Source: Escherichia coli
GTDB lineage: Bacteria > Pseudomonadota > Gammaproteobacteria > Enterobacterales > Enterobacteriaceae
Direction: 5' to 3' (one strand)
Length of the DNA stretch: 64,000 nucleotides
Assembly (NCBI RefSeq): GCF_048403405.1
Contig: NZ_CP183129.1
Below, piece after piece: positions 1 to 64,000 of the stretch (within the stretch, counting starts at the first letter, position 1; each line of letters starts with the position of its first letter). The notes beneath the pieces were generated by a model. It ran no database searches and had not been told where the DNA came from. It saw only the letters and a list, made by a program, of their open reading frames with translations. Both the position numbers and the translations under genes were made by a program.

Positions 1-108
1 TAATAACTAGTTAATTAAAGTGGCATCCTCCCGCATCCTCTCTGATAATGACGGGATGCCGGGAGCAATCATGTCTGCTTCCTGAACTTTCTTCTGACAG
101 ATCAATGG

Positions 109-1083
109 ATGCCAGTAATGATTAGCGGCGTGCTGTACGCCCTGTTAGCAGGGTTGATGTGGGGGCTTATTTTTGTCGGGCCGTTGATCGTGCCGGAATA
201 CCCGGCGATGTTGCAGTCTATGGGGCGTTATCTGGCGTTAGGGTTAATTGCGCTGCCCATTGCCTGGCTGGGGCGCGTGCGTCTGCGTCAGTTGGCGCGT
301 CGCGACTGGCTTACCGCCTTGATGCTCACTATGATGGGCAACCTCATTTATTACTTCTGCCTTGCCAGTGCCATTCAACGTACTGGCGCGCCTGTTTCCA
401 CGATGATTATCGGCACCCTGCCGGTGGTCATTCCTGTCTTTGCCAATCTGCTTTATAGCCAGCGCGACGGCAAACTCGCGTGGGGAAAACTCGCCCCGGC
501 ACTGATTTGTATTGGCATCGGCCTGGCGAGTGTGAATATTGCTGAGTTAAACCACGGACTCCCCGATTTTGACTGGGCACGTTATACCTCTGGCATCGTG
601 CTGGCGTTAGTTTCCGTGGTCTGCTGGGCATGGTATGCCCTGCGCAACGCCCGCTGGCTGCGGGAAAATCCCGACAAACATCCGATGATGTGGGCGACGG
701 CGCAGGCGCTGGTCACGCTGCCGGTTTCGCTTATCGGCTATCTCGTCGCTTGTTACTGGCTGAATACGCAAACGCCGGACTTCTCCCTACCTTTTGGCCC
801 CCGTCCGCTGGTGTTTATTAGTCTGATGATTGCAATAGCCGTGCTTTGCTCATGGGTTGGCGCACTCTGCTGGAACGTCGCCAGCCAGCGATTACCGACA
901 GTGATTCTCGGGCCGCTGATTGTTTTCGAAACGCTGGCAGGTTTGCTGTACACCTTTTTGTTACGCCAGCAAATGCCGCCACTAATGACGCTGAGCGGTA
1001 TCGCACTGTTAGTGGTTGGCGTGGTCATTGCGGTCAGAGCAAAACCAGAAAAACCTTTAACTGAATCTGTCTCAGAAAGTTGA
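109..1083 (+). CDS. ytfF: DMT/EamA-family inner-membrane transporter YtfF
   Basis: ORF track 109..1083, 324 aa; very hydrophobic multi-helix protein; recognised as enterobacterial YtfF from recollection; alternative in-frame ATG at 118. Confidence 0.85.
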   Translation: MPVMISGVLYALLAGLMWGLIFVGPLIVPEYPAMLQSMGRYLALGLIALPIAWLGRVRLRQLARRDWLTALMLTMMGNLIYYFCLASAIQRTGAPVSTMIIGTLPVVIPVFANLLYSQRDGKLAWGKLAPALICIGIGLASVNIAELNHGLPDFDWARYTSGIVLALVSVVCWAWYALRNARWLRENPDKHPMMWATAQALVTLPVSLIGYLVACYWLNTQTPDFSLPFGPRPLVFISLMIAIAVLCSWVGALCWNVASQRLPTVILGPLIVFETLAGLLYTFLLRQQMPPLMTLSGIALLVVGVVIAVRAKPEKPLTESVSES

Positions 1084-1141
1084 CACGCTGGCAGTGAGTT
1101 AAATAAGCCTCTGCTACGTAAGGGTTATAGCTTTTGCCTTA

Positions 1142-1164
1142 AAGATGCATTTAAAATGCATCTT
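1142..1164. promoter_or_regulatory. NsrR operator: perfect 11-1-11 inverted repeat AAGATGCATTT-A-AAATGCATCTT in the ytfE promoter
   Basis: Perfect palindrome read directly at 1142..1164, 27 nt upstream of the ytfE ATG; matches the NsrR box known for ytfE and hmp. Confidence 0.6.
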
Positions 1165-1190
1165 ATCTTATTAAGAATGAGGTATCAGCT

Positions 1191-1853
1191 ATGGCTTATC
1201 GCGACCAACCTTTAGGTGAACTGGCGCTCTCTATTCCTCGCGCTTCGGCTCTGTTTCGTAAATATGATATGGATTACTGCTGCGGCGGTAAGCAAACGCT
1301 GGCGCGTGCGGCGGCACGTAAAGAACTGGATGTTGAGGTCATTGAAGCTGAGCTGGCAAAGCTTGCTGAACAACCGATTGAGAAAGACTGGCGTAGCGCC
1401 CCGCTGGCAGAAATCATCGACCATATCATCGTGCGCTACCACGATCGTCACCGCGAGCAACTGCCGGAGCTGATCCTGCAAGCGACTAAAGTCGAACGCG
1501 TTCACGCCGACAAACCGAGCGTGCCAAAAGGGCTGACAAAATACCTGACTATGCTGCATGAAGAGCTTTCCAGCCACATGATGAAAGAAGAGCAGATCCT
1601 CTTCCCGATGATCAAACAAGGCATGGGCAGCCAGGCAATGGGGCCAATCAGCGTAATGGAAAGCGAGCACGATGAAGCGGGTGAACTGCTGGAAGTAATC
1701 AAACACACTACCAATAACGTCACACCGCCGCCGGAAGCCTGCACCACCTGGAAAGCGATGTATAACGGCATTAATGAACTGATTGATGACCTGATGGAGC
1801 ACATCAGCCTGGAAAATAATGTGCTGTTCCCGCGCGCACTGGCGGGTGAGTGA
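1191..1853 (+). CDS. ytfE: Iron-sulfur cluster repair di-iron protein YtfE (RIC)
   Basis: ORF 1191..1853, 220 aa; N-terminal MDYCCGG motif and His/Glu-rich hemerythrin-like pattern; recognised as YtfE; NsrR box immediately upstream. Confidence 0.93.
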
Positions 1854-1856
1854 TCT

Positions 1857-1885
1857 AAAAGCTGGATGGCATTGCGCCATCCAGC
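1857..1885. terminator. Hairpin between convergent ytfE and cycA (GCTGGATGGC-ATTGC-GCCATCCAGC), A-run on the upstream side
   Basis: 10-bp perfect stem 1861..1870/1876..1885 with AAAA at 1857..1860, which gives a U-run for the minus-strand cycA transcript; weaker for ytfE. Confidence 0.45.
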
Positions 1886-1897
1886 ATGATAATGCGG

Positions 1898-3310
1898 TTA
1901 TTTCCGCAGTTCAGCAGCCCGCTTCTTACCAATAAACAACCAGCCCAGCCCCAGAGCGATAAACCACAGCGGGGTAACCAGCAGCGCCTGGCGGGTATCA
2001 TCTTCCAGTGTCAGCAGCACGACCACGAACACAAAGAATGCCATACATACCCAGCACATCAGCTTGCCGAGCGGCATCTTGTAGATTGATTTCTCATGCA
2101 AGTGCGGACGCTGTTTGCGATACACCAGGTACGAGCAAAGGATAATCGTCCAGACGAACATAAACAGAATCGCGGAAACGGTCGTGATCATCGTGAACGC
2201 ACCAATCACGCTGGGATTCACATACAGCATCACCACGCCGCCGAGCAGGCAGATGCAGGAGAAGGTCAGCCCTTTCGCGGGTACTGCGCGCTTAGAGAGT
2301 TTAGCGAACGCTTTCGGTGCCACACCTTCCTGCGCCAGACCAAACAGCATACGACTGGTAGAGAAGACGCCGCTGTTAGCGGAAGACGCCGCAGAGGTCA
2401 GCACCACAAAGTTGATCACGCTGGCAGCCGCAGGCAAACCTACCAACACAAACAGCTCAACGAACGGGCTTTTCTCCGGGACTACCGAACTCCACGGCGT
2501 CACGGACATAATCACAATCAGCGCGAAGACGTAGAACATAATGATACGGATCGGAATGGAGTTAATCGCGCGTGGCAGTGATTTCTCTGGATCTTTGGTT
2601 TCCGCAGCTGTTGTACCTACCAGCTCAATCCCTACGAAAGCGAAAACCGCTATCTGGAATCCGGCAAAGAAGCCACTTAAACCTTTCGGGAACCAGCCGC
2701 CATCATTCCACAAATGCGCGAATGACGCTTCCACACCGGTCGGTGACTGAAAGTGCATCGCCACCATGACCAGGCCGACGACAATCAGCGACACAATGGC
2801 GACGATTTTGATCATCGCAAACCAGAACTCCATCTCACCGAACATTTTCACGGTGGCGAGGTTGAGCGTCAGCAGCAGCACTATCACCGCCAGCGAGGCG
2901 ACCCAGTCGGAGAGCTCGGGGAACCAGAACTGAGCATAAGCCGTGATCGCCACCACGTCTGCCATACCGGTTACAACCCAGCAGAACCAGTAAGTCCAGC
3001 CGGTGAAATATCCTGCCCACGGCCCGAGTAAATCGGAAGCGAAGTCACTAAAAGATTTGTATTCCAGATTCGAAAGCAGCAATTCCCCCATTGCCCGCAT
3101 CACGAAAAAGAGCATAAAACCGATGATCATATAAACGAAAATGATCGACGGCCCGGCAAGGCTAATCGTTTTGCCGGACCCCATAAACAACCCCGTACCA
3201 ATGGCACCGCCAATGGCAATAAGCTGAATATGTCGGTTTGTGAGATTGCGCCGTAGCGACTGTTCAGCCGGAGCCTGATCATCGGCAACGACTTTTACCT
3301 GATCTACCAT
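1898..3310 (-). CDS. cycA: D-serine/D-alanine/glycine APC-family permease CycA
   Basis: ORF 1898..3310, 470 aa, 12-TM amino-acid permease; recognised as CycA. Confidence 0.93.
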   Translation of the reverse strand: MVDQVKVVADDQAPAEQSLRRNLTNRHIQLIAIGGAIGTGLFMGSGKTISLAGPSIIFVYMIIGFMLFFVMRAMGELLLSNLEYKSFSDFASDLLGPWAGYFTGWTYWFCWVVTGMADVVAITAYAQFWFPELSDWVASLAVIVLLLTLNLATVKMFGEMEFWFAMIKIVAIVSLIVVGLVMVAMHFQSPTGVEASFAHLWNDGGWFPKGLSGFFAGFQIAVFAFVGIELVGTTAAETKDPEKSLPRAINSIPIRIIMFYVFALIVIMSVTPWSSVVPEKSPFVELFVLVGLPAAASVINFVVLTSAASSANSGVFSTSRMLFGLAQEGVAPKAFAKLSKRAVPAKGLTFSCICLLGGVVMLYVNPSVIGAFTMITTVSAILFMFVWTIILCSYLVYRKQRPHLHEKSIYKMPLGKLMCWVCMAFFVFVVVLLTLEDDTRQALLVTPLWFIALGLGWLFIGKKRAAELRK

Positions 3311-3618
3311 GTTTTTTTCTTCCTGTACCTGTCTGTGTTGTTCAGGCTCTACGGCCTTTAGTCAGTCTATGATACGACGAATCTGTATCGGGACTCATCG
3401 ATATTAGGTAACAATACGCGGGATGAATACTAAGATTTAGATCTAATGTTAATTTTATGTTTAAAGTGAGTGTCATATCACGGTGATAACGCGAAACAGC
3501 TCACAAAAATACACGCTTACGCGGTCTTTGCAACACAAAATAGCGCCGTTTGGCAAACTGAAGGGTTTATTGCTGAATGCCTGCTCCCCTCTGGCTCGAG
3601 GGGAACAGAATGCGCTGC

Positions 3619-4239
3619 TTAGAGGATTTCCAGCAGTTCGACTTCAAACACCAGGGTGCTGAACGGAGGGATGGATGCGCCTGCGCCGCGCTCGCCATAT
3701 GCCAGTTCCTGCGGGATAGTCAGTTCCCATTTAGAACCTACCGGCATCAGAGTCAGTGCTTCAATCCAGCCAGGGATCACGCCATTAACCGGGAATTCAG
3801 CGGGTTCACCACGAGCAACGGAGCTGTCAAACACGGTGCCGTCGATCAGTTTACCGGTGTAATGAACACGAACGCGGTCGGTACGTGCCGGAATTGCGCC
3901 TTCACCCTGGTTGATCACGCGGAATTGCAGGCCAGATTCGGTGCTATTCACACCTTCTTTTTTGGCGTTTTCTTCCAGGTATTTCACACCTTCAGCAGCC
4001 ATCGCCTGGAAACGCTGACGACGAACGGCATCGGCGCGTTCGTGGATTTCACGCAGCGCGCGGTGCACCACATCAACCGGAACAGCCGGATGTTTGCCTT
4101 CCAGCGCATCGGCAATGCCTGCAACCAGTGCTTCTGGCAGCAGCCCTTCCAGGCCAGATTCACTCAGTTGTTGCCCTACCTGCAAACCAATGCCGTAGCT
4201 TGCTTGCGCTTCGATGGTGTCAAAAGTTGGGGTGGTCAT
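3619..4239 (-). CDS. fklB: FKBP-type peptidyl-prolyl cis-trans isomerase FklB
   Basis: Track ORF 3619..4398 extends upstream; internal ATG at 4239 gives MTTPTFD..., 206 aa, matching the FklB N-terminus; FKBP domain in the C-terminal half. Confidence 0.88.
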
Positions 4240-4456
4240 CGTATTTCCTTTCTTAGGGTATAAAGTAGCGGGCAGCATATCAGCCACACTTCTTTGGGTA
4301 AAACTTTGTCGCGGGAATGATGACAAATCCCGGGGAAAAAGAAACAATAGCAATATCCCGTATGAATATAATAAAGGCGGGTTTACCACGGACATCATAG
4401 CGTTAGCTTATTCATAGGCTATGATTGAGGAACAAGACGCGGAGCAGGAGGAAACC

Positions 4457-5095
4457 ATGCCCGGGCGCTTTGAACTAAAACCAACCCTGGAGAAAGTCTG
4501 GCACGCGCCAGACAATTTTCGCTTCATGGACCCGCTGCCGCCGATGCATCGTCGGGGGATCATTATTGCCGCCATTGTATTGGTGGTCGGATTTCTGCTT
4601 CCATCTGATGATACGCCCAACGCGCCGGTGGTGACGCGTGAAGCGCAGTTAGATATTCAGTCGCAATCACAACCACCGACAGAAGAACAGCTGCGGGCGC
4701 AATTAGTCACGCCACAAAATGATCCTGATCAGGTGGCTCCGGTCGCTCCAGAACCAATACAGGAAGGCCAGCCAGAAGAGCAGCCGCAACCCCCCCAAAC
4801 GCAACCATTCCAGCCAGATAGCGGAATTGATAATCAATGGCGCTCTTACCGTGTCGAACCCGGTAAAACGATGGCACAGCTGTTCCGCGACCACGGGCTG
4901 CCCGCTACCGATGTCTATGCAATGGCGCAGGTAGAAGGCGCGGGTAAGCCGCTGAGTAATTTGCAAAACGGGCAGATGGTGAAAATCCGCCAGAACGCCA
5001 GCGGCGTGGTGACGGGCTTAACCATTGATACGGGGAATAATCAACAGGTCTTGTTTACCCGCCAGCCGGATGGCAGTTTTATTCGTGCGCGGTAG
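4457..5095 (+). CDS. ytfB: Cell-division-associated OapA/LysM-domain protein YtfB
   Basis: Track ORF starts 4421; ATG at 4457 is preceded by AGGAGGA (4446..4452); 212 aa with one TM helix, a Pro/Gln-rich linker and a C-terminal OapA-like domain. Confidence 0.85.
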
Positions 5096-5404
5096 ATGAA
5101 GGGTCAACCAAAAGCCAGCTAAGGATTGTCTCTTTGATGACCTTACGTCTGGCTTCCAGTGCCTGGGGGAAACCATACTGATATGATAAACCAGGCCAAG
5201 CGTATGCTGGTTGATCAAATAATATCCCCCAAGCGCAGCAATATTAATATACACCTGCAATGGGTCGATATCTGGCTTAAAAATATTGTGTTTCTTCCCT
5301 TCATCCAATAAGGATTCCATTAACTGCAAGTGCGCATGATTAATTTCTAAGAGACGCTGTGATTTTGCATAATGCACACCTTTACTTTGGTTTTCACTAT
5401 GCAC
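5018..5404 (-). pseudogene. ytfA: Decayed TetR-family regulator remnant (ytfA-like); only the C-terminal effector-domain-like part is encoded
   Basis: ORF 5018..5404, 128 aa; central segment resembles TetR C-terminal domains but no HTH N-terminus is encoded, and the frame runs 78 nt into the 3-prime end of ytfB. Confidence 0.45.
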
Positions 5405-5751
5405 AATTTTTAAAAACCTGGGATTAGCAATATAATAATTCCATGTAAAATCAATAATTTCTCAATGGCACTTGTGTCTGGTTAACCTGCTGATTAACGA
5501 ACTTACCGATACCGACAGCGTAGAATAATTACATACCGCACAACAAGAATGTATGGTGTAAGGCGTTGTCAGTCATCTCCCTCCCTGGGTGCATCGTTAT
5601 ATCCGTGATGAGCGATTTTTGATATTAATATCTTTTACTATCCGCTATTTTCACCACTTCAGAAAACAAACTTATTTTTATTAATATCAACTCTTTTTCT
5701 TTGAACATTCAACTGCGATATTTGTAAAAATATTAAACAGGCAACAATAAA

Positions 5752-6546
5752 ATGACATTACCAACCACTATTTATTCATTTCCTGCATATTCACCCCGTT
5801 TTTCGTCCACCGACAAACCAGTAAAATTAAAATTTCATCAATACGCACGCGCTACATTACTTTCAAATCGTGGAAGAGACCATAATTGCGATGGCAGACA
5901 TACTGTTGAGATCCACAAACTAGATCTCTCAGACTGGCAAGCATTCAATAAGTTAGCGACGAGGTGTAATACTTACGATGGAATAACAATGAATGGTGAT
6001 AATTCTTTTGGATGGAACCATGAAGCTACATTAGATAATATTCACGCCCAGAAATACAATAAAGCTTACGCGGGTGCGAGGTTAACCGCAGAACTGAAAT
6101 ATTTATTGCAAGATGTTGAATCCTTCGAACCCAACAGTAAATACACAATACACGAGGTTGTTTTGGGACCTGGTTATAGTACTCCAGACTATACCGGCCA
6201 AACGATAGGATACGTTGTAACCCTTCCTGCCCAAATGCCTAATTGCTGGTCATCTGAACTACCAACAATCGATCTTTATATCGACCAACTTCGCACTGTT
6301 ACAGGCGTTTCTAATGCCCTCGGATTCATCATTGCTGCATTGCTAAACGCGTATTCTGATTTACCCCATGATTTGAAAATTGGTCTGCGTTCCTTATCAA
6401 GTTCAGCAGCAATCTACTCGGGTTTGGGTTTCGAGCGAGTGCCGCAGGAGCGAGACATAAGGAGTGATCGTATGCATCTAACGCCAGCAAACCATCCTGA
6501 ATTATGGACACAAGAGAATGGTGAATGGATCTACTTGCGAAACTAA
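5752..6546 (+). CDS. yjfZ: Uncharacterized protein YjfZ (DUF2686 family)
   Basis: ORF 5752..6546, 264 aa, preceded by about 350 nt of very AT-rich sequence; recognised as YjfZ, function unknown. Confidence 0.8.
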   Translation: MTLPTTIYSFPAYSPRFSSTDKPVKLKFHQYARATLLSNRGRDHNCDGRHTVEIHKLDLSDWQAFNKLATRCNTYDGITMNGDNSFGWNHEATLDNIHAQKYNKAYAGARLTAELKYLLQDVESFEPNSKYTIHEVVLGPGYSTPDYTGQTIGYVVTLPAQMPNCWSSELPTIDLYIDQLRTVTGVSNALGFIIAALLNAYSDLPHDLKIGLRSLSSSAAIYSGLGFERVPQERDIRSDRMHLTPANHPELWTQENGEWIYLRN

Positions 6547-6568
6547 TACCTAACGAAAAATAGAAAGC

Positions 6569-6596
6569 AAAACGCCGACCAGTGGTCGGCGTTTTT
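6569..6596. terminator. Bidirectional intrinsic terminator between convergent yjfZ and rplI
   Basis: AAAACGCCGACC-AGTG-GTCGGCGTTTTT: 10-12 bp GC stem flanked by an A-run and a T-run, so it serves both strands. Confidence 0.65.
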
Positions 6597-6616
6597 ACGT
6601 CTCGTTGAATAACGAA

Positions 6617-7078
<462 letters not shown>

Positions 7079-7107
7079 TCAAAGTCGTATTAATGGACCG
7101 TGACCGA

Positions 7108-7654
<547 letters not shown>

Positions 7655-7660
7655 CAGAAA

Positions 7661-8074
<414 letters not shown>

Positions 8075-8382
8075 TTATTCAGCCTCCTGTCTGGGTCAGC
8101 CGAATCCCGGGGAGGCAAGGAACGTGTTAAAGGTCGGCTGAAAAATGACGCGTTATAGTACTGACATACCCCGCTAAACTCAAGGCCAGCCGACAAATAA
8201 ATCTCATCTTTCACCAAATCGTACTAACACGCTGATTTGAAGTTCATCACACTTCATCATGGTGTTTTTTTGAACAACTGCATCAGAAATGGTCACCATC
8301 AACTTCTTTATCATTGATTAAAATTAAATCAGAAGATCATCACAGAGGAGAGCACACAAAGTCAGCCGTTGAGGAGGTATCT

Positions 8383-8658
8383 ATGTTCAGTCGTGTTTTA
8401 GCCCTTCTGGCTGTGCTTTTGCTAAGTGCAAATACATGGGCAGCCATTGAAATTAATAACCACCAGGCCAGAAATATGGACGATGTGCAAAGCTTAGGCG
8501 TGATTTATATCAACCATAACTTCGCCACTGAAAGTGAAGCACGTCAGGCATTAAATGAAGAGACAGATGCGCAGGGCGCAACGTACTACCATCCGATCCT
8601 GATACGGGAACCGGGAAGTAACGGCAATATGCACGCCAGCGCGGATATTTATCGCTAG
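8383..8658 (+). CDS. yjfY: Small secreted DUF1471 (YhcN-family) protein YjfY
   Basis: Track ORF starts 8314; ATG at 8383 is preceded by GAGGAGG; 91 aa with an N-terminal signal peptide (MFSRVLALLAVLLLSANTWA). Confidence 0.8.
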   Translation: MFSRVLALLAVLLLSANTWAAIEINNHQARNMDDVQSLGVIYINHNFATESEARQALNEETDAQGATYYHPILIREPGSNGNMHASADIYR

Positions 8659-8698
8659 CACCAGGTATAACCAACGAAACATTGCCATAGTTTGCTTT

Positions 8699-8723
8699 GC
8701 CCCCTTCGCAGGGGGCTTTTTTT
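8699..8723 (+). terminator. Intrinsic terminator downstream of yjfY
   Basis: GCCCCC-TTCGCA-GGGGGC hairpin followed by TTTTTTT at 8717..8723. Confidence 0.65.
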
Positions 8724-8786
8724 GAAAAACGGCTGCGGAATTAGACCAGTTATCTCCCGAAGAAGGAAATTTCCGCAGCGCGTGTT

Positions 8787-9473
8787 TTACTTCTGCCCGT
8801 AATAAGCGTTGGGACCGTGCTTACGCATGAAGTGTTTATTCATGAGGTAGCTGTCGATGTGATTCAATTGTGGGTTAATGCCGCGGGCAATCCACGCCAT
8901 TTTTGCCACTTCTTCCATCACCACCGCGTTATGCACCGCATCGTGAGCATCTTTCCCCCAGGCGAACGGCCCGTGCTGGTACACCACAATCCCCGGTGTA
9001 TGCAGAGGCTCGGCGTTGCCCAGCGTTTCGATAATCACTTTGCCGGTGTTCAGTTCGTACTCACCCTGCACCTCTTCTTCGCTTAATCCGCGCGTACACG
9101 GGATATCACCAAAGAAGTAGTCGGCGTGCGTAGTGCCTAACGCCGGGATCGCCAGCCCCGCCTGCGCCCATGCGGTAGCATGAGTGGAGTGGGTATGGAC
9201 AATGCCGCCAAGCGACGGATAACGACGGTAGAGTTCGAGATGCGTCGCGGTGTCGGAAGACGGGCGATATTCCCCTTCCACCACCTTGCCGCTCATATCA
9301 ACCACCACCATATCGGCCGCTTTCATGGTTTCGTAGGCAACGCCGCTGGGCTTGATCACCACCAGCCCGCGTTCGCGGTCAATGGCGCTGACGTTGCCCC
9401 AGGTAAAGGTCACCAGCCCGTAGCGCGGCAGATCCATGTTGGCTTCAAATACCTGCTGTTTTAGCTTTTGCAT
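8787..9473 (-). CDS. ulaF: L-ribulose-5-phosphate 4-epimerase UlaF
   Basis: Track ORF 8787..9521; ATG at 9473 (MQKLKQQVF...) gives 228 aa; class II aldolase/epimerase fold; start overlaps the ulaE stop in TAATG. Confidence 0.9.
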
Positions 9474-10327
9474 TATGCCGCCTCCACCATGCCCGCTTTC
9501 GCCATGCGCGCTTTCACCCAATCACGCGCTTTCGCCACTTCTGCCGCCGGGTCTTCCGCCGTTTCGCTCCACATCTCAATCAGGTACGGCCCGCAATAGC
9601 CACTCTGTTTGAGCGTTTCGAAGCAACGTTCGAAATCCACCACACCTTCGCCAAACGGCACGTTTTTGAAGACGCCTGGTTTGGTGTCTTTCACATGCAC
9701 CGCGACGATATGCCCAATTCCGGCCTGCAATTCCATCTGCACGTCGTTGTCCCACGCCGACAGGTTGCCGATATCCGGGTAGAGCTGGAACCACGGGTTG
9801 TTGAGATAGTGCGCGTAACCCAACGCCTTACTGATGGAGTTCATCAACGGGTAATCCATGATCTCCATCGCCAGCGTCACCTGCGCGCGGCTTGCCATCT
9901 CAACGCTCTCTTTCAGGCCGTCACGGAAACGACGACGCGTTTCGTTATTGGCTTCCTGATAGTAAACGTCATAGCCCGCCAGTTGGATTACGCGAATGCC
10001 AACGTCCTGGGCGAACTGGATAGCTTTACGCATAATCTCCAGCCCCTGCGCCCGTACCGCGTCATCTTCGCTGCCCAGCGGGAAACGACGATGAGCAGAA
10101 AGGCACATGGACGGTACGCGCACGCCGGTTTCAACAATCGCATTCACCAGCGCCAGACGCTGCTCGCGGCTCCAGTCGAGGCGCGACAGGCGATCGTCTG
10201 TTTCATCTACCGACATCTCGACAAAATCGAAGCCTAACGTTTTTGCCAGTTGCAGCCGTTCCAGCCAGCACTCCCCGGCGGGAAGCGCTTTTTCATAGAT
10301 GCCAAGCGGGATTTGTTTGGACAACAT
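9473..10327 (-). CDS. ulaE: L-xylulose-5-phosphate 3-epimerase UlaE
   Basis: ORF 9473..10327, 284 aa, TIM-barrel sugar epimerase; recognised as UlaE. Confidence 0.9.
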
Positions 10328-10336
10328 ATCCGCTCC

Positions 10337-10987
10337 TTAGCCCCACAGTTCGGCAATGGAACGTTTGAACTGACGCGCAGCTTCAACCGGAGAAGCGGCA
10401 TCACGGATACTGCGACCAGCGATAAACACATGAATCGGAATGCCTTTGAACAGCGGCAGATCTTCCAGCGCCAGGCCACCGGTGACGGTCACTTTAAAGC
10501 CCATATCGGACAGACGTTTGATCGCGGTAATGTCAGCTTCGCCCCACGCCACGCCTGCGGCCTGCGCGTCACGGCTGCGGTGATAAACCACCTGCTGAAT
10601 ACCTGCGTCGCGCCACTGTTGCGCCTGTTCCCAGGTCCAGTAACCGGTCAGTTCGATCTGCACGTCGCCGTTAAACTCTTTTGCCACGTCCAGCGCACCT
10701 TTGGCGGTGTTGATATCCGCACAGCAAATCACGGTCACCCAGTCAGCGTTGGCTTCAAAGCACATACGAGAAAGGATTTTGCCCGCATCGGCAATTTTGG
10801 CGTCTGCCAGCACGATTTTGTGCGGGTAAAGCGCTTTCAGATCGCGAACCGCACGCACGCCTTCGCCCACGCACAGAATGGTACCCACTTCGATAATGTC
10901 GACTTCTTCGGCAATCAGGCGAGTGGTTTCATAGGCGCTATCCATAGTCTGGTTGTCCAGCGCGACCTGCAACATCGGTAATGACAT
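10337..10987 (-). CDS. ulaD: 3-keto-L-gulonate-6-phosphate decarboxylase UlaD
   Basis: Track ORF to 11026; ATG at 10987 gives [11 protein letters not shown]..., 216 aa, OMP-decarboxylase-like fold. Confidence 0.9.
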
Positions 10988-11000
10988 GTTCAATTCCTTC

Positions 11001-11465
11001 TTAAGCTGCCGCGTTGGTGCGGTCAATTAAATCCAGTACTTCCTGCTCGGTACGGCAGGCACGTAAACGGTCGAAATTCTCTTCATCTTCAAACAGATTG
11101 ACGATCTGCATGATGCCCACTTCCTGGTGAGTGTTGGCATCGACCGCCGCCATGGTGATGAGGATATCCACCGGATCGTTATCTTCGTGGTTGAACTCCA
11201 GCGGCTTTTTCAGCGTCACTAGCGCAAAACCGGTTTTCTTAACGCCCTCTTCCGGGCGACCGTGCGGCATTGCCAGGCCTGGTGCGAGCACAAAGTACGG
11301 ACCGTGCTGTTCAACCGCATCCAGAATCGCCTGGTAGTAACGCGGCTCGACAACATCCGCCGCTACCAGCAGGTCAACGCCGATTTTTACTGCGTCCTGC
11401 CATGTCTCAGCTTCAGCCTGCAGGCGGATGGATTTATTTTCCGCCAGCGAATCACGTAATTTCAT
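11001..11465 (-). CDS. ulaC: Ascorbate-specific PTS enzyme IIA UlaC
   Basis: ORF 11001..11465, 154 aa; recognised as UlaC. Confidence 0.9.
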
Positions 11466-11474
11466 GGCGCGTCC

Positions 11475-11780
11475 TTACTTCACATCCTGCGGGAAATGCG
11501 CTTTGATCACTTCCAGCAGTTTCGGGCCAAAGTCAGCAGGAGAGAGCATGTTGCGCACGCCAACCACGTATTTGTTGCCGGTCACGGTGATTTCGCCCGC
11601 AATGTGCGTAGAAGCGATGATGATATCCGCGCCGCTCAACTCGCTTTTGTATTCGCCAACCGCGCAGCTGTTTACCGTGTGGTCAATGTTTGATTGGGTT
11701 AAAAACTGGTCCACTTTCATCTTCATGATCATGGAACTGCCTTGTCCGTTGCCACACACAGCCAGAATACGTACGGTCAT
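11475..11780 (-). CDS. ulaB: Ascorbate-specific PTS enzyme IIB UlaB
   Basis: ATG at 11780 gives [16 protein letters not shown]..., 101 aa, with the active Cys in the CGNG motif. Confidence 0.9.
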
Positions 11781-11795
11781 AATCAAAACTCCTTA

Positions 11796-13547
<1,752 letters not shown>

Positions 13548-14612
13548 ATGAGTAAAGTGAAAAGTATCACCCGTGAATCCTGGATCCTGAGCACTTTCCC
13601 GGAGTGGGGTAGCTGGCTGAATGAAGAAATTGAACAAGAGCAGGTCGCCCCTGGCACATTTGCGATGTGGTGGCTAGGCTGCACCGGGATCTGGCTGAAA
13701 TCAGAAGGTGGCACCAACGTTTGCGTTGATTTCTGGTGCGGCACTGGCAAACAAAGTCACGGTAACCCGTTAATGAAACAGGGTCACCAGATGCAGCGCA
13801 TGGCTGGCGTGAAAAAACTGCAGCCAAACCTGCGCACCACCCCGTTTGTTCTTGATCCGTTTGCGATTCGCCAGATCGACGCGGTACTGGCGACTCACGA
13901 TCACAACGATCATATCGACGTTAACGTCGCTGCTGCCGTGATGCAGAACTGTGCTGATGACGTACCGTTCATTGGACCGAAAACCTGCGTTGATTTGTGG
14001 ATTGGCTGGGGCGTACCGAAAGAGCGTTGCATCGTGGTCAAACCGGGCGATGTTGTAAAAGTGAAAGACATTGAAATTCATGCGCTTGACGCTTTCGACC
14101 GTACTGCACTGATCACCCTGCCTGCCGATCAAAAAGCGGCTGGCGTACTGCCAGATGGCATGGACGATCGCGCAGTAAACTACCTGTTCAAAACCCCTGG
14201 CGGTTCCCTGTATCACAGTGGCGATTCCCACTACTCTAACTATTATGCGAAGCACGGTAACGAACATCAGATCGATGTGGCGTTAGGATCGTACGGTGAG
14301 AACCCGCGCGGTATTACCGACAAAATGACCAGCGCCGATATGCTGCGTATGGGTGAAGCCCTGAATGCGAAAGTGGTTATCCCGTTCCACCACGACATCT
14401 GGTCAAACTTTCAGGCCGATCCGCAAGAAATCCGCGTGCTGTGGGAGATGAAAAAAGATCGTCTGAAGTATGGCTTCAAGCCGTTTATCTGGCAGGTGGG
14501 CGGCAAATTTACCTGGCCGTTGGATAAAGACAACTTCGAGTACCACTATCCGCGTGGTTTCGATGATTGCTTCACTATTGAACCGGATCTGCCGTTCAAG
14601 TCATTCCTGTAA
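13548..14612 (+). CDS. ulaG: L-ascorbate-6-phosphate lactonase UlaG (metallo-beta-lactamase fold)
   Basis: ATG at 13548 gives [10 protein letters not shown]..., 354 aa; HDHNDH metal-binding motif present. Confidence 0.9.
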
Positions 14613-14625
14613 TCTGTCGTTTATA

Positions 14626-14657
14626 CCGGATAGCGTGGAGTAGTTCGCGCTATCCGG
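14626..14657 (+). terminator. REP-like hairpin downstream of ulaG (CCGGATAGCG ... CGCTATCCGG)
   Basis: 10-bp inverted repeat with a 12-nt loop, 14 nt after the ulaG stop; only a weak T-tract follows. Confidence 0.4.
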
Positions 14658-14719
14658 CGTAGTATTTCCTGGCTATTTCAAATATCATCTAAAAAAATCA
14701 AATTTTATCGGAATAGCTC

Positions 14720-15475
14720 ATGACTGAAGCACAAAGACATCAAATCCTCCTGGAAATGCTCGCACAATTGGGCTTTGTGACCGTTGAGAAAGTCGTTGAG
14801 CGTCTGGGAATTTCGCCTGCCACTGCGCGACGCGATATCAATAAACTTGACGAAAGCGGCAAACTGAAAAAAGTGCGCAATGGCGCAGAAGCTATTACCC
14901 AGCAGCGCCCACGCTGGACGCCGATGAATCTGCATCAGGCGCAGAATCACGATGAAAAAGTACGTATTGCTAAAGCGGCCTCGCAGCTGGTTAATCCGGG
15001 CGAAAGCGTAGTCATCAACTGCGGCTCCACCGCGTTTCTGCTTGGGCGGGAAATGTGTGGCAAGCCTGTGCAAATCATCACTAATTATCTACCGCTGGCA
15101 AATTACCTGATCGATCAGGAGCATGACAGCGTGATCATTATGGGCGGACAATACAACAAAAGTCAGTCCATCACTTTAAGCCCGCAAGGCAGCGAAAACA
15201 GTCTCTATGCCGGGCACTGGATGTTTACCAGCGGCAAAGGGCTGACAGCAGAAGGGTTGTATAAAACCGATATGCTGACGGCAATGGCAGAGCAGAAGAT
15301 GCTAAGCGTGGTAGGGAAACTGGTGGTACTGGTTGATAGCAGTAAGATTGGCGAACGCGCGGGAATGCTTTTTAGCCGTGCCGATCAAATCGATATGCTG
15401 ATCACCGGCAAAAATGCTAACCCGGAAATCCTGCAACAACTGGAAGCGCAAGGGGTCAGCATTCTGCGTGTTTAA
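14720..15475 (+). CDS. ulaR: DeoR-family HTH repressor of the ula operon, UlaR
   Basis: ORF 14720..15475, 251 aa; N-terminal HTH and DeoR C-terminal sugar-phosphate-binding domain. Confidence 0.9.
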
Positions 15476-16221
15476 AGATGCTGCCGGAAAAATGTCACGG
15501 CAGCATCTAACGCCTCAGGCGTAATGCGGTGACGCACGCCTGGCTGCCATGAACAGGTTAGCAGTTTATCCCGTCCCGTCTCGCTTAAGGCCTGCTGCAA
15601 ACGTAGTGATTCGTCGGCAGGCACGACGTCATCGTCAAGGCCATGCCACAGCAGTAGAGGTCTGTCACCAAGTTGTTCCAGGTGGTTTGTCGCTTCCCAC
15701 TCTGCCAGCGGCGCGACAATGTTATTGAATTCATTCTGCTGTGCTGCCGTTTCAGGTATCAGCGGTGGAAACAGTGAACGGGCGAGCGATGTAAAATAGC
15801 CCGATCCCATCATGCTGGCGGTACATTTCACCGTGGGGTGGCGAGCGGTAATTCCCAGTGCCGTCATCGCGCCCATCGACGCGCCACCGACTGCCAGACG
15901 GTCAGCAAGCAGCCAGTTTTCTTCGGCTATTGCCGCACGTAACGTAGTGAATTCCTGCATGCTTTGTAGCAAAATTTGCCAAAATTGATTTAACCGCCGC
16001 GCTGCGTCGCCCCTAAAACGGCTACCGTGATCGGGCGCATCCGGCATGATCACTCGCAAACCAGCCTGCGCCAGCGCAACGGCAAAATAGCTATACACCA
16101 GACTGGACGAAGTAAAGCCGTGATAAAAAATCGCGCACGGTAACGGGGTATCTTTTTGCCCGGCAGGATAAGCATGAAGAACGGGAATATCTGCCAGCTC
16201 GCGTGATTCTATTTCAATCAT
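15472..16221 (-). CDS. yjfP: Alpha/beta-hydrolase esterase YjfP
   Basis: ORF 15472..16221, 249 aa; GASMG serine-hydrolase motif; stop codon overlaps the ulaR stop on the opposite strand (TTAA). Confidence 0.85.
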
Positions 16222-16402
16222 CTGTCTCTCCTTTTTGTCTGGTATGACATGAAGAAATCCTTAGCACAAGTTTCTGCTGGCGGTATTAGTTCATAATGTT
16301 GAGATGTGGGTTACGCTTTCGTCACGTTTTCATTCGAAAATCGCGTACCAGGTAACAATTCGGGAACATTCCCCCAAAGTTAAATTAATAAGGCACTACA
16401 CT

Positions 16403-16732
16403 ATGGTTAGCAGGAAACGTAATAGCGTTATTTACCGGTTTGCCAGTTTATTATTGGTGTTGATGTTAAGTGCCTGTAGCGCACTGCAAGGTACGCCACA
16501 GCCAGCACCGCCAGTAACGGACCATCCGCAAGAGATTCGCCGCGACCAGACGCAAGGGTTACAGCGAATAGGTAGCGTAAGCACGATGGTTCGGGGTTCT
16601 CCGGATGACGCATTAGCAGAAATCAGAGCGAAAGCTGTCGCTGCAAAAGTTGATTATTACGTTGTCGTCATGGTGGACGAAACCATCGTGACAGGACAGT
16701 GGTATTCACAAGCCATTTTGTACCGTAAATAA
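16403..16732 (+). CDS. bsmA: DUF1471 lipoprotein BsmA (YjfO)
   Basis: Track ORF from 16304; ATG at 16403 gives MVSRKRNSVIYRFASLLLVLMLSAC... with a lipobox; 109 aa. Confidence 0.8.
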   Translation: MVSRKRNSVIYRFASLLLVLMLSACSALQGTPQPAPPVTDHPQEIRRDQTQGLQRIGSVSTMVRGSPDDALAEIRAKAVAAKVDYYVVVMVDETIVTGQWYSQAILYRK

Positions 16733-16880
16733 ATCAGACAACTTACATAGTCAGCTTTACATTGCTTTGCGTCCCTATGCGTTTACCTGTGCACAATAAA
16801 TTACCGGCTGGAAGCTCGGGCGTTTATTACCGCGATGGAATGCCCTGCAACATGTGGGGAAACGAAAAATGGAGCTGACG

Positions 16881-17156
16881 ATGAAACAATTACTTGCCTC
16901 ACCCTCGCTGCAATTAGTGACTTATCCTGCGAGCGCCACGGCACAGTCTGCAGAATTCGCCAGTGCTGACTGCGTGACAGGCCTGAATGAAATAGGTCAG
17001 ATCTCAGTTAGCAATATTTCAGGGGATCCGCAGGACGTGGAACGTATCGTGGCGTTAAAGGCCGATGAACAAGGTGCGTCATGGTACCGCATTATTACCA
17101 TGTACGAAGACCAGCAGCCTGATAACTGGCGCGTACAGGCGATACTGTATGCATGA
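16881..17156 (+). CDS. yjfN: DUF1471 small periplasmic protein YjfN
   Basis: ATG at 16881 gives MKQLLASPSLQL..., 91 aa; paralogous to BsmA and YjfY. Confidence 0.8.
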   Translation: MKQLLASPSLQLVTYPASATAQSAEFASADCVTGLNEIGQISVSNISGDPQDVERIVALKADEQGASWYRIITMYEDQQPDNWRVQAILYA

Positions 17157-17181
17157 GTATCATCTACAGCAAATGAACAAT

Positions 17182-17215
17182 GCCGGATGCGGCGCGAGCG
17201 CCTTGTCCGGCCTAT
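17182..17215. repeat. REP (repetitive extragenic palindromic) element between convergent yjfN and aidB
   Basis: GCCGGATGCGGCGCGAGCGCCTTGTCCGGCCTAT closely matches the enterobacterial REP consensus. Confidence 0.65.
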
Positions 17216-17272
17216 AATTTTCACATATTTCATTGAGTTAATTGAAACCAGCGTTGCATCAGTCGTATACGC

Positions 17273-18898
17273 TTACACACACACTCCCCCCGTCGCCCGC
17301 AGCAATAAATCATTCTGGATCTGCTCTGACAACCGTACGCCGCCGCGCGTATCTAACATCACCTGACACCACGCCTGCGCCATTGGCGGAGAGGCATATT
17401 TCAACATTTGCGCACCGCAGCCCAGCAGGAATAGCTGATGAGTAATCTCTCGCCCCAGTTCTTCAGCAGGCTTACGCAGCTGCTGCTGTAAACGACGTAC
17501 CGCGCGATCAAAATAGCGATCCTGCCCTTTCACTTCCACAAATGCTTCCGACAATAAGTCGTATACACCCGCTTGCTTATTGAGCACGCGCAGTACATCC
17601 AGGCACATAATATTACCGGAACCTTCCCAAATACTGTTTACCGGTATCTCCCGGTAAAGCCGCGGCAGCTCGCTCTCCTCGCAATAACCAATGCCGCCCA
17701 GCACCTCCATCGCTTCGGCCACAAACGGCATACCTCGTTTGCAGATCACAAATTTCGCCGCAGGCGTAAATAAACGCGCCCACAGAGCTTCTTTGGCATC
17801 GGCACGCCGGTCCCACGCTCGCGCAAGACGAAACAGCAACGCCGTTTGCCCTTCAAGCTGAAGTGCCATGCGACTTAAGACATGACGCATAAGGGGCTGT
17901 TGGATCAATGGATTACCAAAAACATGGCGTTGATGTGCATGATAAATCGCTAGCGAAAATGCACGGCGCATCATGGCATGGCTACCCAGGGCGCAATCAA
18001 AACGCGTCATCCCACCCATTTTCAGGATCAGACGAATTCCTTCCCCTTCCTGCCCCAACAACCAGCCAATGGCATCCTGAAACTCCACTTCGCAGCTGGC
18101 GTTAGAGCGATTACCCAGCTTATCTTTCAGCCGCTCGAGGCGAATCGCGTTGCGTTGCCCGTCAGGCAAAAAGCGCGGCACAAAAAAGCAGGACAAACCG
18201 CCCGTAGTCTGCGCCAGCACCAGATGCGCATCGCTTTGCGGCACCGAGAAAAACCATTTATGCCCCACCAGCCGATAAGAGCCATCTTCCAGGCGCTCTG
18301 CGCGGGTGGTGTTGCTCATGACATCGGAACCGCCCTGCTTTTCCGTCATTCCCATGCCAATCAACAAACCGCGTTTTTGCCCACCTGGCAATAAGTGAGA
18401 ATCGTAGCGATCGCTCAACAGCGGCGTGGTCCAGTCCTGAAACGGCGCGGGTAACATCTGTAACAGCAATGGCATGGCGGCAAAGGTCATCGTTATCGGA
18501 CATAACGACCCTGCCTCAACCTGTGCGTGCAACATAAAACGCGCCGCGCGCGCCACAAATGCGCCGGAGCGAGCGTCTTCTTCCCAGGCAAGATTGTGCA
18601 CCCGATTGGTACATAGCGCCTGCATCAGCAGGTGCCAGGCGGGGTGAAAACGCACATCGTCCAGACGCCGCCCCTGGGCATCGTAGCGCAATAATTCAGG
18701 CGGATTCACATTCGCCAGCCGCCCCAGTTCAAGGGATTCAGCCGTCCCTAACTGCTGACCAATACTGGCTAGAAAATCGCTATCCCAGCCAGCACCTTCA
18801 CGCGTTACCGCTTCGCAGAGCGCGCCATCAGACAGGTATAAGTTGCTGTTATTTAATGGCATAGGTTGATTAAAAACGGTGTGAGTTTGCCAGTGCAC
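17273..18898 (-). CDS. aidB: Acyl-CoA dehydrogenase-family adaptive-response protein AidB
   Basis: ORF 17273..18916; conventional GTG start at 18898 gives MVHWQTHTVF..., 541 aa; in-frame ATG at 18913 is an alternative. Confidence 0.9.
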   Translation of the reverse strand: MHWQTHTVFNQPMPLNNSNLYLSDGALCEAVTREGAGWDSDFLASIGQQLGTAESLELGRLANVNPPELLRYDAQGRRLDDVRFHPAWHLLMQALCTNRVHNLAWEEDARSGAFVARAARFMLHAQVEAGSLCPITMTFAAMPLLLQMLPAPFQDWTTPLLSDRYDSHLLPGGQKRGLLIGMGMTEKQGGSDVMSNTTRAERLEDGSYRLVGHKWFFSVPQSDAHLVLAQTTGGLSCFFVPRFLPDGQRNAIRLERLKDKLGNRSNASCEVEFQDAIGWLLGQEGEGIRLILKMGGMTRFDCALGSHAMMRRAFSLAIYHAHQRHVFGNPLIQQPLMRHVLSRMALQLEGQTALLFRLARAWDRRADAKEALWARLFTPAAKFVICKRGMPFVAEAMEVLGGIGYCEESELPRLYREIPVNSIWEGSGNIMCLDVLRVLNKQAGVYDLLSEAFVEVKGQDRYFDRAVRRLQQQLRKPAEELGREITHQLFLLGCGAQMLKYASPPMAQAWCQVMLDTRGGVRLSEQIQNDLLLRATGGVCV

Positions 18899-18981
18899 TG
18901 TGTCTCCCTCCATCAATGGCAGTCACCATTAGTATGGTCACTGCCATGGATTCATGACAGAAAGAGATTGCTAAAACATTC

Positions 18982-20145
18982 TTATCCAGCAATGTAATGC
19001 GGAACGAAACGTGAGGTGTCTTTGGTGATCAGCGTGTTATCTTCACGGATCCCCATTCCGCACGCTTCATCATCGACAATCCAGCTACCGATGAGTGTGT
19101 AGCTATCGCCAAATCGCGGCAGAGGTTGAAACGCCTGGTAGATCATCGGTTCATCGGCGTAATCACCATCAGCGTGGTCAACGACGTTATTCTGACCGTC
19201 GAAAATGGTGACGTTTCCGCCTTCGCGTGAGTAGATCGGTTTACGCACATAGCTTTCGCCAGCGGCAATCTGCGGTTTTTCGCCCTCAAACCAGGATGCA
19301 AGAAGGTTAGGATGACCAGGAAAGAAGCGCCAAAGCAGCGGCATTAACCCTTTGTTGCTCAAGATACTTTTCCATAACGGCTCCACCCATTGCTCGCGGC
19401 GCTTGCGCAGCAGCGGACCGTTATCGTCACGCATCATCCACTCCAGCGGATACAGCTTAAATGCACGCTGGATGACATTATCATCAAGATCGGTCAGTAC
19501 GCCGCCGACGCCCAAACCGAGATCTTCAATGTAGATAAACCGCGACTCCTGCCCTGCCTGCTGGGCGCAGTCCTGCAAGTACAGCACGGTACTCCTGTCT
19601 TCATCGGTGTCCTGACAGCAGCAAAAATAAAACGGTTCCCGACTGTAAAGCTCGCTAAAGCGCGAAATCAGGCGTTCCTGAATGGCATTGTACTGATCGG
19701 CATCACGCGGAATAATGCCGCTGCGCCGGGCATCCTCCAGCCACAGCCACTGGAAATAAGCCGATTCATACAACGAGGTTGGCGTATCGGCGTTGTACTC
19801 CAGCAGCTTCACCGGCGCATTGCCACACCAGGCAAAATCCATCCGGCCATAGAGCGAAGGATCGCGTGCGCGCCAGCTTTCGGCGATCACATCCCAGTAC
19901 AACGGCGGGATCGCCAGTTGCGTCAGGATCTCTTCGTCTTTAACCGCGCAATCCACCACCTCAAGGCACATCTGATGCAGTTCCGCAGTTGGTTTTTCGA
20001 TCTGCTCTTCAATCTGACGCAGGGTAAAGCGGTAAGCCCGACTCTCATCCCAATAGATTTCATTGTCGATGATATGAAAGTCGAAACCGTTGTCAGCGGC
20101 GATCTGGTCCAGATCCCGCCGCACAGGAACGTTGTGTCTCAGCAT
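18982..20145 (-). CDS. yjfC: ATP-grasp ligase of the glutathionylspermidine-synthetase-like family, YjfC
   Basis: Track ORF to 20160; ATG at 20145 gives MLRHNVPVRRD..., 387 aa; last gene of the yjfI-C cassette. Confidence 0.85.
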   Translation of the reverse strand: MLRHNVPVRRDLDQIAADNGFDFHIIDNEIYWDESRAYRFTLRQIEEQIEKPTAELHQMCLEVVDCAVKDEEILTQLAIPPLYWDVIAESWRARDPSLYGRMDFAWCGNAPVKLLEYNADTPTSLYESAYFQWLWLEDARRSGIIPRDADQYNAIQERLISRFSELYSREPFYFCCCQDTDEDRSTVLYLQDCAQQAGQESRFIYIEDLGLGVGGVLTDLDDNVIQRAFKLYPLEWMMRDDNGPLLRKRREQWVEPLWKSILSNKGLMPLLWRFFPGHPNLLASWFEGEKPQIAAGESYVRKPIYSREGGNVTIFDGQNNVVDHADGDYADEPMIYQAFQPLPRFGDSYTLIGSWIVDDEACGMGIREDNTLITKDTSRFVPHYIAG

Positions 20146-20147
20146 GA

Positions 20148-20786
20148 TTAGCCTCCCCAATGCCCACGGGCGCTGGAAGAACGACCATAGCCGCCGCGAG
20201 AAACGGTTGACGCTTTTTTGGTGGTAAAGCCGCCCGAAGAGTAAGACTCTTTTTTGCCAGAACCGGAGCGCCAGGAGTAATCACCAGAAGTGTTGCGCCA
20301 GACGGGGCGCGAAGCAAAAGAGGAACCGCCGCTGTTATACACAAACTGCTCGTCGCGATCTTTACGAATAACCCGGCTTAACAAAAATCCAGAAACAACC
20401 GGGATCCAACTCTGTTCAACGTTGTCGTAGTAACAATTTTCATACTTAGACTGACAATTCTGCTGAGTCATATTCTTCGGAACATCGGCATAAAACGCCG
20501 CTTTGGCGTTGTTCCAGCCATGAGCACAGATATCTGAATTATTACCGTCATCAATACAATCCTGCACAGTCGAGTAAAACGTTCCGTCGCCGTCGTTATC
20601 GACATCGCCATTATCGCCACAACCTTTCAATACGAAAAAAGCGGCACCGCCCATTAGCACCAACGTTAAGTATTTTTGTGCGTAGCGATTGCGGCGCGGC
20701 TCAAAAGGATTATGCGGTCTTCCAATGCGACTGATCGCTCCGTGACCAATTTTACTGTTATTTCTTGATTTGCGTTTTCTGGCCAT
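20148..20786 (-). CDS. yjfM: DUF1190 bitopic membrane protein YjfM
   Basis: ORF 20148..20786, 212 aa; basic N-terminus, one TM helix, Asp-rich GDNGDVDNDGDG loop, Cys-containing domain, Gly/Ser/Tyr/Arg-rich tail. Confidence 0.8.
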   Translation of the reverse strand: MARKRKSRNNSKIGHGAISRIGRPHNPFEPRRNRYAQKYLTLVLMGGAAFFVLKGCGDNGDVDNDGDGTFYSTVQDCIDDGNNSDICAHGWNNAKAAFYADVPKNMTQQNCQSKYENCYYDNVEQSWIPVVSGFLLSRVIRKDRDEQFVYNSGGSSFASRPVWRNTSGDYSWRSGSGKKESYSSGGFTTKKASTVSRGGYGRSSSARGHWGG

Positions 20787-20795
20787 GATCGTCCA

Positions 20796-21194
20796 TTACC
20801 ATGTCATACAAGCTGCGTTAAAAATACCGCCAGCCAGTGCGGCGGTTCCCATAAACATTCCTGCTGCGGTATTGTGATTAATAATTTTTTCGCTTAATGC
20901 GGGCATATAAAGTCTGACGCCAGCAAAAACGAGTAACTGAATCACCAGTGCGATCCCGCCCCAGGCGAAATAGTCTGGAATACTCACCGCATTGATTGCC
21001 GCACTGGATAACGGGATCACGTAACCCAACAATGTACCGCTGAACGCCAGTGACGCCGCGGTATTATTGTTTTTGATTAACTGCCATTCGTTGTGCGGTG
21101 TAATTTTAGAATAGATAAACAGAAAAATAATCACCATAGCCACGCCAATAAAAAAATAGGCACTAAAGGCAAGAAGTGAATCCAGTATATGCAT
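20796..21194 (-). CDS. yjfL: DUF350 inner-membrane protein YjfL
   Basis: ATG at 21194 gives MHILDSLLAFSAYFFIGVAMV..., 132 aa, about 4 TM helices. Confidence 0.8.
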   Translation of the reverse strand: MHILDSLLAFSAYFFIGVAMVIIFLFIYSKITPHNEWQLIKNNNTAASLAFSGTLLGYVIPLSSAAINAVSIPDYFAWGGIALVIQLLVFAGVRLYMPALSEKIINHNTAAGMFMGTAALAGGIFNAACMTW

Positions 21195-21211
21195 TGTAAA
21201 CGTCCTTGTAA

Positions 21212-21871
21212 TTAACCAATAATATGAAGTGATGTCAGCGGGATATCGACACCCAACGCGCGCGAAAATAACCACTCTGGCTCGCCGAGATCGTTAAAAG
21301 ATTCCTCACCATTTAGCAGCAAATATTCGTAAGTATCTTCGGTTACTTGCCGTTGGTAGCCCATGGTAAAATTATGGACCTCCCATTTGGCATGGTTTTG
21401 ATTTTCTACTTTTTCCAGCATGTAGACGGGTTCGATATTTCCCGGTTCTTCGCTGTTAAAAAATCGCTGCCAGCGTTTTTCCTGCCAGTTTAAGGTCATT
21501 GCCCCTATCGCTTTGGCATTGATCGTCTCGCGCCAGTGACTCTCTTTACTAATACCGTAGCTCTCTTCATAGACAAAGAGCTTGATATCATCAATGTCAT
21601 CAATATTTTCGCCGCCGGTGGTATTGATTTGCAGAAATTCATCGCCCGAAGTGTAGTAGCGGAAAATCTGGCTACCGCCGCCCAGATCGATGCGGCTGAC
21701 GGCGGCTACCGTAAATTCCTCACCCGGCAGCGCAATCAGCAATTCATCTTCCAGCAAACGAAACGCTAACGTGTCGAGCGTAAAACCACTATTGAGATGC
21801 AGACCCAGCGGACCGCGAGCGATAGCAGGCTTATTATCCTTGCCAAACAGACGCTGGAAAAAACCAGACAT
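21212..21871 (-). CDS. yjfK: DUF2491 protein YjfK
   Basis: ORF 21212..21871, 219 aa, soluble; recognised as YjfK. Confidence 0.8.
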   Translation of the reverse strand: MSGFFQRLFGKDNKPAIARGPLGLHLNSGFTLDTLAFRLLEDELLIALPGEEFTVAAVSRIDLGGGSQIFRYYTSGDEFLQINTTGGENIDDIDDIKLFVYEESYGISKESHWRETINAKAIGAMTLNWQEKRWQRFFNSEEPGNIEPVYMLEKVENQNHAKWEVHNFTMGYQRQVTEDTYEYLLLNGEESFNDLGEPEWLFSRALGVDIPLTSLHIIG

Positions 21872-21891
21872 ATTTTATCCTTAAAATAGTT

Positions 21892-21914
21892 GCCAGCCTT
21901 GCAGTGAGGCTGGC
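21892..21914 (-). other. Intra-operon stem-loop between yjfJ and yjfK (GCCAGCC-9 nt-GGCTGGC)
   Basis: 7-bp GC stem directly after the yjfJ stop codon, preceded on the transcript by U7 and followed 5 nt later by UUUU. Confidence 0.4.
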
Positions 21915-21921
21915 AAAAAAA

Positions 21922-22620
21922 TTACTCGCCCTGTTGGCGTTGCAGTCTTGCTAATACATCCTGGGCGCTACTTTTATTGCTACCGCCTATTCCGGCTTCC
22001 GCCAGCTTTTCATCAAGATCGCGACCGTCTGCGACTTTTTCCAACTGTGCAGCAGCATCCAGACGAGCCTGACGTTCGGCCTGACGCGTTTGCAGGCGTT
22101 TTAAGGATTCTGCCGCTGTCGAAACGCTGGAAGATGCGCCAACGGTAGAGGTCGTTACAGCCTGTTGTGCACGCTGCATGGCTTCAGTGGCTTTAACGAC
22201 TTCCATTTGCTGCTCAAACTGAGCGATACGCTGCGCTGTCGCTGTAACTGCTTTTTCCACGCCATCACGAGAGACTTCCAGATTCGACAACACTTGCTCT
22301 TCAGCGGTAATGAGATTCTCAAGGCGCGCGATTTCTTCAGCAACTTCGTTAATCAACGACGGATTAACGTTCTTGCTTAACGCTTCCAGCGCACGGGCTT
22401 CCAGACTGGCTTTGCGCTCACGTAAATCTTTCAGCTTATCGTGACTTAATTTCACCCGCGCCAGCAGATCAACGCGAGATTTTCCGGCTTTATCGAGTTC
22501 AGCTTTAGCGTCACGGATATGCTGTTCCAGCATGCGCACGCCCTGGGTTTCTTCAATGGATTCTTCCGCCTGGGAGATAAACGATTTCCCCAGCGTAAAT
22601 AAACTTTTTAAAATTCCCAT
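21922..22620 (-). CDS. yjfJ: PspA/IM30-family coiled-coil protein YjfJ
   Basis: ORF 21922..22620, 232 aa; MGILKSLF... N-terminus and heptad-rich Ala/Glu/Lys/Arg sequence resemble PspA/Vipp1. Confidence 0.85.
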   Translation of the reverse strand: MGILKSLFTLGKSFISQAEESIEETQGVRMLEQHIRDAKAELDKAGKSRVDLLARVKLSHDKLKDLRERKASLEARALEALSKNVNPSLINEVAEEIARLENLITAEEQVLSNLEVSRDGVEKAVTATAQRIAQFEQQMEVVKATEAMQRAQQAVTTSTVGASSSVSTAAESLKRLQTRQAERQARLDAAAQLEKVADGRDLDEKLAEAGIGGSNKSSAQDVLARLQRQQGE

Positions 22621-22638
22621 AAATACCCGTCCTTGTAA

Positions 22639-23040
22639 TTAGAGTGAATATTCTTCTGTAATTTCAGCCAGATCCAATGCGTTATCTACCAGCGAGGTTA
22701 TCTCAAGCAGGATATCTTCAAGAGAAGATTTAAGCGATAACGCCCCGAAAACAATGTAATACTCTTCATGTTGCACGCTGGAGATCCCTACCGATGACAA
22801 CGGCATCATCTTCTGATTTCTTAATAAGAAGGTATTAAATTCATCTGGATTGCTGATACTACTTACCGGACAAATAAAGGTTTCGATAATCATTTGGCGG
22901 GAAGTAAATAGAATATTGATTTGCAAATCGCCATAATCATTCATTTTAATAATTAATGCGTTCTCGCCATTTGTTACATCAATATTTTGTTCAGGTACAG
23001 TTTGCAGCGCCGTCGCCAGCGCCAACGGATTCCATGTCAT
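22639..23040 (-). CDS. yjfI: DUF2170 protein YjfI
   Basis: ORF 22639..23040, 133 aa, acidic small protein; first gene of the cassette. Confidence 0.8.
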   Translation of the reverse strand: MTWNPLALATALQTVPEQNIDVTNGENALIIKMNDYGDLQINILFTSRQMIIETFICPVSSISNPDEFNTFLLRNQKMMPLSSVGISSVQHEEYYIVFGALSLKSSLEDILLEITSLVDNALDLAEITEEYSL

Positions 23041-23119
23041 ATATTATTCCATATAAATTAAGTTTAAATATTAATAAAATGAATATTTGCAGTACGTAAT
23101 TATCTTACCAGCTATAGAC

Positions 23120-23151
23120 AAAAAAAAACCATCCAAATCTGGATGGTTTTT
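23120..23151 (-). terminator. Strong intrinsic terminator after rlmB (A9-CCATCCA-AATC-TGGATGG-T5; symmetric, bidirectional in form)
   Basis: 7-bp stem flanked by a 9-nt A-run and a T-run; read on the minus strand it is hairpin plus U9, directly downstream of the rlmB stop. Confidence 0.65.
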
Positions 23152-23166
23152 CATAATTCAGAGGAA

Positions 23167-23898
23167 CTAGCTGCGCTGTCGCACCGCTTCAAATAAGCAA
23201 ATCCCTGTCGCCACAGAAACGTTCAGCGAAGAAACACTTCCTGCCATTGGGATGCTGATCAACTCGTCGCAATGTTCACGGGTCAGGCGACGCATACCTT
23301 CACCTTCCGCGCCCATCACCAGCGCCAGGCGTCCGGTCATTTTGCTCTGATAGAGTGTATGATCTGCCTCGCCTGCCGTACCGACGATCCAGATATTCTC
23401 TTCCTGCAACATACGCATGGTGCGCGCCAGATTAGTCACCCGAATCAGCGGAACGCTTTCTGCCGCACCACAGGCCACTTTTTTCGCCGTGGCGTTGAGC
23501 TGTGCGGAGCGATCTTTCGGCACAATCACCGCATGAACACCAGCGGCGTCCGCGCTACGCAGGCACGCGCCGAGGTTGTGCGGATCGGTTACGCCGTCGA
23601 GGATCAGCAGGAACGGTTGATCGAGCGAAGCGATCAGATCCGGCAGATCGTTTTCCTGATACTGCCGTCCTGGCTTCACACGGGCGATAATGCCCTGATG
23701 CACGGCACCGTCGCTTTTCTCGTCGAGATACTGACGGTTCGCCAACTGGATAACCACGCCCTGGGACTCAAGGGCGTGAATCAGCGGTAACAGACGTTTA
23801 TCTTCACGGCCTTTTAAAATAAAGACTTCCTGAAAACGTTCAGGGGCGCGCTCCAGCAGGGCCTGCACTGCGTGGATGCCGTAAATCATTTCGCTCAT
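23167..23898 (-). CDS. rlmB: 23S rRNA (guanosine2251-2-prime-O)-methyltransferase RlmB
   Basis: ORF 23167..23898, 243 aa, SpoU/TrmH-class methyltransferase. Confidence 0.9.
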
Positions 23899-23988
23899 TA
23901 ATGTACTCGTTGTTTACGTTTTGCCGGGAGCGCCACGCTTGCCCGGCCTACGGATAATTCACCCTCTTCTGTTTGAAGAGGGTTATGA

Positions 23989-26430
23989 TCACTCTGCCAC
24001 TTTTTTCTTCGCCGCACGCTTCGCTTTGGTCGCTGCAGCTATTTTCTGCGTTTTCGCCGATGGCTTTTTCGCTTTTCTCGCGTCTTTCTTCGCCGCTTTC
24101 GGCTTCGTTTTTTTCTCGCCGCGGAAGGCGCTGTCTGGCTCAAAGTTTACCTTTTTACCGACCTGACGACGCTTGCCGCCTTTTTTACCTGCATCGCCTT
24201 TTTTCGCTTTCTCGCGCGCCGTTTTACCGACGTTGCGCGGTGCGCGTTCGCTGGAGATCAGGCTAAAGTCGATTTTGCGCTCGTCCATATTAACCGCTTC
24301 GACGCGAACTTCTACGCGATCGCCCAGGCGATAAGTCTGGCCACTGGATTCACCCATCAGGCGTTGCCCTACCTGGTCAAAGCGATAGTAGTCATTGTCC
24401 AGCGAAGAGACATGGACCAGACCATCAATGAACAAGTCGTCCAGACGGACAAAGAATCCAAAGCCAGCGACGCTGGAAATTACGCCTTTAAAGACGTTAC
24501 CTACCTGGTCGAGCATGAAGTCACACTTCAGCCAGTCAGCTACATCGCGTGTTGCTTCGTCGGCACGACGTTCCGCCATCGAACAGTGCTGACCCAGTTG
24601 CAGCATCTCTTCCATCGAATAATGGTAACCACCGGTTTCAGTGGTGTTGCCCTGATGCCCCTGCTCTTTCGCCAGCAGATACTTAATGGCGCGGTGCAGC
24701 GTCAGGTCAGGATAACGACGAATCGGCGAAGTAAAGTGCGCATAGGACTGCAATGCCAGGCCGAAGTGACCACGGTTTTCCGGATCGTAAATCGCCTGTT
24801 TCATCGAGCGCAGCAGCATGGTTTGCAGCATTTCTGCATCAGGACGATCGGCAACCGACTCCAGCAGCTCCGCGTAGTCACGCGGTTCCGGCTTGTTACC
24901 GCCCGGCAGTTCCAGCCCCAGCTCCGCCAGCACTGAACGGAAAGAGGTAATCGCTTCGGTGCTCGGCTTATCGTGAATACGGAACAGTGCCGGTTCTTTG
25001 GCTTTCTCAACGAAACGCGCCGCCGAGATATTCGCCAGAATCATGCACTCTTCAATTAATTTGTGTGCGTCGTTACGCTGGGTCTGTTCGATACGTTCAA
25101 TACGGCGTTCAGCGTTGAAAATGAACTTCGCTTCTTCGCTCTCAAATGAGATCCCACCGCGTTCTTCACGGGCTTTATCCAGCACTTTATAGAGGTTATG
25201 TAACTCTTCGAGATGCTTAACCAGCGGGGCGTACTGCTCGCGCAGATCCTGATCGCCCTGCAGAATATGCCAGACTTTGGTGTAGGTCAGACGTGCGTGA
25301 GAGCTCATTACCGCTTCATAGAATTTGTAGCCAGTCAGGCGGCCTTTCGACGAAACCGTCATCTCGCACACCATACACAGGCGGTCTACCTGCGGGTTGA
25401 GCGAACACAGACCGTTAGAGAGTACTTCCGGCAGCATCGGGATAACCTGCGAAGGGAAGTACACCGACGTACCACGGTTACGCGCTTCTCTGTCCAGCGG
25501 TGTTGGCGGACGCACATAGTAGCTGACGTCGGCAATCGCGACCCATAAACGCCAGCCGCCGCCGCGTTTTTTCTCGCAGTAAACTGCATCGTCAAAGTCA
25601 CGGGCGTCTTCGCCATCAATGGTGACCAGCGGTAAATCGCGCAGATCGACACGGCCCGCTTTTGCTTCTTCCGGCACTTCTTCTTTCAGCCCGGCAACCT
25701 GTTGCTCAACGGCCTGCGGCCAGATATACGGAATTTCATGGGTACGCAGAGCGATATCAACTGCCATGCCGGTGCCCATATTGTCGCCAAGTACTTCGAC
25801 GATTTTACCCACCGCTTTGGTACGGCGAGTCGGGCGTTGGGTCAGTTCAACCACCACCACAAAGCCCATCCGCGCGCCCATGATCTGATCGGGCGGGATT
25901 AAGATATCGAAGCTCAAACGACTGTCGTCAGGAACCACAAAGCCGACGCCCGCTTCGGTAAAGTAGCGACCAACAATCTGGCTGGTTTTTGGCACCAGTA
26001 CGCGGACAATACGCGCTTCACGACGACCTTTACGGTCAGCGCCCAGCGGCTGCGCCAGCACCTGATCGCCATGAATGCAGGTTTTCATCTGCTCGCTGGA
26101 GAGATACAAATCATCTTTACGCCCTTCAACCCGCAGAAAGCCGTAGCCATCACGGTGGCCAATAACGGTACCTTTCACCAGGTCGAGGCGTTCCGGCAGC
26201 GCATAGCACTGACGACGAGTGAAGACCAGTTGACCATCGCGCTCCATCGCGCGCAGGCGGCGACGCAGGCCTTCAAGCTGCTCTTCGCCTTCAATGTGCA
26301 GTTCTACCGCCAGCTCATCACGGCTGGCCGGTTTTTCACGTTTGGTTAAATGTTCGAGGATAAATTCCCGACTAGGGATGGGATTCGCGTATTTTTCAGC
26401 TTCGCGTTCCTGGAAAGGATCTTGTGACAT
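23989..26430 (-). CDS. rnr: Exoribonuclease R (RNase R)
   Basis: Track ORF to 26472; ATG at 26430 gives [14 protein letters not shown]..., 813 aa; RNB and S1 domains and Lys-rich C-terminal tail. Confidence 0.9.
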
Positions 26431-26468
26431 CTCGGTTCCTCCGTTGTCATCTCTGATGAAGATTTTCG

Positions 26469-26894
26469 TCACTCCACCAGCAATAATTTATAAAGCGGTT
26501 GATTCTCTTCAACCAAATCGGCAAGCGTGTAGTTATCCAGTTCCGTAAGAAAACTTTGCACGGCCTTAGAAAGCGCCTGTTTCAACCGACAGGCAGGTGT
26601 AATGTGGCAAAACTCACTGCTGCAATTCACCAGCGATAAGGGCTCCAGCTCGCGCACCACATCACCAATACGTATCGCACTCGCCGGTTTACCCAGACGA
26701 ATGCCGCCATTTTTTCCACGAACAGCAGTCACGTAGCCGGCACGACTAAGTTGATTGATTATTTTGACCATATGATTACGGGAGACGCCGTAGACGTCAG
26801 TCACTTCAGAAATACTGGTCATCCGCCCTTCTGGCAATGACGCCATGTAGATCAGCGCACGTAATCCGTAATCAGTGAAACTCGTTAACTGCAC
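26469..26894 (-). CDS. nsrR: Rrf2-family nitric-oxide-sensing repressor NsrR
   Basis: ORF 26469..26894, 141 aa; Rrf2 HTH and three C-terminal Cys; lies 38 nt upstream of rnr. Confidence 0.9.
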
Positions 26895-27098
26895 ATCAAC
26901 CTCAAAAGGGAAATCGGGAAAAAATACATTTATATTGATGATAAACCAGCCACAAGCTGTGTCGCTAATTTATTTCAGTTCGGGGAAGGAAAAAAGCGAG
27001 GATTTAACACTGTGTCGGATAGCGTAATGGCTTACCCGACACAGCAATGTATCACACTGTTAGCCCGGCAGGCAAAATATCTGCCAGGCGTACCAGAA

Positions 27099-28400
<1,302 letters not shown>

Positions 28401-28500
28401 TCAAAATCACCGTTTGCTTAAAAATGGATTCTACCATCGCTTTTTCAGAGTTACAGCACTTTTTGCACTCAAAAATGACCTCGATCAGTCTGTTTTTTGT

Positions 28501-28698
28501 TCAGCCAATCGTTTTCCTCAACATGTAGTAGACCACAACGCCCGCAACCACAAGTCCACCGCCAAAACGACGTAAAATATTATCGGGCAAATTGGTCATC
28601 GCAGAGATCATCTTCTTCCATGCCTTCGGGTAAAGCATCGGCCCTAAACCTTCCAGCACCAAAACCAGGGCAAGCGCCAGCCAGATTGTCGAATTCAT
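28501..28698 (-). CDS. yjeT: DUF2065 small membrane protein YjeT
   Basis: ORF 28501..28698, 65 aa, two hydrophobic helices; AAGGA Shine-Dalgarno 7 nt upstream. Confidence 0.8.
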   Translation of the reverse strand: MNSTIWLALALVLVLEGLGPMLYPKAWKKMISAMTNLPDNILRRFGGGLVVAGVVVYYMLRKTIG

Positions 28699-28712
28699 TC
28701 ATTATCCTTATA

Positions 28713-28750
28713 GAAAAAGAAAACCACCGACATCCCTGAGGATGCGGTGG
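28713..28750 (-). terminator. Intrinsic terminator downstream of hflC
   Basis: On the minus strand: CCACCGCATCC-TCAG-GGATGTCGGTGG followed by UUUUCUUUUUCU. Confidence 0.6.
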
Positions 28751-28779
28751 CTTTATTGACCTGTACCGCGGTCGTTATA

Positions 28780-29784
28780 TTAACGCGTTGCGGAAGTCGG
28801 CGTCTTCATGTAGCGGAAGAAATCGCTATCCGGGCTCATGACCATCACGTCCTGATTGCCAGAGAAGCTGTTCTCATAAGCACGCAGGCTACGGATGAAT
28901 GCGTAGAAGTCCGGATCTTTACTGAATGCATCAGCAAACAGTTTGGCTGCTTCTGCATCGCCTTCACCACGCATGATGCGGCCCTGACGCTCAGCTTCAG
29001 CCAACGTTCTGGTCACTTCATAGTCGGCAGTCGCGCGCAGTTTTTCCGCTTCTTCCTGACCTTGTGAACGGTGACGACGCGCTACCGCTTCACGCTCGGC
29101 GCGCATACGGTTGTAGATCGCTTCAGACACTTCGGTCGGCAGGTTGATCTGCTTAATTCGCACATCGACAACTTCAATACCCAGCGCCGCCATACTGTTC
29201 GGGTTGATGACCGGAACTTTGCCCTTCGTCTCAGCCGTTACGCGCTCTGCCGCTTCGGCAATGGCGTTATCTGCCGCCGGGGTAGTAACTTCATCTTCTG
29301 TACCCGCAGAACCGGAGTTCAGCGCGTCACGTACCTCGAGGGTCAAACGACCACGGGAATCGGTGACGATGTCTTTCACGTCCAGACGACCAATTTCAGA
29401 ACGCAGACGGTCAGAGAACTTACGTTTCAACAGCACTTCCGCTTGCGAAATGTCGCCACCGCCCGTTGCCAGATAGTAACGGCTGAAATCGCTGATGCGC
29501 CATTTGATGTAAGAGTCGACGATCAGGTCTTTCTTCTCTTTGGTCACAAAGCGGTCGGCCTGGTTGTCCATGGTCTGAATACGTGCGTCGAGCATTTTCA
29601 CCGTTTCAATGAACGGTATCTTGAAATGCAGACCCGGCTCATAAACCAGAGGTTTGTTGTCATCGTCACGCAGTACCTTACCAAAACGCAGCGTAATACC
29701 GCGCTCACCTTCTTTGACGACAAAGACAGACATGTAAAGCACTACCAGCACGATGATGATAATCGCGATAACTGACTTACGCAT
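28780..29784 (-). CDS. hflC: FtsH-modulating SPFH protein HflC
   Basis: ORF 28780..29784, 334 aa; band-7/SPFH domain. Confidence 0.95.
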   Translation of the reverse strand: MRKSVIAIIIIVLVVLYMSVFVVKEGERGITLRFGKVLRDDDNKPLVYEPGLHFKIPFIETVKMLDARIQTMDNQADRFVTKEKKDLIVDSYIKWRISDFSRYYLATGGGDISQAEVLLKRKFSDRLRSEIGRLDVKDIVTDSRGRLTLEVRDALNSGSAGTEDEVTTPAADNAIAEAAERVTAETKGKVPVINPNSMAALGIEVVDVRIKQINLPTEVSEAIYNRMRAEREAVARRHRSQGQEEAEKLRATADYEVTRTLAEAERQGRIMRGEGDAEAAKLFADAFSKDPDFYAFIRSLRAYENSFSGNQDVMVMSPDSDFFRYMKTPTSATR

Positions 29785-29786
29785 CG

Positions 29787-31046
29787 TTATTCCCCCTGAC
29801 GCTGGTAGTCGTTACGCTGCGCGTTGGCGCGGCGTTGGTCCATAATATCGCCCTGACTGGTGGACGACGTGTTGCTTGCTCCACTGGTTGTGGAGGAAGA
29901 GGCTGGCGGCAGACGCAGCAGATTGCTGGCACCGTTATCGCTCTTCGCCGCAGGGGCGTTACCACCTTTCAGCATCTGGTCTAACGGCAGAACCATCAGG
30001 TTGCCACCTTTATCGTTAACCAGCACTTTGCGGGTGTTGCCCAACACTTTTTCCATCGTCTCGATATACAGACGCTCGCGAGTAATTTCCGGCGCGGCTT
30101 TATATTCCGGCAGAAGTTTAGCAAAGCGCGCCACTTCACCCTGAGCTTCCAGGATGGTCTGGGCCTTGTACGCACGCGCCTCTTCGAGGATACGTTGCGC
30201 CTGACCGTTCGCACGCGGCTGAACTTCGTTGGTATACGCTTCTGCTTCACGAATATATTGCTGTTCGTTTTCACGCGCGGCAATCGCATCGTCAAACGCC
30301 GCTTTTACTTCTTCCGGCGGACGAGCTGCCTGGAAGTTGACGTCCAGCAGAGTGATACCCATATCATACGGACGAATCGTCTCTTCCAGTTCGCGCTGAG
30401 TATCGCTACGAATCACGGTACGACCTTCCGTCAGAATGCGGTCCATGGTGTATTTACCGATAACCCCACGCAGGGCGCTGTCGGTAGCCTGACGCAGACT
30501 GTCATCCGGGCTGGTTACGCTATACAGATATTTTTCCGGATTGGTGACGCGGTACTGCACGTTCATCTCAACGCGCACTACGTTCTCGTCCGACGTCAGC
30601 ATCACACCAGAAGCGGCCAGTTCACGCACGGCTTCCACGTTCACCGGTTTGACTTCGTCGATAAACGTCGGTTTCCAGTTCAGACCCGGCTCAACCAGAT
30701 GGCTGAATTTACCAAAGCGTGTTACCACGCCACGTTCGGCTTCTTTAATGGTATAGAAACCACTGGCCGCCCAGATAATGACAATCGCTGCCGCTGCGAT
30801 GGTAACGACACGACCGCCAAGCTGCGGGCGCGGGCCTTGCGATGAACTGCCACCGCCAGATCCGGTGCCTTTACCGCCGCCCAGACCACCGAGCTTTTTG
30901 CTCAGTTTGCGGAAGATATCATCTAAATCAGGTGGCCCTTGATCGCGACCGCCTTTGTTTCCATTTCCCTCAGAGTTGCCGCCAGGTTTGCTGCTTCCCC
31001 ACGGGTCGCGGTCTTGTCCGTTATTACCGGGCTGATTCCACGCCAT
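29787..31046 (-). CDS. hflK: FtsH-modulating SPFH protein HflK
   Basis: ORF 29787..31046, 419 aa; Gly-rich N-terminus and SPFH domain. Confidence 0.95.
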   Translation of the reverse strand: MAWNQPGNNGQDRDPWGSSKPGGNSEGNGNKGGRDQGPPDLDDIFRKLSKKLGGLGGGKGTGSGGGSSSQGPRPQLGGRVVTIAAAAIVIIWAASGFYTIKEAERGVVTRFGKFSHLVEPGLNWKPTFIDEVKPVNVEAVRELAASGVMLTSDENVVRVEMNVQYRVTNPEKYLYSVTSPDDSLRQATDSALRGVIGKYTMDRILTEGRTVIRSDTQRELEETIRPYDMGITLLDVNFQAARPPEEVKAAFDDAIAARENEQQYIREAEAYTNEVQPRANGQAQRILEEARAYKAQTILEAQGEVARFAKLLPEYKAAPEITRERLYIETMEKVLGNTRKVLVNDKGGNLMVLPLDQMLKGGNAPAAKSDNGASNLLRLPPASSSTTSGASNTSSTSQGDIMDQRRANAQRNDYQRQGE

Positions 31047-31131
31047 GTTTGTGCTCCATATTTGTTATGCGGTGATCCCTGTTGTCTTTCGACGCCAGAG
31101 GATATGACTCCACGCTTCAGACGCTACGCCG

Positions 31132-32412
31132 TTAGATCAGGTAATCGATCAACGCCGGTTCTTGTTTACAGAGGCGACGCCAGTCAACGATCGGCATACG
31201 AACTTGCAGACTTACGCTGCCGTCCTCCTCCATCCACTCTTTTTCTATTGCCTGAAGCTGATAAAAACGACTTCTCAGACGCCCTTCCTGCGGTGGCAGA
31301 CGCAATGTATGCTGCGCCACCTCGCCGGAAAGCCGCTCCGTCAAAGCCTGAAAAAGCTGTGGTATCCCCGCTCCGGTCTGTGCGGAAAGCCAGACACGGA
31401 TCGGTTTGTTCTCTTCGTCCCGATCAATACGCGGTTCGAAATCTTCCAGCATATCGATCTTGTTCATCACCAGCAGGGTTGGGATCTCGTGAGCGTCGAT
31501 CTCTTCAAGAACCGTATTCACCGCTTCGATGTTTTCTTGTACACGCACATCCGCCGCATCAATGACGTGCAGCAGCAATGTGGCTTGCCGCGTCTCTTGT
31601 AACGTGGCTTTAAATGCCGCCACCAGATCGTGCGGCAGGTGGCGAATAAACCCTACGGTATCAGCCAACACGGTTTCACCGACATCTGCGACGTCAATAC
31701 GCCGCAACGTCGGGTCGAGGGTGGCAAACAACTGGTCTGCCGCGTAGACCCGCGCTTCGGTGATGCGATTGAAAAGGGTAGATTTACCGGCGTTGGTATA
31801 TCCCACCAGCGAAACAGTAGGAACGTCGGCTTTGATACGCGATTGCCGCCCCTGCTCACGCTGCTTTTCAACTCTTTCCAGGCGCGACTGTATCTGCACG
31901 ATGCGATTACGCAACAAACGACGGTCGGTTTCGAGCTGGGTTTCACCCGGACCACGCAAACCTATCCCGCCTTTCTGTCTTTCAAGGTGGGTCCAGCCAC
32001 GCACCAGGCGCGTAGCCAGATGGCGCAGCTGCGCCAGCTCAACCTGCAACTTACCCTCATGGGTACGCGCACGTTGGGCGAAAATATCTAAAATAAGGCC
32101 GGTGCGGTCGATGACACGACACTCGCACAAACGCTCCAGGTTACGCTCTTGCGCCGGACTCAGGGCATGGTCAAAAAGAACGACCGAAGCACCCGTCGCT
32201 TTGACAGCTTCCGCAATTTCAACTGCTTTACCTTCACCTACAAAATACTTTGGGTGCGGCGCTTTACGGCTACCGGTAATCACCTGCAATGCTTCGACAC
32301 CGGCGGAAGAGACCAGAGATTCAAACTCCTGGAGGTCTTCCATATCTTTGTCTTGCGTAAAATAGATGTGTACCAGTACCGCCTGCTCACCAGCATCATA
32401 ACGGTCAAACAA
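31132..32412 (-). CDS. hflX: Ribosome-associated GTPase HflX
   Basis: ORF 31132..32412, 426 aa; [10 protein letters not shown]-loop. Confidence 0.95.
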
Positions 32413-32488
32413 GCGTATAACCCTCTAAATAGATCAGCGGGGAACGCAGGATCGCTGGCTCCCCGTGTAAAAAAAACAGCCCGAAACC

Positions 32489-32809
<321 letters not shown>

Positions 32810-32882
32810 TTATATGCTTATTTGTACTTTGAACCTTTCGATTCTGAAAAAATTGCGCACGATACGTCTCAATTGTACACAT

Positions 32883-33833
32883 TCAGCCTGCGATAGCACC
32901 AACAACCTGTAATACTTCGCCACGCGCTTGTTCTGGTTTTTCACTGTCAAGCCAGTGAACCCCTTCCCAACCACGCAGCCAGGTTATCTGCCGCTTCGCC
33001 AACTGTCTCGTGGCGCAAACACCTCGATAAACCATTTCATCGTATGAGATTTCGCCTTCAAGGTAAGACCACATCTGGCGATAACCCACGCAACGAATGG
33101 AAGGCAAGTCCGTATGCAAATCTCCTCGGGCAAAAAGCGCCCGGACTTCTGCTTCAAAACCTGAAGCCAACATCTGATGAAAACGCTGCTCAATTCGTTG
33201 ATGGAGCAGTTCACGGCTCGCCGGGGCGATGGCGAACTGATGCACCTGATACGGTAGAGCGTCTCCTGACGTTTGCGTCAGTTCCGTTAAAGTTTTACCC
33301 GAAATGAAAAAAACTTCCAGTGCCCGGGAAAGCCTTTGTGGATCATTTGGATGAATCCTTGCTGCCGCAACCGGATCGATCTCCTGAAGTTGACGATGCA
33401 ATGACTCCCAACCTTGCTCTGCCGCCTGTTGCTCAATTCTGGCCCGCACTTCCGGGTCTGCCGACGGTAGCGGCGACAACCCTTCCAGCAATGCCTTGAA
33501 ATACAACATCGTACCGCCCACTAACAGTGGGATCCGCCCCGCCGCGGTGATATCGGCCATTTCCGCCAGCGCATCGCGGCGAAAATCAGCAGCCGAGTAA
33601 GCCTGCGACGGATCGCGAATATCCAGCAATCGGTGCGGCGCGGCGAGTAACTCTTCAGCGTTCGGCTTCGCCGTCCCGATATCCATCCCTTTGTAAATAA
33701 GGGCAGAATCAACGCTTATCAACTCTACTGGTAAAATTTTACGCAGCTCAATGGCTAACGCCGTTTTACCGGAGGCCGTCGGCCCCATCAAAAAAATCGC
33801 CTTAGGCAGGCTCGCCTTACTGATATCACTCAT
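32883..33833 (-). CDS. miaA: tRNA dimethylallyltransferase MiaA
   Basis: ORF 32883..33833, 316 aa, GPTASGKT P-loop; start overlaps the mutL 3-prime end by 8 nt. Confidence 0.95.
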
Positions 33834-35673
33834 CTTTCAGGGCTTTTATCGCCGGATGTAAATCAACAGATTGTAACAGACCACCCGGCGGCGTTTTCAC
33901 AAGTTGCGGACATAACCGTTCCACGTCCGCTAGCAGGGTTATGGCCTGTGCCATTGACCACTGCGCATGTTCGCTCATCAGATTTCGTGCAATCCACTGC
34001 GCAATATTGCCAGGTTCGAATACGGACTGCTTCGCCAGGTAGCCTATCAGTTCAGGAATCAAGATTTGTAAATTTTGTTGGCGTAAGGGTAAAGGCACGG
34101 CCCTGATGGTCACATGCTGTGCATCTGACTGGAAATCAATACCCAATTCCGCCAGGGCAGACTGCGCTTTTTCTAATGCCGATTTTTCTTCGCCAGAAAC
34201 TTTTAGCCGCAACGGAATAAGCAACGGCTGGGCGCAAACTGGCGCTTCACCCGGCGTCAGTTGCGCCTGACGCAGCCAACGTTCTGCCACTGGCAAGGCT
34301 AAAAGTGAAATGTTGCCGTCGCGCTCCAGCAACGCACAGTCGGAATGAACGATAGTCAGTACCCGACCAAAACTCTGACTGTTCGCCGCAAGTGCAGGTT
34401 CCTGCGGTTCTGGCGCTTTTGGTTTTTGCATCGGCGCGGGCGTTTGCAAAAGCTGGCGATACACTTCACCTTGCTGTTTCTGGTAACCTGGCTGCGCATT
34501 CGGCCAGGGGGCAGCCGGACGACTGCCTGAGGCGGGCGCAGGAGTGTAACGCGGAGCTACTGGCTCACGAAATGCCGGTTCAGCAAAATGATTGCGCCCC
34601 GCCGCCACGCGGTTTTCCGGGATGGCGCGCGGTGCAGGTTGTGGTTCATCGTCCAGCGGTAGCGGCGTTTCCAGTTGCTGTTGTAGCACGCTCAGCACGC
34701 CCTGATAGATAAAATCATGCACCAGACGCGACTGATGGAAACGCACTTCGTGTTTGGCAGGGTGCACGTTGACGTCCACCTGATGTGGGTCGATCTCCAG
34801 ATACAGCACAAATGCCGGTTGCTGATCGGCCCCCAGTTTGTCTTCACAGGCCTGGCGGATCGCGTGATTGATCAGGCGATCGCGCATCATGCGACCATTC
34901 ACATAGCAATACTGAATTTCCGCCAGTGCGGGCGTGGTGTGATTCGGATCTGCCACCCAGCCGCGCAGCGTAAGATCGCCGTGTTGCCATTCAATCGCCA
35001 GCGCTTGTTCGAGAAAAGCGGTACCGCAAATCGCGCCTAAGCGCCGTTCTTTTTGCCCGCCTTCCGGCACTGCGCGGTACTGACGCACAATTTTACCGTT
35101 ATGCGACAGGTTGATCGTGACGTCGAAACGCGCCAGTGCAATGCGGCGGATGATCTCATCAATGTGGTTAAATTCGGTTTTCTCGGTGCGCAGGAATTTG
35201 CGCCGCGCCGGGGTGTTGTAGAACAGATCCAGCACCTCCAGCGTCGTTCCCACAGGATGCGCCGCCGGTTTTACCGTCACGTCCATATCGCGCCCTTCGG
35301 CATAGGCCTGCCAGGCTTCCTGCTGTTCTGCGGTACGTGAAGTGAGCGTCAGGCGGGAAACCGAACTGATACTCGCCAGAGCCTCACCGCGAAAGCCCAG
35401 GCTGATAATGGCTTCGAGATCGTCCAGAGAGGCGATTTTACTGGTGGCATGACGAGCCAGCGCCAGCGCCAGCTCATCTTTTTTGATACCGCAGCCGTTA
35501 TCACGAATGCGGATAAGTTTCGCCCCACCGCGTTCGATATCAATATCGATACGCGTCGCACCTGCATCGAGGCTGTTTTCCACCAGTTCTTTGACTACCG
35601 ACGCAGGTCGCTCGACCACCTCACCTGCGGCAATCTGGTTCGCCAGTTGTGGCGGTAAGACCTGAATTGGCAT
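33826..35673 (-). CDS. mutL: DNA mismatch repair protein MutL
   Basis: Track ORF to 35676 starts at TTG; ATG at 35673 gives [23 protein letters not shown]..., 615 aa. Confidence 0.95.
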
Positions 35674-35682
35674 CAATAATCC

Positions 35683-37020
35683 TTAGTTTGGCAGCGTGCG
35701 ATCTGGCGTCGTCACCGTACTGGCCGTTTGTGCCGCTGTACCCTGCGGCGCAGATTGCATCGGATGCGCAAGGAAATAATTACGCAGGCCTTTGTAAATG
35801 GCTTCTGCCAGCTGTTGTTGGTAATCGTCGCTCGCCAGCAAACGTTCTTCGCTGTTGTTGCTGATAAAACCGGTTTCGACCAGTACTGATGGGATATCCG
35901 GCGAGCGCAGAACGCCAAGGCTGGCGTGTTCTGGTCGACGTTTATGAATTTCGCCAATGCGTTGCAACTGACTGATCATACTGGTCGCTACATCATACCC
36001 TACCCGCTGGGAATGACCGAACTGTAAATCCAGCACCGCCTGGCTTAAATAGGGGTCAGACTGACTGTTCGCCAGCACATCGCCCGCTCCGCCCAATAGC
36101 TCCGACTGTTTCTCATGCTGTTCCAGCCAGCTTGCCATCTCGCTGTTTGCACGACGGTTAGAGAGCACCCATACGGAAGCGCCAGTCGCACTGCGGTTTG
36201 GTGCGGCATCAGCGTGAATCGACACGAGGAAATTGGCGTTTTGCTTACGTGCCACATCGCTGCGCCCCATCACCGAAATAAAGTAATCCCCATCACGAGT
36301 TAAAACGCCTTTAAACATCGGATCGTCATTGAGCAAAGTACGCAATTTACGCGCGATGGCGATGGTGACATTTTTCTCCCGCGTACCACCGGGGCCGATA
36401 GCGCCAGGATCCTGACCGCCGTGTCCGGCATCAATAGCGATGATAATTTTATCGCCTGTGTTAGCCGTCGCACGCGCTGCCAGACGCGTTACCGTATTAC
36501 TGCTGATAACACCCGTAGTGCGGTTACTTTCCGTTTTAAACGGATTGCGCGCCGGTTCGCTGACGCGCGGTGCGACAACCGCAGGCGTTTCAACGCGTTT
36601 CGCAACCACAGGCGGCGGAGGAGGCGGTGGCGGCGCATCGGCGTTAATCGTAAAGACGACAGTGTAATTGCTGCCATTCTGCCGCTTCACCGCTTCGGTT
36701 TTACCATTTTCGGTAAGATCGACCACCAGCCGTAGCGTTTGTGCATCTTTAGGCGTTCCAGAGCGAATCGCCTTCACCAGATTATTGCCGCTGAACAACA
36801 ACGGCAGTCCCTGAATCACGCCCGTTTGTTTGATATCGAGCGCCACGGTGCGTTTGCTTTGATGGCTAAACGCATAATCAGGATCGCCAATAAAACTCAA
36901 CGTTATCCGCGCCTGTTGGTTGCCGTTAGAAACCTGAATATCAGAGAGCGTCGCGGCACCCACCGACGCGCACAGCAGCAGCAACGTCGCTACCAACCAA
37001 TTTCTGATGCGATACATCAT
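35683..37020 (-). CDS. amiB: N-acetylmuramoyl-L-alanine amidase AmiB
   Basis: ATG at 37020 gives [23 protein letters not shown]..., 445 aa; contains a PPPPPPPP tract; amidase_3 domain. Confidence 0.9.
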
Positions 37021-37038
37021 CCCGCCACCTTTCAAAGG

Positions 37039-39017
<1,979 letters not shown>

Positions 39018-39019
<2 letters not shown>

Positions 39020-40157
39020 GTCAGAGCCCCTCGATCTCAATCAGTTAGCGCAAAAAATTAAACAGTGGGGGCTGGAACTGGGCTTTCAGCAGGTAGGTAT
39101 TACCGATACCGATCTCAGCGCGTCCGAGCCCAAACTGCAAGCATGGCTGGACAAACAATACCACGGCGAAATGGACTGGATGGCGCGTCACGGTATGCTG
39201 CGTGCTCGTCCTCACGAATTATTGCCCGGTACGCTGCGCGTGATCAGCGTGCGGATGAATTACCTTCCTGCTAACGCCGCATTTGCCAGCACGCTGAAAA
39301 ATCCCAAACTCGGCTATGTTAGCCGTTATGCGCTGGGCCGTGACTATCACAAGCTTCTGCGCAACCGACTCAAAAAGCTGGGCGAGATGATTCAGCAACA
39401 TTGTGTTTCGCTGAATTTTAGACCGTTTGTCGATTCTGCGCCTATTCTCGAGCGCCCGTTAGCTGAAAAAGCAGGACTTGGCTGGACAGGTAAGCACTCA
39501 CTTATCCTCAATCGCGAAGCCGGTTCGTTCTTCTTTTTAGGCGAATTGCTGGTCGATATTCCGCTGCCCGTGGATCAACCAGTCGAGGAAAGATGCGGTA
39601 AATGCGTGGCCTGTATGACGATTTGCCCGACCGGTGCCATCGTCGAGCCATATACCGTAGATGCTCGCCGCTGCATTTCTTATCTGACGATAGAACTGGA
39701 AGGGGCGATCCCGGAAGAGTTACGCCCGTTAATGGGAAACCGTATTTACGGTTGCGATGACTGCCAGCTTATCTGCCCGTGGAATCGCTATTCACAACTC
39801 ACTACAGAAGACGATTTCAGCCCGCGTAAGCCGCTACACGCACCGGAACTCATTGAGTTATTCGCCTGGAGCGAAGAGAAGTTTTTAAAAGTCACGGAAG
39901 GATCGGCGATTCGCCGTATAGGTCACCTGCGCTGGCTGCGTAATATCGCCGTGGCATTAGGCAATGCCCCCTGGGATGAAACGATTCTGGCGGCGCTGGA
40001 GAGTCGCAAAGGTGAGCACCCACTTCTTGATGAGCACATAGCGTGGGCGATTGCGCAGCAAATAGAGAGACGAAATGCGTGCATAGTCGAAGTGCAATTG
40101 CCGAAAAAACAGCGTCTGGTTCGGGTGATTGAAAAAGGGTTACCGCGTGACGCCTGA
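39018..40157 (+). CDS. queG: Epoxyqueuosine reductase QueG
   Basis: Track ORF from 38910; ATG at 39018 gives MSEPLDLNQLAQKIKQ..., 379 aa; two 4Fe-4S Cys clusters (CGKCVACMTICP, CDDCQLICP). Confidence 0.9.
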
Positions 40158-40426
40158 TTCATCCACAGCTTGTGAATAAAAATAAAAACGCATTGCAATT
40201 CAAGACGAATAAAATCGTCAAGTGATCGACTCGACAAAACGAAATCTTAATTTTTAACTTATCTATCAATAGATTAAAAAAATACTATTCACCGTGCGAA
40301 GTTTCTTTGAAATTAAGATTACGGCCTGAGGCTGTGGATAACTCTGTTTACAAGAGTTTGTCAGAGACAACAAAAACCAGCAATAACGCATCGCGTCGCT
40401 GTGGATATTTTATTGAGAGAAGAATT

Positions 40427-40502
<76 letters not shown>

Positions 40503-40537
40503 TTGGGTGGTCTGTGCTTTACAGCACTTTCAAATTT

Positions 40538-40613
<76 letters not shown>

Positions 40614-40770
40614 TTAATCTTCGTCTTTCGAACCGCTACTGCCTTGGCTGCCTTCACTCACCTTAGTCACTTACTTTTGTAAGCTCCCAAGGATTCGTTC
40701 AGTTGCCGCCTTGTCGCAATTCGAAATACTGCGATTGGGTGGTCTGTGCTTTGCAGCACTTTTCAAATTT

Positions 40771-40846
<76 letters not shown>

Positions 40847-40903
40847 GTACTACTTAATTTTGCTTTCGTAATTTTCGCATTTCTGCGTCGTTACGGGAGG
40901 CGC

Positions 40904-40931
40904 ATTATACGAGAAATCTTTCCCTCTGCAA
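40904..40931 (-). promoter_or_regulatory. Stringent-type sigma70 promoter of the tRNA-Gly operon (-35 TTGCAG, 16-nt spacer, -10 TATAAT, GC-rich discriminator)
   Basis: Minus strand reads TTGCAG-16 nt-TATAAT-GCGCCTCCC about 50 nt upstream of the glyV 5-prime end, with an A/T-rich UP-like tract further upstream. Confidence 0.5.
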
Positions 40932-41056
40932 CCCCCCTAAAAAATTTTTTTTGAGTTTTTATCTCAAGTGCTGAAATTATCAGCAAGACGTTCAATTTAG
41001 CGTCAAAATCACGCCGCCGCAAGTGGATTCCGGCGCTTACGTGACCAGGAAAAATT

Positions 41057-41602
41057 TTACAGCTTGATAAAATGCTCGCGGTAGTAAGCCAGCTCCGCCA
41101 CCGACTCACGGATATCATCCATCGCCTGATGCGTCCCCTGCTTGGTAAAACCATCAAGAATTGCCGGCTTCCAGCGGCGCGCCAGCTCTTTCAGTGTGCT
41201 GACATCGAGATAACGGTAGTGAAAGTAGGCTTCCAGCTCCGGCATGTATTTAAACAGGAAGCGACGATCCTGGCCGATGCTGTTACCGCAAATCGGCGAT
41301 TTTCCCGCAGGCACCCACTGTTTTAAGAATTCGAGCGTTGCCAGTTCAGCTTCACGATCGCCCATTGTGCTCGCTTTCACGCGCTCCACCAGCCCGCTGG
41401 CGGTATGGGTGCGCACGTTCCAGTCATCCATCAGCGCCAGCTGTTCATCAGACTGGTGTACTGCAATGGTCGGCCCTTCTGCCAGAATATTCAGGTTGGC
41501 ATCGGTCACCAGCGTGGCAATCTCAATAATGCGATCGCGCTCGGGATCCAGACCGGTCATCTCAAGATCGATCCAAATCAGGTTGTTTTCATTGGCACTC
41601 AT
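41057..41602 (-). CDS. orn: Oligoribonuclease
   Basis: Track ORF to 41746; ATG at 41602 gives [21 protein letters not shown]..., 181 aa, DEDDh exonuclease. Confidence 0.9.
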
Positions 41603-41696
41603 GCTATTTTCCACCCATTCACAGTGACTATATTGATCCACAATTGCGTGTATCATAGATGTTTTGCCCATCAGGGGCGACCAGGAGTCTGTACGA

Positions 41697-42749
41697 TTGA
41701 GTAAAAATAAACTCTCCAAAGGCCAGCAGCGCCGCGTGAACGCCAATCACCAGCGTCGTCTTAAAACGTCTAAGGAGAAGCCCGACTACGACGACAATCT
41801 GTTTGGCGAGCCTGATGAAGGTATCGTCATCAGCCGCTTTGGTATGCACGCTGATGTGGAATCCGCCGATGGCGACGTTCACCGCTGCAATATTCGCCGT
41901 ACCATCCGTTCGCTGGTGACCGGCGACCGCGTAGTCTGGCGTCCGGGTAAACCGGCGGCGGAAGGCGTAAATGTCAAAGGGATCGTGGAAGCGGTGCATG
42001 AGCGCACCTCGGTGTTGACGCGCCCGGACTTCTACGACGGCGTGAAACCTATTGCCGCCAACATCGACCAGATTGTTATTGTCTCCGCCATTTTGCCGGA
42101 GCTGTCGCTCAATATTATCGACCGTTACCTGGTGGCCTGCGAAACCTTGCTGATTGAGCCGATTATTGTGCTCAACAAGATAGACCTGCTGGACGACGAA
42201 GGCATGGAGTTCGTCAACGAACAGATGGATATCTACCGCAACATTGGTTATCGCGTATTGATGGTTTCCAGTCATACTCAGGATGGGCTGAAACCGCTGG
42301 AAGAGGCGTTGACCGGACGCATCAGCATTTTTGCCGGGCAGTCTGGCGTTGGCAAATCCAGCCTGCTTAACACGTTGCTGGGGCTGCAAAAAGAGATCCT
42401 GACCAACGATGTTTCTGACAACTCGGGTCTCGGTCAGCACACCACGACCGCCGCTCGGCTGTATCACTTCCCGCACGGCGGTGATGTGATTGACTCCCCA
42501 GGTGTGCGTGAGTTCGGCCTCTGGCACCTGGAGCCGGAACAAATCACTCAGGGCTTTGTCGAATTCCATGACTATTTAGGTCTGTGTAAATATCGCGATT
42601 GCAAACACGATACCGATCCGGGCTGCGCTATCCGGGAAGCGGTTGAGGAAGGGAAAATCGCGGAAACCCGTTTCGAAAACTATCACCGTATTCTGGAAAG
42701 CATGGCGCAGGTAAAAACGCGTAAAAACTTTTCTGATACGGATGACTGA
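41697..42749 (+). CDS. rsgA: Small-ribosomal-subunit biogenesis GTPase RsgA
   Basis: Track ORF from 41664; TTG at 41697 gives (M)[12 protein letters not shown]..., 350 aa; circularly permuted GTPase with a C-terminal Zn-binding Cys cluster. Confidence 0.85.
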
Positions 42750-42791
42750 CAATTAAGCTAACCGTCGTTAGAATCGTCCCCTTTTTTTCAG

Positions 42792-42813
42792 GATCCGGCA
42801 TGTAGGCCGGATC
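42792..42813. repeat. REP-like palindrome between rsgA and psd (GATCCGGC-ATGTAG-GCCGGATC)
   Basis: 8-bp inverted repeat containing the GTAGGCCGGAT REP core; no T-tract follows on the plus strand. Confidence 0.4.
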
Positions 42814-42845
42814 AGGAACGACAAAACAATGGCCTGGAGGCTACC

Positions 42846-43814
42846 TTGTTAAATTCATTTAAACTTTCGCTACAGTACATTCTGCCGAAACTATGGCTTA
42901 CTCGCCTGGCGGGTTGGGGCGCAAGCAAGCGGGCAGGATGGTTGACAAAACTGGTTATCGATCTGTTCGTTAAATACTACAAGGTCGACATGAAAGAGGC
43001 GCAAAAGCCGGACACCGCCAGCTACCGCACCTTTAACGAATTCTTTGTCCGTCCGCTGCGTGACGAAGTACGCCCAATCGATACCGATCCGAATGTCCTG
43101 GTTATGCCTGCCGATGGCGTTATCAGCCAGTTGGGTAAAATCGAAGAAGATAAAATCCTGCAAGCCAAAGGCCACAACTACAGCCTCGAAGCCCTGCTGG
43201 CAGGCAACTATCTGATGGCGGACCTGTTCCGCAACGGTACGTTTGTGACCACTTACCTCTCCCCGCGTGACTACCACCGCGTACACATGCCGTGCAACGG
43301 TATTCTGCGTGAGATGATCTACGTGCCAGGCGATCTCTTCTCCGTTAACCATCTCACCGCTCAGAACGTGCCGAATCTGTTTGCCCGTAACGAACGCGTG
43401 ATCTGCCTGTTCGATACCGAATTTGGCCCAATGGCGCAGATTCTGGTCGGGGCGACGATTGTTGGCAGCATTGAGACGGTCTGGGCGGGCACCATTACGC
43501 CGCCGCGCGAAGGTATCATCAAGCGCTGGACCTGGCCTGCCGGGGAAAACGACGGTTCTGTGGCACTGCTGAAAGGCCAGGAAATGGGTCGCTTTAAACT
43601 CGGTTCCACCGTTATCAACCTGTTTGCACCGGGTAAAGTGAATCTGGTTGAGCAACTGGAAAGCCTGTCTGTCACGAAAATTGGCCAGCCGCTGGCAGTA
43701 TCTACCGAAACCTTTGTTACGCCAGACGCTGAACCCGCCCCGCTTCCTGCTGAAGAGATCGAAGCAGAACACGACGCCAGCCCATTGGTTGACGACAAAA
43801 AAGACCAGGTCTAA
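42846..43814 (+). CDS. psd: Phosphatidylserine decarboxylase proenzyme
   Basis: ORF 42846..43814, 322 aa; LGST self-cleavage motif. Confidence 0.95.
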
Positions 43815-43835
43815 TCCATCAAAGGAAACGCTGAC

Positions 43836-46800
43836 GTGCGCCTGATTATCACTTTTCTGATGGCCTGGTGCCTCAGTTGGGGGGCGAACGCCGCGACGGC
43901 CCCCGATAGCAAACAAATCTCACAAGAACTGGAGCAGGCAAAAGCGGCGAAACCCGCGCAACCGGAAGTCGTAGAGGCGCTCCAGTCTGCCTTAAATGCG
44001 CTTGAGGAACGGAAAGGTTCCCTTGAGCGCATCAAGCAATATCAAGAAGTCATTGATAATTATCCGAAACTCTCCGCTACTCTGCGCGCGCAATTAAACA
44101 ACATGCGTGACGAGCCGCGCAGCGTGTCACCGGGGATGTCTACCGACGCGCTGAATCAGGAAATTCTCCAGGTCAGCAGCCAGTTGCTGGATAAAAGCCG
44201 TCAGGCCCAGCAAGAGCAGGAACGCGCCCGCGAGATTGCCGATTCGCTGAATCAACTGCCGCAACAGCAAACCGATGCCCGCCGTCAGTTAAATGAAATC
44301 GAGCGCCGCCTGGGGACGCTTACCGGCAATTCCCCGCTCAATCAGGCACAAAATTTCGCGTTGCAGTCTGACTCCGCACGTCTGAAAGCGCTCGTCGATG
44401 AACTGGAACTGGCGCAGCTGTCCGCCAATAACCGCCAGGAATTAGCGCGCTTGCGCTCAGAGCTGGCGGAAAAAGAGAGCCAGCAACTGGATGCGTATTT
44501 GCAGGCCTTACGTAATCAGTTGAATAGCCAACGTCAGCTTGAGGCGGAGCGGGCGCTGGAAAGTACCGAATTACTGGCAGAAAACAGTGCCGATTTGCCG
44601 AAAGATATCGTCGCGCAATTCAAAATTAACCGCGAACTATCGGCAGCGCTGAATCAACAGGCGCAGCGGATGGATCTCGTTGCCTCGCAACAGCGTCAGG
44701 CTGCCAGCCAGACGTTACAGGTCCGGCAGGCGTTGAATACGCTGCGTGAACAGTCGCAATGGCTGGGATCGTCCAATCTGCTCGGCGAAGCGTTGCGGGC
44801 GCAGGTGGCACGGCTGCCGGAAATGCCAAAACCACAACAGCTTGATACCGAAATGGCGCAGTTGCGTGTGCAACGGTTACGCTATGAGGATCTGCTTAAT
44901 AAACAGCCGCAGCTAAGGCAAATTCATCAGGCCGACGGTCAGCCGCTGACCGCCGAGCAAAACCGTATTCTGGAAGCACAGCTACGCACTCAGCGTGAGT
45001 TGCTGAACTCATTGTTGCAGGGTGGAGACACGCTACTACTGGAACTGACCAAGCTGAAAGTCTCCAACGGACAACTGGAGGATGCGCTGAAAGAGGTGAA
45101 TGAAGCGACGCACCGCTATCTGTTCTGGACCTCTGACGTGCGCCCGATGACCATCGCCTGGCCGCTGGAAATCGCCCAGGATCTGCGTCGTCTCATTTCG
45201 CTGGACACCTTCAGTCAGTTGGGCAAAGCCAGTGTGATGATGCTGACCAGTAAAGAGACAATTTTACCGCTGTTTGGCGCGTTGATTCTGGTCGGTTGCA
45301 GTATTTACTCACGCCGCTATTTCACCCGTTTTCTTGAACGTTCGGCGGCGAAAGTCGGCAAAGTGACTCAGGATCACTTCTGGCTGACGTTACGCACTCT
45401 TTTCTGGTCGATTCTCGTCGCGTCACCGCTACCGGTGCTGTGGATGACGCTGGGTTACGGCTTGCGCGAGGCGTGGCCTTATCCGCTGGCGGTAGCGATT
45501 GGTGATGGCGTAACAGCCACCGTACCGCTGCTATGGGTAGTGATGATTTGCGCTACCTTTGCCCGCCCGAACGGCTTATTTATCGCTCATTTTGGCTGGC
45601 CGCGCGAACGGGTTTCCCGTGGGATGCGCTACTACCTGATGAGCATTGGGCTTATCGTGCCGCTGATTATGGCGCTGATGATGTTCGATAATCTCGACGA
45701 CCGCGAGTTTTCCGGTTCGCTGGGACGGCTTTGCTTTATCCTCATTTGCGGTGCGCTGGCGGTGGTCACTCTCAGTCTGAAAAAGGCCGGGATCCCGCTG
45801 TATCTCAACAAAGAAGGCAGCGGTGACAACATTACCAACCATATGCTGTGGAACATGATGATTGGCGCACCGCTGGTTGCCATTCTGGCGTCGGCGGTGG
45901 GTTATCTGGCAACGGCGCAGGCACTGTTAGCGAGGCTTGAAACCTCGGTTGCCATCTGGTTCCTGCTACTAGTGGTTTATCACGTTATCCGCCGCTGGAT
46001 GCTGATCCAGCGCCGCAGGCTGGCGTTTGACCGGGCGAAGCATCGCCGGGCAGAGATGTTAGCGCAACGTGCGCGTGGCGAAGAGGAAGCTCATCATCAC
46101 AGTAGCCCGGAAGGGGCAATTGAAGTCGATGAAAGCGAAGTCGATCTCGATGCCATCAGTGCGCAATCCTTGCGGCTGGTGCGCTCAATTTTGATGTTGA
46201 TCGCCCTGCTTTCGGTCATTGTGCTGTGGTCAGAAATCCATTCCGCTTTCGGCTTCCTCGAAAATATTTCGCTGTGGGATGTCACCTCCACGGTACAGGG
46301 CGTAGAAAGTCTGGAGCCGATTACCCTCGGTGCGGTGCTGATTGCCATTCTGGTGTTTATCATCACCACGCAGCTGGTGCGCAACCTGCCCGCGCTGCTG
46401 GAACTGGCGATTTTGCAGCACCTGGATTTAACGCCGGGTACGGGCTACGCCATCACCACCATCACCAAATATCTGCTGATGCTGATTGGCGGGCTGGTCG
46501 GCTTCTCAATGATTGGTATTGAGTGGTCGAAATTGCAGTGGCTGGTTGCCGCGCTCGGTGTTGGTCTCGGTTTTGGTTTGCAGGAAATTTTCGCCAACTT
46601 TATCTCTGGCCTGATCATCCTGTTCGAAAAACCGATTCGCATTGGCGATACGGTAACGATCCGCGATCTTACTGGTAGCGTGACGAAAATTAACACCCGT
46701 GCCACCACCATCAGCGACTGGGACCGTAAAGAGATAATCGTGCCGAACAAGGCATTTATTACCGAGCAGTTTATCAACTGGTCGCTCTCTGACTCGGTCA

Positions 46801-47159
46801 CGCGCGTGGTGTTGACGATTCCGGCCCCTGCCGATGCCAACAGTGAAGAAGTGACGGAAATCCTGCTCACCGCAGCGCGTCGCTGCTCGCTGGTGATCGA
46901 CAACCCGGCACCGGAAGTCTTCCTGGTGGATCTGCAACAGGGGATTCAGATTTTCGAGCTGCGTATTTACGCCGCTGAGATGGGTCACCGTATGCCGCTA
47001 CGCCATGAGATCCACCAGCTAATTCTGGCAGGCTTCCACGCCCACGGTATCGATATGCCATTCCCGCCCTTCCAGATGCGTCTGGAAAGCCTCAACGGTA
47101 AACAAACGGGGAGAACGCTGACGTCTGCGGGCAAAGGTCGTCAGGCGGGAAGTTTGTAA
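43836..47159 (+). CDS. mscM: Miniconductance mechanosensitive channel MscM (YjeP)
   Basis: ORF 43836..47159 (GTG start), 1107 aa; signal peptide, long coiled-coil periplasmic region, multi-TM region and C-terminal MscS-like domain. Confidence 0.9.
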   Translation: MRLIITFLMAWCLSWGANAATAPDSKQISQELEQAKAAKPAQPEVVEALQSALNALEERKGSLERIKQYQEVIDNYPKLSATLRAQLNNMRDEPRSVSPGMSTDALNQEILQVSSQLLDKSRQAQQEQERAREIADSLNQLPQQQTDARRQLNEIERRLGTLTGNSPLNQAQNFALQSDSARLKALVDELELAQLSANNRQELARLRSELAEKESQQLDAYLQALRNQLNSQRQLEAERALESTELLAENSADLPKDIVAQFKINRELSAALNQQAQRMDLVASQQRQAASQTLQVRQALNTLREQSQWLGSSNLLGEALRAQVARLPEMPKPQQLDTEMAQLRVQRLRYEDLLNKQPQLRQIHQADGQPLTAEQNRILEAQLRTQRELLNSLLQGGDTLLLELTKLKVSNGQLEDALKEVNEATHRYLFWTSDVRPMTIAWPLEIAQDLRRLISLDTFSQLGKASVMMLTSKETILPLFGALILVGCSIYSRRYFTRFLERSAAKVGKVTQDHFWLTLRTLFWSILVASPLPVLWMTLGYGLREAWPYPLAVAIGDGVTATVPLLWVVMICATFARPNGLFIAHFGWPRERVSRGMRYYLMSIGLIVPLIMALMMFDNLDDREFSGSLGRLCFILICGALAVVTLSLKKAGIPLYLNKEGSGDNITNHMLWNMMIGAPLVAILASAVGYLATAQALLARLETSVAIWFLLLVVYHVIRRWMLIQRRRLAFDRAKHRRAEMLAQRARGEEEAHHHSSPEGAIEVDESEVDLDAISAQSLRLVRSILMLIALLSVIVLWSEIHSAFGFLENISLWDVTSTVQGVESLEPITLGAVLIAILVFIITTQLVRNLPALLELAILQHLDLTPGTGYAITTITKYLLMLIGGLVGFSMIGIEWSKLQWLVAALGVGLGFGLQEIFANFISGLIILFEKPIRIGDTVTIRDLTGSVTKINTRATTISDWDRKEIIVPNKAFITEQFINWSLSDSVTRVVLTIPAPADANSEEVTEILLTAARRCSLVIDNPAPEVFLVDLQQGIQIFELRIYAAEMGHRMPLRHEIHQLILAGFHAHGIDMPFPPFQMRLESLNGKQTGRTLTSAGKGRQAGSL

Positions 47160-47265
47160 TGCATGAAGCTGCCAAATGATGTCAACGTGGCTCATTTAGC
47201 AGCTTAACATCATCTTCAGTTATCACCGGCCCTGGAGAGTATCATCCATACGCATTACTTCCTGA

Positions 47266-47294
47266 CAACTCATCGTCGGAGAGACGATGAGTTG
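47266..47294. other. 12-bp perfect hairpin in the mscM / yjeM convergent junction (CAACTCATCGTC-GGAGA-GACGATGAGTTG)
   Basis: Perfect inverted repeat read directly; no flanking T or A run, so not a canonical intrinsic terminator. Confidence 0.5.
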
Positions 47295-47309
47295 CAGGAT
47301 TTCATAGGA

Positions 47310-48812
47310 TCAGTCGAGAGCTAACTCAGGTTTATTCGCCATGCGACTGCAATAGTTCTGGTAAATCGCCATCGCTAACAGCGAGAAGAAGACAGGGCCG
47401 CCAATCATCCACAATGTGCTGTCCCAGTCTCCGGCTTCAACCACAGGCTGAATAATGGTGAAGACGTTCGCAAATGTCACCACCAGAACGACAACCACCG
47501 TCGCAATCATTGCCGACATACGCGTTTTGAAAATCACAAACGGTCTGTCGAGATCCTGACGTGCTTTAAAGAATGGGAAAGCCAGCGCGAGGAACAGGTA
47601 AGGAAGCGTCATAGACACGTTCGCCATCAGCGTCAGCTTGTTAAAGAACGCCGATGCGGTACCGCCACCAAACGAAACCAGCAGGATGAAGACAGTAACC
47701 AACCCGCACTGCATCCACATGGCGATAGACGGCATCCCCATCGCATTCAGGCGCGTCATCGGTTCCGGCCACAACGCTTTCGGCGTCCCCTGGATGATGG
47801 CTTTCAGCGGTGAATAGCAAAGCGTAAAGAACGCACCGGTATAAGCGAGGAACATCGAAAGTCCGGTAATACGCGCAAACCATACGCCCAGCGACAATGA
47901 CGCTTCTGGTGACAAATGCAGTGCGTTACCCAGCGTCACCCCGAGGCTCTTCATCAGCACATAGGTAATATTGCCGAGGTTAACGGAACCATTACTTAAT
48001 ACCTGCTGCCAGTTTGTGCTGACGCCCCATAAAAATATTGCCAGCGAATAACCGATTGAAATAACAATAGCGGCAAAAACAATACCTTTGGCAAAGTTCT
48101 TTTCTGGATTTTCCGTTTTATCGACCAGACCACCAACCGCTTCAATTCCGCCATAGGCAAAAATAGCAAATACCACAAACGATAGCATTGCCAGACCGGA
48201 CTGATAACCTGGGTTCGGTGATGCAAGGAAATTAATATCCTGCGCGAAATGCCCACCATTTAATAACAAAATAGTAATGCTTACTAACAGCAATACTAAA
48301 TTCAGACACATTACTGCAATACCGCCCACCGCAGTAATGCGGGCAATTTTATTAATCCCCTTTGAAGCAACGACGGTGACCAGAATCATCCATGCCACTG
48401 CCAGCAGACCAACCACCTGCGTAGGCTCCAGTCCGGTAATACGCCAGTGCTGGGTCATGTCGCTACCATAGAGGAATGTTGAGAACGGTACCCAAACTTT
48501 CGCGGAGGTACTCACCATCCAGATGATATAAGAGGAAAACCACATAAATGTACCAATGAAGGCAAAACGTGGTCCGACACTATTATTCATCCAGGAATAG
48601 ATACCACCTTCTTCTTTGCGATAAGCAGCTCCCATTTCAGCCATCATTAAGGCGAATGGAATAAAGAATAACAATGCAGAAAATATATAAAAGGGAATCG
48701 CACTATAACCCATTAAGTAATAAGCCGATGGGCTATTGGCAAATCCAAATACGGAAGTAAAGATCATCAATATGAGTCCTATCAGACTCATCTTTTTTAT
48801 CGTGTGAGGCAT
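47310..48812 (-). CDS. yjeM: APC-superfamily amino-acid transporter YjeM
   Basis: Track ORF to 48854; ATG at 48812 gives MPHTIKKMSLIGLILM..., 500 aa polytopic. Confidence 0.85.
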   Translation of the reverse strand: MPHTIKKMSLIGLILMIFTSVFGFANSPSAYYLMGYSAIPFYIFSALLFFIPFALMMAEMGAAYRKEEGGIYSWMNNSVGPRFAFIGTFMWFSSYIIWMVSTSAKVWVPFSTFLYGSDMTQHWRITGLEPTQVVGLLAVAWMILVTVVASKGINKIARITAVGGIAVMCLNLVLLLVSITILLLNGGHFAQDINFLASPNPGYQSGLAMLSFVVFAIFAYGGIEAVGGLVDKTENPEKNFAKGIVFAAIVISIGYSLAIFLWGVSTNWQQVLSNGSVNLGNITYVLMKSLGVTLGNALHLSPEASLSLGVWFARITGLSMFLAYTGAFFTLCYSPLKAIIQGTPKALWPEPMTRLNAMGMPSIAMWMQCGLVTVFILLVSFGGGTASAFFNKLTLMANVSMTLPYLFLALAFPFFKARQDLDRPFVIFKTRMSAMIATVVVVLVVTFANVFTIIQPVVEAGDWDSTLWMIGGPVFFSLLAMAIYQNYCSRMANKPELALD

Positions 48813-49030
48813 GAAACCATCCTTCATTTCAGCGCGTGTATAAAACGCGCCCACTGAACTGCACTGCCCAACATTGAGCGGGCAGCGTAAAAACCAATAC
48901 AGAATTGATACCTGGATGATATCAAATATCCAGTCTTAAATTGTGGCCTTTAGCGGAAAAATGAAAACATATGCTACAGAATGGCGCTTATCACGCCATT
49001 CTTCGCGGTTAATTCAGTAATTTTTCAGAA

Positions 49031-50008
49031 TTATGCCCGGTCAACGCTAAAGGCGATGACTTCAGCCAGTGTCTCCGCGCCCAGCGCCAACATCACCAGA
49101 CGATCAACGCCTAATGCCACGCCGGAACAGTCAGGCATACCGACTTTCAAGGCTTCAATCAGATTCTGGTCAATGGGGTGCTGCGGCAAACCGCGCGCCG
49201 CGCGCTTACGGTTATCTTGTTCAAAGCGTTGTTGCTGCTCACGGGCATCCGTCAATTCATGGAAACCATTCGCCAGCTCAATACCTTTATAATAAACCTC
49301 AAAGCGTTCAGCGACCCGATGATCTTCGGTACTGATTTGCGCCAGTGATGCCTGGCTGGCTGGAAAGTGGTACACAAAGGTCGGTTTTTCTTTACCAATA
49401 TTTGGCTCTACGCCAAAGGTAAACAGCAATTGTAGCAACGTGTCACGGTCTTCTTCGGTATCTGCAACGTTGCTCAAATCCAGTTTCGCTGCCACTTCCC
49501 GCAGTTGCGTTTTGTCGGCAGAGAGCGGGTCAATTTCCAGATAACGCAAGAAAGCTTGTTGATAAGAAAGGCTTTCTGCTGCCGGGCAGTCCAGCACTTG
49601 TTGTAAGAGATCGTCCACCTCGTTCATCAACCGGTACATATCATAGTGCGGTCGATACCACTCAAGCATAGTGAACTCAGGGTTGTGATAACGCCCCATC
49701 TCTTCATTACGGAAGCTGCGGCACAGCTGGAATACCGGCCCACAACCGGCAACCAGCAGGCGCTTCATATGGTATTCCGGGCTGGTCATTAACCAGAGAT
49801 TCATCCCCTGCGAATGCCCGGGGCCAACGAAACGTGTCTCAAACGGGACCAAATGAATATCGGTTACCGTCGCCTGGCTCATACAAGGCGTCTCCACCTC
49901 CAGCACTCCACGATCGGCAAAGAAACGACGGATCTCCGCCATAATCGCCGCGCGTTTTAATAAGTTAGGAATGGATGCGCTCGGCTGCCAGGATGCCGTT
50001 TCGCTCAT
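49031..50008 (-). CDS. epmA: EF-P lysine-34 (R)-beta-lysine ligase EpmA
   Basis: Track ORF to 50053; ATG at 50008 gives [20 protein letters not shown]..., 325 aa, class II aaRS-like catalytic core. Confidence 0.9.
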
Positions 50009-50185
50009 AGTTAAATCTCCAGTTTTTGACAAGGGCACGAAGTCTACTCGCAACGCGACGGCGAGACAAATTTTACGCAGGAATCAAACAAGGGTGGGCA
50101 GTGACTAAAAAAAGCACGATCTGATGGTTTAGTAATTAAATTAATCATCTTCAGTGATAATTTAGCCCTCTTGCGCACTAAAAAA

Positions 50186-50227
50186 ATCGATCTCGTCAAA
50201 TTTCAGACTTATCCATCAGACTATACT
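50186..50227 (+). promoter_or_regulatory. frdA promoter: FNR-type site (ATCGATCTCGTCAAA, 50186..50200) and -10 TATACT (50222..50227)
   Basis: TTGAT-N4-ATCAA-like dyad centred about 41 bp upstream of the inferred start point, with a -10 hexamer at the right distance. Confidence 0.5.
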
Positions 50228-50332
50228 GTTGTACCTATAAAGGAGCAGTGGAATAGCGTTCGCAGACCGTAACTTTCAGGCACTTACCCTGAAGTACGGG
50301 GCTGTGGGATAAAAACAATCTGGAGGAATGTC

Positions 50333-52133
50333 GTGCAAACCTTTCAAGCCGATCTTGCCATTGTAGGCGCCGGTGGCGCGGGATTACGTGCTGCAATTGC
50401 TGCCGCGCAGGCAAATCCAAATGCAAAAATCGCACTAATCTCAAAAGTATACCCGATGCGTAGCCATACCGTTGCTGCAGAAGGGGGCTCCGCCGCTGTC
50501 GCGCAGGATCATGACAGCTTCGAATATCACTTTCACGATACAGTAGCGGGTGGCGACTGGTTGTGTGAGCAGGATGTCGTGGATTATTTCGTCCACCACT
50601 GCCCAACTGAAATGACCCAACTGGAACTGTGGGGATGCCCATGGAGCCGTCGCCCGGATGGTAGCGTCAACGTACGTCGCTTCGGCGGCATGAAAATCGA
50701 GCGTACCTGGTTCGCCGCCGATAAGACCGGCTTCCATATGCTGCACACGCTGTTCCAGACCTCTCTGCAATTCCCGCAGATCCAGCGTTTTGACGAACAT
50801 TTCGTGCTGGATATTCTGGTTGATGATGGTCATGTTCGCGGCCTGGTAGCAATGAACATGATGGAAGGCACGCTGGTGCAGATCCGTGCTAACGCGGTCG
50901 TTATGGCTACCGGCGGTGCGGGTCGCGTTTATCGTTACAACACCAACGGCGGCATCGTTACCGGTGACGGTATGGGTATGGCGCTAAGCCACGGCGTTCC
51001 GCTGCGTGACATGGAATTCGTTCAGTATCACCCAACCGGTCTGCCAGGTTCCGGTATCCTGATGACAGAAGGCTGCCGCGGTGAAGGTGGTATTCTGGTC
51101 AACAAAAATGGCTACCGTTATCTGCAAGATTACGGCATGGGCCCGGAAACTCCGCTGGGCGAGCCGAAAAACAAATATATGGAACTGGGTCCACGCGACA
51201 AAGTCTCTCAGGCCTTCTGGCACGAATGGCGTAAAGGCAACACCATCTCCACGCCGCGTGGCGATGTGGTTTATCTCGACCTGCGTCACCTCGGCGAGAA
51301 AAAACTGCATGAACGTCTGCCGTTCATCTGCGAACTGGCGAAAGCGTACGTTGGCGTCGATCCGGTTAAAGAACCGATTCCGGTACGTCCGACCGCACAC
51401 TACACCATGGGCGGTATCGAAACCGATCAGAACTGTGAAACCCGCATTAAAGGTCTGTTCGCCGTGGGTGAATGTTCCTCTGTTGGTCTGCACGGTGCAA
51501 ACCGTCTGGGCTCCAACTCCTTGGCGGAACTGGTGGTCTTCGGCCGTCTGGCCGGTGAACAAGCGACAGAGCGTGCAGCAACTGCCGGTAATGGCAACGA
51601 AGCGGCAATTGAAGCGCAGGCAGCTGGCGTTGAACAACGTCTGAAAGATCTGGTTAACCAGGATGGCGGCGAAAACTGGGCGAAGATCCGCGACGAAATG
51701 GGCCTGGCTATGGAAGAAGGTTGCGGTATCTACCGTACGCCGGAACTGATGCAGAAAACCATCGACAAGCTGGCTGAGCTGCAGGAACGCTTCAAGCGCG
51801 TGCGCATCACCGACACCTCCAGCGTGTTCAACACCGACCTGCTCTACACCATTGAACTGGGCCACGGTCTGAACGTTGCTGAATGTATGGCGCACTCCGC
51901 AATGGCACGTAAAGAGTCCCGCGGCGCGCACCAGCGTCTGGACGAAGGTTGCACCGAGCGTGACGACGTCAACTTCCTCAAACACACCCTCGCCTTCCGC
52001 GATGCTGATGGCACAACTCGCCTGGAGTACAGCGACGTGAAGATTACTACGCTGCCGCCAGCTAAACGCGTTTACGGTGGCGAAGCGGATGCAGCCGATA
52101 AGGCGGAAGCAGCCAATAAGAAGGAGAAGGCGA

Positions 52134-52141
<8 letters not shown>
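50333..52141 (+). CDS. frdA: Fumarate reductase flavoprotein subunit
   Basis: ORF 50333..52141 (GTG start after GGAGGAA), 602 aa; FAD-binding GAGGAG motif. Confidence 0.96.
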
Positions 52142-53274
<1,133 letters not shown>

Positions 53275-53284
53275 GGAGCCTGAG

Positions 53285-54840
<1,556 letters not shown>

Positions 54841-54928
54841 AATTTCATCGGGTCCAAATTTTTGGACCTTTTCTCCGCTTTTCCTTGCTGTCATCTACAC
54901 TTAGAAAAAAGCCAGTAAGGAAACATTT

Positions 54929-55462
54929 ATGCGCCTGCTCCCTCTCGTTGCCGCAGCGACAGCTGCATTTCTGGTCGTTGCCTGCAGTTCTCCTACGCCG
55001 CCGCGTGGCGTGACCGTAGTGAATAATTTCGACGCTAAACGCTATCTCGGTACCTGGTATGAGATTGCCCGTTTTGATCACCGTTTTGAACGTGGACTGG
55101 AAAAAGTCACCGCAACATACAGCCTGCGGGATGATGGCGGCCTGAATGTCATTAATAAAGGCTATAACCCTGACAGAGAAATGTGGCAGCAGAGTGAAGG
55201 GAAAGCGTACTTTACCGGCGCACCAACTCGCGCTGCGCTGAAAGTGTCATTCTTTGGTCCTTTCTATGGCGGTTATAACGTTATTGCACTCGATCGGGAA
55301 TACCGCCATGCGCTGGTTTGCGGCCCGGACCGCGACTACCTGTGGATACTCTCCCGCACGCCAACCATTTCTGACGAAGTGAAACAGGAGATGCTGGCAG
55401 TCGCGACCCGGGAAGGGTTTGATGTCAGTAAGTTTATTTGGGTACAGCAGCCCGGTAGTTAG
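54929..55462 (+). CDS. blc: Outer-membrane lipocalin lipoprotein Blc
   Basis: ORF 54929..55462, 177 aa; lipobox VVACSSP; lipocalin fold recognised. Confidence 0.9.
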
Positions 55463-55776
55463 TGAGTGCTGAGTTTCAGACCAATAATCCCCAATACGAT
55501 TAACGCCAGACTCGCCAGGCGCATCGGGTTAGCGGACTCGCCGAGCAGCACAATGCCGGTGATGGCCGCGCCGACTGCGCCAATACCCGTCCACACGGCA
55601 TAAGCCGTCCCTACTGGTAACGATTTCATCGCCCAGGCAAGTAGCGCCATACTGACAATCATCGCCGTCACAGTAATAACACTTGGCGTCAAACGACTAA
55701 AGCCGTGGGTATATTTCAGGCCAACGGCCCATACCACTTCCAGCAGACCAGCAATAACTAAGATAATCCAGGACAT
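55459..55776 (-). CDS. sugE: SMR-family guanidinium exporter Gdx (SugE)
   Basis: Track ORF to 55839; ATG at 55776 gives [21 protein letters not shown]..., 105 aa, four TM helices with a conserved Glu in TM1. Confidence 0.9.
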
Positions 55777-55794
55777 ATCAGGCTCCGGAGAATT

Positions 55795-55840
55795 GGGGCC
55801 GTCCCCGGTGAAAAGAGGCGTTTGCAGGTCGTCCTGCAAA
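55795..55840 (-). ncRNA. Guanidine-II (mini-ykkC) riboswitch in the sugE leader: two hairpins with ACGR loops
   Basis: Minus-strand RNA reads UUUGCAGG-ACGA-CCUGCAAA, then a 14-nt linker, then GGGG-ACGG-CCCC, ending about 18 nt before the GGAG Shine-Dalgarno and AUG of sugE. Confidence 0.65.
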
Positions 55841-55907
55841 GCTGATGGTTGAACGGATATTTTGCCAGGTGGCAGGGGAATTTCAACTATTACCTTTGTG
55901 ACTATCG

Positions 55908-55944
55908 CAAAAAAACAAACGGCACGACATAACTGTCGTACCGT
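55908..55944 (-). terminator. Intrinsic terminator downstream of ecnB
   Basis: On the minus strand: ACGGTACGACA-GTTA-TGTCGTGCCGT followed by UUUGUUUUUUUG. Confidence 0.6.
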
Positions 55945-55950
55945 TATTGC

Positions 55951-56097
55951 TTACTGCTGCGCTTTCGTTGCTGCGCCAGAAATCGCGTTACCGCCATCAG
56001 AAATGTCTTCACCAACGCCACGCGTGGTGTTGCAGGCAGTTAATACTGTTGAAAGCACCAGAACAGAAAAGATCGCTGCAATTGTCTTCTTCACCAT
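55951..56097 (-). CDS. ecnB: Entericidin B small lipoprotein (48 aa)
   Basis: Below the 60-aa track cutoff; manual translation from ATG 56097 gives [48 protein letters not shown] with a lipobox, ending at TAA 55951. Confidence 0.75.
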
Positions 56098-56207
56098 AAC
56101 GTCTTCCTTTTAGGTAATGTTATTTATGTTTGCCTATAGCAAATTAATAATAGACAACATCACCAAAAATGATGGAAATCTGATGATTTTTCGGAAGAGA
56201 AGAAAAA

Positions 56208-56333
56208 TTAGCTGGCAGCGCGGGAGATGGAATTACCGAGATGTTTAATGTCTTCACCAAAACCGCGAGCGGTGTTACAGCCCGTGAGCAGCGCACTGGC
56301 AAGCAAAACAAGAACGATAAGGCGTTTCATCAT
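56208..56333 (-). CDS. ecnA: Entericidin A small lipoprotein (41 aa)
   Basis: Manual translation from ATG 56333 gives MMKRLIVLVLLASALLTGCNTARGFGEDIKHLGNSISRAAS, ending at TAA 56208; paralogous to ecnB. Confidence 0.75.
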   Translation of the reverse strand: MMKRLIVLVLLASALLTGCNTARGFGEDIKHLGNSISRAAS

Positions 56334-56384
56334 CTCTAACCTGAATAAGTGATGGTGCAGCCTGCAGGCCGCACCACAACCGCA

Positions 56385-56951
56385 TTACTTCACGCGAGAG
56401 ACGTATTCACCAGAGCGGGTATCCACTTTGATGACTTCGCCGATTTGTACGAACAGCGGAACTTTAACCACAGCGCCAGTAGACAGGGTAGCCGGTTTGC
56501 CGCCAGTACCTGCGGTATCACCTTTCAGGCCCGGATCGGTATCCACGATTTCCAGTTCAACGAAGTTCGGCGGAGTAACGGAGATCGGCTGACCATTCCA
56601 CAGAGTTACGATACACTCTGCCTGATCCAGCAACCATTTAGCGTTGTCGCCAATTGCTTTTGCATCAGCAGACAGTTGCTCGAAAGTTTCGTTGTTCATG
56701 AAGTGCCAGAACTCACCGTCGTTGTACAGGTAAGTCAGGTTCATATCGACAACATCAGCACCTTCAGCGGAATCAGTAGATTTGAAGGTTTTTTCTACGC
56801 GAGTACCGGTCAGCAGACGACGCAGTTTAACGCGAGCAAATGCCTGGCCTTTACCCGGTTTTACGAATTCACTCGCTTCAACCGCGTAAGGTTCGCCGTC
56901 TAACATGATTTTAAGACCAGCACGAAAATCGTTGCTATAGTACGTTGCCAT
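56385..56951 (-). CDS. efp: Translation elongation factor P
   Basis: ORF 56385..56951, 188 aa, [15 protein letters not shown]... with the modified Lys34 in the KPGKGQA loop. Confidence 0.97.
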
Positions 56952-56992
56952 AAGGCCCTCTGAAATTTGTTAATTGGTAGCTAAGCCACAAA

Positions 56993-58021
56993 ATGGCGCA
57001 TATTGTAACCCTAAATACCCCATCCAGAGAAGATTGGTTAACGCAACTTGCCGATGTTGTGACCGATCCTGATGAACTTCTGCGTCTTTTGAATATAGAC
57101 GCGGACGAAAAACTGTTGGCCGGACGCAGCGCCAAAAAGCTGTTTGCCCTGCGTGTGCCCCGCTCATTTATCGATCGCATGGAGAAAGGCAATCCGAACG
57201 ATCCGCTTTTGCGTCAGGTAATTACCTCGCAAGATGAGTTTGTCGTCGCGCCCGGATTCTCCACCGACCCGCTGGAAGAACAGCACAGCGTAGTGCCAGG
57301 TTTGTTGCATAAATACCACAACCGGGCGCTTTTGCTGGTCAAAGGCGGCTGCGCGGTAAATTGCCGCTATTGCTTCCGTCGCCACTTCCCCTATGCCGAA
57401 AATCAGGGCAACAAGCGTAACTGGCAAACTGCACTTGAGTATGTTGCTGCGCATCCGGAACTGGACGAGATGATTTTCTCCGGCGGCGATCCGCTGATGG
57501 CGAAAGATCACGAGCTGGACTGGTTGCTCACACAACTGGAAGCCATCCCGCATATCAAACGTCTGCGGATTCACAGCCGTCTGCCGATTGTGATCCCGGC
57601 ACGCATCACAGATGCGCTGGTTGAACGCTTTTCACATTCTACGCTGCAAATCTTGCTGGTGAATCACATCAACCATGCCAATGAGATAGATGAAACATTC
57701 CGTCAGGCGATGGCTAAGTTGCGCCGGGTCGGCGTTACTTTGCTCAACCAGAGCGTTCTGTTACGTGGCGTGAACGATAACGCGCAAACGCTGGCAAACC
57801 TGAGTAATGCGTTGTTCGATGCCGGCGTGATGCCGTATTACCTGCATGTGCTCGATAAAGTACAGGGCGCGGCGCATTTTATGGTGAGTGATGACGAAGC
57901 ACGGCAGATTATGCGTGAGTTGCTGACACTGGTGTCGGGATATCTGGTGCCTAAACTGGCGCGAGAAATTGGCGGCGAACCCAGCAAAACGCCGCTGGAT
58001 CTCCAGCTACGCCAGCAGTAA
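56993..58021 (+). CDS. epmB: EF-P beta-lysylation lysine 2,3-aminomutase EpmB
   Basis: ORF 56993..58021, 342 aa, radical-SAM CxxxCxxC (CAVNCRYC) motif; divergent from efp. Confidence 0.9.
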   Translation: MAHIVTLNTPSREDWLTQLADVVTDPDELLRLLNIDADEKLLAGRSAKKLFALRVPRSFIDRMEKGNPNDPLLRQVITSQDEFVVAPGFSTDPLEEQHSVVPGLLHKYHNRALLLVKGGCAVNCRYCFRRHFPYAENQGNKRNWQTALEYVAAHPELDEMIFSGGDPLMAKDHELDWLLTQLEAIPHIKRLRIHSRLPIVIPARITDALVERFSHSTLQILLVNHINHANEIDETFRQAMAKLRRVGVTLLNQSVLLRGVNDNAQTLANLSNALFDAGVMPYYLHVLDKVQGAAHFMVSDDEARQIMRELLTLVSGYLVPKLAREIGGEPSKTPLDLQLRQQ

Positions 58022-58255
58022 CTGATTAAACAGGGAAGTTTAATCTTTACACGTTGCATTACCTTTAATTATTCATATATATTGTTGTTATTACTTTTTA
58101 TATAACCAACACCAATAATTAACCTTTCTTTTCTGTTTATATAGAGTGAGCACGGCTATTTATGTTATTTTAACAACTATTACTACCAAGCCCATTTATC
58201 TGGCTTATAAATTAAAATTAATTATTTAATTGAGAAATGGTTAGGGAGAACCTAC

Positions 58256-59125
58256 ATGGCCATAAGCATCAAGGGTGTTAATACCGGTGTTATTCGCAAG
58301 AGCAATAATTTCATTGCACTGGCGTTGAAAATTAAAGAGCCTCGCAATAAAGAATCGTTGTTCTTTCTGTCTGTCATGGAACTGCGCGACCTTCTGATTG
58401 CGCTGGAAAGCCGTTTGCATCAAAAGCATAAACTGGATGCTGCTGCACGCCTTCAGTATGAGCAAGCTCGCGATAAAGTCATTAAGAAAATGGCAGAAAA
58501 TATCCCAGAAATTCTGGTTGATGAGCTTAAAAATGCCGATATTAATCGTCGGGTTAACACGCTGGAACTTACCGATAATCAGGGTGAAAATCTTACCTTC
58601 GTATTAACGCTACATGACGGTAGCAAATGTGAGTTAGTCATCAATGAATTGCAGATTGAAATGCTGGCGCGAGCAATCATTCATGCAATTAATAATGCGG
58701 AAATGCGTGAACTGGCATTACGTATTACCTCACTGTTAGATTTCCTGCCGTTATACGACGTTGACTGCCAGGACAATGGCAATCTGGAATATGACACCTA
58801 TTCCCAACCGGAATGGAAACATAACTTGTTCAACCATTATCTGGCGGTGCTTTACCGCTTTAAAGATGAAAGTGGCAAAGAACAATTTAGCGGCGCAGTG
58901 GTGAAAACGCGTGAAGCAACGCCGGGTAAAGAAGTGGAGGCGATCACTCGCCGAATGCTTGATTTCAGCCCACGACTGAAAAAACTCGCGGGTGTACCAT
59001 GTCAGGTCTATGTTCGCACCGTAGCGGCAAATAACGCCCAACCGCTAACCCAGGATCAATGCTTACGCGCGCTACATCACTTACGTGTTCAATCCACCAG
59101 CAAAACTGCACCACAGGCGAAATAA
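58256..59125 (+). CDS. yjeJ: Uncharacterized protein YjeJ
   Basis: ORF 58256..59125, 289 aa, AT-rich gene with a very AT-rich upstream region; function unknown. Confidence 0.8.
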   Translation: MAISIKGVNTGVIRKSNNFIALALKIKEPRNKESLFFLSVMELRDLLIALESRLHQKHKLDAAARLQYEQARDKVIKKMAENIPEILVDELKNADINRRVNTLELTDNQGENLTFVLTLHDGSKCELVINELQIEMLARAIIHAINNAEMRELALRITSLLDFLPLYDVDCQDNGNLEYDTYSQPEWKHNLFNHYLAVLYRFKDESGKEQFSGAVVKTREATPGKEVEAITRRMLDFSPRLKKLAGVPCQVYVRTVAANNAQPLTQDQCLRALHHLRVQSTSKTAPQAK

Positions 59126-59174
59126 TCCCATCTGTTTTACTACGAGGCTGGAAGTATCCAGCCTCTGGATCCCA

Positions 59175-59528
59175 TCAGTTCGGGCACTTATATACCTGGC
59201 CGATAATCTGGCTATCCGTCGGGACAAAACTGGACAACATCCCCTGCGACGGGCTGCTGATGCCATAAATCACGTTACCGCCCATTGCAGCCGCCTGGTT
59301 GCGCAGATCGTTTGCTGCGCCGCGCATAGAACCGCCCTCTTCACCGTGTTGCCCGGAAAGCCAGTTGCTTTGCTTACCTGTCGCAGTACCAATCAGCTGG
59401 CACTCTGCGCCTGGCTGCTCGTCCACAATGCGTACACTCTGACCGGCAGCACTCAATTCGTTGCTGGAGCTACAACCCGCCATCAGTAGCGCGGCACCGA
59501 CAATCCCTGCTAAGTATTTTACGTGCAT
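59175..59528 (-). CDS. yjeI: DUF4156 lipoprotein YjeI
   Basis: Track ORF to 59561; ATG at 59528 gives MHVKYLAGIVGAALLMAGCSSS... with a lipobox, 117 aa. Confidence 0.8.
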   Translation of the reverse strand: MHVKYLAGIVGAALLMAGCSSSNELSAAGQSVRIVDEQPGAECQLIGTATGKQSNWLSGQHGEEGGSMRGAANDLRNQAAAMGGNVIYGISSPSQGMLSSFVPTDSQIIGQVYKCPN

Positions 59529-59602
59529 GTTATTCCCCATAATCAATGAGCTGGACGCCACTCGCGTCGTCCGTGTCTGAATCTTATACTAGAAAGATGA
59601 CC

Positions 59603-59638
59603 AAAAGAAAAACCCCCAGACATTTCTGCCCGGGGGTT
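59603..59638 (-). terminator. Intrinsic terminator downstream of groL
   Basis: On the minus strand: CCCCC(GGG)CAG-AAATGT-CTGGGGG bulged hairpin followed by UUUUUCUUUU. Confidence 0.6.
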
Positions 59639-59665
59639 TGTTTATTTCTGCGAGGTGCAGGGCAA

Positions 59666-61324
<1,659 letters not shown>

Positions 61325-61355
61325 TTAAATTCGTATGTTCAGTGTCGTGCGCGGA

Positions 61356-61700
<345 letters not shown>

Positions 61701-61728
61701 TTACGTGGTTTCCCGGCTGGTGACCAGA

Positions 61729-61762
61729 GAAATGGGGATGAGGCTTCGCCCCTTCAAGGGGG
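61729..61762 (-). promoter_or_regulatory. Sigma32 heat-shock promoter of groESL (-35 CCCCCTTGAAGG, -10 CCCCATTTC)
   Basis: Minus strand reads CCCCCTTGAAGGGG-N-CCCCATTTC about 80 nt upstream of the groS ATG. Confidence 0.6.
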
Positions 61763-61923
61763 AAAAGAAAAAAAATCCTGATCAGCACAAAATCGGGTGA
61801 AAACCCTGATTCACCTCACATTTCATCGCAATTTCTTCATCACCGGCATAAGCGAATCTGATTGTGCTACCATCGAAAATCTACGCAGTTGCCCATAATT
61901 TGGGCGCAATCGGACATCAACCC

Positions 61924-63180
61924 ATGAGTGGACTCAAACAAGAACTGGGGCTGGCCCAGGGCATTGGCCTGCTATCGACGTCATTATTAGGCACCGGCGT
62001 GTTTGCCGTTCCTGCGTTAGCTGCACTGGTAGCAGGCAATAACAGCCTGTGGGCGTGGCCCGTTTTGATTATCTTAGTGTTCCCGATTGCGATTGTGTTT
62101 GCGATTCTGGGTCGCCACTATCCCAGCGCAGGCGGCGTCGCGCACTTCGTCGGTATGGCGTTTGGTTCGCGGCTTGAGCGAGTCACCGGCTGGCTGTTTT
62201 TATCAGTCATTCCCGTGGGTTTGCCTGCCGCACTACAAATTGCAGCCGGATTCGGCCAGGCAATGTTTGGCTGGCATAGCTGGCAACTGTTGTTGGCAGA
62301 ACTCGGTACGCTGGCGCTGGTGTGGTATATCGGTACTCGCGGTGCTAGTTCCAGTGCTAATCTACAAACAGTTATTGCCGGACTTATCGTCGCGCTGATT
62401 GTCGCTATCTGGTGGGCGGGCGATATCAAACCTGCGAATATCCCCTTCCCTGCACCTGGTAATATCGAACTTACCGGGTTATTTGCTGCGTTATCAGTGA
62501 TGTTCTGGTGCTTTGTCGGTCTGGAGGCATTTGCCCATCTTGCCTCGGAATTTAAAAATCCAGAGCGTGATTTTCCTCGTGCTTTGATGATTGGTCTGCT
62601 GCTGGCAGGATTAGTCTACTGGGGCTGTACGGTAGTCGTCTTACACTTCGACGCCTATGGTGAACAAATGGCGGCAGCAGCATCGCTTCCAAAAATTGTA
62701 GTGCAACTGTTCGGTGTAGGAGCGTTATGGATTGCCTGCGTGATTGGCTATCTGGCCTGCTTTGCCAGTCTCAACATTTATATACAGAGCTTCGCCCGCC
62801 TGGTCTGGTCGCAGGCGCAACATAATCCTGACCACTACCTGGCACGCCTCTCTTCTCGTCATATCCCGAATAATGCCCTCAATGCGGTGCTCGGCTGCTG
62901 CGTGGTGAGCACGTTGGTGATTCATGCTTTAGGGATCAATCTGGACGCACTTATCATCTATGCCAATGGCATCTTTATTATGATTTATCTGTTATGCATG
63001 CTGGCAGGCTGTAAATTATTGCAAGGTCGTTATCGACTACTGGCGGTGGTTGGCGGGCTGTTATGCGTTCTGTTACTGGCAATGGTCGGCTGGAAAAGTC
63101 TCTATGCGCTGATCATGCTGGCGGGGTTATGGCTGTTTCTGCCAAAACGAAAAACGCCGGAAAATGGCATAACCACATAA
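61924..63180 (+). CDS. yjeH: APC-family amino-acid exporter YjeH
   Basis: Track ORF from 61864; ATG at 61924 gives MSGLKQELGLAQGIGLL..., 418 aa polytopic. Confidence 0.85.
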   Translation: MSGLKQELGLAQGIGLLSTSLLGTGVFAVPALAALVAGNNSLWAWPVLIILVFPIAIVFAILGRHYPSAGGVAHFVGMAFGSRLERVTGWLFLSVIPVGLPAALQIAAGFGQAMFGWHSWQLLLAELGTLALVWYIGTRGASSSANLQTVIAGLIVALIVAIWWAGDIKPANIPFPAPGNIELTGLFAALSVMFWCFVGLEAFAHLASEFKNPERDFPRALMIGLLLAGLVYWGCTVVVLHFDAYGEQMAAAASLPKIVVQLFGVGALWIACVIGYLACFASLNIYIQSFARLVWSQAQHNPDHYLARLSSRHIPNNALNAVLGCCVVSTLVIHALGINLDALIIYANGIFIMIYLLCMLAGCKLLQGRYRLLAVVGGLLCVLLLAMVGWKSLYALIMLAGLWLFLPKRKTPENGITT

Positions 63181-63195
63181 TCCGGCGTTTTGGCA

Positions 63196-63672
63196 TTAAT
63201 CCTGGCGATCGTCTTTATGATCAAGGCGGTCGCGGTCATCATCCTTTCGCTGGTACTCACCATCAAAAGTATTACCGCCACCGGTCCCGGCGCTAAAACC
63301 GCCGCCTGGCATGCGAGAAAAGCGCAAATGCGGCATCAACTTCACTGTCAGATGCTTTTGCACCGGCGGTAATAAAAGCAGAAGACCGAGGAAGTCGGTG
63401 AAAAAGCCCGGTAATAAAAGCAGCAAACCGGCAATGATCAGCGAAACACTTTTAATCATCTCCGCCGCTGGGTTTTCACCTGCCGCCATTTTTTGCTGCA
63501 TCAGCACGAAATTCTTAAAGCCCTGGTTGCGTACCAGTGACATACCGATAACTGACGTGAATATAACCAGCACGAGGGTCAGCAATACCCCCAATACATG
63601 GGCAACCTGAATAAAGATTGAAATCTCAATATAGACATAAAGGAAAATGGCAATAAAAGGTAACCAGCGCAA
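63196..63672 (-). CDS. fxsA: Inner-membrane protein FxsA (suppressor of F-plasmid-mediated phage exclusion)
   Basis: ORF 63196..63672, 158 aa, two N-terminal TM helices and a Gly/Asp-rich tail. Confidence 0.85.
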   Translation of the reverse strand: MRWLPFIAIFLYVYIEISIFIQVAHVLGVLLTLVLVIFTSVIGMSLVRNQGFKNFVLMQQKMAAGENPAAEMIKSVSLIIAGLLLLLPGFFTDFLGLLLLLPPVQKHLTVKLMPHLRFSRMPGGGFSAGTGGGNTFDGEYQRKDDDRDRLDHKDDRQD

Positions 63673-64000
63673 AGGTTTCTCCTGTAATAGCAGCCGGTTA
63701 ACCCCGGCTACCTGAATGGGTTGCGAATCGCGTTCAGCTTATATTGTGGTCATTAGCAAAATTTCAAGATGTTTGCGCAACTATTTTTGGTAGTAATCCC
63801 AAAGCGGTGATCTATTTCACAAATTAATAATTAAGGGGTAAAAACCGGCACTTAAAGTGATCCAGATTACGGTAGAAATCCTCAAGCAGCATATGATCTC
63901 GGGTATTCGGTCGATGCAGGGGATAATCGTCGGTCGAAAAACATTCGAAACCACATATATTCTGTGTGTTTAAAGCAAATCATTGGCAGCTTGAAAAAGA

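Follow-up and report, generated by a model that had tools for sequence, protein, structure and literature searches.

Among the described promoters closest to the one considered here is rrnB P1, which in the sequence used for cryo-EM reads ...AAAATTATTTTAAATTTCCTC TTGTCA GGCCGGAATAACTCCC TATAAT GCGCCACC A(+1). The alpha-CTDs make contact with rrnB P1 at its UP element (-60 to -40), and regulation of the promoter by DksA and ppGpp has been attributed to this UP element, to its G+C-rich discriminator and to a start site that lies 9 nt after the -10 element (PMC7822876). More generally, DksA/ppGpp-sensitive promoters have discriminators that are rich in G+C, and the rrnB P1 discriminator confers this sensitivity when it is transplanted (PMC7822876). 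A second relevant system is the tRNA promoter pArgX. Its open complexes are very stable and DksA on its own activates it, yet ppGpp and DksA together still inhibit it strongly (PMC5137449). Because pArgX behaves differently, the mechanism worked out for rrnB P1 is not simply transferable to tRNA promoters. Further stringently controlled tRNA promoters are tyrT and hisR.

The promoter of the E. coli glyV-glyX-glyY operon, PglyV-X-Y, has itself been dissected in MG1655, in a mutant in which TTGCAG-N16-TATAAT was exactly replaced by an EcoRI site, GAATTC (Kasho et al. 2024, PMC10950094). In the primers used for this deletion, the retained sequence is ...GGGGGG at one end and GCGCCTCCCGTAACG... 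at the other (PMC10950094). In the mutant, RNA measured at datA, downstream of the operon, was greatly lowered, and replication initiation was altered (PMC10950094).

We examined a promoter in a 64-kb stretch of E. coli DNA, which we call the window and to whose positions all coordinates refer; the features described lie on its minus strand unless stated otherwise. The genes annotated around the locus are rsgA, orn, three tRNA-Gly genes, yjeV and queG. The promoter has the same neighbours as its K-12 counterpart, with orn upstream and datA and queG downstream. ARAGORN and Rfam identified the three tRNA genes as identical copies of tRNA-Gly(GCC), namely glyV (40846-40771), glyX (40613-40538) and glyY (40502-40427). 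The setting is common to the species: a 681-nt query from the region finds matches of at least 95% identity in 5,425 of 5,426 complete E. coli genomes. Besides the three tRNAs, an Rfam search at E<=1 returned nothing except a sub-threshold match to the Y RNA-like family YrlA (40450-40588; 40.3 bits, where the gathering score is 69). This match spans glyX and glyY, and we rejected it; the tRNA-like module of the YrlA model most likely gave rise to it.

We found that the promoter is identical to that of K-12 MG1655 (alignment with NC_000913.3) from the G-run through the -35 element, spacer, -10 element, discriminator and leader to glyV. We therefore regard it as almost certain that the feature is PglyV-X-Y, the sigma-70 promoter of the glyV-glyX-glyY operon. 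The sequence-only reading had taken it for the promoter of a tRNA-Gly operon, and this assignment was confirmed: the core is that of a known promoter whose deletion lowers downstream RNA, and because the promoter sequences are identical, the deletion and RT-qPCR results obtained in MG1655 are expected to carry over to the present strain. K-12 differs in having A8-C-T6 where an uninterrupted A8T6-A is found here, and in one SNP further upstream. All three differences from K-12 between orn and glyV are located in or beside the upstream A/T tract (40939-40955), and the core promoter is unchanged.

From 40952 to 40847 the minus strand reads AAAAAAAATTTTTT A GGGGGG TTGCAG AGGGAAAGATTTCTCG TATAAT GCGCCTCCC GTAACG...leader...GTAC, followed by glyV. 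The -35 hexamer, TTGCAG (40931-40926), matches the consensus TTGACA at three of its six positions, and it is separated by a 16-nt spacer, AGGGAAAGATTTCTCG (40925-40910), from a consensus -10 hexamer, TATAAT (40909-40904). Directly 3' of TATAAT is the G+C-rich block GCGCCTCCC (40903-40895), comprising the discriminator and the start region, just as had been read from the letters of the sequence; the discriminator proper, GCGCCTCC (40903-40896), has G or C at seven of its eight positions. The same reading had placed an A/T-rich tract upstream of the -35 element. Such a tract does exist, in the form of the UP-element-like A8T6 sequence AAAAAAAATTTTTT at 40952-40939, which lies just beyond the interval (40847-40931) originally assigned to the promoter and is parted from the -35 hexamer by a single A (40938) and a run of six G residues (GGGGGG, 40937-40932). 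In terms of distance from the start, the A8T6 tract occupies approximately -57 to -44, within the UP zone, and the G-run fills -42 to -37, so that the proximal half of this zone is not A-rich. The arrangement is unlikely to occur by chance: TATAATGCGCC is found once in the whole 64 kb, where shuffled sequences give an expectation of 0.03. A generic sigma-70 scan of positions 39500-43000 did not call the promoter site. Because the -35 hexamer matches at only three of six positions, the scan would be expected to miss this promoter, and the miss is therefore not evidence against it.

These elements are highly conserved within E. coli. A match to the 144-nt promoter region was found in 5,425 of 5,426 genomes, and the 50-nt core has a 100% identical counterpart in 5,273 of the 5,426, with 105 more carrying one mismatch. 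For a comparison between species, we used 80 Orn-anchored loci from other Enterobacterales genomes, 71 of which have a tRNA-Gly gene after orn. Exactly one copy of TATAATGCGC was found in 75 of the 80 loci, always on the orn strand and just downstream of orn, and the sequence occurs nowhere else in the approximately 400 kb that these 80 loci span. In all 71 of the orn-linked tRNA-Gly operons, TATAATGCGC lies within 140 nt of the tRNA, and each of the 71 keeps both the extended motif TATAATGCGC(C/A)(T/C)CCCGT and the 16-nt spacer, with flanks that vary. The block after the -10 element is GCGCCTCCCGT in 63 of these loci and GCGCACCCCGT in the other eight, which belong to Serratia, Pantoea, Erwinia, Rouxiella and Winslowiella; the second form of the block is equally G+C-rich. 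The -35 hexamer is TTGCAG in 54 of the 71 loci, TTGCGG in eight and TTGCGA in eight. The tract in the UP zone is rich in A/T in every one of the 71 species, with a mean A+T content of 73%.

When conservation was expressed as mean information content over the 71 loci, we obtained 1.71 bits for the -35 element, 1.83 bits for the 3' part of the spacer and 1.85 bits for the discriminator and start block, against 0.65 bits far upstream and 0.45 bits in the distal leader. Conservation thus reaches 1.7-2.0 bits in the core and 0.45-0.65 bits in the flanks; columns 0-9 of this profile are fixed by the anchor, and the unbiased measure is the occurrence of the motif in 71 of 71 operons and 75 of 80 loci. 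Two conserved stretches lie outside the classical elements. The 3' part of the spacer (GATTTCTCG at 40918-40910 in the present strain, GA(T/A)TTCTCG across species) is almost invariant in the 71 species and is not an extended -10 element, and the G-run that adjoins the -35 hexamer (mean 1.42 bits) is also almost invariant; neither has an obvious reason to be so. The distance from orn to the first tRNA-Gly gene is about 1.0-1.2 kb in Klebsiella, Raoultella, Salmonella arizonae and others, and about 200 nt elsewhere; at loci of the former kind, extra DNA is inserted between orn and the promoter.

The discriminator had also been described, from the letters alone, as typical of stringent control. 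Those features of the promoter that can be tested in sequence agree with this description: they resemble those of rrnB P1, and across Enterobacterales the discriminator is either invariant or equally G+C-rich. By analogy with rrnB P1, we consider it quite probable that the glyVXY promoter is under negative control by ppGpp and DksA, and from the same analogy we strongly infer that it would respond to growth rate. The account that best explains the data as a whole, and one that we hold to be quite likely correct, is that PglyV-X-Y, whose identity, rrnB P1-like architecture and conservation are established, is inhibited by ppGpp/DksA. [quoted passage not shown] Transcription from 7-9 nt after TATAAT would yield a polycistronic precursor made up of a leader with a 5' hairpin, the three tRNAs and the spacers between them, which would then be processed by RNase P and RNase E. 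The whole of this transcript would come under the same control, including the RNA of the repeat element in the first spacer and the read-through into datA that are described below.

In the searchable literature, we came upon no study in which the effect of ppGpp, DksA or growth rate on the glyVXY promoter was measured directly, and the word "ppGpp" is absent from the text of PMC10950094. A published table of regulators leaves glyVXY blank and lists Fis or ppGpp for other tRNA operons (PMC10100675). In the same work, under NaF/ATP-depletion stress, glyVXY falls into a down-regulated cluster with all rrn operons, other tRNA operons and ribosomal protein genes (PMC10100675). This common down-regulation lends correlative support to control by ppGpp.

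It could instead be that the promoter is real and that its main control comes from supercoiling, from Fis or another protein bound upstream, from the level of the initiating NTP or from an activation by DksA like that of pArgX, in which case the conserved discriminator would serve in the choice of the start site or in promoter escape. The stable open complexes of pArgX and its dual response to DksA are what such a view would build on, along with the invariance of GATTTCTCG and of the G-run, for which there is no explanation, and a conserved palindrome upstream that hints at further inputs. We nevertheless think this view unlikely to be correct. The discriminator agrees with that of rrnB P1 at seven of eight positions and the spacer length and -10 hexamer are the same, G+C-rich discriminators are a hallmark of DksA/ppGpp-sensitive promoters and confer sensitivity when transplanted, and pArgX itself is strongly inhibited by ppGpp with DksA.

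The palindrome in question is GCTGATAATTTCAGC, a perfect 15-bp sequence at 40970-40984 whose centre lies about 81 nt upstream of the start, and which is possibly a protein site; at the same position in other genera the sequence is partly conserved. It resembles a Fis site, and we considered this identity and rejected it, as the palindrome fails the Y and R positions of the Fis consensus, GnnYAnnnnnTRnnC (PMC10380432). An exact match to this consensus was not found anywhere in 40932-41060, and a relaxed Fis-like pattern gave 6 matches in the window where 4.9 were expected, which is no enrichment. Fis sites accompany many promoters of the rrnB P1 type, but they do not define sensitivity to ppGpp.

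We next asked where transcription starts and what the conserved block contributes to the RNA. By RT-qPCR, amplicons from upstream of the promoter or from CGTATAATGCG are much rarer than amplicons from GTAACGACG or AACGACG, and the start is therefore bracketed between the -10 element and GTAACG, at 40910-40894 (CGTATAAT to GTAACG; PMC10950094). A T7 template made for the glyVXY precursor begins at CCGTAACG (Kime et al. 2014, PMC3985628), an indication that transcription begins 7-8 nt past the -10 element. The probable start zone, in which the candidate bases are C/C/C/G, covers 40897-40894, 7-10 nt after the -10 element; its counterpart in MG1655 is NC_000913.3 4392309-4392312, approximately 4390332-4390335 when numbered as in U00096.2. 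Searches of the supplements of a Cappable-seq study (PMC4782308) and of an RNase E RNA-seq study (PMC4191395) gave no match to the expected coordinates or to glyV. If the start is at 40896, the 5' leader of the precursor (40896-40847) is 50 nt long. At its 5' end, the leader can form a hairpin (40895-40867), in which CGTAA and TTACG enclose GCA-GAAA-TGC and which is kept across Enterobacterales through compensatory changes, for example from A-U to G-C. For this hairpin, 90.8% of the cells were paired and 20 cells were changed on both sides, values reached by 0 of 500 shuffles; these statistics count two helices that were named beforehand, and so the result depends on the structure chosen. RNAalifold, run on a MAFFT alignment of the leader, predicted no consensus structure. 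The hairpin could have a role in protecting the 5' end or in processing.

These observations bear on a further possibility, which is that the GC-rich block is kept for the sake of the precursor's 5' end, as a start region and 5' hairpin that serve stability or processing, and that the promoter is essentially constitutive. The CCGT of the block does form the 5' arm of the leader hairpin, which has covariation support, and promoter output is constant over the cell cycle (PMC10950094). The second of these points is uninformative about starvation. As for the first, RNA structure cannot account for the invariant GCGCCTC, an untranscribed stretch on the upstream side of the bracketed start. Moreover, the group that includes Serratia and Pantoea changes this sequence only to GCGCACC, which is equally G+C-rich and closer to rrnB P1. 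We therefore judge this possibility to be very unlikely. The invariance of GCGCCTC across these genomes points instead to a constraint on initiation.

Upstream of the promoter, a terminator-like hairpin with a U-run (UUUU) directly follows the orn stop codon at 41046-41005. Its fold energy of -18.7 kcal/mol (z -1.05) is no better than that of shuffles. In MG1655, RT-qPCR gave low levels of orn transcripts, most of which were concluded to end upstream of PglyV-X-Y (PMC10950094). The hairpin is probably the orn terminator and would insulate glyVXY from orn transcription; because the fold energy does not exceed that of shuffles, this role rests on the published RT-qPCR. The weakest alternative is that the motif is a chance look-alike and that the tRNAs owe their synthesis to read-through from orn or to some other start. 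It might appeal to the generic scan that made no call at the site and to the residual read-through from Porn that has been reported (PMC10950094). A motif expected 0.03 times and kept in 71 of 71 syntenic operons leaves it with next to no chance of being correct, and the MG1655 data effectively refute it: when exactly this element is deleted, RNA downstream of the operon is greatly lowered, and by RT-qPCR, RNA upstream of the element is much lower than RNA downstream of it.

The tRNA array of the present strain had also been noted to contain an insert of 120 nt. Alignment with K-12, which lacks the element, places 121 extra nucleotides between glyV and glyX (40736-40616). The sequence of this insert identifies it as an ERIC/IRU repeat: the ERIC2 primer (sequence taken from PMC6066780) matches it at 19 of 22 positions at 40676-40655 (0.00 expected), and the insert aligns with the copy in the K-12 puuR-puuC spacer. 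About seven insert-like places, at roughly 76% identity, are found per E. coli genome. The RNA of the insert is predicted to fold into a long hairpin (-51 kcal/mol, z -4.9), and compensatory changes affect 9 of its 38 pairs. ERIC/IRU repeats are 127-bp imperfect palindromes found in transcribed intergenic regions of enterobacteria. The insert is like other members of this class in forming a long hairpin and in occupying a transcribed intergenic spacer. It is unlike a typical ERIC in lying inside a tRNA operon and in being orthologous across genera rather than recently inserted, and where the ERIC consensus has CCCCAGG/CTGGGG, the insert has CCTTGGG/CTAAGG, a compensated change that marks a diverged subtype.

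Approximately 30% of complete E. coli genomes (1,606-1,622 of 5,426) carry the insert. The same ERIC variant occurs, with orientation and junction (GATTAA|GCGGG) unchanged, in spacer 1 or 2 of the operon in 15 other species, and in one Citrobacter youngae locus it is present in both operon spacers. The species that bear it belong to Citrobacter, Leclercia, Klebsiella, Enterobacter, Kluyvera, Silvania, Superficieibacter and Buttiauxella and include two unclassified Enterobacteriaceae. We considered whether the insert is a recent insertion or a separate gene and rejected both, given that the same variant is found at the same operon junction in many genera. To judge from its distribution, the element is old and appears to have moved between the operon spacers. 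Strains of the K-12 type have most likely lost it, plausibly, as we infer, by recombination between the tRNA repeats. RNA made from the insert is a processed spacer hairpin of the polycistronic precursor and not the product of an independent gene, and because the insert lies within this precursor, its RNA shares the regulation of the promoter trivially. A lesser possibility is that the ERIC hairpin, kept as it is across genera, serves a function of its own, in processing or in the form of a stable RNA.

Downstream of glyY, the operon runs into datA (~40150-40410), a site of DnaA-ATP hydrolysis that contains DnaA boxes (for example TTATCCACA at 40341-40333) and an IHF site region. The leaky terminator or attenuator of the operon, TglyV-X-Y, spans 40409-40371, where it overlaps a DnaA box at the start of datA; we placed it in the interval that the published deletion primers delter_L and delteronly_R enclose (PMC10950094). 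The operon terminator is leaky, and IHF is reported to be displaced from datA by read-through that originates at the glyVXY promoter (Kasho et al. 2024, PMC10950094). A link between starvation and datA by way of the promoter has already been raised by the same authors (PMC10950094). In such a scheme, starvation would reduce tRNA-Gly transcription, more IHF would then occupy datA, more DnaA-ATP would be hydrolysed and fewer initiations would follow. The first link in this chain, a ppGpp-sensitive promoter, is likely, because the rrnB P1-like core is invariant across Enterobacterales. That a ppGpp-sensitive PglyV-X-Y connects starvation directly to replication control is a more tentative idea, possible but on balance doubtful.

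What the locus adds to existing knowledge can be stated in modest terms. The promoter is real, ordinary and already characterised, and its stringent shut-off is a textbook expectation and not a discovery: a known promoter has been re-identified and set beside the decades-old rule by which a G+C-rich discriminator in a stable-RNA promoter goes with stringent control. As an example of that rule it is clean and well conserved, with an rrnB P1-like core that has been frozen across Enterobacterales, and since its output feeds the replication-control locus datA, it bears on the proposed link between starvation and replication.

Compared with rrnB P1, the glyVXY promoter shares the -10 hexamer TATAAT and the sub-optimal spacer length of 16 nt, and both promoters have a non-consensus -35 hexamer, TTGTCA in rrnB P1 and TTGCAG in glyVXY. 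Their discriminators, GCGCCACC and GCGCCTCC, respectively, are identical at seven of eight positions (GCGCC(A/T)CC). The second base after the -10 element is C in both. Haugen and colleagues are said to have found in 2006 that C rather than G at this position makes for a poor contact with sigma region 1.2. Upstream, the UP element of rrnB P1 at -60 to -40 may have a counterpart in the A8T6 tract of glyVXY at about -57 to -44, but the place of the proximal UP subsite of rrnB P1 is taken in glyVXY by the run of six G residues. The two promoters may also differ around the start, which lies 9 nt from the -10 element at rrnB P1 and, as suggested by CCGTAACG, perhaps 7-8 nt from it at glyVXY, and at which the likely initiating base is C or G in glyVXY and A in rrnB P1. 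Furthermore, glyVXY has a single promoter where rrnB has P1 and P2 in tandem, and, unlike rrnB P1, it is without documented or consensus Fis sites. The promoter pArgX, which serves the argX-hisR-leuT-proM operon, resembles glyVXY in being a sigma-70 promoter of a polycistronic tRNA operon, and it differs from promoters of the rrnB P1 type in its unusually stable open complexes and its activation by DksA alone.

Follow-up and report, generated by a model that had tools for sequence, protein, structure and literature searches.

Rho-dependent transcripts of Escherichia coli have their steady-state ends just past stable stem-loops without U-rich tails. Such stem-loops shield the RNA against PNPase and RNase II, and the rut sites lie downstream of them (Dar & Sorek, Nucleic Acids Res 2018, PMC6061677). 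The stretch of DNA analyzed here, 64 kb of an E. coli genome and called the window below, has an unannotated, structurally conserved hairpin between the convergent genes mscM and yjeM which is probably a member of this known class of 3′ stem-loops. With the described examples it shares a stable stem-loop past a stop codon, the absence of a U-rich tail and, in K-12, a Rho region further downstream on the same strand. It differs from them in that the RNA is G-rich directly after the stem and C-rich from about 55 nt on. We consider it rather probable that Rho terminates the yjeM transcript and that the hairpin, which has no U-tract, protects the resulting 3′ end, standing in a junction that was shortened by an old deletion of yjeN and yjeO.

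Three other described systems come close to this locus. Canonical intrinsic terminators also combine a perfect stem of at least 12 bp, a short loop and a position at a gene end. Two further perfect 12-bp repeats of the window, at 6569-6595 (AAAACGCCGACC-AGT-GGTCGGCGTTTT) and at 23124-23151 (AAAAACCATCCA-AATC-TGGATGGTTTTT), are canonical bidirectional terminators of this kind, in which an A-run precedes the stem and a T-run follows; the hairpin between mscM and yjeM has neither. REP and BIME elements likewise set a palindrome between convergent genes, and some orthologous junctions of Citrobacter carry REP-like sequences. In contrast to these, the 12-bp hairpin is single-copy per genome and has no Rfam match; presumably it is also unlike the REP consensus. 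Finally, the junction as a whole is an ordinary gene-loss scar. As in other gene-loss scars of E. coli, there is a colinear frameshifted fragment between intact flanks, and intact alleles exist elsewhere, including in E. albertii. Nothing in it is unusual by that comparison, and the allele is very common (44%), being present in O157:H7, in the B/BL21 lineage and in ATCC 25922.

The two genes and the stem-loop between them are placed in the window as follows.

43836..47159, plus strand: mscM coding sequence, 1107 aa in the ORF list, stop TAA at 47157-47159.
47310..48854, minus strand: yjeM ORF, convergent with mscM, stop TGA at 47312-47310.
47261..47298, minus strand: yjeM 3′ stem-loop, with a core of 12 bp, a loop of 5 nt and a CCUG/CAGG extension that includes one bulge.

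The gene names come from the annotation of NZ_CP128875.1, which is 100% identical to the window over 1.1 kb. Since the annotated yjeM CDS in that sequence has 1503 nt, the upstream GTG start of the yjeM ORF in the window is probably too early. According to the ORF coordinates, exactly 150 nt (47160-47309) separate the two stop codons, and the ORF scan found no ORF of at least 20 aa lying wholly within this gap. In both respects an earlier note on this DNA, which had described a 150-nt junction free of small ORFs, was right. One ATG ORF of 58 aa on the minus strand (47195..47019) has its start in the loop of a second hairpin, close to mscM, and extends antisense across the 3′ end of that gene; we judged it to be spurious.

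The inverted repeat itself reads CAACTCATCGTC-GGAGA-GACGATGAGTTG, with arms at 47266-77 and 47283-94 that are complementary at 12 of 12 positions and enclose a 5-nt loop. The stem-loop begins about 14 nt past the yjeM stop. When folded as RNA, the 12-bp hairpin gives -27.8 kcal/mol on the minus strand (z = -6.7) and -28.7 kcal/mol on the plus strand (z = -6.5). A perfect repeat of this size is far beyond chance: the 64-kb window contains three with at least 12 bp and a loop of 3-10 nt, against a mean of 0.03 in 30 dinucleotide shuffles. No U-tract follows the stem: its tail reads GUCAGGAAGUAAUG on the minus strand, and on the plus strand it reads CAGGAUUUCAUAGG. The earlier note had thus correctly described a perfect 12-bp inverted repeat without U-tracts, as all 12 positions are complementary and neither strand has a T-run. 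A consensus terminator scan of 46800-47700 returned 0 sites, and two promoter-like matches were no more than the chance expectation. The Rfam 15 covariance models had 0 matches at E <= 10 within 46500-48000. The literature on yjeM, yjeN and yjeO is silent about the junction and the hairpin.

How is this junction distributed within the species? Our allele census covered 5,426 complete E. coli genomes. The compact 150-nt junction was present at a coverage of at least 80% in 2,394 of them (44%), and the yjeO-yjeN block of K-12, at the same coverage, in 2,152 (40%); a partial block was found in 878 (16%), mostly as yjeO-only alleles such as that of strain 042. Carriers of the compact junction include O157:H7, ATCC 25922 and, from the B lineage, C43(DE3), BL21 and ATCC 11303. 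Across the 150 nt all 2,394 compact alleles have an identity of at least about 91%, as a single origin would allow. A rare compact variant in HS-02 (L085) has 91.5% identity to the junction of the window. Its hairpin has lost 2 nt from the 3′ arm, and there are also a 4-nt deletion, single-base deletions and, close to mscM, an insertion of 13 nt. Either the allele is decaying or the assembly contains indel errors.

In K-12 the distance between the stop codons of mscM and yjeM is 705 nt. This space holds yjeO and yjeN, which code for 104 aa each, overlap by 4 nt and lie on the strand of yjeM. The earlier note had placed both genes here in K-12, and they are there; its figure of about 0.9 kb for the insert was too large for a 705-nt gap. 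It had also supposed an indel hotspot, and the existence of at least four allele classes agrees with this: the compact allele, yjeN+yjeO (of which there are two sequence types), the yjeO-only allele, and an IS630-containing larger island. The yjeO-only alleles arose by an independent deletion, in which the 5′ part of yjeN was lost in the other sequence type and its 3′ end was kept. The larger island is carried by a few strains; that of VCSW5 (L090, 1-2366) consists of a second YjeO-family gene, a gene for a 237-aa protein (WP_001061059.1), a frameshifted IS630 transposase and then yjeO. An IS3 element is also found in the island between mscM and yjeM of E. coli SX48 (L087).

If the cassette of K-12 is missing from so many strains, was it gained by some lineages or lost from others? 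The features that bear on this question lie between the stem-loop and mscM.

47250..47265, minus strand: former yjeN leader with a Shine-Dalgarno-like AGGAAG, from the alignment to intact alleles.
47210..47249, minus strand: yjeN pseudogene remnant, ATG at 47249-47247, about 13 codons from which 1 nt is deleted.
47206..47212: approximate deletion junction, at which the homology changes from yjeN (up to codon ~13) to the yjeO-distal hairpin; compared with the E. albertii / L005 type, about 0.6 kb is missing.
47166..47205: mscM-proximal hairpin from the inverted-repeat search, arms 47166-79 and 47192-205, loop of 12 nt.

On the minus strand the order is yjeM stop, 14-nt spacer, hairpin, AGGAAG, and then ATG GAT GAT ACT CTC CAG GGC CGG TGA. 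Read directly, the frameshifted yjeN remnant gives MDDTLQGR-stop (47249..47223). From the hairpin to GAAGATGA (47265-47210) the sequence is colinear with the leader, the ATG and codons 1 to ~13 of yjeN in four intact alleles, namely those of K-12, the H14 type, the GTDB E. coli representative (L005) and E. albertii. The local alignment scores were 20-24, against 10 ± 1.6 (maximum 16) for shuffled sequences; the comparison was also made with MAFFT. To the rest of yjeN and to yjeO we found no homology in the junction.

The other end of the junction compares with E. albertii in a similar way. The mscM-proximal hairpin has arms of 14 nt that are 93% complementary, with a C·A mismatch on the plus strand or a U·G wobble on the minus strand, and its folding energies are -20.6 kcal/mol (plus) and -23.1 kcal/mol (minus), with z about -4. 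The flanks of its stem, TGCRTGAAGCTGCC...GGCAGCTT, agree with those of the hairpin that separates mscM from yjeO in E. albertii (L006). Over the 46 nt on the mscM side, TGCGTGAAGCTGCC...GGCAGCTTC of E. albertii stands against TGCATGAAGCTGCC...GCAGCTT of the window; the local alignment score is 15, compared with 9.1 ± 1.3 under the null, and the end position is colinear. This hairpin is the distal one of the former yjeN-yjeO unit and has been retained. The deletion junction between the two homologies would have an approximate position rather than a base-precise one.

As an outgroup we used E. albertii, with E. fergusonii and the cryptic clades outside the sample. Between mscM and yjeM it has yjeN (85% aa identity) and yjeO (80%), and because it carries both genes the compact allele is the derived one. 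An ancestral empty site, which the earlier note had offered as a possibility, is contradicted by these genes of E. albertii, by the yjeN remnant and by the E. albertii-like hairpin next to mscM. A single old deletion of ~0.6 kb would have taken yjeO together with yjeN beyond its first ~13 codons. The source haplotype was probably a type A yjeM-yjeN-yjeO arrangement (type A being one of two sequence types of the stem-loop compared below), which E. albertii and some E. coli have kept whole, and both hairpins that flanked the cassette would have survived the event.

It is useful to compare the stem-loop after yjeM across these alleles. It is found in the same place in the compact, full and yjeO-only alleles, at about 14 nt from yjeM in type A and at 7-9 nt in type B, and the same hairpin is present in the yjeN+yjeO carriers E. 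albertii and the GTDB E. coli representative. The 12-bp hairpin is older than the deletion and did not arise from it. With up to three mismatches allowed, the window contains a single match; among the 5,426 complete E. coli genomes the median number of hairpin places per genome is 1 and the highest is 1-2. A repeated or mobile element was considered as well and is ruled out by the single copy per genome.

These observations bear on the suggestion that the hairpin is a feature of the DNA with no role in RNA, such as a recombination scar, a palindromic protein site or the end of a mobile element. The perfect palindrome of the window and its location at a hotspot of gene gain and loss would agree with it, as would a weak sigma-70-like match that overlaps the hairpin edge on the minus strand. 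A scar had also been proposed in the earlier note, together with the expectation that copies of the repeat flank yjeN and yjeO. Neither idea survived, since the hairpin occupies the same site in intact alleles, is older than the deletion and lies about 55-60 nt from its junction, and since there is one copy per genome and the hairpin on the other side of the cassette differs in sequence. The single copy in the window and in each genome and the lack of an Rfam match also speak against a DNA-level feature, and most alleles are imperfect as DNA and fully paired as minus-strand RNA. We regard a purely DNA-level role as highly improbable.

Two types of the stem-loop can be distinguished. Type A (window, O157:H7, H14 type, E. 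albertii) is CAACUCAUCGUC-UCUCC-GRCGAUGAGUUG, and type B (K-12, strain 042, VCSW5) is UGCCCUAUCGUC-loop-GACGAUAGGGCG. The type B loops vary (TACCT, TGTCT, TGCCT, GGCCT); the type B stem is constant. In a pair count over seven distinct variants, read on the yjeM-sense strand, 84 of 84 cells were paired, while 20-58% of cells paired in the control in which the 3′ partner was slid by 1-3 columns. Among the 12 stem pairs, four are altered on both sides and two on one side. It seems that the base pairs of the hairpin have been maintained through two-sided changes; the variants fall into two deep lineages, A and B, so that these changes represent few independent events.

The perfect repeat of the window is itself a minority state. 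It is completed by T47276, a position which is C in O157:H7, the B strains, ATCC 25922, M9, 1428, JA0265, the intact type-A alleles and E. albertii; the exact 50-mer with the perfect repeat occurs in 318 of the 5,426 genomes. At this place the minus-strand RNA of the common allele forms a U·G pair, to which a C·A mismatch corresponds on the plus strand; six of the seven variants carry such a combination. The closing U·G of type B also pairs on the minus strand only, and the change from U·G to U-A in the window keeps the pair. This pattern points to an RNA element of the yjeM-sense (minus-strand) transcript. Given the asymmetry of the wobbles, a palindrome acting as DNA, an operator for a protein and an element shared by the two convergent mRNAs are all less likely. 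The earlier note had proposed a stabiliser of both convergent mRNAs; stabilization is still the best reading, and the part concerning both mRNAs has to be given up because the G·U pairs form only in the yjeM-sense RNA.

What could such an element do at the end of yjeM? In other genera, the yjeM orthologs all have a strong hairpin directly 3′ of the gene. These hairpins are unrelated in sequence, and several are canonical terminators with T-runs. Because the orthologs have a hairpin there, the position can be taken as that of a 3′-end element of yjeM. The Escherichia yjeM hairpins have no U-tract.

One explanation is that the hairpin works as a weak, non-canonical intrinsic terminator or attenuator, which in intact alleles set the ratio of yjeM to yjeNO. 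A stem-loop of this strength (-27.8 kcal/mol) 14 nt past the stop codon would suit such a role, and canonical T-run terminators occupy the orthologous positions in Citrobacter and related genera. In RegulonDB, yjeM and yjeNO are two operons, yet read-through between them has been seen in an assembled transcript (PMC4168707). The T-run that an intrinsic terminator needs does not follow the stem in type A or in type B, and half of the stem pairs only (6 of 12) are G-C. On balance this explanation is unlikely. The RNA-seq assembly joined yjeM, yjeN and yjeO of K-12 in one transcript (PMC4168707), because of which the hairpin may be intercistronic and not terminal in intact alleles.

We prefer the reading of a protective stem-loop behind which Rho terminates. 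Without a U-tract, the hairpin itself is most likely no terminator. RNA polymerase would probably pass it and go on through the leader of the dead yjeN and, antisense, into the 3′ end of mscM, and Rho would probably terminate in the untranslated remnant or in the mscM-antisense RNA. Exonucleases working from 3′ to 5′ would then trim the transcript back to the hairpin, so that the yjeM mRNA would have a defined and protected 3′ end. We infer both the Rho termination in the window allele and the exonuclease trimming with its effect on stability.

Published data on K-12 touch the first of these steps. A bicyclomycin-sensitive Rho termination region has been reported at 4386122 (+), which is the yjeM/N/O-sense strand (PMC7815308, supplementary file 2). 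This position is 45 nt inside the mscM 3′ end and corresponds to about 47114 (minus strand) of the window. As the K-12 region is antisense to the mscM 3′ end, yjeM/N/O-sense transcription invades mscM there. A composition scan gave a candidate in the homologous stretch of the window.

47075..47212, minus strand: candidate Rho-utilisation region with C > G, C/G up to 1.87, presumably transcribed antisense into the mscM 3′ end.

The ~80 nt directly past the hairpin on the minus strand are G-rich in the same scan (C/G 0.5-0.8) and do not fit a rut site that would follow the stem at once. For K-12, the curated Term-seq table (Adams et al. 2021, PMC7815308) has no 3′ end at yjeM, yjeN or yjeO, either by name or by coordinate. 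This may reflect low expression, and it gives the model no positive support either way. The operon-decay supplements of Dar & Sorek 2018 have no entry for the yjeM/yjeN/yjeO locus. Among the compact alleles one variant, HS-02, counts against the model by the 2-nt deletion in the 3′ arm of its hairpin.

The hairpin is about 20 nt upstream of the yjeN start, a location that suggests another function. It could be a former regulatory or processing element of yjeN-yjeO, acting by occlusion of the ribosome-binding site or as an RNase III site, and in the compact allele it would then be a functionless relic that has not yet decayed. In the window the CCUG/CAGG extension overlaps the start of the AGGAAG Shine-Dalgarno sequence, and the yjeN-yjeO unit appears in a sigma-E regulon table, with a 2.6-fold induction for one gene and none for the other (PMC2731931). 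Other observations fit this explanation less well. In K-12 there are 8 nt between the stem and the Shine-Dalgarno sequence, which is therefore left free; the stem is intact in the yjeO-only alleles, where yjeN is gone; and in the lineage of the window the change from U·G to U-A tightened the stem after yjeN had been lost. We estimate the probability of this explanation as low, and a protective 3′ stem-loop of yjeM remains our preferred reading.

The sequence types A and B also differ in the adjacent coding sequence. The last 37 nt of yjeM (47310-47346; 12 codons and the stop) have 57% identity to K-12 (L001, 1465-1501), and the adjacent 740 nt of yjeM have 98% identity between the window and K-12. 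Types A and B belong to deeply diverged haplotypes, and the mosaic boundary within yjeM is sharp. At the protein level the tails, SRMANKPELALD and SRVAKNPQWAVE, are equal in length, and the K-12 tail resembles that of Citrobacter. In C43(DE3) (L092) the MscM accession is that of K-12 (WP_001236847.1) and the YjeM accession is that of O157:H7 (WP_001300174.1); this mixture of accessions implies a recombination breakpoint at or near the junction.

Rearrangements at yjeM have been described in another context. In amoxicillin evolution experiments, ampC amplicons ended in yjeM more often than in any other gene (38%), and no fixed hotspot sequence was reported (PMC12625342). What these reports describe is the body of the K-12 gene rather than the hairpin.

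It remains to consider the lost genes and their place in related genera. YjeN had no match in Pfam, NCBIfam, PADLOC, PHROG or PDB, and the only match of YjeO in the same family searches was DUF2645. In some Citrobacter, mscM and yjeM are directly adjacent. Other Citrobacter and relatives such as Pseudocitrobacter have between them a gene for a 237-aa protein and a DUF2645 (yjeO) homolog. In Enterobacter and Kosakonia the DUF2645 homolog is found beside mscM, mostly with the 237-aa gene, and there is no yjeM nearby.

The 237-aa proteins of Citrobacter, Enterobacter, Kosakonia and Pseudocitrobacter have 60-70% identity to the one encoded in the VCSW5 island, and the gene is followed by the DUF2645/YjeO homolog. 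We recorded the pair in seven loci (L009, L010, L013, L017, L019, L021 and L027, at about 3650-4800). The sole match of the 237-aa protein was phrog_11932, with no sequence match in Pfam or PDB. Its AlphaFold model was poor (pLDDT 59), and Foldseek against PDB gave nothing below E = 1. The protein may carry lytic-transglycosylase-like motifs. BLASTP showed no relation between it and YjeN, and YjeN seems to take its place in Escherichia.

The variety of these neighbors admits a broader explanation. Cassettes of two genes may be exchanged at the site beside mscM, composed of a variable upstream gene (yjeN or a phrog_11932-type 237-aa gene) together with a yjeO for a DUF2645 membrane protein and serving perhaps as toxin/immunity or envelope-stress modules. 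The stem-loop would be a conserved cis-acting RNA, and not a generic 3′ hairpin, by which the yjeM transcript is insulated or processed from the cassette that happens to be there. To this broader explanation we give a very small chance. If it were true, the compact allele would be a natural cassette-less control in 44% of E. coli.

For the biology of E. coli the finding matters little beyond housekeeping, and its first result is a correction in the direction of the event, which is a loss of genes and not an empty ancestral site. In the sample of complete E. coli genomes, both of the uncharacterized genes yjeN and yjeO are dispensable in roughly 44%, and yjeN is so in roughly 60%. The yjeM stem-loop may offer a clean test case for the protection of mRNA 3′ ends after Rho termination, and natural variants of the stem (perfect, wobble and fully covaried) exist in common laboratory and pathogenic strains.

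Follow-up and report, generated by a model that had tools for sequence, protein, structure and literature searches.

The guanidine-II riboswitch of the Escherichia coli gdx (sugE) leader and the predicted partners of its Shine–Dalgarno sequence

Guanidine-II (mini-ykkC) riboswitches consist of two hairpins with GGACGRCC cores, each capped by an ACGR tetraloop, joined by a variable linker of 7–40 nt (mostly at least 13 nt) and placed just 5' of the ribosome binding site (RBS) of a guanidine-related gene. Guanidine-I (ykkC), guanidine-III and guanidine-IV riboswitches share the ligand and the gene classes under control, Gdx/SugE exporters and guanidine carboxylases. Their folds and mechanisms are unrelated to those of guanidine-II: guanidine-I and -IV act on transcription, and guanidine-III folds into a pseudoknot. 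For the guanidine-II family it is established that translation is switched ON by guanidinium-stabilised loop–loop kissing of the hairpins P1 and P2, which exposes the Shine–Dalgarno (SD) sequence. For E. coli, the OFF state is modelled inconsistently in print. For Pseudomonas aeruginosa, the linker together with the 5' end of P1 has been proposed as anti-SD element (Reiss and Strobel, PMC5558903), whereas for Gloeobacter violaceus, Huang et al. proposed a mutually exclusive stem that overlaps both P2 and the RBS (PMC5486947).

The element in front of E. coli sugE (gdx) is itself already known. It is the published E. coli guanidine-II representative, present in Rfam and in the literature, and E. 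coli is named as a guanidine-II host in a review from 2025 (PMC12186494). Schamber et al. investigated a 49-mer of the E. coli sugE aptamer, the native sequence with two added 5' G residues, by NMR and SAXS. They report a KD for guanidinium of about 130 μM by NMR, with the ACGA loop of P1 as the strong site and poor ligand binding by the native ACGG loop of P2, and P1–P1' intermolecular dimers form in vitro (PMC9300104). By smFRET, an intrastrand kissing state that depends on ligand is seen for the E. coli sugE aptamer (PMC9094411). Constructs in the published NMR/SAXS and FRET studies are 47–49 nt long. Poor binding by the ACGG loop, together with the P1–P1' dimers, implies that for E. coli the textbook model overstates the strength of the intramolecular P1–P2 kiss. 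On the genetic side, Kojima and Ito describe a mutant (ZX-1) in which loss of 20 bp, positions −30 to −11 upstream of gdx, renders gdx expression constitutive; in the same work, guanidinium induces gdx and gdx-dependent Cs+ resistance (PMC13064478). Ligand binding, loop–loop dimerisation, in vivo induction by guanidinium and constitutive expression on P2 deletion have all been shown by others on this same RNA.

Here, we analysed 64,000 nt of the E. coli chromosome (assembly GCF_048403405.1, contig NZ_CP183129.1), referred to as the window, in which the local gene order is ampC, blc, sugE/gdx, ecnB, ecnA, efp, epmB. The hairpins, linker, spacer and SD sequence listed below are assigned from the sequence, and the coding sequence from translation of the open reading frame.

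55821..55840, minus strand: P1 hairpin, 8-bp stem UUUGCAGG/CCUGCAAA with ACGA tetraloop (loop 55832..55829); Rfam model positions 1–20
55807..55820, minus strand: linker CGCCUCUUUUCACC, 14 nt, joining P1 to P2
55795..55806, minus strand: P2 hairpin, 4-bp stem GGGG/CCCC with ACGG tetraloop (loop 55802..55799); Rfam model positions 35–48
55787..55794, minus strand: spacer AAUUCUCC between P2 and the SD sequence
55786..55783, minus strand: SD sequence GGAG, 6 nt 5' of the AUG
55459..55776, minus strand: gdx (sugE) coding sequence, 105 aa, SMR guanidinium exporter and regulated gene; AUG at 55776..55774

Both stems are perfect and both hairpins contain the GGACGRCC core. An earlier, sequence-only reading of this DNA had described an ACGA-capped hairpin and a GGGG-ACGG-CCCC hairpin separated by 14 nt in the sugE leader, and exactly this arrangement is found on the minus strand (P1 55840..55821, P2 55806..55795). 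Its distance of about 18 nt between P2 and GGAG has to be corrected: the 3' end of P2 lies 8 nt from GGAG, and 18 nt is the distance to the AUG. The gap between GGAG and the AUG of gdx is filled by CCUGAU, and a GGAG-like purine run occupies the equivalent position in orthologous leaders. The 105-aa open reading frame scores 193.5 bits against the NCBIfam SugE equivalog NF008512 (cutoff 126), and the same gene is annotated in MG1655 as 'gdx, guanidinium exporter'.

The comparison with the published E. coli sugE/gdx guanidine-II riboswitch is one of identity: locus, sequence, two ACGR hairpins, 14-nt linker, an SD sequence just 3' and a gene for the Gdx exporter all agree. The aptamer shows no difference to the published representative; like K-12, the window has C at both 55817 and 55790, positions at which many E. 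coli strains have G and U. The oligonucleotide in PDB 5NDI, crystallised as a P1 dimer with guanidine, corresponds to window positions 55840..55821 apart from the bromocytidine used for phasing (PMC5486947). The ZX-1 deletion maps to 55806..55787, which is P2 plus AAUUCUCC, with the linker and the SD sequence kept. The P. aeruginosa and G. violaceus riboswitches belong to the same family and agree with the E. coli element in loop chemistry and in the proposed logic of a translational ON switch. In contrast to E. coli, where P2 has four G-C pairs and an ACGG loop, these two, of which P2 and P1 hairpins were crystallised, carry ACGA in each loop and have P2 stems of at least 6 bp.

Many E. coli genomes match the 751-bp stretch around the element with 100% identity, and 5,425 of 5,426 complete genomes contain it. 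Two features lie between the element and ecnB.

55908..55945, minus strand: strong intrinsic terminator of ecnB, 12-bp stem and T-run (terminator scan)
55859..55886, minus strand: candidate sigma-70 promoter for gdx, TTGAAA, 16 nt, TG-CAAAAT (consensus scan only)

The terminator sits just 3' of the ecnB stop codon (ORF 55951..56097) and forms the upstream limit of the gdx regulatory region, leaving only about 70 nt for a promoter before P1. The candidate promoter at 55886..55859, between this terminator and P1, would start the transcript about 10 nt before P1; the evidence for it is weak, because one such site was found and 0.8 were expected by chance. Elsewhere in the window, an RpsF leader (RF02893, 110 bits; 8054..8138, minus strand) and three identical tandem tRNA-Gly(GCC) genes (40427..40846, minus strand) are ordinary known features of E. 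coli. The sequence-only reading had left room for the riboswitch being unannotated. This holds for the feature tables of the RefSeq records examined (118UI and MG1655 in full, feature summaries of about 45 E. coli records), which contain only the CDS and no riboswitch feature at the locus, but not for Rfam and the literature, to which the element is already known.

Rfam model RF01068 (Guanidine-II) matches 55840..55794 on the minus strand with 50.4 bits against a gathering score of 32. The match covers all 48 model positions, is not truncated and has an E-value of 5.2e-7 for a covariance-model search of the whole window on both strands. Other guanidine riboswitch classes (guanidine-I, -III and -IV) were not detected in the window by the Rfam scan. 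Read by themselves, two numbers would agree with both hairpins being chance inverted repeats in an intergenic region that have no regulatory role: the 8-mer GGACGRCC alone occurs at chance rate (three copies in the window vs. 3.25 expected), and the whole-leader fold has only a modest z-score of −1.88. Two of the three copies, however, are 30 nt apart on the coding strand just 5' of gdx, each tipping a perfect hairpin. The E-value of the covariance model, the compensatory changes that conserve the element across genera and phyla, and the binding, structural and genetic data published for the same sequence all speak against coincidence. Chance formation is already refuted by the comparative data together with the published experiments, and we leave it practically no probability.

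The comparative data come from a Gdx protein scan with one genome per species, which yielded 80 loci. Among the 20 closest orthologous loci, Guanidine-II is found by Rfam directly 5' of the gene in 18; of the other two, one (L010) is cut off by a contig end. A simple hairpin search detects a pair of ACGR-capped hairpins at a distance of 18–50 nt in 45 of 81 Gdx leaders, namely that of the window and those of 44 of the 80 loci. These leaders span Enterobacterales, Bradyrhizobium, Mesorhizobium, Burkholderiales and others. In the alignment of 18 leaders, P1 is 93.8% paired and six of its eight pairs show changes on both sides. Its covariation score is 0.483 compared to 0.173 in shuffles (0 of 500 reach 0.483), and controls with slid partners stay at or below 0.20. 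Loop-anchored gapless alignment of distinct hairpins in a wider set extends this result: seven of eight P1 pairs are changed on both sides (42 sequences), and so are five of seven P2 pairs once distant species are included (29 sequences). As the hairpin picker demanded three loop-proximal pairs, only the outer pairs are unbiased in these covariation counts. The same limit applies to the two loop-proximal pairs, which are G-C in 41–42 of 42 P1 and 28–29 of 29 P2 ortholog sequences, since the regular expression of the picker required at least three loop-proximal pairs. In close enterics, GGGG/CCCC of P2 is invariant, and this subset is uninformative on covariation. Ortholog linkers are 9–21 nt long with little sequence conservation.

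The identification of paired ACGR hairpins ahead of an SMR exporter as a guanidine-II riboswitch, made in the sequence-only reading, agrees with the RF01068 match, the conservation among orthologs, the helix covariation and the literature on the same RNA. None of the evidence counts against this identity. We conclude, with near certainty, that the 5' leader of gdx (sugE) harbours here the E. coli guanidine-II riboswitch, acting as translational ON switch. Its proposed role as a ligand-controlled switch for this gene is in line with the published guanidinium induction and the constitutive expression on P2 deletion (PMC13064478).

The ortholog set contains several variations on this architecture. 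Most close enterics combine a P1 loop of ACGA with a P2 loop of ACGG; in more distant ones, both loops are ACGA. In Enterobacteriaceae bacterium RIT691 (L012:939-986), the loops are swapped, with ACGG in P1 and ACGA in P2. In eight Mesorhizobium/Rhizobiales leaders (L053, L054, L059, L064, L068, L069, L079, L082; region about 45–120 nt 5' of the gene start at 1001), P2 lies 44–72 nt from the AUG. The same loci contain an extra GC-rich hairpin between P2 and the SD sequence. This suggests an expression platform unlike that of the enteric type, where P2 abuts the SD sequence. The multidrug resistance plasmid p8538-NDM-1 of Providencia vermicola (L007) carries a Citrobacter-type sugE (1001-1315) with an intact guanidine-II riboswitch (938-982, 47.2 bits), whose hairpins are identical to those of Citrobacter werkmanii. 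This arrangement agrees with published plasmid-borne gdx under guanidine-II control (PMC12186494).

Twenty Gdx-homologue loci without the two-hairpin motif were scanned with Rfam as a planned independent check of the link between gene and ligand. In 19 of them (L022, L025-L027, L030-L032, L034, L035, L038, L041, L043, L044, L048, L055, L057, L058, L060, L061), no guanidine riboswitch of any class was detected in the 1 kb flanking the gene on each side. The sole match was a weak guanidine-II in L033, and the check added nothing.

In the E. coli switch, P1 (ACGA) and P2 (ACGG) each offer a guanidinium pocket. In the presence of guanidinium and Mg2+, the loops kiss via their C-G dinucleotides, by which P2 would be locked as a hairpin. 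Locking of P2 would free GGAG, located 8 nt further 3', the ribosome could initiate, and the Gdx guanidinium/H+ antiporter would be made.

For the ligand-free state, we consider it an even bet that P2 itself, rather than the linker, supplies the nucleotides that hold the SD sequence. Two ways of pairing are conceivable. In the first, the loop and 3' arm of P2 would pair with GG-G-CC of the SD region (CCGGAGCC is the complementary segment). In the second, CCGGGGA would pair with UCUCCGG. If P2 nucleotides hold the SD sequence, aptamer folding and SD sequestration would be mutually exclusive, as in the stem proposed for G. violaceus by Huang et al. The predicted minimum free energy (MFE) structure of the leader retains P1 but not P2 (−27.2 kcal/mol vs. 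−25.7 kcal/mol with P2 forced; P2 probability 0.10). In this structure, GGGAC is paired with GUCCU, which comprises the start-codon G and codon 2, GGC with GCC, and CC with GG of the SD sequence. P1 is predicted to be stable with or without P2, with pair probabilities of at least 0.95. When the UTR is folded alone, a 7-bp helix CCGGGGA:UCUCCGG replaces P2 in the MFE structure (−22.8 kcal/mol); it joins the last linker nucleotides and the 5' arm of P2 (CCGGGGA) to the spacer UCUCC plus the first two G of the SD sequence. Across 37 orthologous leaders, the commonest predicted partner of the SD sequence is the 3' arm of P2 (mean 0.30), which predominates among E. coli-like and Bradyrhizobium leaders; in other lineages the linker, the 3' arm of P1 or the CDS takes this place.

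The same riboswitch could also work with an anti-SD element in the P1–P2 linker, where CCUCU would pair with GGAG and kissing would pull the linker off the SD sequence. Beyond its publication for P. aeruginosa, this model was drawn for E. coli by Schamber et al. (PMC9300104), and CUCU can indeed pair with GGAG (C-G, U-A, C-G, U-G). With P1 and P2 formed, a linker:SD helix lowers the predicted energy from −17.6 to −19.2 kcal/mol. Likewise, when both hairpins are forced in the UTR alone, the optimum, at −21.7 kcal/mol, adds a linker:SD helix, and the linker is the main predicted SD partner in five orthologous leaders (L014, L015, L023, L028, L052). The predicted linker:SD duplex in E. coli is weak, however, with −3.5 kcal/mol compared to −7.9 kcal/mol for P2:SD. 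Among close enteric relatives, the linker shows no sequence conservation (e.g. GCAUCUCACACC), and a common E. coli polymorphism, C>G at 55817, falls within this segment. It is also hard to see how the ligand would act if P2 were folded in both states. Finally, ZX-1 retains linker and SD sequence and yet is reported to be constitutive; with P2 and spacer gone, an inhibitory element within one of these two is the simpler explanation. Nearest-neighbour folding of the leader favours the P2-overlap model, and we regard sequestration by the linker as rather unlikely.

Folding predictions also set a limit to what can be said about SD sequestration by P2. Competing structures lie within about 1–1.5 kcal/mol of one another. 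When P1 and P2 are forced in silico for E. coli, the predicted accessibility of the SD sequence does not rise but goes from 0.33 to 0.27, as codons 2–3 then pair with it. With the SD sequence closed in this way, nearest-neighbour thermodynamics cannot demonstrate the switch; kissing loops are not modelled by such folding. The alternative pairing of P2 with SD/AUG gave no covariation better than shuffles: 86.5% of the cells are pairable and one pair is changed on both sides, in columns that are conserved for other reasons (aptamer, SD sequence, CDS).

An action at the level of transcription or mRNA stability would be a further possibility. P1 and the U-rich linker could act, partly or wholly, as a weak terminator or pause site, or untranslated gdx mRNA could be degraded. 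P1 together with CGCCTCTTTT is called terminator-like by the terminator scan, the rise of gdx in ZX-1 was found by RNA-seq, i.e. at the mRNA level (PMC13064478), and guanidine-III couples translational control to RNase E protection (PMC12186494). The U-run CGCCUCUUUU, however, is interrupted and not conserved in orthologous linkers, and the terminator reading is given low weight for this lack of conservation. The stability of P1 with or without P2 leaves no obvious ligand-dependent anti-terminator, and more mRNA is the expected secondary effect of better translation. The guanidine-II class as a whole is predicted to be translational because P2 adjoins the SD sequence in nearly all its members. 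The terminator-like call on P1 and CGCCUCUUUU (55821..55840 and 55811..55820, minus strand) is probably incidental, a transcriptional mechanism is unlikely, and we attach very little probability to any contribution from transcription or stability.

Of 5,426 complete E. coli genomes, 5,412 contain the 77-nt leader, and 2,259 of these 5,412 show 95–99% identity across its length. Two polymorphisms account for the SNPs in three sampled variant genomes, both outside the hairpins: the linker change 55817 C>G and the spacer change 55790 C>U (minus strand). The linker SNP occurs in all three and the spacer SNP additionally in two, the Nissle-derived SYNB1934 among them. The change at 55817 alters the CCUC stretch that is labelled anti-SD in some published cartoons, and the change at 55790 retains a G-U pair in the predicted alternative helix. 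In about six genomes the leader matches only in part, and about 13 others contain the region but show no match to the leader.

E. coli strain 167, isolated from urine, carries a natural 29-nt deletion (NZ_CM132950.1, L083:2501-2546) that corresponds to window positions 55819..55791. It removes linker sequence, the whole of P2 and AAUU, and leaves P1, CUCC-GGAG and sugE intact. Wild-type genomes also match a junction query for this deletion, as two joined pieces of equal rank, and the query does not separate the alleles. The strain 167 deletion is the natural counterpart of the laboratory mutant ZX-1 with its 20-bp deletion and constitutive gdx. We consider it possible, though with a probability somewhat short of even, that the expression platform overlaps the aptamer and that alleles lacking P2, such as that of strain 167, would make Gdx constitutive in some clinical strains.

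The value of this element as a discovery is small, given that the E. coli sugE/gdx riboswitch is in Rfam, has been crystallised and is characterised both biophysically and genetically. Annotation pipelines could add the element, which is absent from the RefSeq feature tables examined. The rare natural P2 deletions present in E. coli genomes could be used as natural experiments on constitutive expression of Gdx. If the overlap of aptamer and expression platform holds true, the tolerance of P2-less clinical strains to guanidinium-type biocides or to Cs+ could be affected.

Follow-up and report, generated by a model that had tools for sequence, protein, structure and literature searches.

The efp-sugE interval of an Escherichia coli chromosome carries the entericidin locus ecnAB, tandem paralogous genes for small lipoproteins that appear to be separately controlled

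The closest described system is the ecnAB locus of E. coli K-12 (b4410 and b4411), which has the same genes, order and neighbors (epmB, efp, ecnA, ecnB, gdx/sugE, blc, ampC) as the locus described here and differs from it only by allelic changes. The function ascribed to the pair derives from Bishop et al. (1998). In the portion of that study relayed by a later paper (PMC7296081), over-production of EcnB raised bacteriolysis and ecnA in cis counteracted the effect. Transcription of ecnB is induced by RpoS, and EcnB, of which cells in growing cultures can contain as many as about 70,000 copies, is among the small proteins most often seen by mass spectrometry in E. coli across many studies (PMC12529367). 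The ecnB promoter is sigma-38-dependent and poorly recognized by the sigma-70 holoenzyme, and the initially transcribed region contains a -10-like pause signal overlapped by a site for the repressor OmpR (PMC5389655). Repression of the ecnB mRNA by the small RNA MicA has been shown experimentally (PMC3551931). Relatives in Pfam PF08085, among them the Salmonella and Klebsiella pairs, Xanthomonas ecnAB and Agrobacterium Atu8019, are small lipoproteins in which the motif CNT-x-RG-x-GEDI is common and which are often encoded in tandem. Phenotypes in biofilm and virulence have been reported for Xanthomonas ecnAB.

The window analyzed here is a stretch of 64,000 nucleotides of E. coli DNA. An ORF listing down to 20 amino acids revealed two small minus-strand ORFs of 41 and 48 amino acids between efp and sugE, with exactly the ends given in the original prediction (Table 1). 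Beyond the locus lie blc and then ampC, convergent with sugE. The translation of the 41-residue product is MMKRLIVLVLLASALLTGCNTARGFGEDIKHLGNSISRAAS. The two products are 56% identical to one another, consistent with the paralogy that had been proposed for them. Searches with curated family models assigned each protein to its own equivalog, both scores being above the curated cut-offs. EcnA scored 112.7 bits (E 5e-33) against NCBIfam NF007319 (entericidin A, cut-off 86 bits) and only 43.3 bits against the EcnB model, while EcnB scored 121.9 bits (E 6e-36) against NF007487 (entericidin B, cut-off 94 bits) and only 46.5 bits against the EcnA model. Both proteins also exceeded the cut-off of 23.3 bits for the entericidin EcnA/B family PF08085, with 26.5 bits for EcnA and 30.2 bits for EcnB. 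A 551-nt region matches several annotated RefSeq E. coli chromosomes at 100% identity, and the RefSeq product names on the identical DNA are "lipoprotein antitoxin entericidin A" and "lipoprotein toxin entericidin B". The names ecnA and ecnB are thus borne out by position, paralogy, lipoboxes, the ecnB terminator and the RefSeq labels. The efp-sugE interval holds the entericidin locus of the E. coli chromosome, with ecnA and ecnB as tandem paralogues.

Table 1. Positions of genes and sequence elements in and around the entericidin locus, numbered along the window. Promoter, pause and operator elements are motif assignments.
Feature	Position	Strand	Description
efp	56385-56951	-	Upstream neighbor of ecnA
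Stable hairpin without U-run	56348..56381	-	Directly after the efp stop; occupies most of the 51-nt efp-ecnA gap
ecnA CDS	56208..56333	-	41-aa prolipoprotein; predicted mature 23-aa lipopeptide, cleavage before Cys19
ecnA lipobox codons L-T-G-C	56277..56288	-	Cys19 predicted lipidated residue, Asn at +2; read from the translation
Candidate sigma-S -10 element C-TATTAT of the ecnB promoter	56147..56153	-	Inferred from motif
-10-like TGCTATAGG	56133..56141	-	Candidate sigma-38 promoter-proximal pause signal; inferred from motif
AAACATAAAT-AACAT direct half-repeats (AAACAT/TAACAT)	56117..56131	-	10 bp apart; candidate OmpR operator
ecnB Shine-Dalgarno AAGGAAG	56103..56109	-	6 nt before the ATG; anti-SD duplex -5.6 kcal/mol
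ecnB CDS	55951..56097	-	48-aa prolipoprotein; predicted mature 27-aa lipopeptide, cleavage before Cys22
Predicted MicA sRNA pairing site	56066..56096	-	From base 2 of the ecnB start codon through codon 11
ecnB lipobox codons L-T-A-C	56032..56043	-	Cys22, Asn at +2; read from the translation
ecnB intrinsic terminator	55908..55945	-	12-bp stem (55945-55918), 4-nt loop, then TGTTTTTTTG (T-run)
Antisense ORF	55862-56113	+	83 aa; spurious
sugE/gdx (SMR transporter gene)	55459-55776	-	Downstream neighbor of ecnB

The genes are absent from the 60-residue ORF track because both are shorter than 60 residues, and a false antisense ORF, the only one of at least 60 residues over the locus, is displayed in their place. 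The claim that they fall below ORF-caller cutoffs therefore holds for that first-stage track only, since RefSeq annotation names both genes in all of the records listed. Both genes have long been known, and the annotation of nearly every E. coli genome already includes them. The short length of both ORFs, the background-level Shine-Dalgarno sequence of ecnA and the greater length of the antisense ORF are what could be cited for the view that the two ORFs are fortuitous and the efp-sugE spacer is non-coding, or that the antisense ORF is the true gene. That view has next to no chance of being correct considering the E values obtained with the curated equivalog models, the detection of EcnB peptides by mass spectrometry and the differences between strains and genera, almost all of which fall at synonymous sites of the minus-strand frames. 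Substitution pattern and family scores together ruled it out.

Compared with K-12, ecnA has eight nucleotide differences of which seven are synonymous, and the protein carries a single changed residue, A14 versus T14, located within the signal peptide. Seven of the substitutions within ecnA, six of them synonymous, form a window-specific cluster (56232-56295). Comparisons of ecnA with other E. coli gave Sd of 7-10 and Nd of 1. For ecnA, which has 92.3 non-synonymous and 30.7 synonymous sites, the binomial probability of at most one non-synonymous change among eight is about 4e-4. The ecnB gene differs from that of K-12 by one synonymous change, leaving the protein identical, and differs from the genes of Salmonella and Klebsiella by 22-26 synonymous and 2-4 non-synonymous changes (pN/pS about 0.03-0.05). 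Since the substitutions are almost purely synonymous, both frames are protein-coding and under strong purifying selection. The spacer, the Shine-Dalgarno sequence and the downstream riboswitch are conserved relative to K-12. In the ecnB terminator the stem is unchanged, two bases of the loop are altered and the T-run differs by 1 nt. The copy in the window is an ordinary allele with nothing unusual about it.

The original prediction that each protein contains a lipobox agrees with the translations, in which LTG precedes Cys19 of EcnA and LTA precedes Cys22 of EcnB. In both proteins the signal peptide is of the lipoprotein type characteristic of the family, in that a basic n-region and a hydrophobic core lead up to a lipobox whose last residue is Cys; in EcnA the signal peptide is MMKRLIVLVLLASALLTG, followed by the Cys. 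The score of EcnA against Pfam LPAM_1 was 17.7 bits, below the cut-off of 20, which is unsurprising since LPAM_1 is a model of only 18 positions. Lipoprotein precursors are exported by the Sec system and processed at the lipobox Cys by Lgt, LspA and Lnt. By analogy, the precursors of EcnA and EcnB would be exported and would then acquire lipid at the lipobox Cys and be cut by signal peptidase II. The positions of the two cysteines predict mature lipopeptides of 23 and 27 residues, and the residue at +2, Asn and not Asp, suggests that they would be transferred to the outer membrane by the Lol system. Lipidation of EcnB at C22 is curated in UniProt P0ADB7, as the entry is quoted in PMC12529367. 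The mature peptides share the motif CNT-x-RG-x-GEDI...G...IS..A. The maximum 18-residue helical hydrophobic moment was 0.68 for EcnA, a value as high as this being found in 0 of 2000 shuffles, and 0.49 for EcnB, a value reached by 0.6% of shuffles; it is by computation only that the mature peptides are assigned amphipathic helices. A search of solved structures with the EcnB sequence gave no match.

The two genes are unequally equipped for translation. The claim that each has its own Shine-Dalgarno sequence is correct for ecnB, whereas that of ecnA consists of AGGU only, with an anti-SD duplex of -3.2 kcal/mol that is no better than background. The reference set was the 1972 ATGs of the window, for which the mean was -2.4 kcal/mol with 26% at -3.5 kcal/mol or better. 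The hairpin that follows efp folds with -22.6 kcal/mol (z = -3.05, with 1 of 200 shuffles as good) and is invariant in sequence relative to K-12; no intrinsic terminator was called there by the terminator scan. Since the gap leaves no room for a promoter, ecnA is probably transcribed by read-through from efp. A weak ribosome-binding site together with read-through from efp would probably yield a low-level product.

EcnB is routinely detected by mass spectrometry, which for EcnB answers in the affirmative the question raised in the original prediction of whether either ORF is translated. EcnA was undetected in a proteome that quantified EcnB (PMC3686733), and no mention of it was found in the small-protein mass spectrometry study (PMC12529367) or in a small-protein stress study. 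No direct evidence of the EcnA protein was found in the literature searched. In an acid-stress Ribo-seq table of "previously known sORFs", ecnA has an entry with fold-change statistics that implies countable footprints and falls short of proof of translation. Together with the strong synonymous bias of the ecnA frame, this entry is indirect support for its translation.

The 110-nt spacer between ecnA and ecnB contains promoter-like sigma-S motifs. Just downstream of the candidate ecnB promoter is the sequence TGCTATAGG, which resembles the extended -10 consensus TGcTATA(A/C)T reported to be pause-inducing in ecnB (PMC5389655). A scan of the spacer for sigma-70 promoters found none, a result that fits the published sigma-S promoter since the latter is poorly recognized by sigma-70. 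The direct half-repeats nearest to ecnB are a candidate OmpR site, by their likeness to the ompF and ompC operators. Taken together, the motifs are consistent with the published sigma-38 promoter of ecnB, with exact coordinates that are tentative motif assignments. The 5' region of ecnB was predicted to pair with nucleotides 1-28 of K-12 MicA with an energy of -24.2 kcal/mol (RNAduplex), which none of 500 shuffles equaled and which was matched by 1.3% of 2204 pieces of the same size from the window. The predicted site agrees with the experimental repression of the ecnB mRNA by MicA. The presence of a terminator belonging to ecnB, part of the original prediction, was confirmed by the consensus terminator scan and by folding energy (-20.6 kcal/mol, z = -5.31, with 0 of 200 shuffles as good), and it is the only terminator of the pair. 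From the literature and the sequence combined, ecnB has a sigma-S promoter of its own, repression by OmpR and MicA, a good ribosome-binding site and a terminator, and EcnB attains levels of tens of thousands of copies per cell.

In cells treated with a LolCDE inhibitor, ecnB was up 6.7-fold and ecnA was not induced (PMC5105897). Published results and sequence features alike suggest that ecnA and ecnB are regulated separately. The spacer, the unequal Shine-Dalgarno sequences, the terminator and the published separate control argue against tight coupling of ecnA and ecnB.

These results bear on the description of the pair as toxin and antidote. The literature does report such a description, as had been stated, although it rests essentially on the one 1998 study and is contested (PMC7296081); independent replication of the lysis and neutralization phenotypes on over-expression in E. 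coli was not found in the literature search. In the classical form of this explanation ecnAB is a toxin-antitoxin module in which EcnB is a self-toxin and EcnA the antidote, an imbalance of the two leading to lysis in stationary phase at high osmolarity. This is the model of Bishop et al. (1998) as later papers summarize it, resting on the over-production results outlined above; the RefSeq and EcoGene product names follow it, and it accords with the conserved tandem arrangement of the paralogues. It is at odds with the abundance of EcnB in growing cultures (PMC12529367), with the failure to detect EcnA where EcnB was quantified (PMC3686733) and with the induction of ecnB without ecnA in cells that survive long enough for profiling (PMC5105897). 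The promoter, sRNA control and terminator particular to ecnB also contrast with the coupled, autoregulated operon typical of such modules, there is no demonstration that the antitoxin is labile or the toxin stable, and an ecnA knockout is reported to be available. A classical module is thus considered unlikely, and ecnAB is most likely not an addiction module of that kind.

Another explanation directs the activity outward, with EcnB a lipopeptide of the surface or of vesicles that acts against competitors or in vesicle docking, and EcnA serving in self-protection or modulation. Relatives provide the precedent (PMC7296081): Enterobacter C6-6 secretes a 3-kDa homologue of EcnB with bacteriolytic activity toward Flavobacterium, EcnB-like proteins occur in outer-membrane vesicles of several Gram-negative bacteria, and Agrobacterium Atu8019 is surface-exposed and promotes vesicle docking. 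The Asn at +2 is also compatible with sorting to the outer membrane. Against these findings, no such activity of E. coli EcnB was found in the literature searched, Atu8019 showed no membrane-disruptive activity and docks vesicles without lysis (PMC7296081), and the E. coli locus is chromosomal, near-universal and nearly invariant, unlike typical competition loci, which vary between strains. The outward role is accordingly judged rather improbable. Since the Agrobacterium member shows neither lytic nor pore-forming activity, lysis is perhaps not the native function of the family.

A match to the locus was obtained in all but one (5425) of the 5426 complete E. coli genomes. In the natural isolate UPEC129 both entericidin genes are cleanly lost, an observation that is neutral on the question of antitoxin loss. 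The order efp, ecnA-like gene, ecnB, sugE is kept in Salmonella and Klebsiella records, so that tandem paralogues in the efp to sugE context are found in E. coli, Salmonella and Klebsiella records alike. In Salmonella a gene for a LuxR-type regulator, absent from E. coli, stands between ecnB and sugE. A plasmid search returned two plasmids, one of 452 kb (IncHI2A, Salmonella) and one of 5.3 kb (K. oxytoca), and otherwise very large records of 0.37-5.4 Mb that are probably chromosomes or chromosome-derived; the search gave no support to a plasmid-borne addiction role.

The explanation that best accounts for the results, with a probability of about 0.9, is an entericidin locus encoding exported lipopeptides under separate control, with EcnB lytic only in excess and EcnA blunting that effect. 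According to this explanation, EcnB would be an envelope lipopeptide, amphipathic and abundant, that is induced by stress and bacteriolytic only when over-produced, and co-expressed EcnA would blunt the lysis, plausibly because the two paralogues associate by their helices. A further proposal, in which EcnB is not a self-toxin at all and is instead an abundant sigma-S-induced lipopeptide of the envelope or vesicles (structural, stress-protective or interbacterial) with weak tuning by EcnA, is a serious candidate held at somewhat less than even odds. It is mildly favored by the abundance of EcnB, the availability of the ecnA knockout, the separate regulation and the extreme purifying selection on EcnB. 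If it is correct, the "programmed cell death" ascribed to the locus would be an artefact of over-expression. The biological question posed by ecnA and ecnB is one of function and not of existence, and the toxin-antitoxin label in the annotation is based on thin evidence. The locus matters little to a genome scan, since virtually all E. coli carry this pair and its annotation is of textbook standing. Its value is in calibration, since a 60-residue ORF track misses genuine conserved small genes of which at least one is highly expressed.

Two known systems invite comparison with the entericidins. The first is the type II modules of the mazEF kind, an analogy that was drawn by the original authors, as conveyed by a citing paper. 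The likeness consists of adjacent small genes of which one encodes a product that is harmful when over-produced and the other a product that counteracts it. Unlike the components of mazEF-type modules, EcnA and EcnB are both exported lipoproteins, so far as their sequences predict, and are paralogues of one another. The genes appear to be regulated separately, with sigma-S, OmpR and MicA acting on ecnB only, the "toxin" EcnB is naturally abundant, and a knockout of the "antitoxin" gene ecnA is reported to be available. The second is OsmB, which like EcnB is a small sigma-S-dependent lipoprotein of stationary phase or envelope stress. Both ecnB and osmB have served as sigma-S reporters, and the two rose together on inhibition of LolCDE (PMC5105897). 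Unlike OsmB, the entericidins are encoded by a pair of paralogous genes and have been reported to cause lysis.

A cluster of seven substitutions specific to the lineage of the window was found within 64 nt of ecnA (56232-56295, minus strand), the 41-codon upstream member of the tandem entericidin lipoprotein gene pair ecnA-ecnB. Six of the changes are synonymous and the seventh, A14T, alters the signal peptide. The pS values against other E. coli were 0.23-0.32 for ecnA and 0.03-0.16 for ecnB, and identity of at least 99% to this region of the window was found in 639-641 of 5425 complete genomes (~12%). As a result of the clustered changes ecnA matches its paralogue ecnB exactly over the stretch TTGGTGAAGACATT, for which reason a short gene conversion from ecnB to ecnA, or import by recombination, is a possible origin of the cluster judging from sequence comparison. 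The case is weak, since the clustered changes raise overall identity between ecnA and ecnB from 42 to just 44 of 63 nt. The features identified in and around the locus are listed in the table.

Features in the efp-ecnA-ecnB-sugE region (coordinates of the window)
Feature	Coordinates	Strand	Location or remark
Stable hairpin without U-run	56348-56381	-	Directly 3' of efp stop codon
83-aa ORF antisense to ecnB	55862-56113	+	No other ORF across the locus reaches 60 aa
Promoter-like TTGAAA-16-CAAAAT with TG extension	55886-55859	-	Directly upstream of guanidine-II riboswitch
Guanidine-II riboswitch (mini-ykkC, Rfam RF01068)	55794-55840	-	sugE/gdx leader

The antisense ORF was rejected as spurious since the pattern of substitutions obeys the frame of the minus strand.

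Of 5426 genomes, all but one matched a 501-nt query, and among those 5425 there were 11 in which coverage of the query fell below 80%. Both ecnA and ecnB are cleanly deleted by nature in the clinical isolate UPEC129 (L009, NZ_CP071522.1; 4016-4118), so that efp and sugE lie ~100 nt apart. In strain IAI39 (NC_011750.1) the ecnAB region is matched in two pieces at 4815494-4816821 with an annotated IS1 family transposase beneath, an arrangement that indicates, at the level of sequence, an IS1 insertion in or beside the region.

The hairpin between efp and ecnA has a predicted free energy of -22.6 kcal/mol (z = -3.05) and a sequence unchanged relative to K-12. It may serve as a partial terminator, an attenuator or an mRNA-stabilising structure that tunes read-through from efp into ecnA.

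The leader of sugE/gdx matched RF01068 with 50.4 bits (gathering score 32; E 1.9e-08), and the terminator-like match returned by the consensus scan at 55840-55821 is the first hairpin of this riboswitch. The guanidine-II riboswitch is already known for this guanidinium exporter gene. Downstream, sugE (minus strand, ending at 55459) and blc (plus strand, ending at 55462) are convergent, with 3' ends overlapping by 4 nt (55459-55462). In the mechanical ORF list, ampC is a 442-aa frame extended to a GTG at 53512, against 1134 nt for the annotated gene.

A 5317-bp plasmid record of Klebsiella oxytoca (NZ_CP069925.1) contains an E. coli-type ecnA-ecnB at 643-1144 with 97% identity; possible sources are an amplicon excised from the ampC region, contamination and misassembly. 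The Salmonella record used for comparison (L006) is a 452-kb IncHI2A plasmid with a chromosomal-looking block from yjeJ to frdC. An ampC gene between blc and frdD is present in neither this Salmonella record nor the Klebsiella record of the synteny comparison. In the interval corresponding to 55777-55950 of the window, between ecnB and sugE, the Salmonella record has a gene for a LuxR C-terminal-type regulator (2920-3507), which is missing from E. coli and from that Klebsiella record.

Follow-up and report, generated by a model that had tools for sequence, protein, structure and literature searches.

In Escherichia coli, the interval between epmB, an EF-P modification gene, and groESL contains an extremely AT-rich spacer followed by yjeJ, an uncharacterised E. 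coli K-12 'y-gene'. This arrangement raises the question of what the spacer contributes to expression of yjeJ, and what kind of gene yjeJ is. The locus was analysed within a 64,000-nucleotide stretch of E. coli DNA (the window), in which positions 57950–59600 are 100% identical to E. coli strain TUM14771. The plus-strand genes epmB (56993–58021) and yjeJ (58256–59125, 289 aa) are separated by a 234-bp intergenic spacer (58022–58255) and are flanked by the minus-strand genes efp (56385–56951), yjeI (59175–59528, 117 aa) and groL (59666–61312), with a hairpin (9-bp GC-rich stem, 59144–59165, assigned to neither strand) between the convergent yjeJ and yjeI. This confirmed the layout given in a first-pass annotation made from the letters alone, namely an AT-rich stretch, yjeJ with its 289 aa, the hairpin and convergent yjeI. 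Its description of the two genes as a pair behind an AT-rich leader holds for yjeJ only, since yjeI lies on the opposite strand and is approached from the groL side. Its overall interpretation also survived in part: yjeJ does look foreign, while the curvature, the silencing, the inserted pair and the 230-nt leader found no support in the results described below.

The GC content of the spacer is 26.9%, compared to 51.7% for the whole window, making it the lowest-GC 234 bp of the 64 kb; the 0.03% of 234-bp windows that are equally low in GC all lie at the yjeJ locus. The spacer contains 35 TpA steps and 12 A/T-only runs of at least six bases, the longest having 27 bases (58205–58231), and the GC content is still 37.6% when the first 545 bp of yjeJ are included (58022–58800). 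Of 5426 E. coli genomes, 5405 carry it, mostly with 95–99% identity. The leader had been described as curved, but its AA/TT helical phasing was like that of shuffled sequences (periodicity power 0.82, shuffle mean 0.72, p = 0.33), which ruled out curved DNA: with A-tract phasing absent, there is no sign of curvature. No match to the high-affinity H-NS motif, searched as TCGATAAATT or TCGATATATT, was present in the spacer within 2 mismatches. A search of the spacer for Nac sites returned one ATA-N9-TAT match, which is chance level. Orthologous spacers in several genera have 45–57% GC and keep the same promoter element, indicating that control of yjeJ does not require AT-richness. The low GC shared by the spacer and the 5′ half of yjeJ would then be a lineage-specific, foreign-like trait, and the conserved feature would lie elsewhere.

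Genomic SELEX has shown that the sigma-70 holoenzyme binds the epmB–yjeJ spacer without helper factors, and a 'constitutive' sigma-70 promoter, TTAACC-17-TAGAGT, was assigned to what is here 58119–58147 on the plus strand (PMC3946193, Table 2 and Fig. 3e). In a cross-genus comparison, conservation of this hexamer pair was confined to Escherichia. Just two blocks upstream of stand-alone yjeJ are conserved across genera, both on the plus strand: an extended –10 element, TGtTATTTT (58163–58171; TG at 58163–58164, –10 hexamer TATTTT at 58166–58171), and a ribosome-binding block, ATGGTTAGGGAGAACC (58237–58252; Shine-Dalgarno GGGAG), which is nearly invariant in Escherichia, Citrobacter, Pseudocitrobacter, Superficieibacter and Kluyvera. 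A single TGnTATTTT occurs within 160 nt upstream of the gene in 35 of 43 stand-alone loci (0.65 expected), including those with spacers of 51–56% GC, and in the GC-rich-spacer lineages it lies just 36–56 nt from the start codon. By motif and conservation, 58163–58171 is thus a putative extended –10 sigma-70 promoter. It shares with promoters of this type (TGn) the TGnTATTTT sequence, a poor –35, conservation across genera and a fixed distance class from the start codon, but differs from them in that the published SELEX-based call is another hexamer pair 20 bp upstream. We favour the extended –10 element, to which the promoter of Shimada (58119–58147) may be an alternative.

With the conserved extended –10 element at 58163–58171, transcription of yjeJ would start near 58178 and the 5′ untranslated leader (58178–58255, plus strand) would be ~78 nt long, AT-rich and without stable structure, in place of the 230 nt assigned to it previously. 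Its predicted fold is unremarkable (58178–58275, z = +0.19 relative to shuffles), and an Rfam search of the spacer gave no match at E ≤ 1; together these two results ruled out a riboswitch or structured leader. The majority of the 234-bp spacer is probably promoter and upstream DNA rather than transcribed leader. We read the AT-rich 234 bp, with some assurance, as running from the 3′ end region of epmB through the yjeJ promoter into a short unstructured 5′ untranslated region, and its functional core across genera would be the TGnTATTTT promoter and the strong ribosome-binding block.

To place yjeJ among its relatives, its distribution and genomic context were surveyed. All but two of 5426 complete E. 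coli genomes carry the gene (5424, or 99.96%), and the order efp-epmB-yjeJ-yjeI-groL-groS-yjeH was found in at least 12 genera: Escherichia, Citrobacter, Pseudocitrobacter, Kluyvera, Superficieibacter, Salmonella, Trabulsiella, Yokenella, Kosakonia, Phytobacter, Pluralibacter and Atlantibacter. The genome scan used a single peptide motif, so this species list is incomplete. Such near-universal presence and shared synteny mean that yjeJ is not a recent insertion. As a whole, the YjeJ family is small and found in Enterobacterales only (99 clusters at 50% identity in a set of 1.84 billion proteins), and it is partly plasmid-borne; on Serratia MOBP plasmids a homologue lies amid ArdR, SprT-like, H-NS, Hha and topoisomerase genes. 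The small protein encoded upstream of this plasmid homologue is not microcin-like. The epmB–yjeI interval itself is variable: it is empty in Enterobacter (L060), from which yjeJ is absent, contains yjeJ as a stand-alone gene in Escherichia-like genera, and carries both a microcin-export cassette and yjeJ in Klebsiella, Leclercia and Entomohabitans. By phylogenetic distribution, which the first-pass annotation had put forward as a check, the family is narrow and the interval varies only at the family level, without patchy presence in close relatives.

The yjeJ product matches Pfam PF15922 over its full length (E = 2.1e-174; 579 bits, gathering cut-off 27; profile positions 1–283 of 283). It is a genuine gene by its substitution pattern. 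It has 44.9% GC and 44.8% GC3 (53% and 60% for epmB) and is under purifying selection (dN/dS 0.04–0.11), with both dN and dS 2–4 times those of neighbouring genes; across genera, YjeJ identity is 34–45% where that of EpmB is 86–88%. Low in GC, restricted to Enterobacterales, absent from Enterobacter and fast-evolving, yjeJ is foreign-like, and to this extent the impression given by the composition of the locus was correct. The protein is soluble, with no transmembrane or hydrophobic segment (maximum 19-residue hydropathy 1.25). Structure prediction, suggested previously as a further check, gave an AlphaFold2 model (pLDDT 93.3) of repeated beta-sheet-plus-helix units; hhalign detected no internal sequence repeats. 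Foldseek searches of the model gave no significant match in PDB or BFVD, the top entries being PUR-alpha with probabilities of 0.54–0.82 and a non-significant E of ~0.07. No PDB chain was matched by sequence, the Pfam search returned no family other than YjeJ at E ≤ 0.1 (PUR included), PADLOC and PHROGs gave no match, NCBIfam has no YjeJ model, and a literature search on b4145 returned unrelated papers only. Apparent phage matches to YjeJ were traced to mislabelled bacterial contigs. E. coli YjeJ is basic (pI 8.6), as are most stand-alone members (pI 7.7–9.5), whereas the cassette and plasmid members are acidic (pI 5.0–6.1).

A functional context for the family comes from gene order in related genera. 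As read from the sequences, YjeJ homologues are the last genes of operons that encode a precursor, an HlyD-type membrane fusion protein (MFP) and a C39-peptidase ABC exporter (PCAT), and several of these operons occupy the same chromosomal interval; this association is new here. Nine cassette loci were counted: Budvicia (L045), Klebsiella (L048/L051, a single record), Kosakonia (L053), Raoultella (L054), Entomohabitans (L055), L056–L058 and Leclercia (L059). Where the loci were read at base level, a gap of 13–28 bp precedes the cassette yjeJ. The precursors combine MKxLSxxEMxxVSG[GA] leaders with glycine-rich cores and show sub-threshold matches to MccV/Bacteriocin_IIc, and their genes directly precede the MFP gene, except in Klebsiella, where the precursor homologue lies apart from the operon and adjoins groEL. 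In L058 the order is epmB-wHTH-mcc-MFP-PCAT-yjeJ, converging on yjeI, and in L055, L059 and Klebsiella yjeJ also converges on yjeI beside groL-groS. In Klebsiella, Entomohabitans and L058 the operon sits between epmB and yjeI where E. coli has its AT-rich spacer; the Leclercia locus sequence stops at the precursor gene, and the filling of the epmB–yjeI gap is visible in the other same-interval loci. In a neighbour-joining tree (without support values) all stand-alone copies group together in a clade of their own, separate from those of the cassette and plasmid types, and L057 carries both the stand-alone and the cassette type.

Within cassettes, YjeJ divergence tracks that of the exporter genes (rho 0.85–0.88) and not that of the precursor (rho –0.2), contrary to what a cognate toxin–immunity pair would predict; co-evolution of YjeJ with the precursor was thus not seen. 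Working from an alignment of just 7 sequences, AlphaFold2 did not predict a confident complex for a YjeJ–linker–precursor fusion (precursor pLDDT 30–50). A conserved small membrane ORF of the canonical immunity type was found neither beside the precursor nor after the cassette yjeJ. Tblastn searches for MFP, PCAT and precursor in the window and in all stand-alone loci returned no match at E ≤ 1e-3 (two cassette precursors served as queries for the precursor search of the window), and the small ORFs of the spacer (14–27 aa) have no double-glycine leader. These searches thus found no cassette relic in E. coli-type loci, and any loss of a cassette is deduced from position.

The cassettes resemble the known gene clusters of class II microcins, a kind of small antibacterial peptide. 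In the microcin V cluster, cvaC encodes the precursor, cvi the immunity protein, cvaA the MFP and cvaB the C39-peptidase ABC exporter. Likewise, the YjeJ homologues of related genera lie 13–28 bp downstream of, and in the same orientation as, genes for a PCAT like CvaB and an MFP like CvaA, and their loci also encode glycine-rich precursors with double-glycine leaders; the E. coli window differs in having no precursor, MFP or PCAT. YjeJ does not fit the known class II immunity proteins, which are inner-membrane proteins of 51–216 aa encoded beside the precursor: it is soluble, has 275–292 aa (289 aa in E. coli) and follows the exporter in the cassettes. The lack of a transmembrane helix argues against an immunity-like role, as the immunity proteins described for class II microcins are small membrane proteins (PMC9746304, PMC12219008). 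The E. coli gene also bears comparison with the orphan immunity genes of bacteriocin and polymorphic-toxin systems, being fast-evolving and kept without toxin or export partners where other genomes carry the complete system. It differs from them in that YjeJ divergence follows the exporter and not the toxin, the pI of the orphan clade has gone from acidic to basic, and the immunity role is putative.

Taken together, we consider that an account combining these observations has about an even chance of being correct. According to it, the spacer provides a promoter and a short leader, and yjeJ would be the stand-alone branch of a small, very fast-evolving Enterobacterales family, other branches of which end class II microcin-type operons in the order double-glycine precursor, HlyD-type MFP, C39-peptidase ABC exporter, YjeJ. 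E. coli and its relatives, to judge from the comparative data, would keep an orphan yjeJ alone, fixed in the species and under its own promoter. Gene order fits equally well with a cassette having been lost around yjeJ and with cassettes having been inserted separately beside a resident yjeJ. YjeJ would be cytoplasmic, and a self-protection (immunity-like) or accessory role towards glycine-rich exported microcins seems most likely for it, which is the least certain part of the account. Continued protection against such peptides from neighbouring bacteria, or interaction with them, may explain why the orphan is retained; the acidic pI of cassette members and the basic pI of stand-alone ones suggest that it may also have changed function.

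A bolder extension, which we regard as unlikely at present, is that the YjeJ family forms an unrecognised fifth component in a widespread group of class II microcin systems. It would be a large and soluble cytoplasmic protein, hyper-variable in sequence, for self-protection or export assistance, and the E. coli orphan would be a standing protection against the glycine-rich microcins of Klebsiella-clade neighbours in the gut.

Putative microcins have been described in nearly all assemblies of several Klebsiella-clade species, including K. pneumoniae, and in most of those of Kosakonia radicincitans/oryzae, as well as in at least some from Raoultella (Cole et al. 2022, PMC9746304). No mention of YjeJ was found in the microcin literature searched, and a published pipeline left out immunity candidates of >250 aa (PMC9746304); mining with such a 250-aa immunity cap excludes a YjeJ-type component by design. 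The presence of relatives inside microcin export operons at the same chromosomal address gives yjeJ a first testable functional context, that of gut bacterial competition.

Three other readings were weighed against the combined account. The one advanced by the first-pass annotation, in which H-NS/StpA filaments start from the curved, AT-rich spacer and silence yjeJ as a horizontally acquired gene, with expression only under counter-silencing, is a tentative possibility, its chances being clearly below even. The spacer and 58022–58800 are clearly richer in AT than the window, as expected of H-NS-silenced DNA, the TpA steps fit, and like silenced acquired genes yjeJ combines low GC with a narrow taxonomic range, plasmid relatives and absence from Enterobacter. 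It has also been reported as Nac-regulated and as down-regulated in long nitrogen starvation, pointing to some conditional control (PMC7417836). Set against this, yjeJ, unlike such genes, belongs to the E. coli core and keeps its synteny from genus to genus; of the 987 H-NS sites found by genomic SELEX none is marked for this spacer, while adjacent entries of the table do carry the mark, and RNA polymerase binds the spacer unaided (PMC3946193); and both YjeJ protein and mRNA were quantified in LB-grown MG1655 (PMC9508795), which speaks against a silenced gene. The tables of Higashi 2016 have no entry for yjeJ. Partial binding of H-NS at the locus may nevertheless occur. Phased A-tracts and a high-affinity H-NS motif are lacking, and the GC-rich orthologous spacers carry the same promoter element. 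For genome annotation, an extreme AT-rich spacer and a low-GC gene are thus not in themselves proof of recent acquisition or H-NS silencing: yjeJ is ancient at its locus, where a small promoter element is conserved and AT-richness is not.

We rate as quite unlikely the proposal that YjeJ is a PUR/Whirly-like binder of single-stranded nucleic acid, acting as a regulator, nucleoid-associated protein or plasmid-establishment factor whose position behind an exporter would be incidental or regulatory. The top rank of PUR-alpha by Foldseek probability, the predicted repeated units, the basic stand-alone proteins and the company kept by the Serratia plasmid homologue are all compatible with it, but the Foldseek E-value is not significant, YjeJ has no sequence similarity to PUR/Whirly-like proteins (Pur-alpha, MRP1/2, plant Whirly) by PDB-chain or Pfam search and no internal repeats, cassette and plasmid members are acidic, and a tight exporter-operon linkage that recurs in at least 7 genera is difficult to regard as incidental. 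It is also possible that nothing special is present, i.e. that the spacer is compositionally extreme but an ordinary promoter-bearing one, and yjeJ a lineage-restricted gene with a minor, unrelated function. E. coli promoter regions are generally AT-rich, and conservation here is limited to the –10 element and the Shine-Dalgarno block. A yjeJ deletion, moreover, serves as a neutral linked transduction marker (PMC10679819). This reading appears very improbable to us, given that the spacer is the GC minimum of the 64 kb, that yjeJ is kept in nearly every E. coli genome under purifying selection, and that its family is repeatedly operon-linked to microcin exporters at the same locus.

The downstream gene yjeI has a different character. 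Its product matches Pfam PF13698 (DUF4156; E = 1.7e-33, 115.3 bits against a cut-off of 28.9) and has a lipoprotein N-terminus (...AALLMAGCSSS) with the lipobox LMAG|C. The gene has 56.5% GC, shows 77–91% identity across Enterobacteriaceae, is present even in Enterobacter, where yjeJ is not, and is expressed at an FPKM of ~200–460 in MG1655. It is thus a conserved, GC-normal gene transcribed separately from the groL side, where an intrinsic terminator of groL called by the terminator scan (13-bp stem and T-run, 59610–59639, minus strand) separates it from groSL, and it lies outside any inserted pair. The notion of an insertion comprising both genes is at odds with these properties, as it is with the distribution and synteny of yjeJ.

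The hairpin between the two genes, GAGGCTGGA-AGTA-TCCAGCCTC (59144–59165), is predicted to fold on both strands (plus, –18.3 kcal/mol, z = –3.7; minus, –18.4 kcal/mol, z = –2.8, relative to shuffles), and its stem is retained in K-12 and O157 with a different loop. As an intrinsic terminator it was rejected, since neither strand has a U- or T-run after the GC-rich stem and the hairpin was not among the calls of the terminator scan. A second, weak AT-rich hairpin, TTAAAC-AGGGAA-GTTTAA, extendable to 8 bp and followed by TCTTTAC, lies directly after the epmB stop codon (58026–58043, plus strand). The surrounding segment (58010–58070) folds at –12 kcal/mol (z = –1.9), and the hairpin, which the terminator scan also did not call, is possibly a weak epmB terminator. 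K-12-like strains carry a 160-bp REP/BIME insertion at this site.

The segment is E. coli chromosome in reversed orientation relative to K-12, and matches E. coli strain TUM14771 at 100% identity across 57950–59600. Here efp (56385–56951, minus strand) and epmB (56993–58021, plus strand) are followed by a 234-bp spacer (58022–58255), yjeJ (58256–59125, plus strand; 289 aa; Pfam PF15922, E = 2e-174), a 49-bp spacer with a hairpin inside (between 59125 and 59175), yjeI (59175–59528, minus strand; 117 aa; Pfam DUF4156) and the groL terminator (59610–59639), then groL and groS (minus strand). The AT-rich stretch before yjeJ and the hairpin, both pointed out in the first-pass annotation, are real. 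The epmB-yjeJ spacer has a GC content of 26.9%, compared to 51.7% for the window, and 0.03% of all 234-bp windows are equally GC-poor, every one of them at this locus. The GC content of yjeJ is 44.9% (GC3 44.8%) and that of yjeI 56.5% overall, while the GC3 of epmB is 59.8%. Three further low-GC patches occur at 5237–5907, 13222–13598 and 22849–23174 (minimum 28.6–30.3% GC in 234-bp windows). The hairpin, GAGGCTGGA-AGTA-TCCAGCCTC at 59144–59165, gives a good fold on each strand (z = –3.7 and –2.8) but has a U-run behind it on neither, and so does not qualify as a canonical terminator.

Among 5426 complete E. coli genomes, yjeJ was found in 5424 (with coverage of at least 80% in 5393) and the spacer in 5405. 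A motif-based scan, in which each species was represented by a single genome, found 44 loci, and the order efp-epmB-yjeJ-yjeI-groL-groS-yjeH is shared by at least 12 genera: Escherichia, Citrobacter, Pseudocitrobacter, Kluyvera, Superficieibacter, Salmonella, Trabulsiella, Yokenella, Kosakonia, Phytobacter, Pluralibacter and Atlantibacter. Enterobacter chuandaensis (L060, 5001–6448) is without yjeJ, with yjeI converging directly on epmB across a 65 bp gap, and its groL-yjeI gap holds three additional genes, encoding an amidohydrolase and two Gate-domain proteins, indicating that the groL-epmB interval is a variable site at the family level. yjeI, with 77–91% identity across Enterobacteriaceae and kept even where yjeJ is missing, is therefore a conserved resident. 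The presence of yjeJ varies across the family, yet the gene is ancient and fixed in E. coli, and the proposal that the pair was inserted between epmB and groESL is not supported.

yjeJ is a fast-evolving gene under purifying selection (dN/dS 0.04–0.11), with dN and dS both 2–4 times the values of epmB and yjeI. Protein identity of YjeJ drops to 34–45% where that of EpmB is 86–88% and that of GroL 97%. The family is very small, with 99 clusters at 50% identity among 1.84 billion proteins, in Enterobacterales only. Judged from their sequences, the copies in two Salmonella enterica subspecies may be pseudogenes: in diarizonae (L027, ~4001) ATA replaces the start codon, and in arizonae (L039, 4225–4833) the match starts only near residue 75. 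About 2.1 kb of additional DNA lies in the yjeJ-yjeI gap of Kosakonia sp. S29 and Phytobacter (L033, L035, L046), and ~2 kb between epmB and yjeJ in Citrobacter youngae (L011). Three records carrying Enterobacteriaceae-type sequence probably reflect contamination or mislabelling: a 1.4-kb contig with yjeJ only, labelled Bacillus coahuilensis (L004), a yjeJ-yjeI contig labelled as a Bacteroidales MAG (L016), and a full efp-to-yjeH neighbourhood labelled Chryseobacterium sp. 18061 (L042). Several ‘plasmid’ and ‘phage’ records matching YjeJ are chromosomes or bacterial contigs.

The locus is also polymorphic for REP/BIME elements (window 58021/58022 and 59165–59175; L001 1573–1966 and 2837–3028; L002 2677–2868). 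K-12-like strains (L001) carry a 160-bp REP insert directly after the epmB stop, with ~28 bp of flank imperfectly duplicated, and a second REP insert, of 143 bp, that separates the hairpin from yjeI; O157 (L002) carries the second only, and the window strain neither. The K-12 yjeJ/epmB spacer is a recurrent ampC amplicon boundary (PMC12625342).

When 24 loci from nine genera were aligned over the 200 nt 5' of yjeJ, only two conserved blocks emerged. One, T[AG]TG[TC]TATTTTA[AC]C, has its window copy, TGtTATTTT, at 58163–58171 and reads as an extended –10 promoter by sequence; the other is a ribosome-binding block, ATGGTTAGGGAGAACC, at 58237–58252. In 35/43 stand-alone yjeJ loci, compared to 0.65 expected, the 160 nt before the start codon contain exactly one TGnTATTTT, although these 35 loci share descent and are not independent events. 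Loci with an upstream 160 nt of 51–56% GC also carry the element, just 36–56 nt from the ATG. Because it persists where the remaining spacer sequence is unalignable, the conserved feature is a small putative promoter, and the AT-richness is specific to the Escherichia-Citrobacter-Kluyvera lineage group. Transcription of yjeJ would start near 58178, giving a leader of ~78 nt instead of the 230 nt first proposed. Folding of the putative 5' UTR is not more stable than that of shuffled sequences (z = +0.19), and an Rfam search of the spacer gave no family matches. The suggested curvature was not borne out either, as AA/TT helical phasing in the spacer is not above dinucleotide-preserving shuffles (p = 0.33). 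We are fairly confident that the spacer consists of an extended –10 promoter and the short unstructured leader of a stand-alone, expressed yjeJ; as first stated, the AT-rich spacer is an ordinary finding.

Published data bear on the proposed xenogeneic silencing. Genomic SELEX with no protein other than sigma-70 holoenzyme detected a peak within the epmB-yjeJ spacer (Fig. 3e of PMC3946193), assigned by the authors to TTAACC-17-TAGAGT (58119–58147), a hexamer pair whose conservation in our upstream alignment is limited to Escherichia. The same table flags spacers holding one of 987 H-NS SELEX sites; the nearby cadB, adiA and yjcF carry this flag, while the epmB-yjeJ spacer does not (PMC3946193). 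No H-NS high-affinity motif was found in the spacer at ≤2 mismatches. YjeJ protein and mRNA have been quantified in LB-grown MG1655, in which yjeI mRNA is abundant (PMC9508795). H-NS may bind the spacer partially, but complete silencing of yjeJ does not fit these expression data, and the interpretation combining silencing and insertion is only partly supported. yjeJ is also listed as Nac-regulated, decreasing in prolonged nitrogen starvation (PMC7417836); the single Nac-like ATA-N9-TAT match in the spacer is at chance level. An RpoH-holoenzyme SELEX peak was reported within the yjeJ coding region (58256–59125) at K-12 coordinate 4371850 (PMC5493296), a position between the convergent genes yjeJ and yjeI. 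A yjeJ deletion serves as a neutral linked marker (PMC10679819). A 27-codon hydrophobic ORF with a GTG start lies inside the spacer (58146–58229, plus strand); both candidate transcription starts fall downstream of its GTG, so it is probably not expressed.

The main new result is the presence of a microcin-export cassette at the same chromosomal address as E. coli yjeJ. Divergent YjeJ homologues (24–38% identity) are the final gene of a compact operon, preceded by a precursor (111–124 aa) that combines a double-glycine-type leader, MKxLSxxEMxxVSG[GA], with a hydrophobic core rich in glycine, a HlyD-type membrane fusion protein (MFP, ~428 aa) and a C39-peptidase ABC exporter (PCAT, ~705 aa); in loci read base by base, yjeJ starts 13–28 bp past the exporter gene. 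The cassette occurs in Budvicia (L045), Klebsiella pneumoniae (L048, L051), Kosakonia radicincitans (L053), Raoultella ornithinolytica (L054), Entomohabitans (L055), Leclercia (L059) and three enterobacterial contigs (L056–L058). The precursors consistently matched MccV, Bacteriocin_IIc and DUF5862, though below threshold, and the Klebsiella precursor homologue lies away from the operon, adjoining groEL. In L058, epmB is followed by a wHTH regulator, precursor, MFP, PCAT and yjeJ, convergent with yjeI. In L055 and L059, PCAT-yjeJ converges on yjeI, followed by groL-groS-yjeH, and Klebsiella has the same layout plus a fimbrial operon. L057 has two copies of yjeJ: one in the cassette and, past a GerE-type regulator, a stand-alone one (L057b), which carries the TGCTATTTT element and is convergent with yjeI.

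Neighbour joining, run without support values, gathers every stand-alone copy, L057b among them, in one clade; the cassette clades fall outside it, as does a clade from Serratia plasmids. No relics of the precursor, MFP or PCAT were detected by tblastn in the window or any stand-alone locus, and the window locus is not itself a class II microcin cluster. The cassette may have been lost, or it may have been inserted beside a resident yjeJ. We are moderately confident that yjeJ is an orphan, related to the last gene of the class II microcin export operons found at this interval in other genera.

The AlphaFold2 model of YjeJ (pLDDT 93.3, pTM 0.88) consists of repeated beta-sheet-plus-helix units, with no internal repeat detectable in the sequence and no transmembrane segment. 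Foldseek returned nothing significant (PUR entries were top by probability), and sequence searches against PDB chains, PADLOC and PHROGs gave no match. We hypothesize an immunity-like or accessory role. In keeping with an immunity-like one, YjeJ is the most divergent cassette part (mean identity 29%; precursor 49%, MFP 63%, PCAT 73%), no conserved small membrane ORF that could be a canonical immunity gene flanks the precursor or follows yjeJ, and orphan yjeJ is kept under selection in genomes without the exporter. A strict toxin-immunity pair is harder to reconcile with a soluble YjeJ whose divergence tracks the exporter (rho 0.85–0.88) and not the precursor (rho –0.2), although the pairs are non-independent and the p-values overstated. 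Modelling of a YjeJ-linker-precursor fusion also gave no confident complex (precursor pLDDT 30–50, from only 7 sequences).

Charge likewise speaks against a strict pair, as family proteins from loci L003–L058 split into acidic ones, linked to cassettes or plasmids (pI 5.0–6.1, net charge –5 to –11), and stand-alone ones, which are mostly basic (pI 7.7–9.5, with three exceptions near pI 6.3–6.5), which suggests that the function of the two branches has diverged. A nucleic-acid-related role fits better with the context of the plasmid members. These are encoded on 46–57 kb Serratia MOBP plasmids (L049, 6989–7846; L050, 6983–7840; 25–26% identity) next to a conserved 101-aa protein, and their neighbours include ArdR, SprT-like, plasmid H-NS, Hha and topoisomerase genes, together with a tyrosine recombinase and a phosphoribosyltransferase.

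The microcin literature searched contains no mention of YjeJ, and the cinful pipeline leaves out immunity candidates >250 aa. Comparison with the cassettes makes the function of yjeJ, a core y-gene, directly testable. Upstream of its MFP-PCAT-yjeJ genes, Entomohabitans teleogrylli (L055, 789–2362) carries a tandem array of three microcin-like precursor genes (86, 111 and 68 aa), whose MKELTVxEMEEIAGG leaders are nearly identical.
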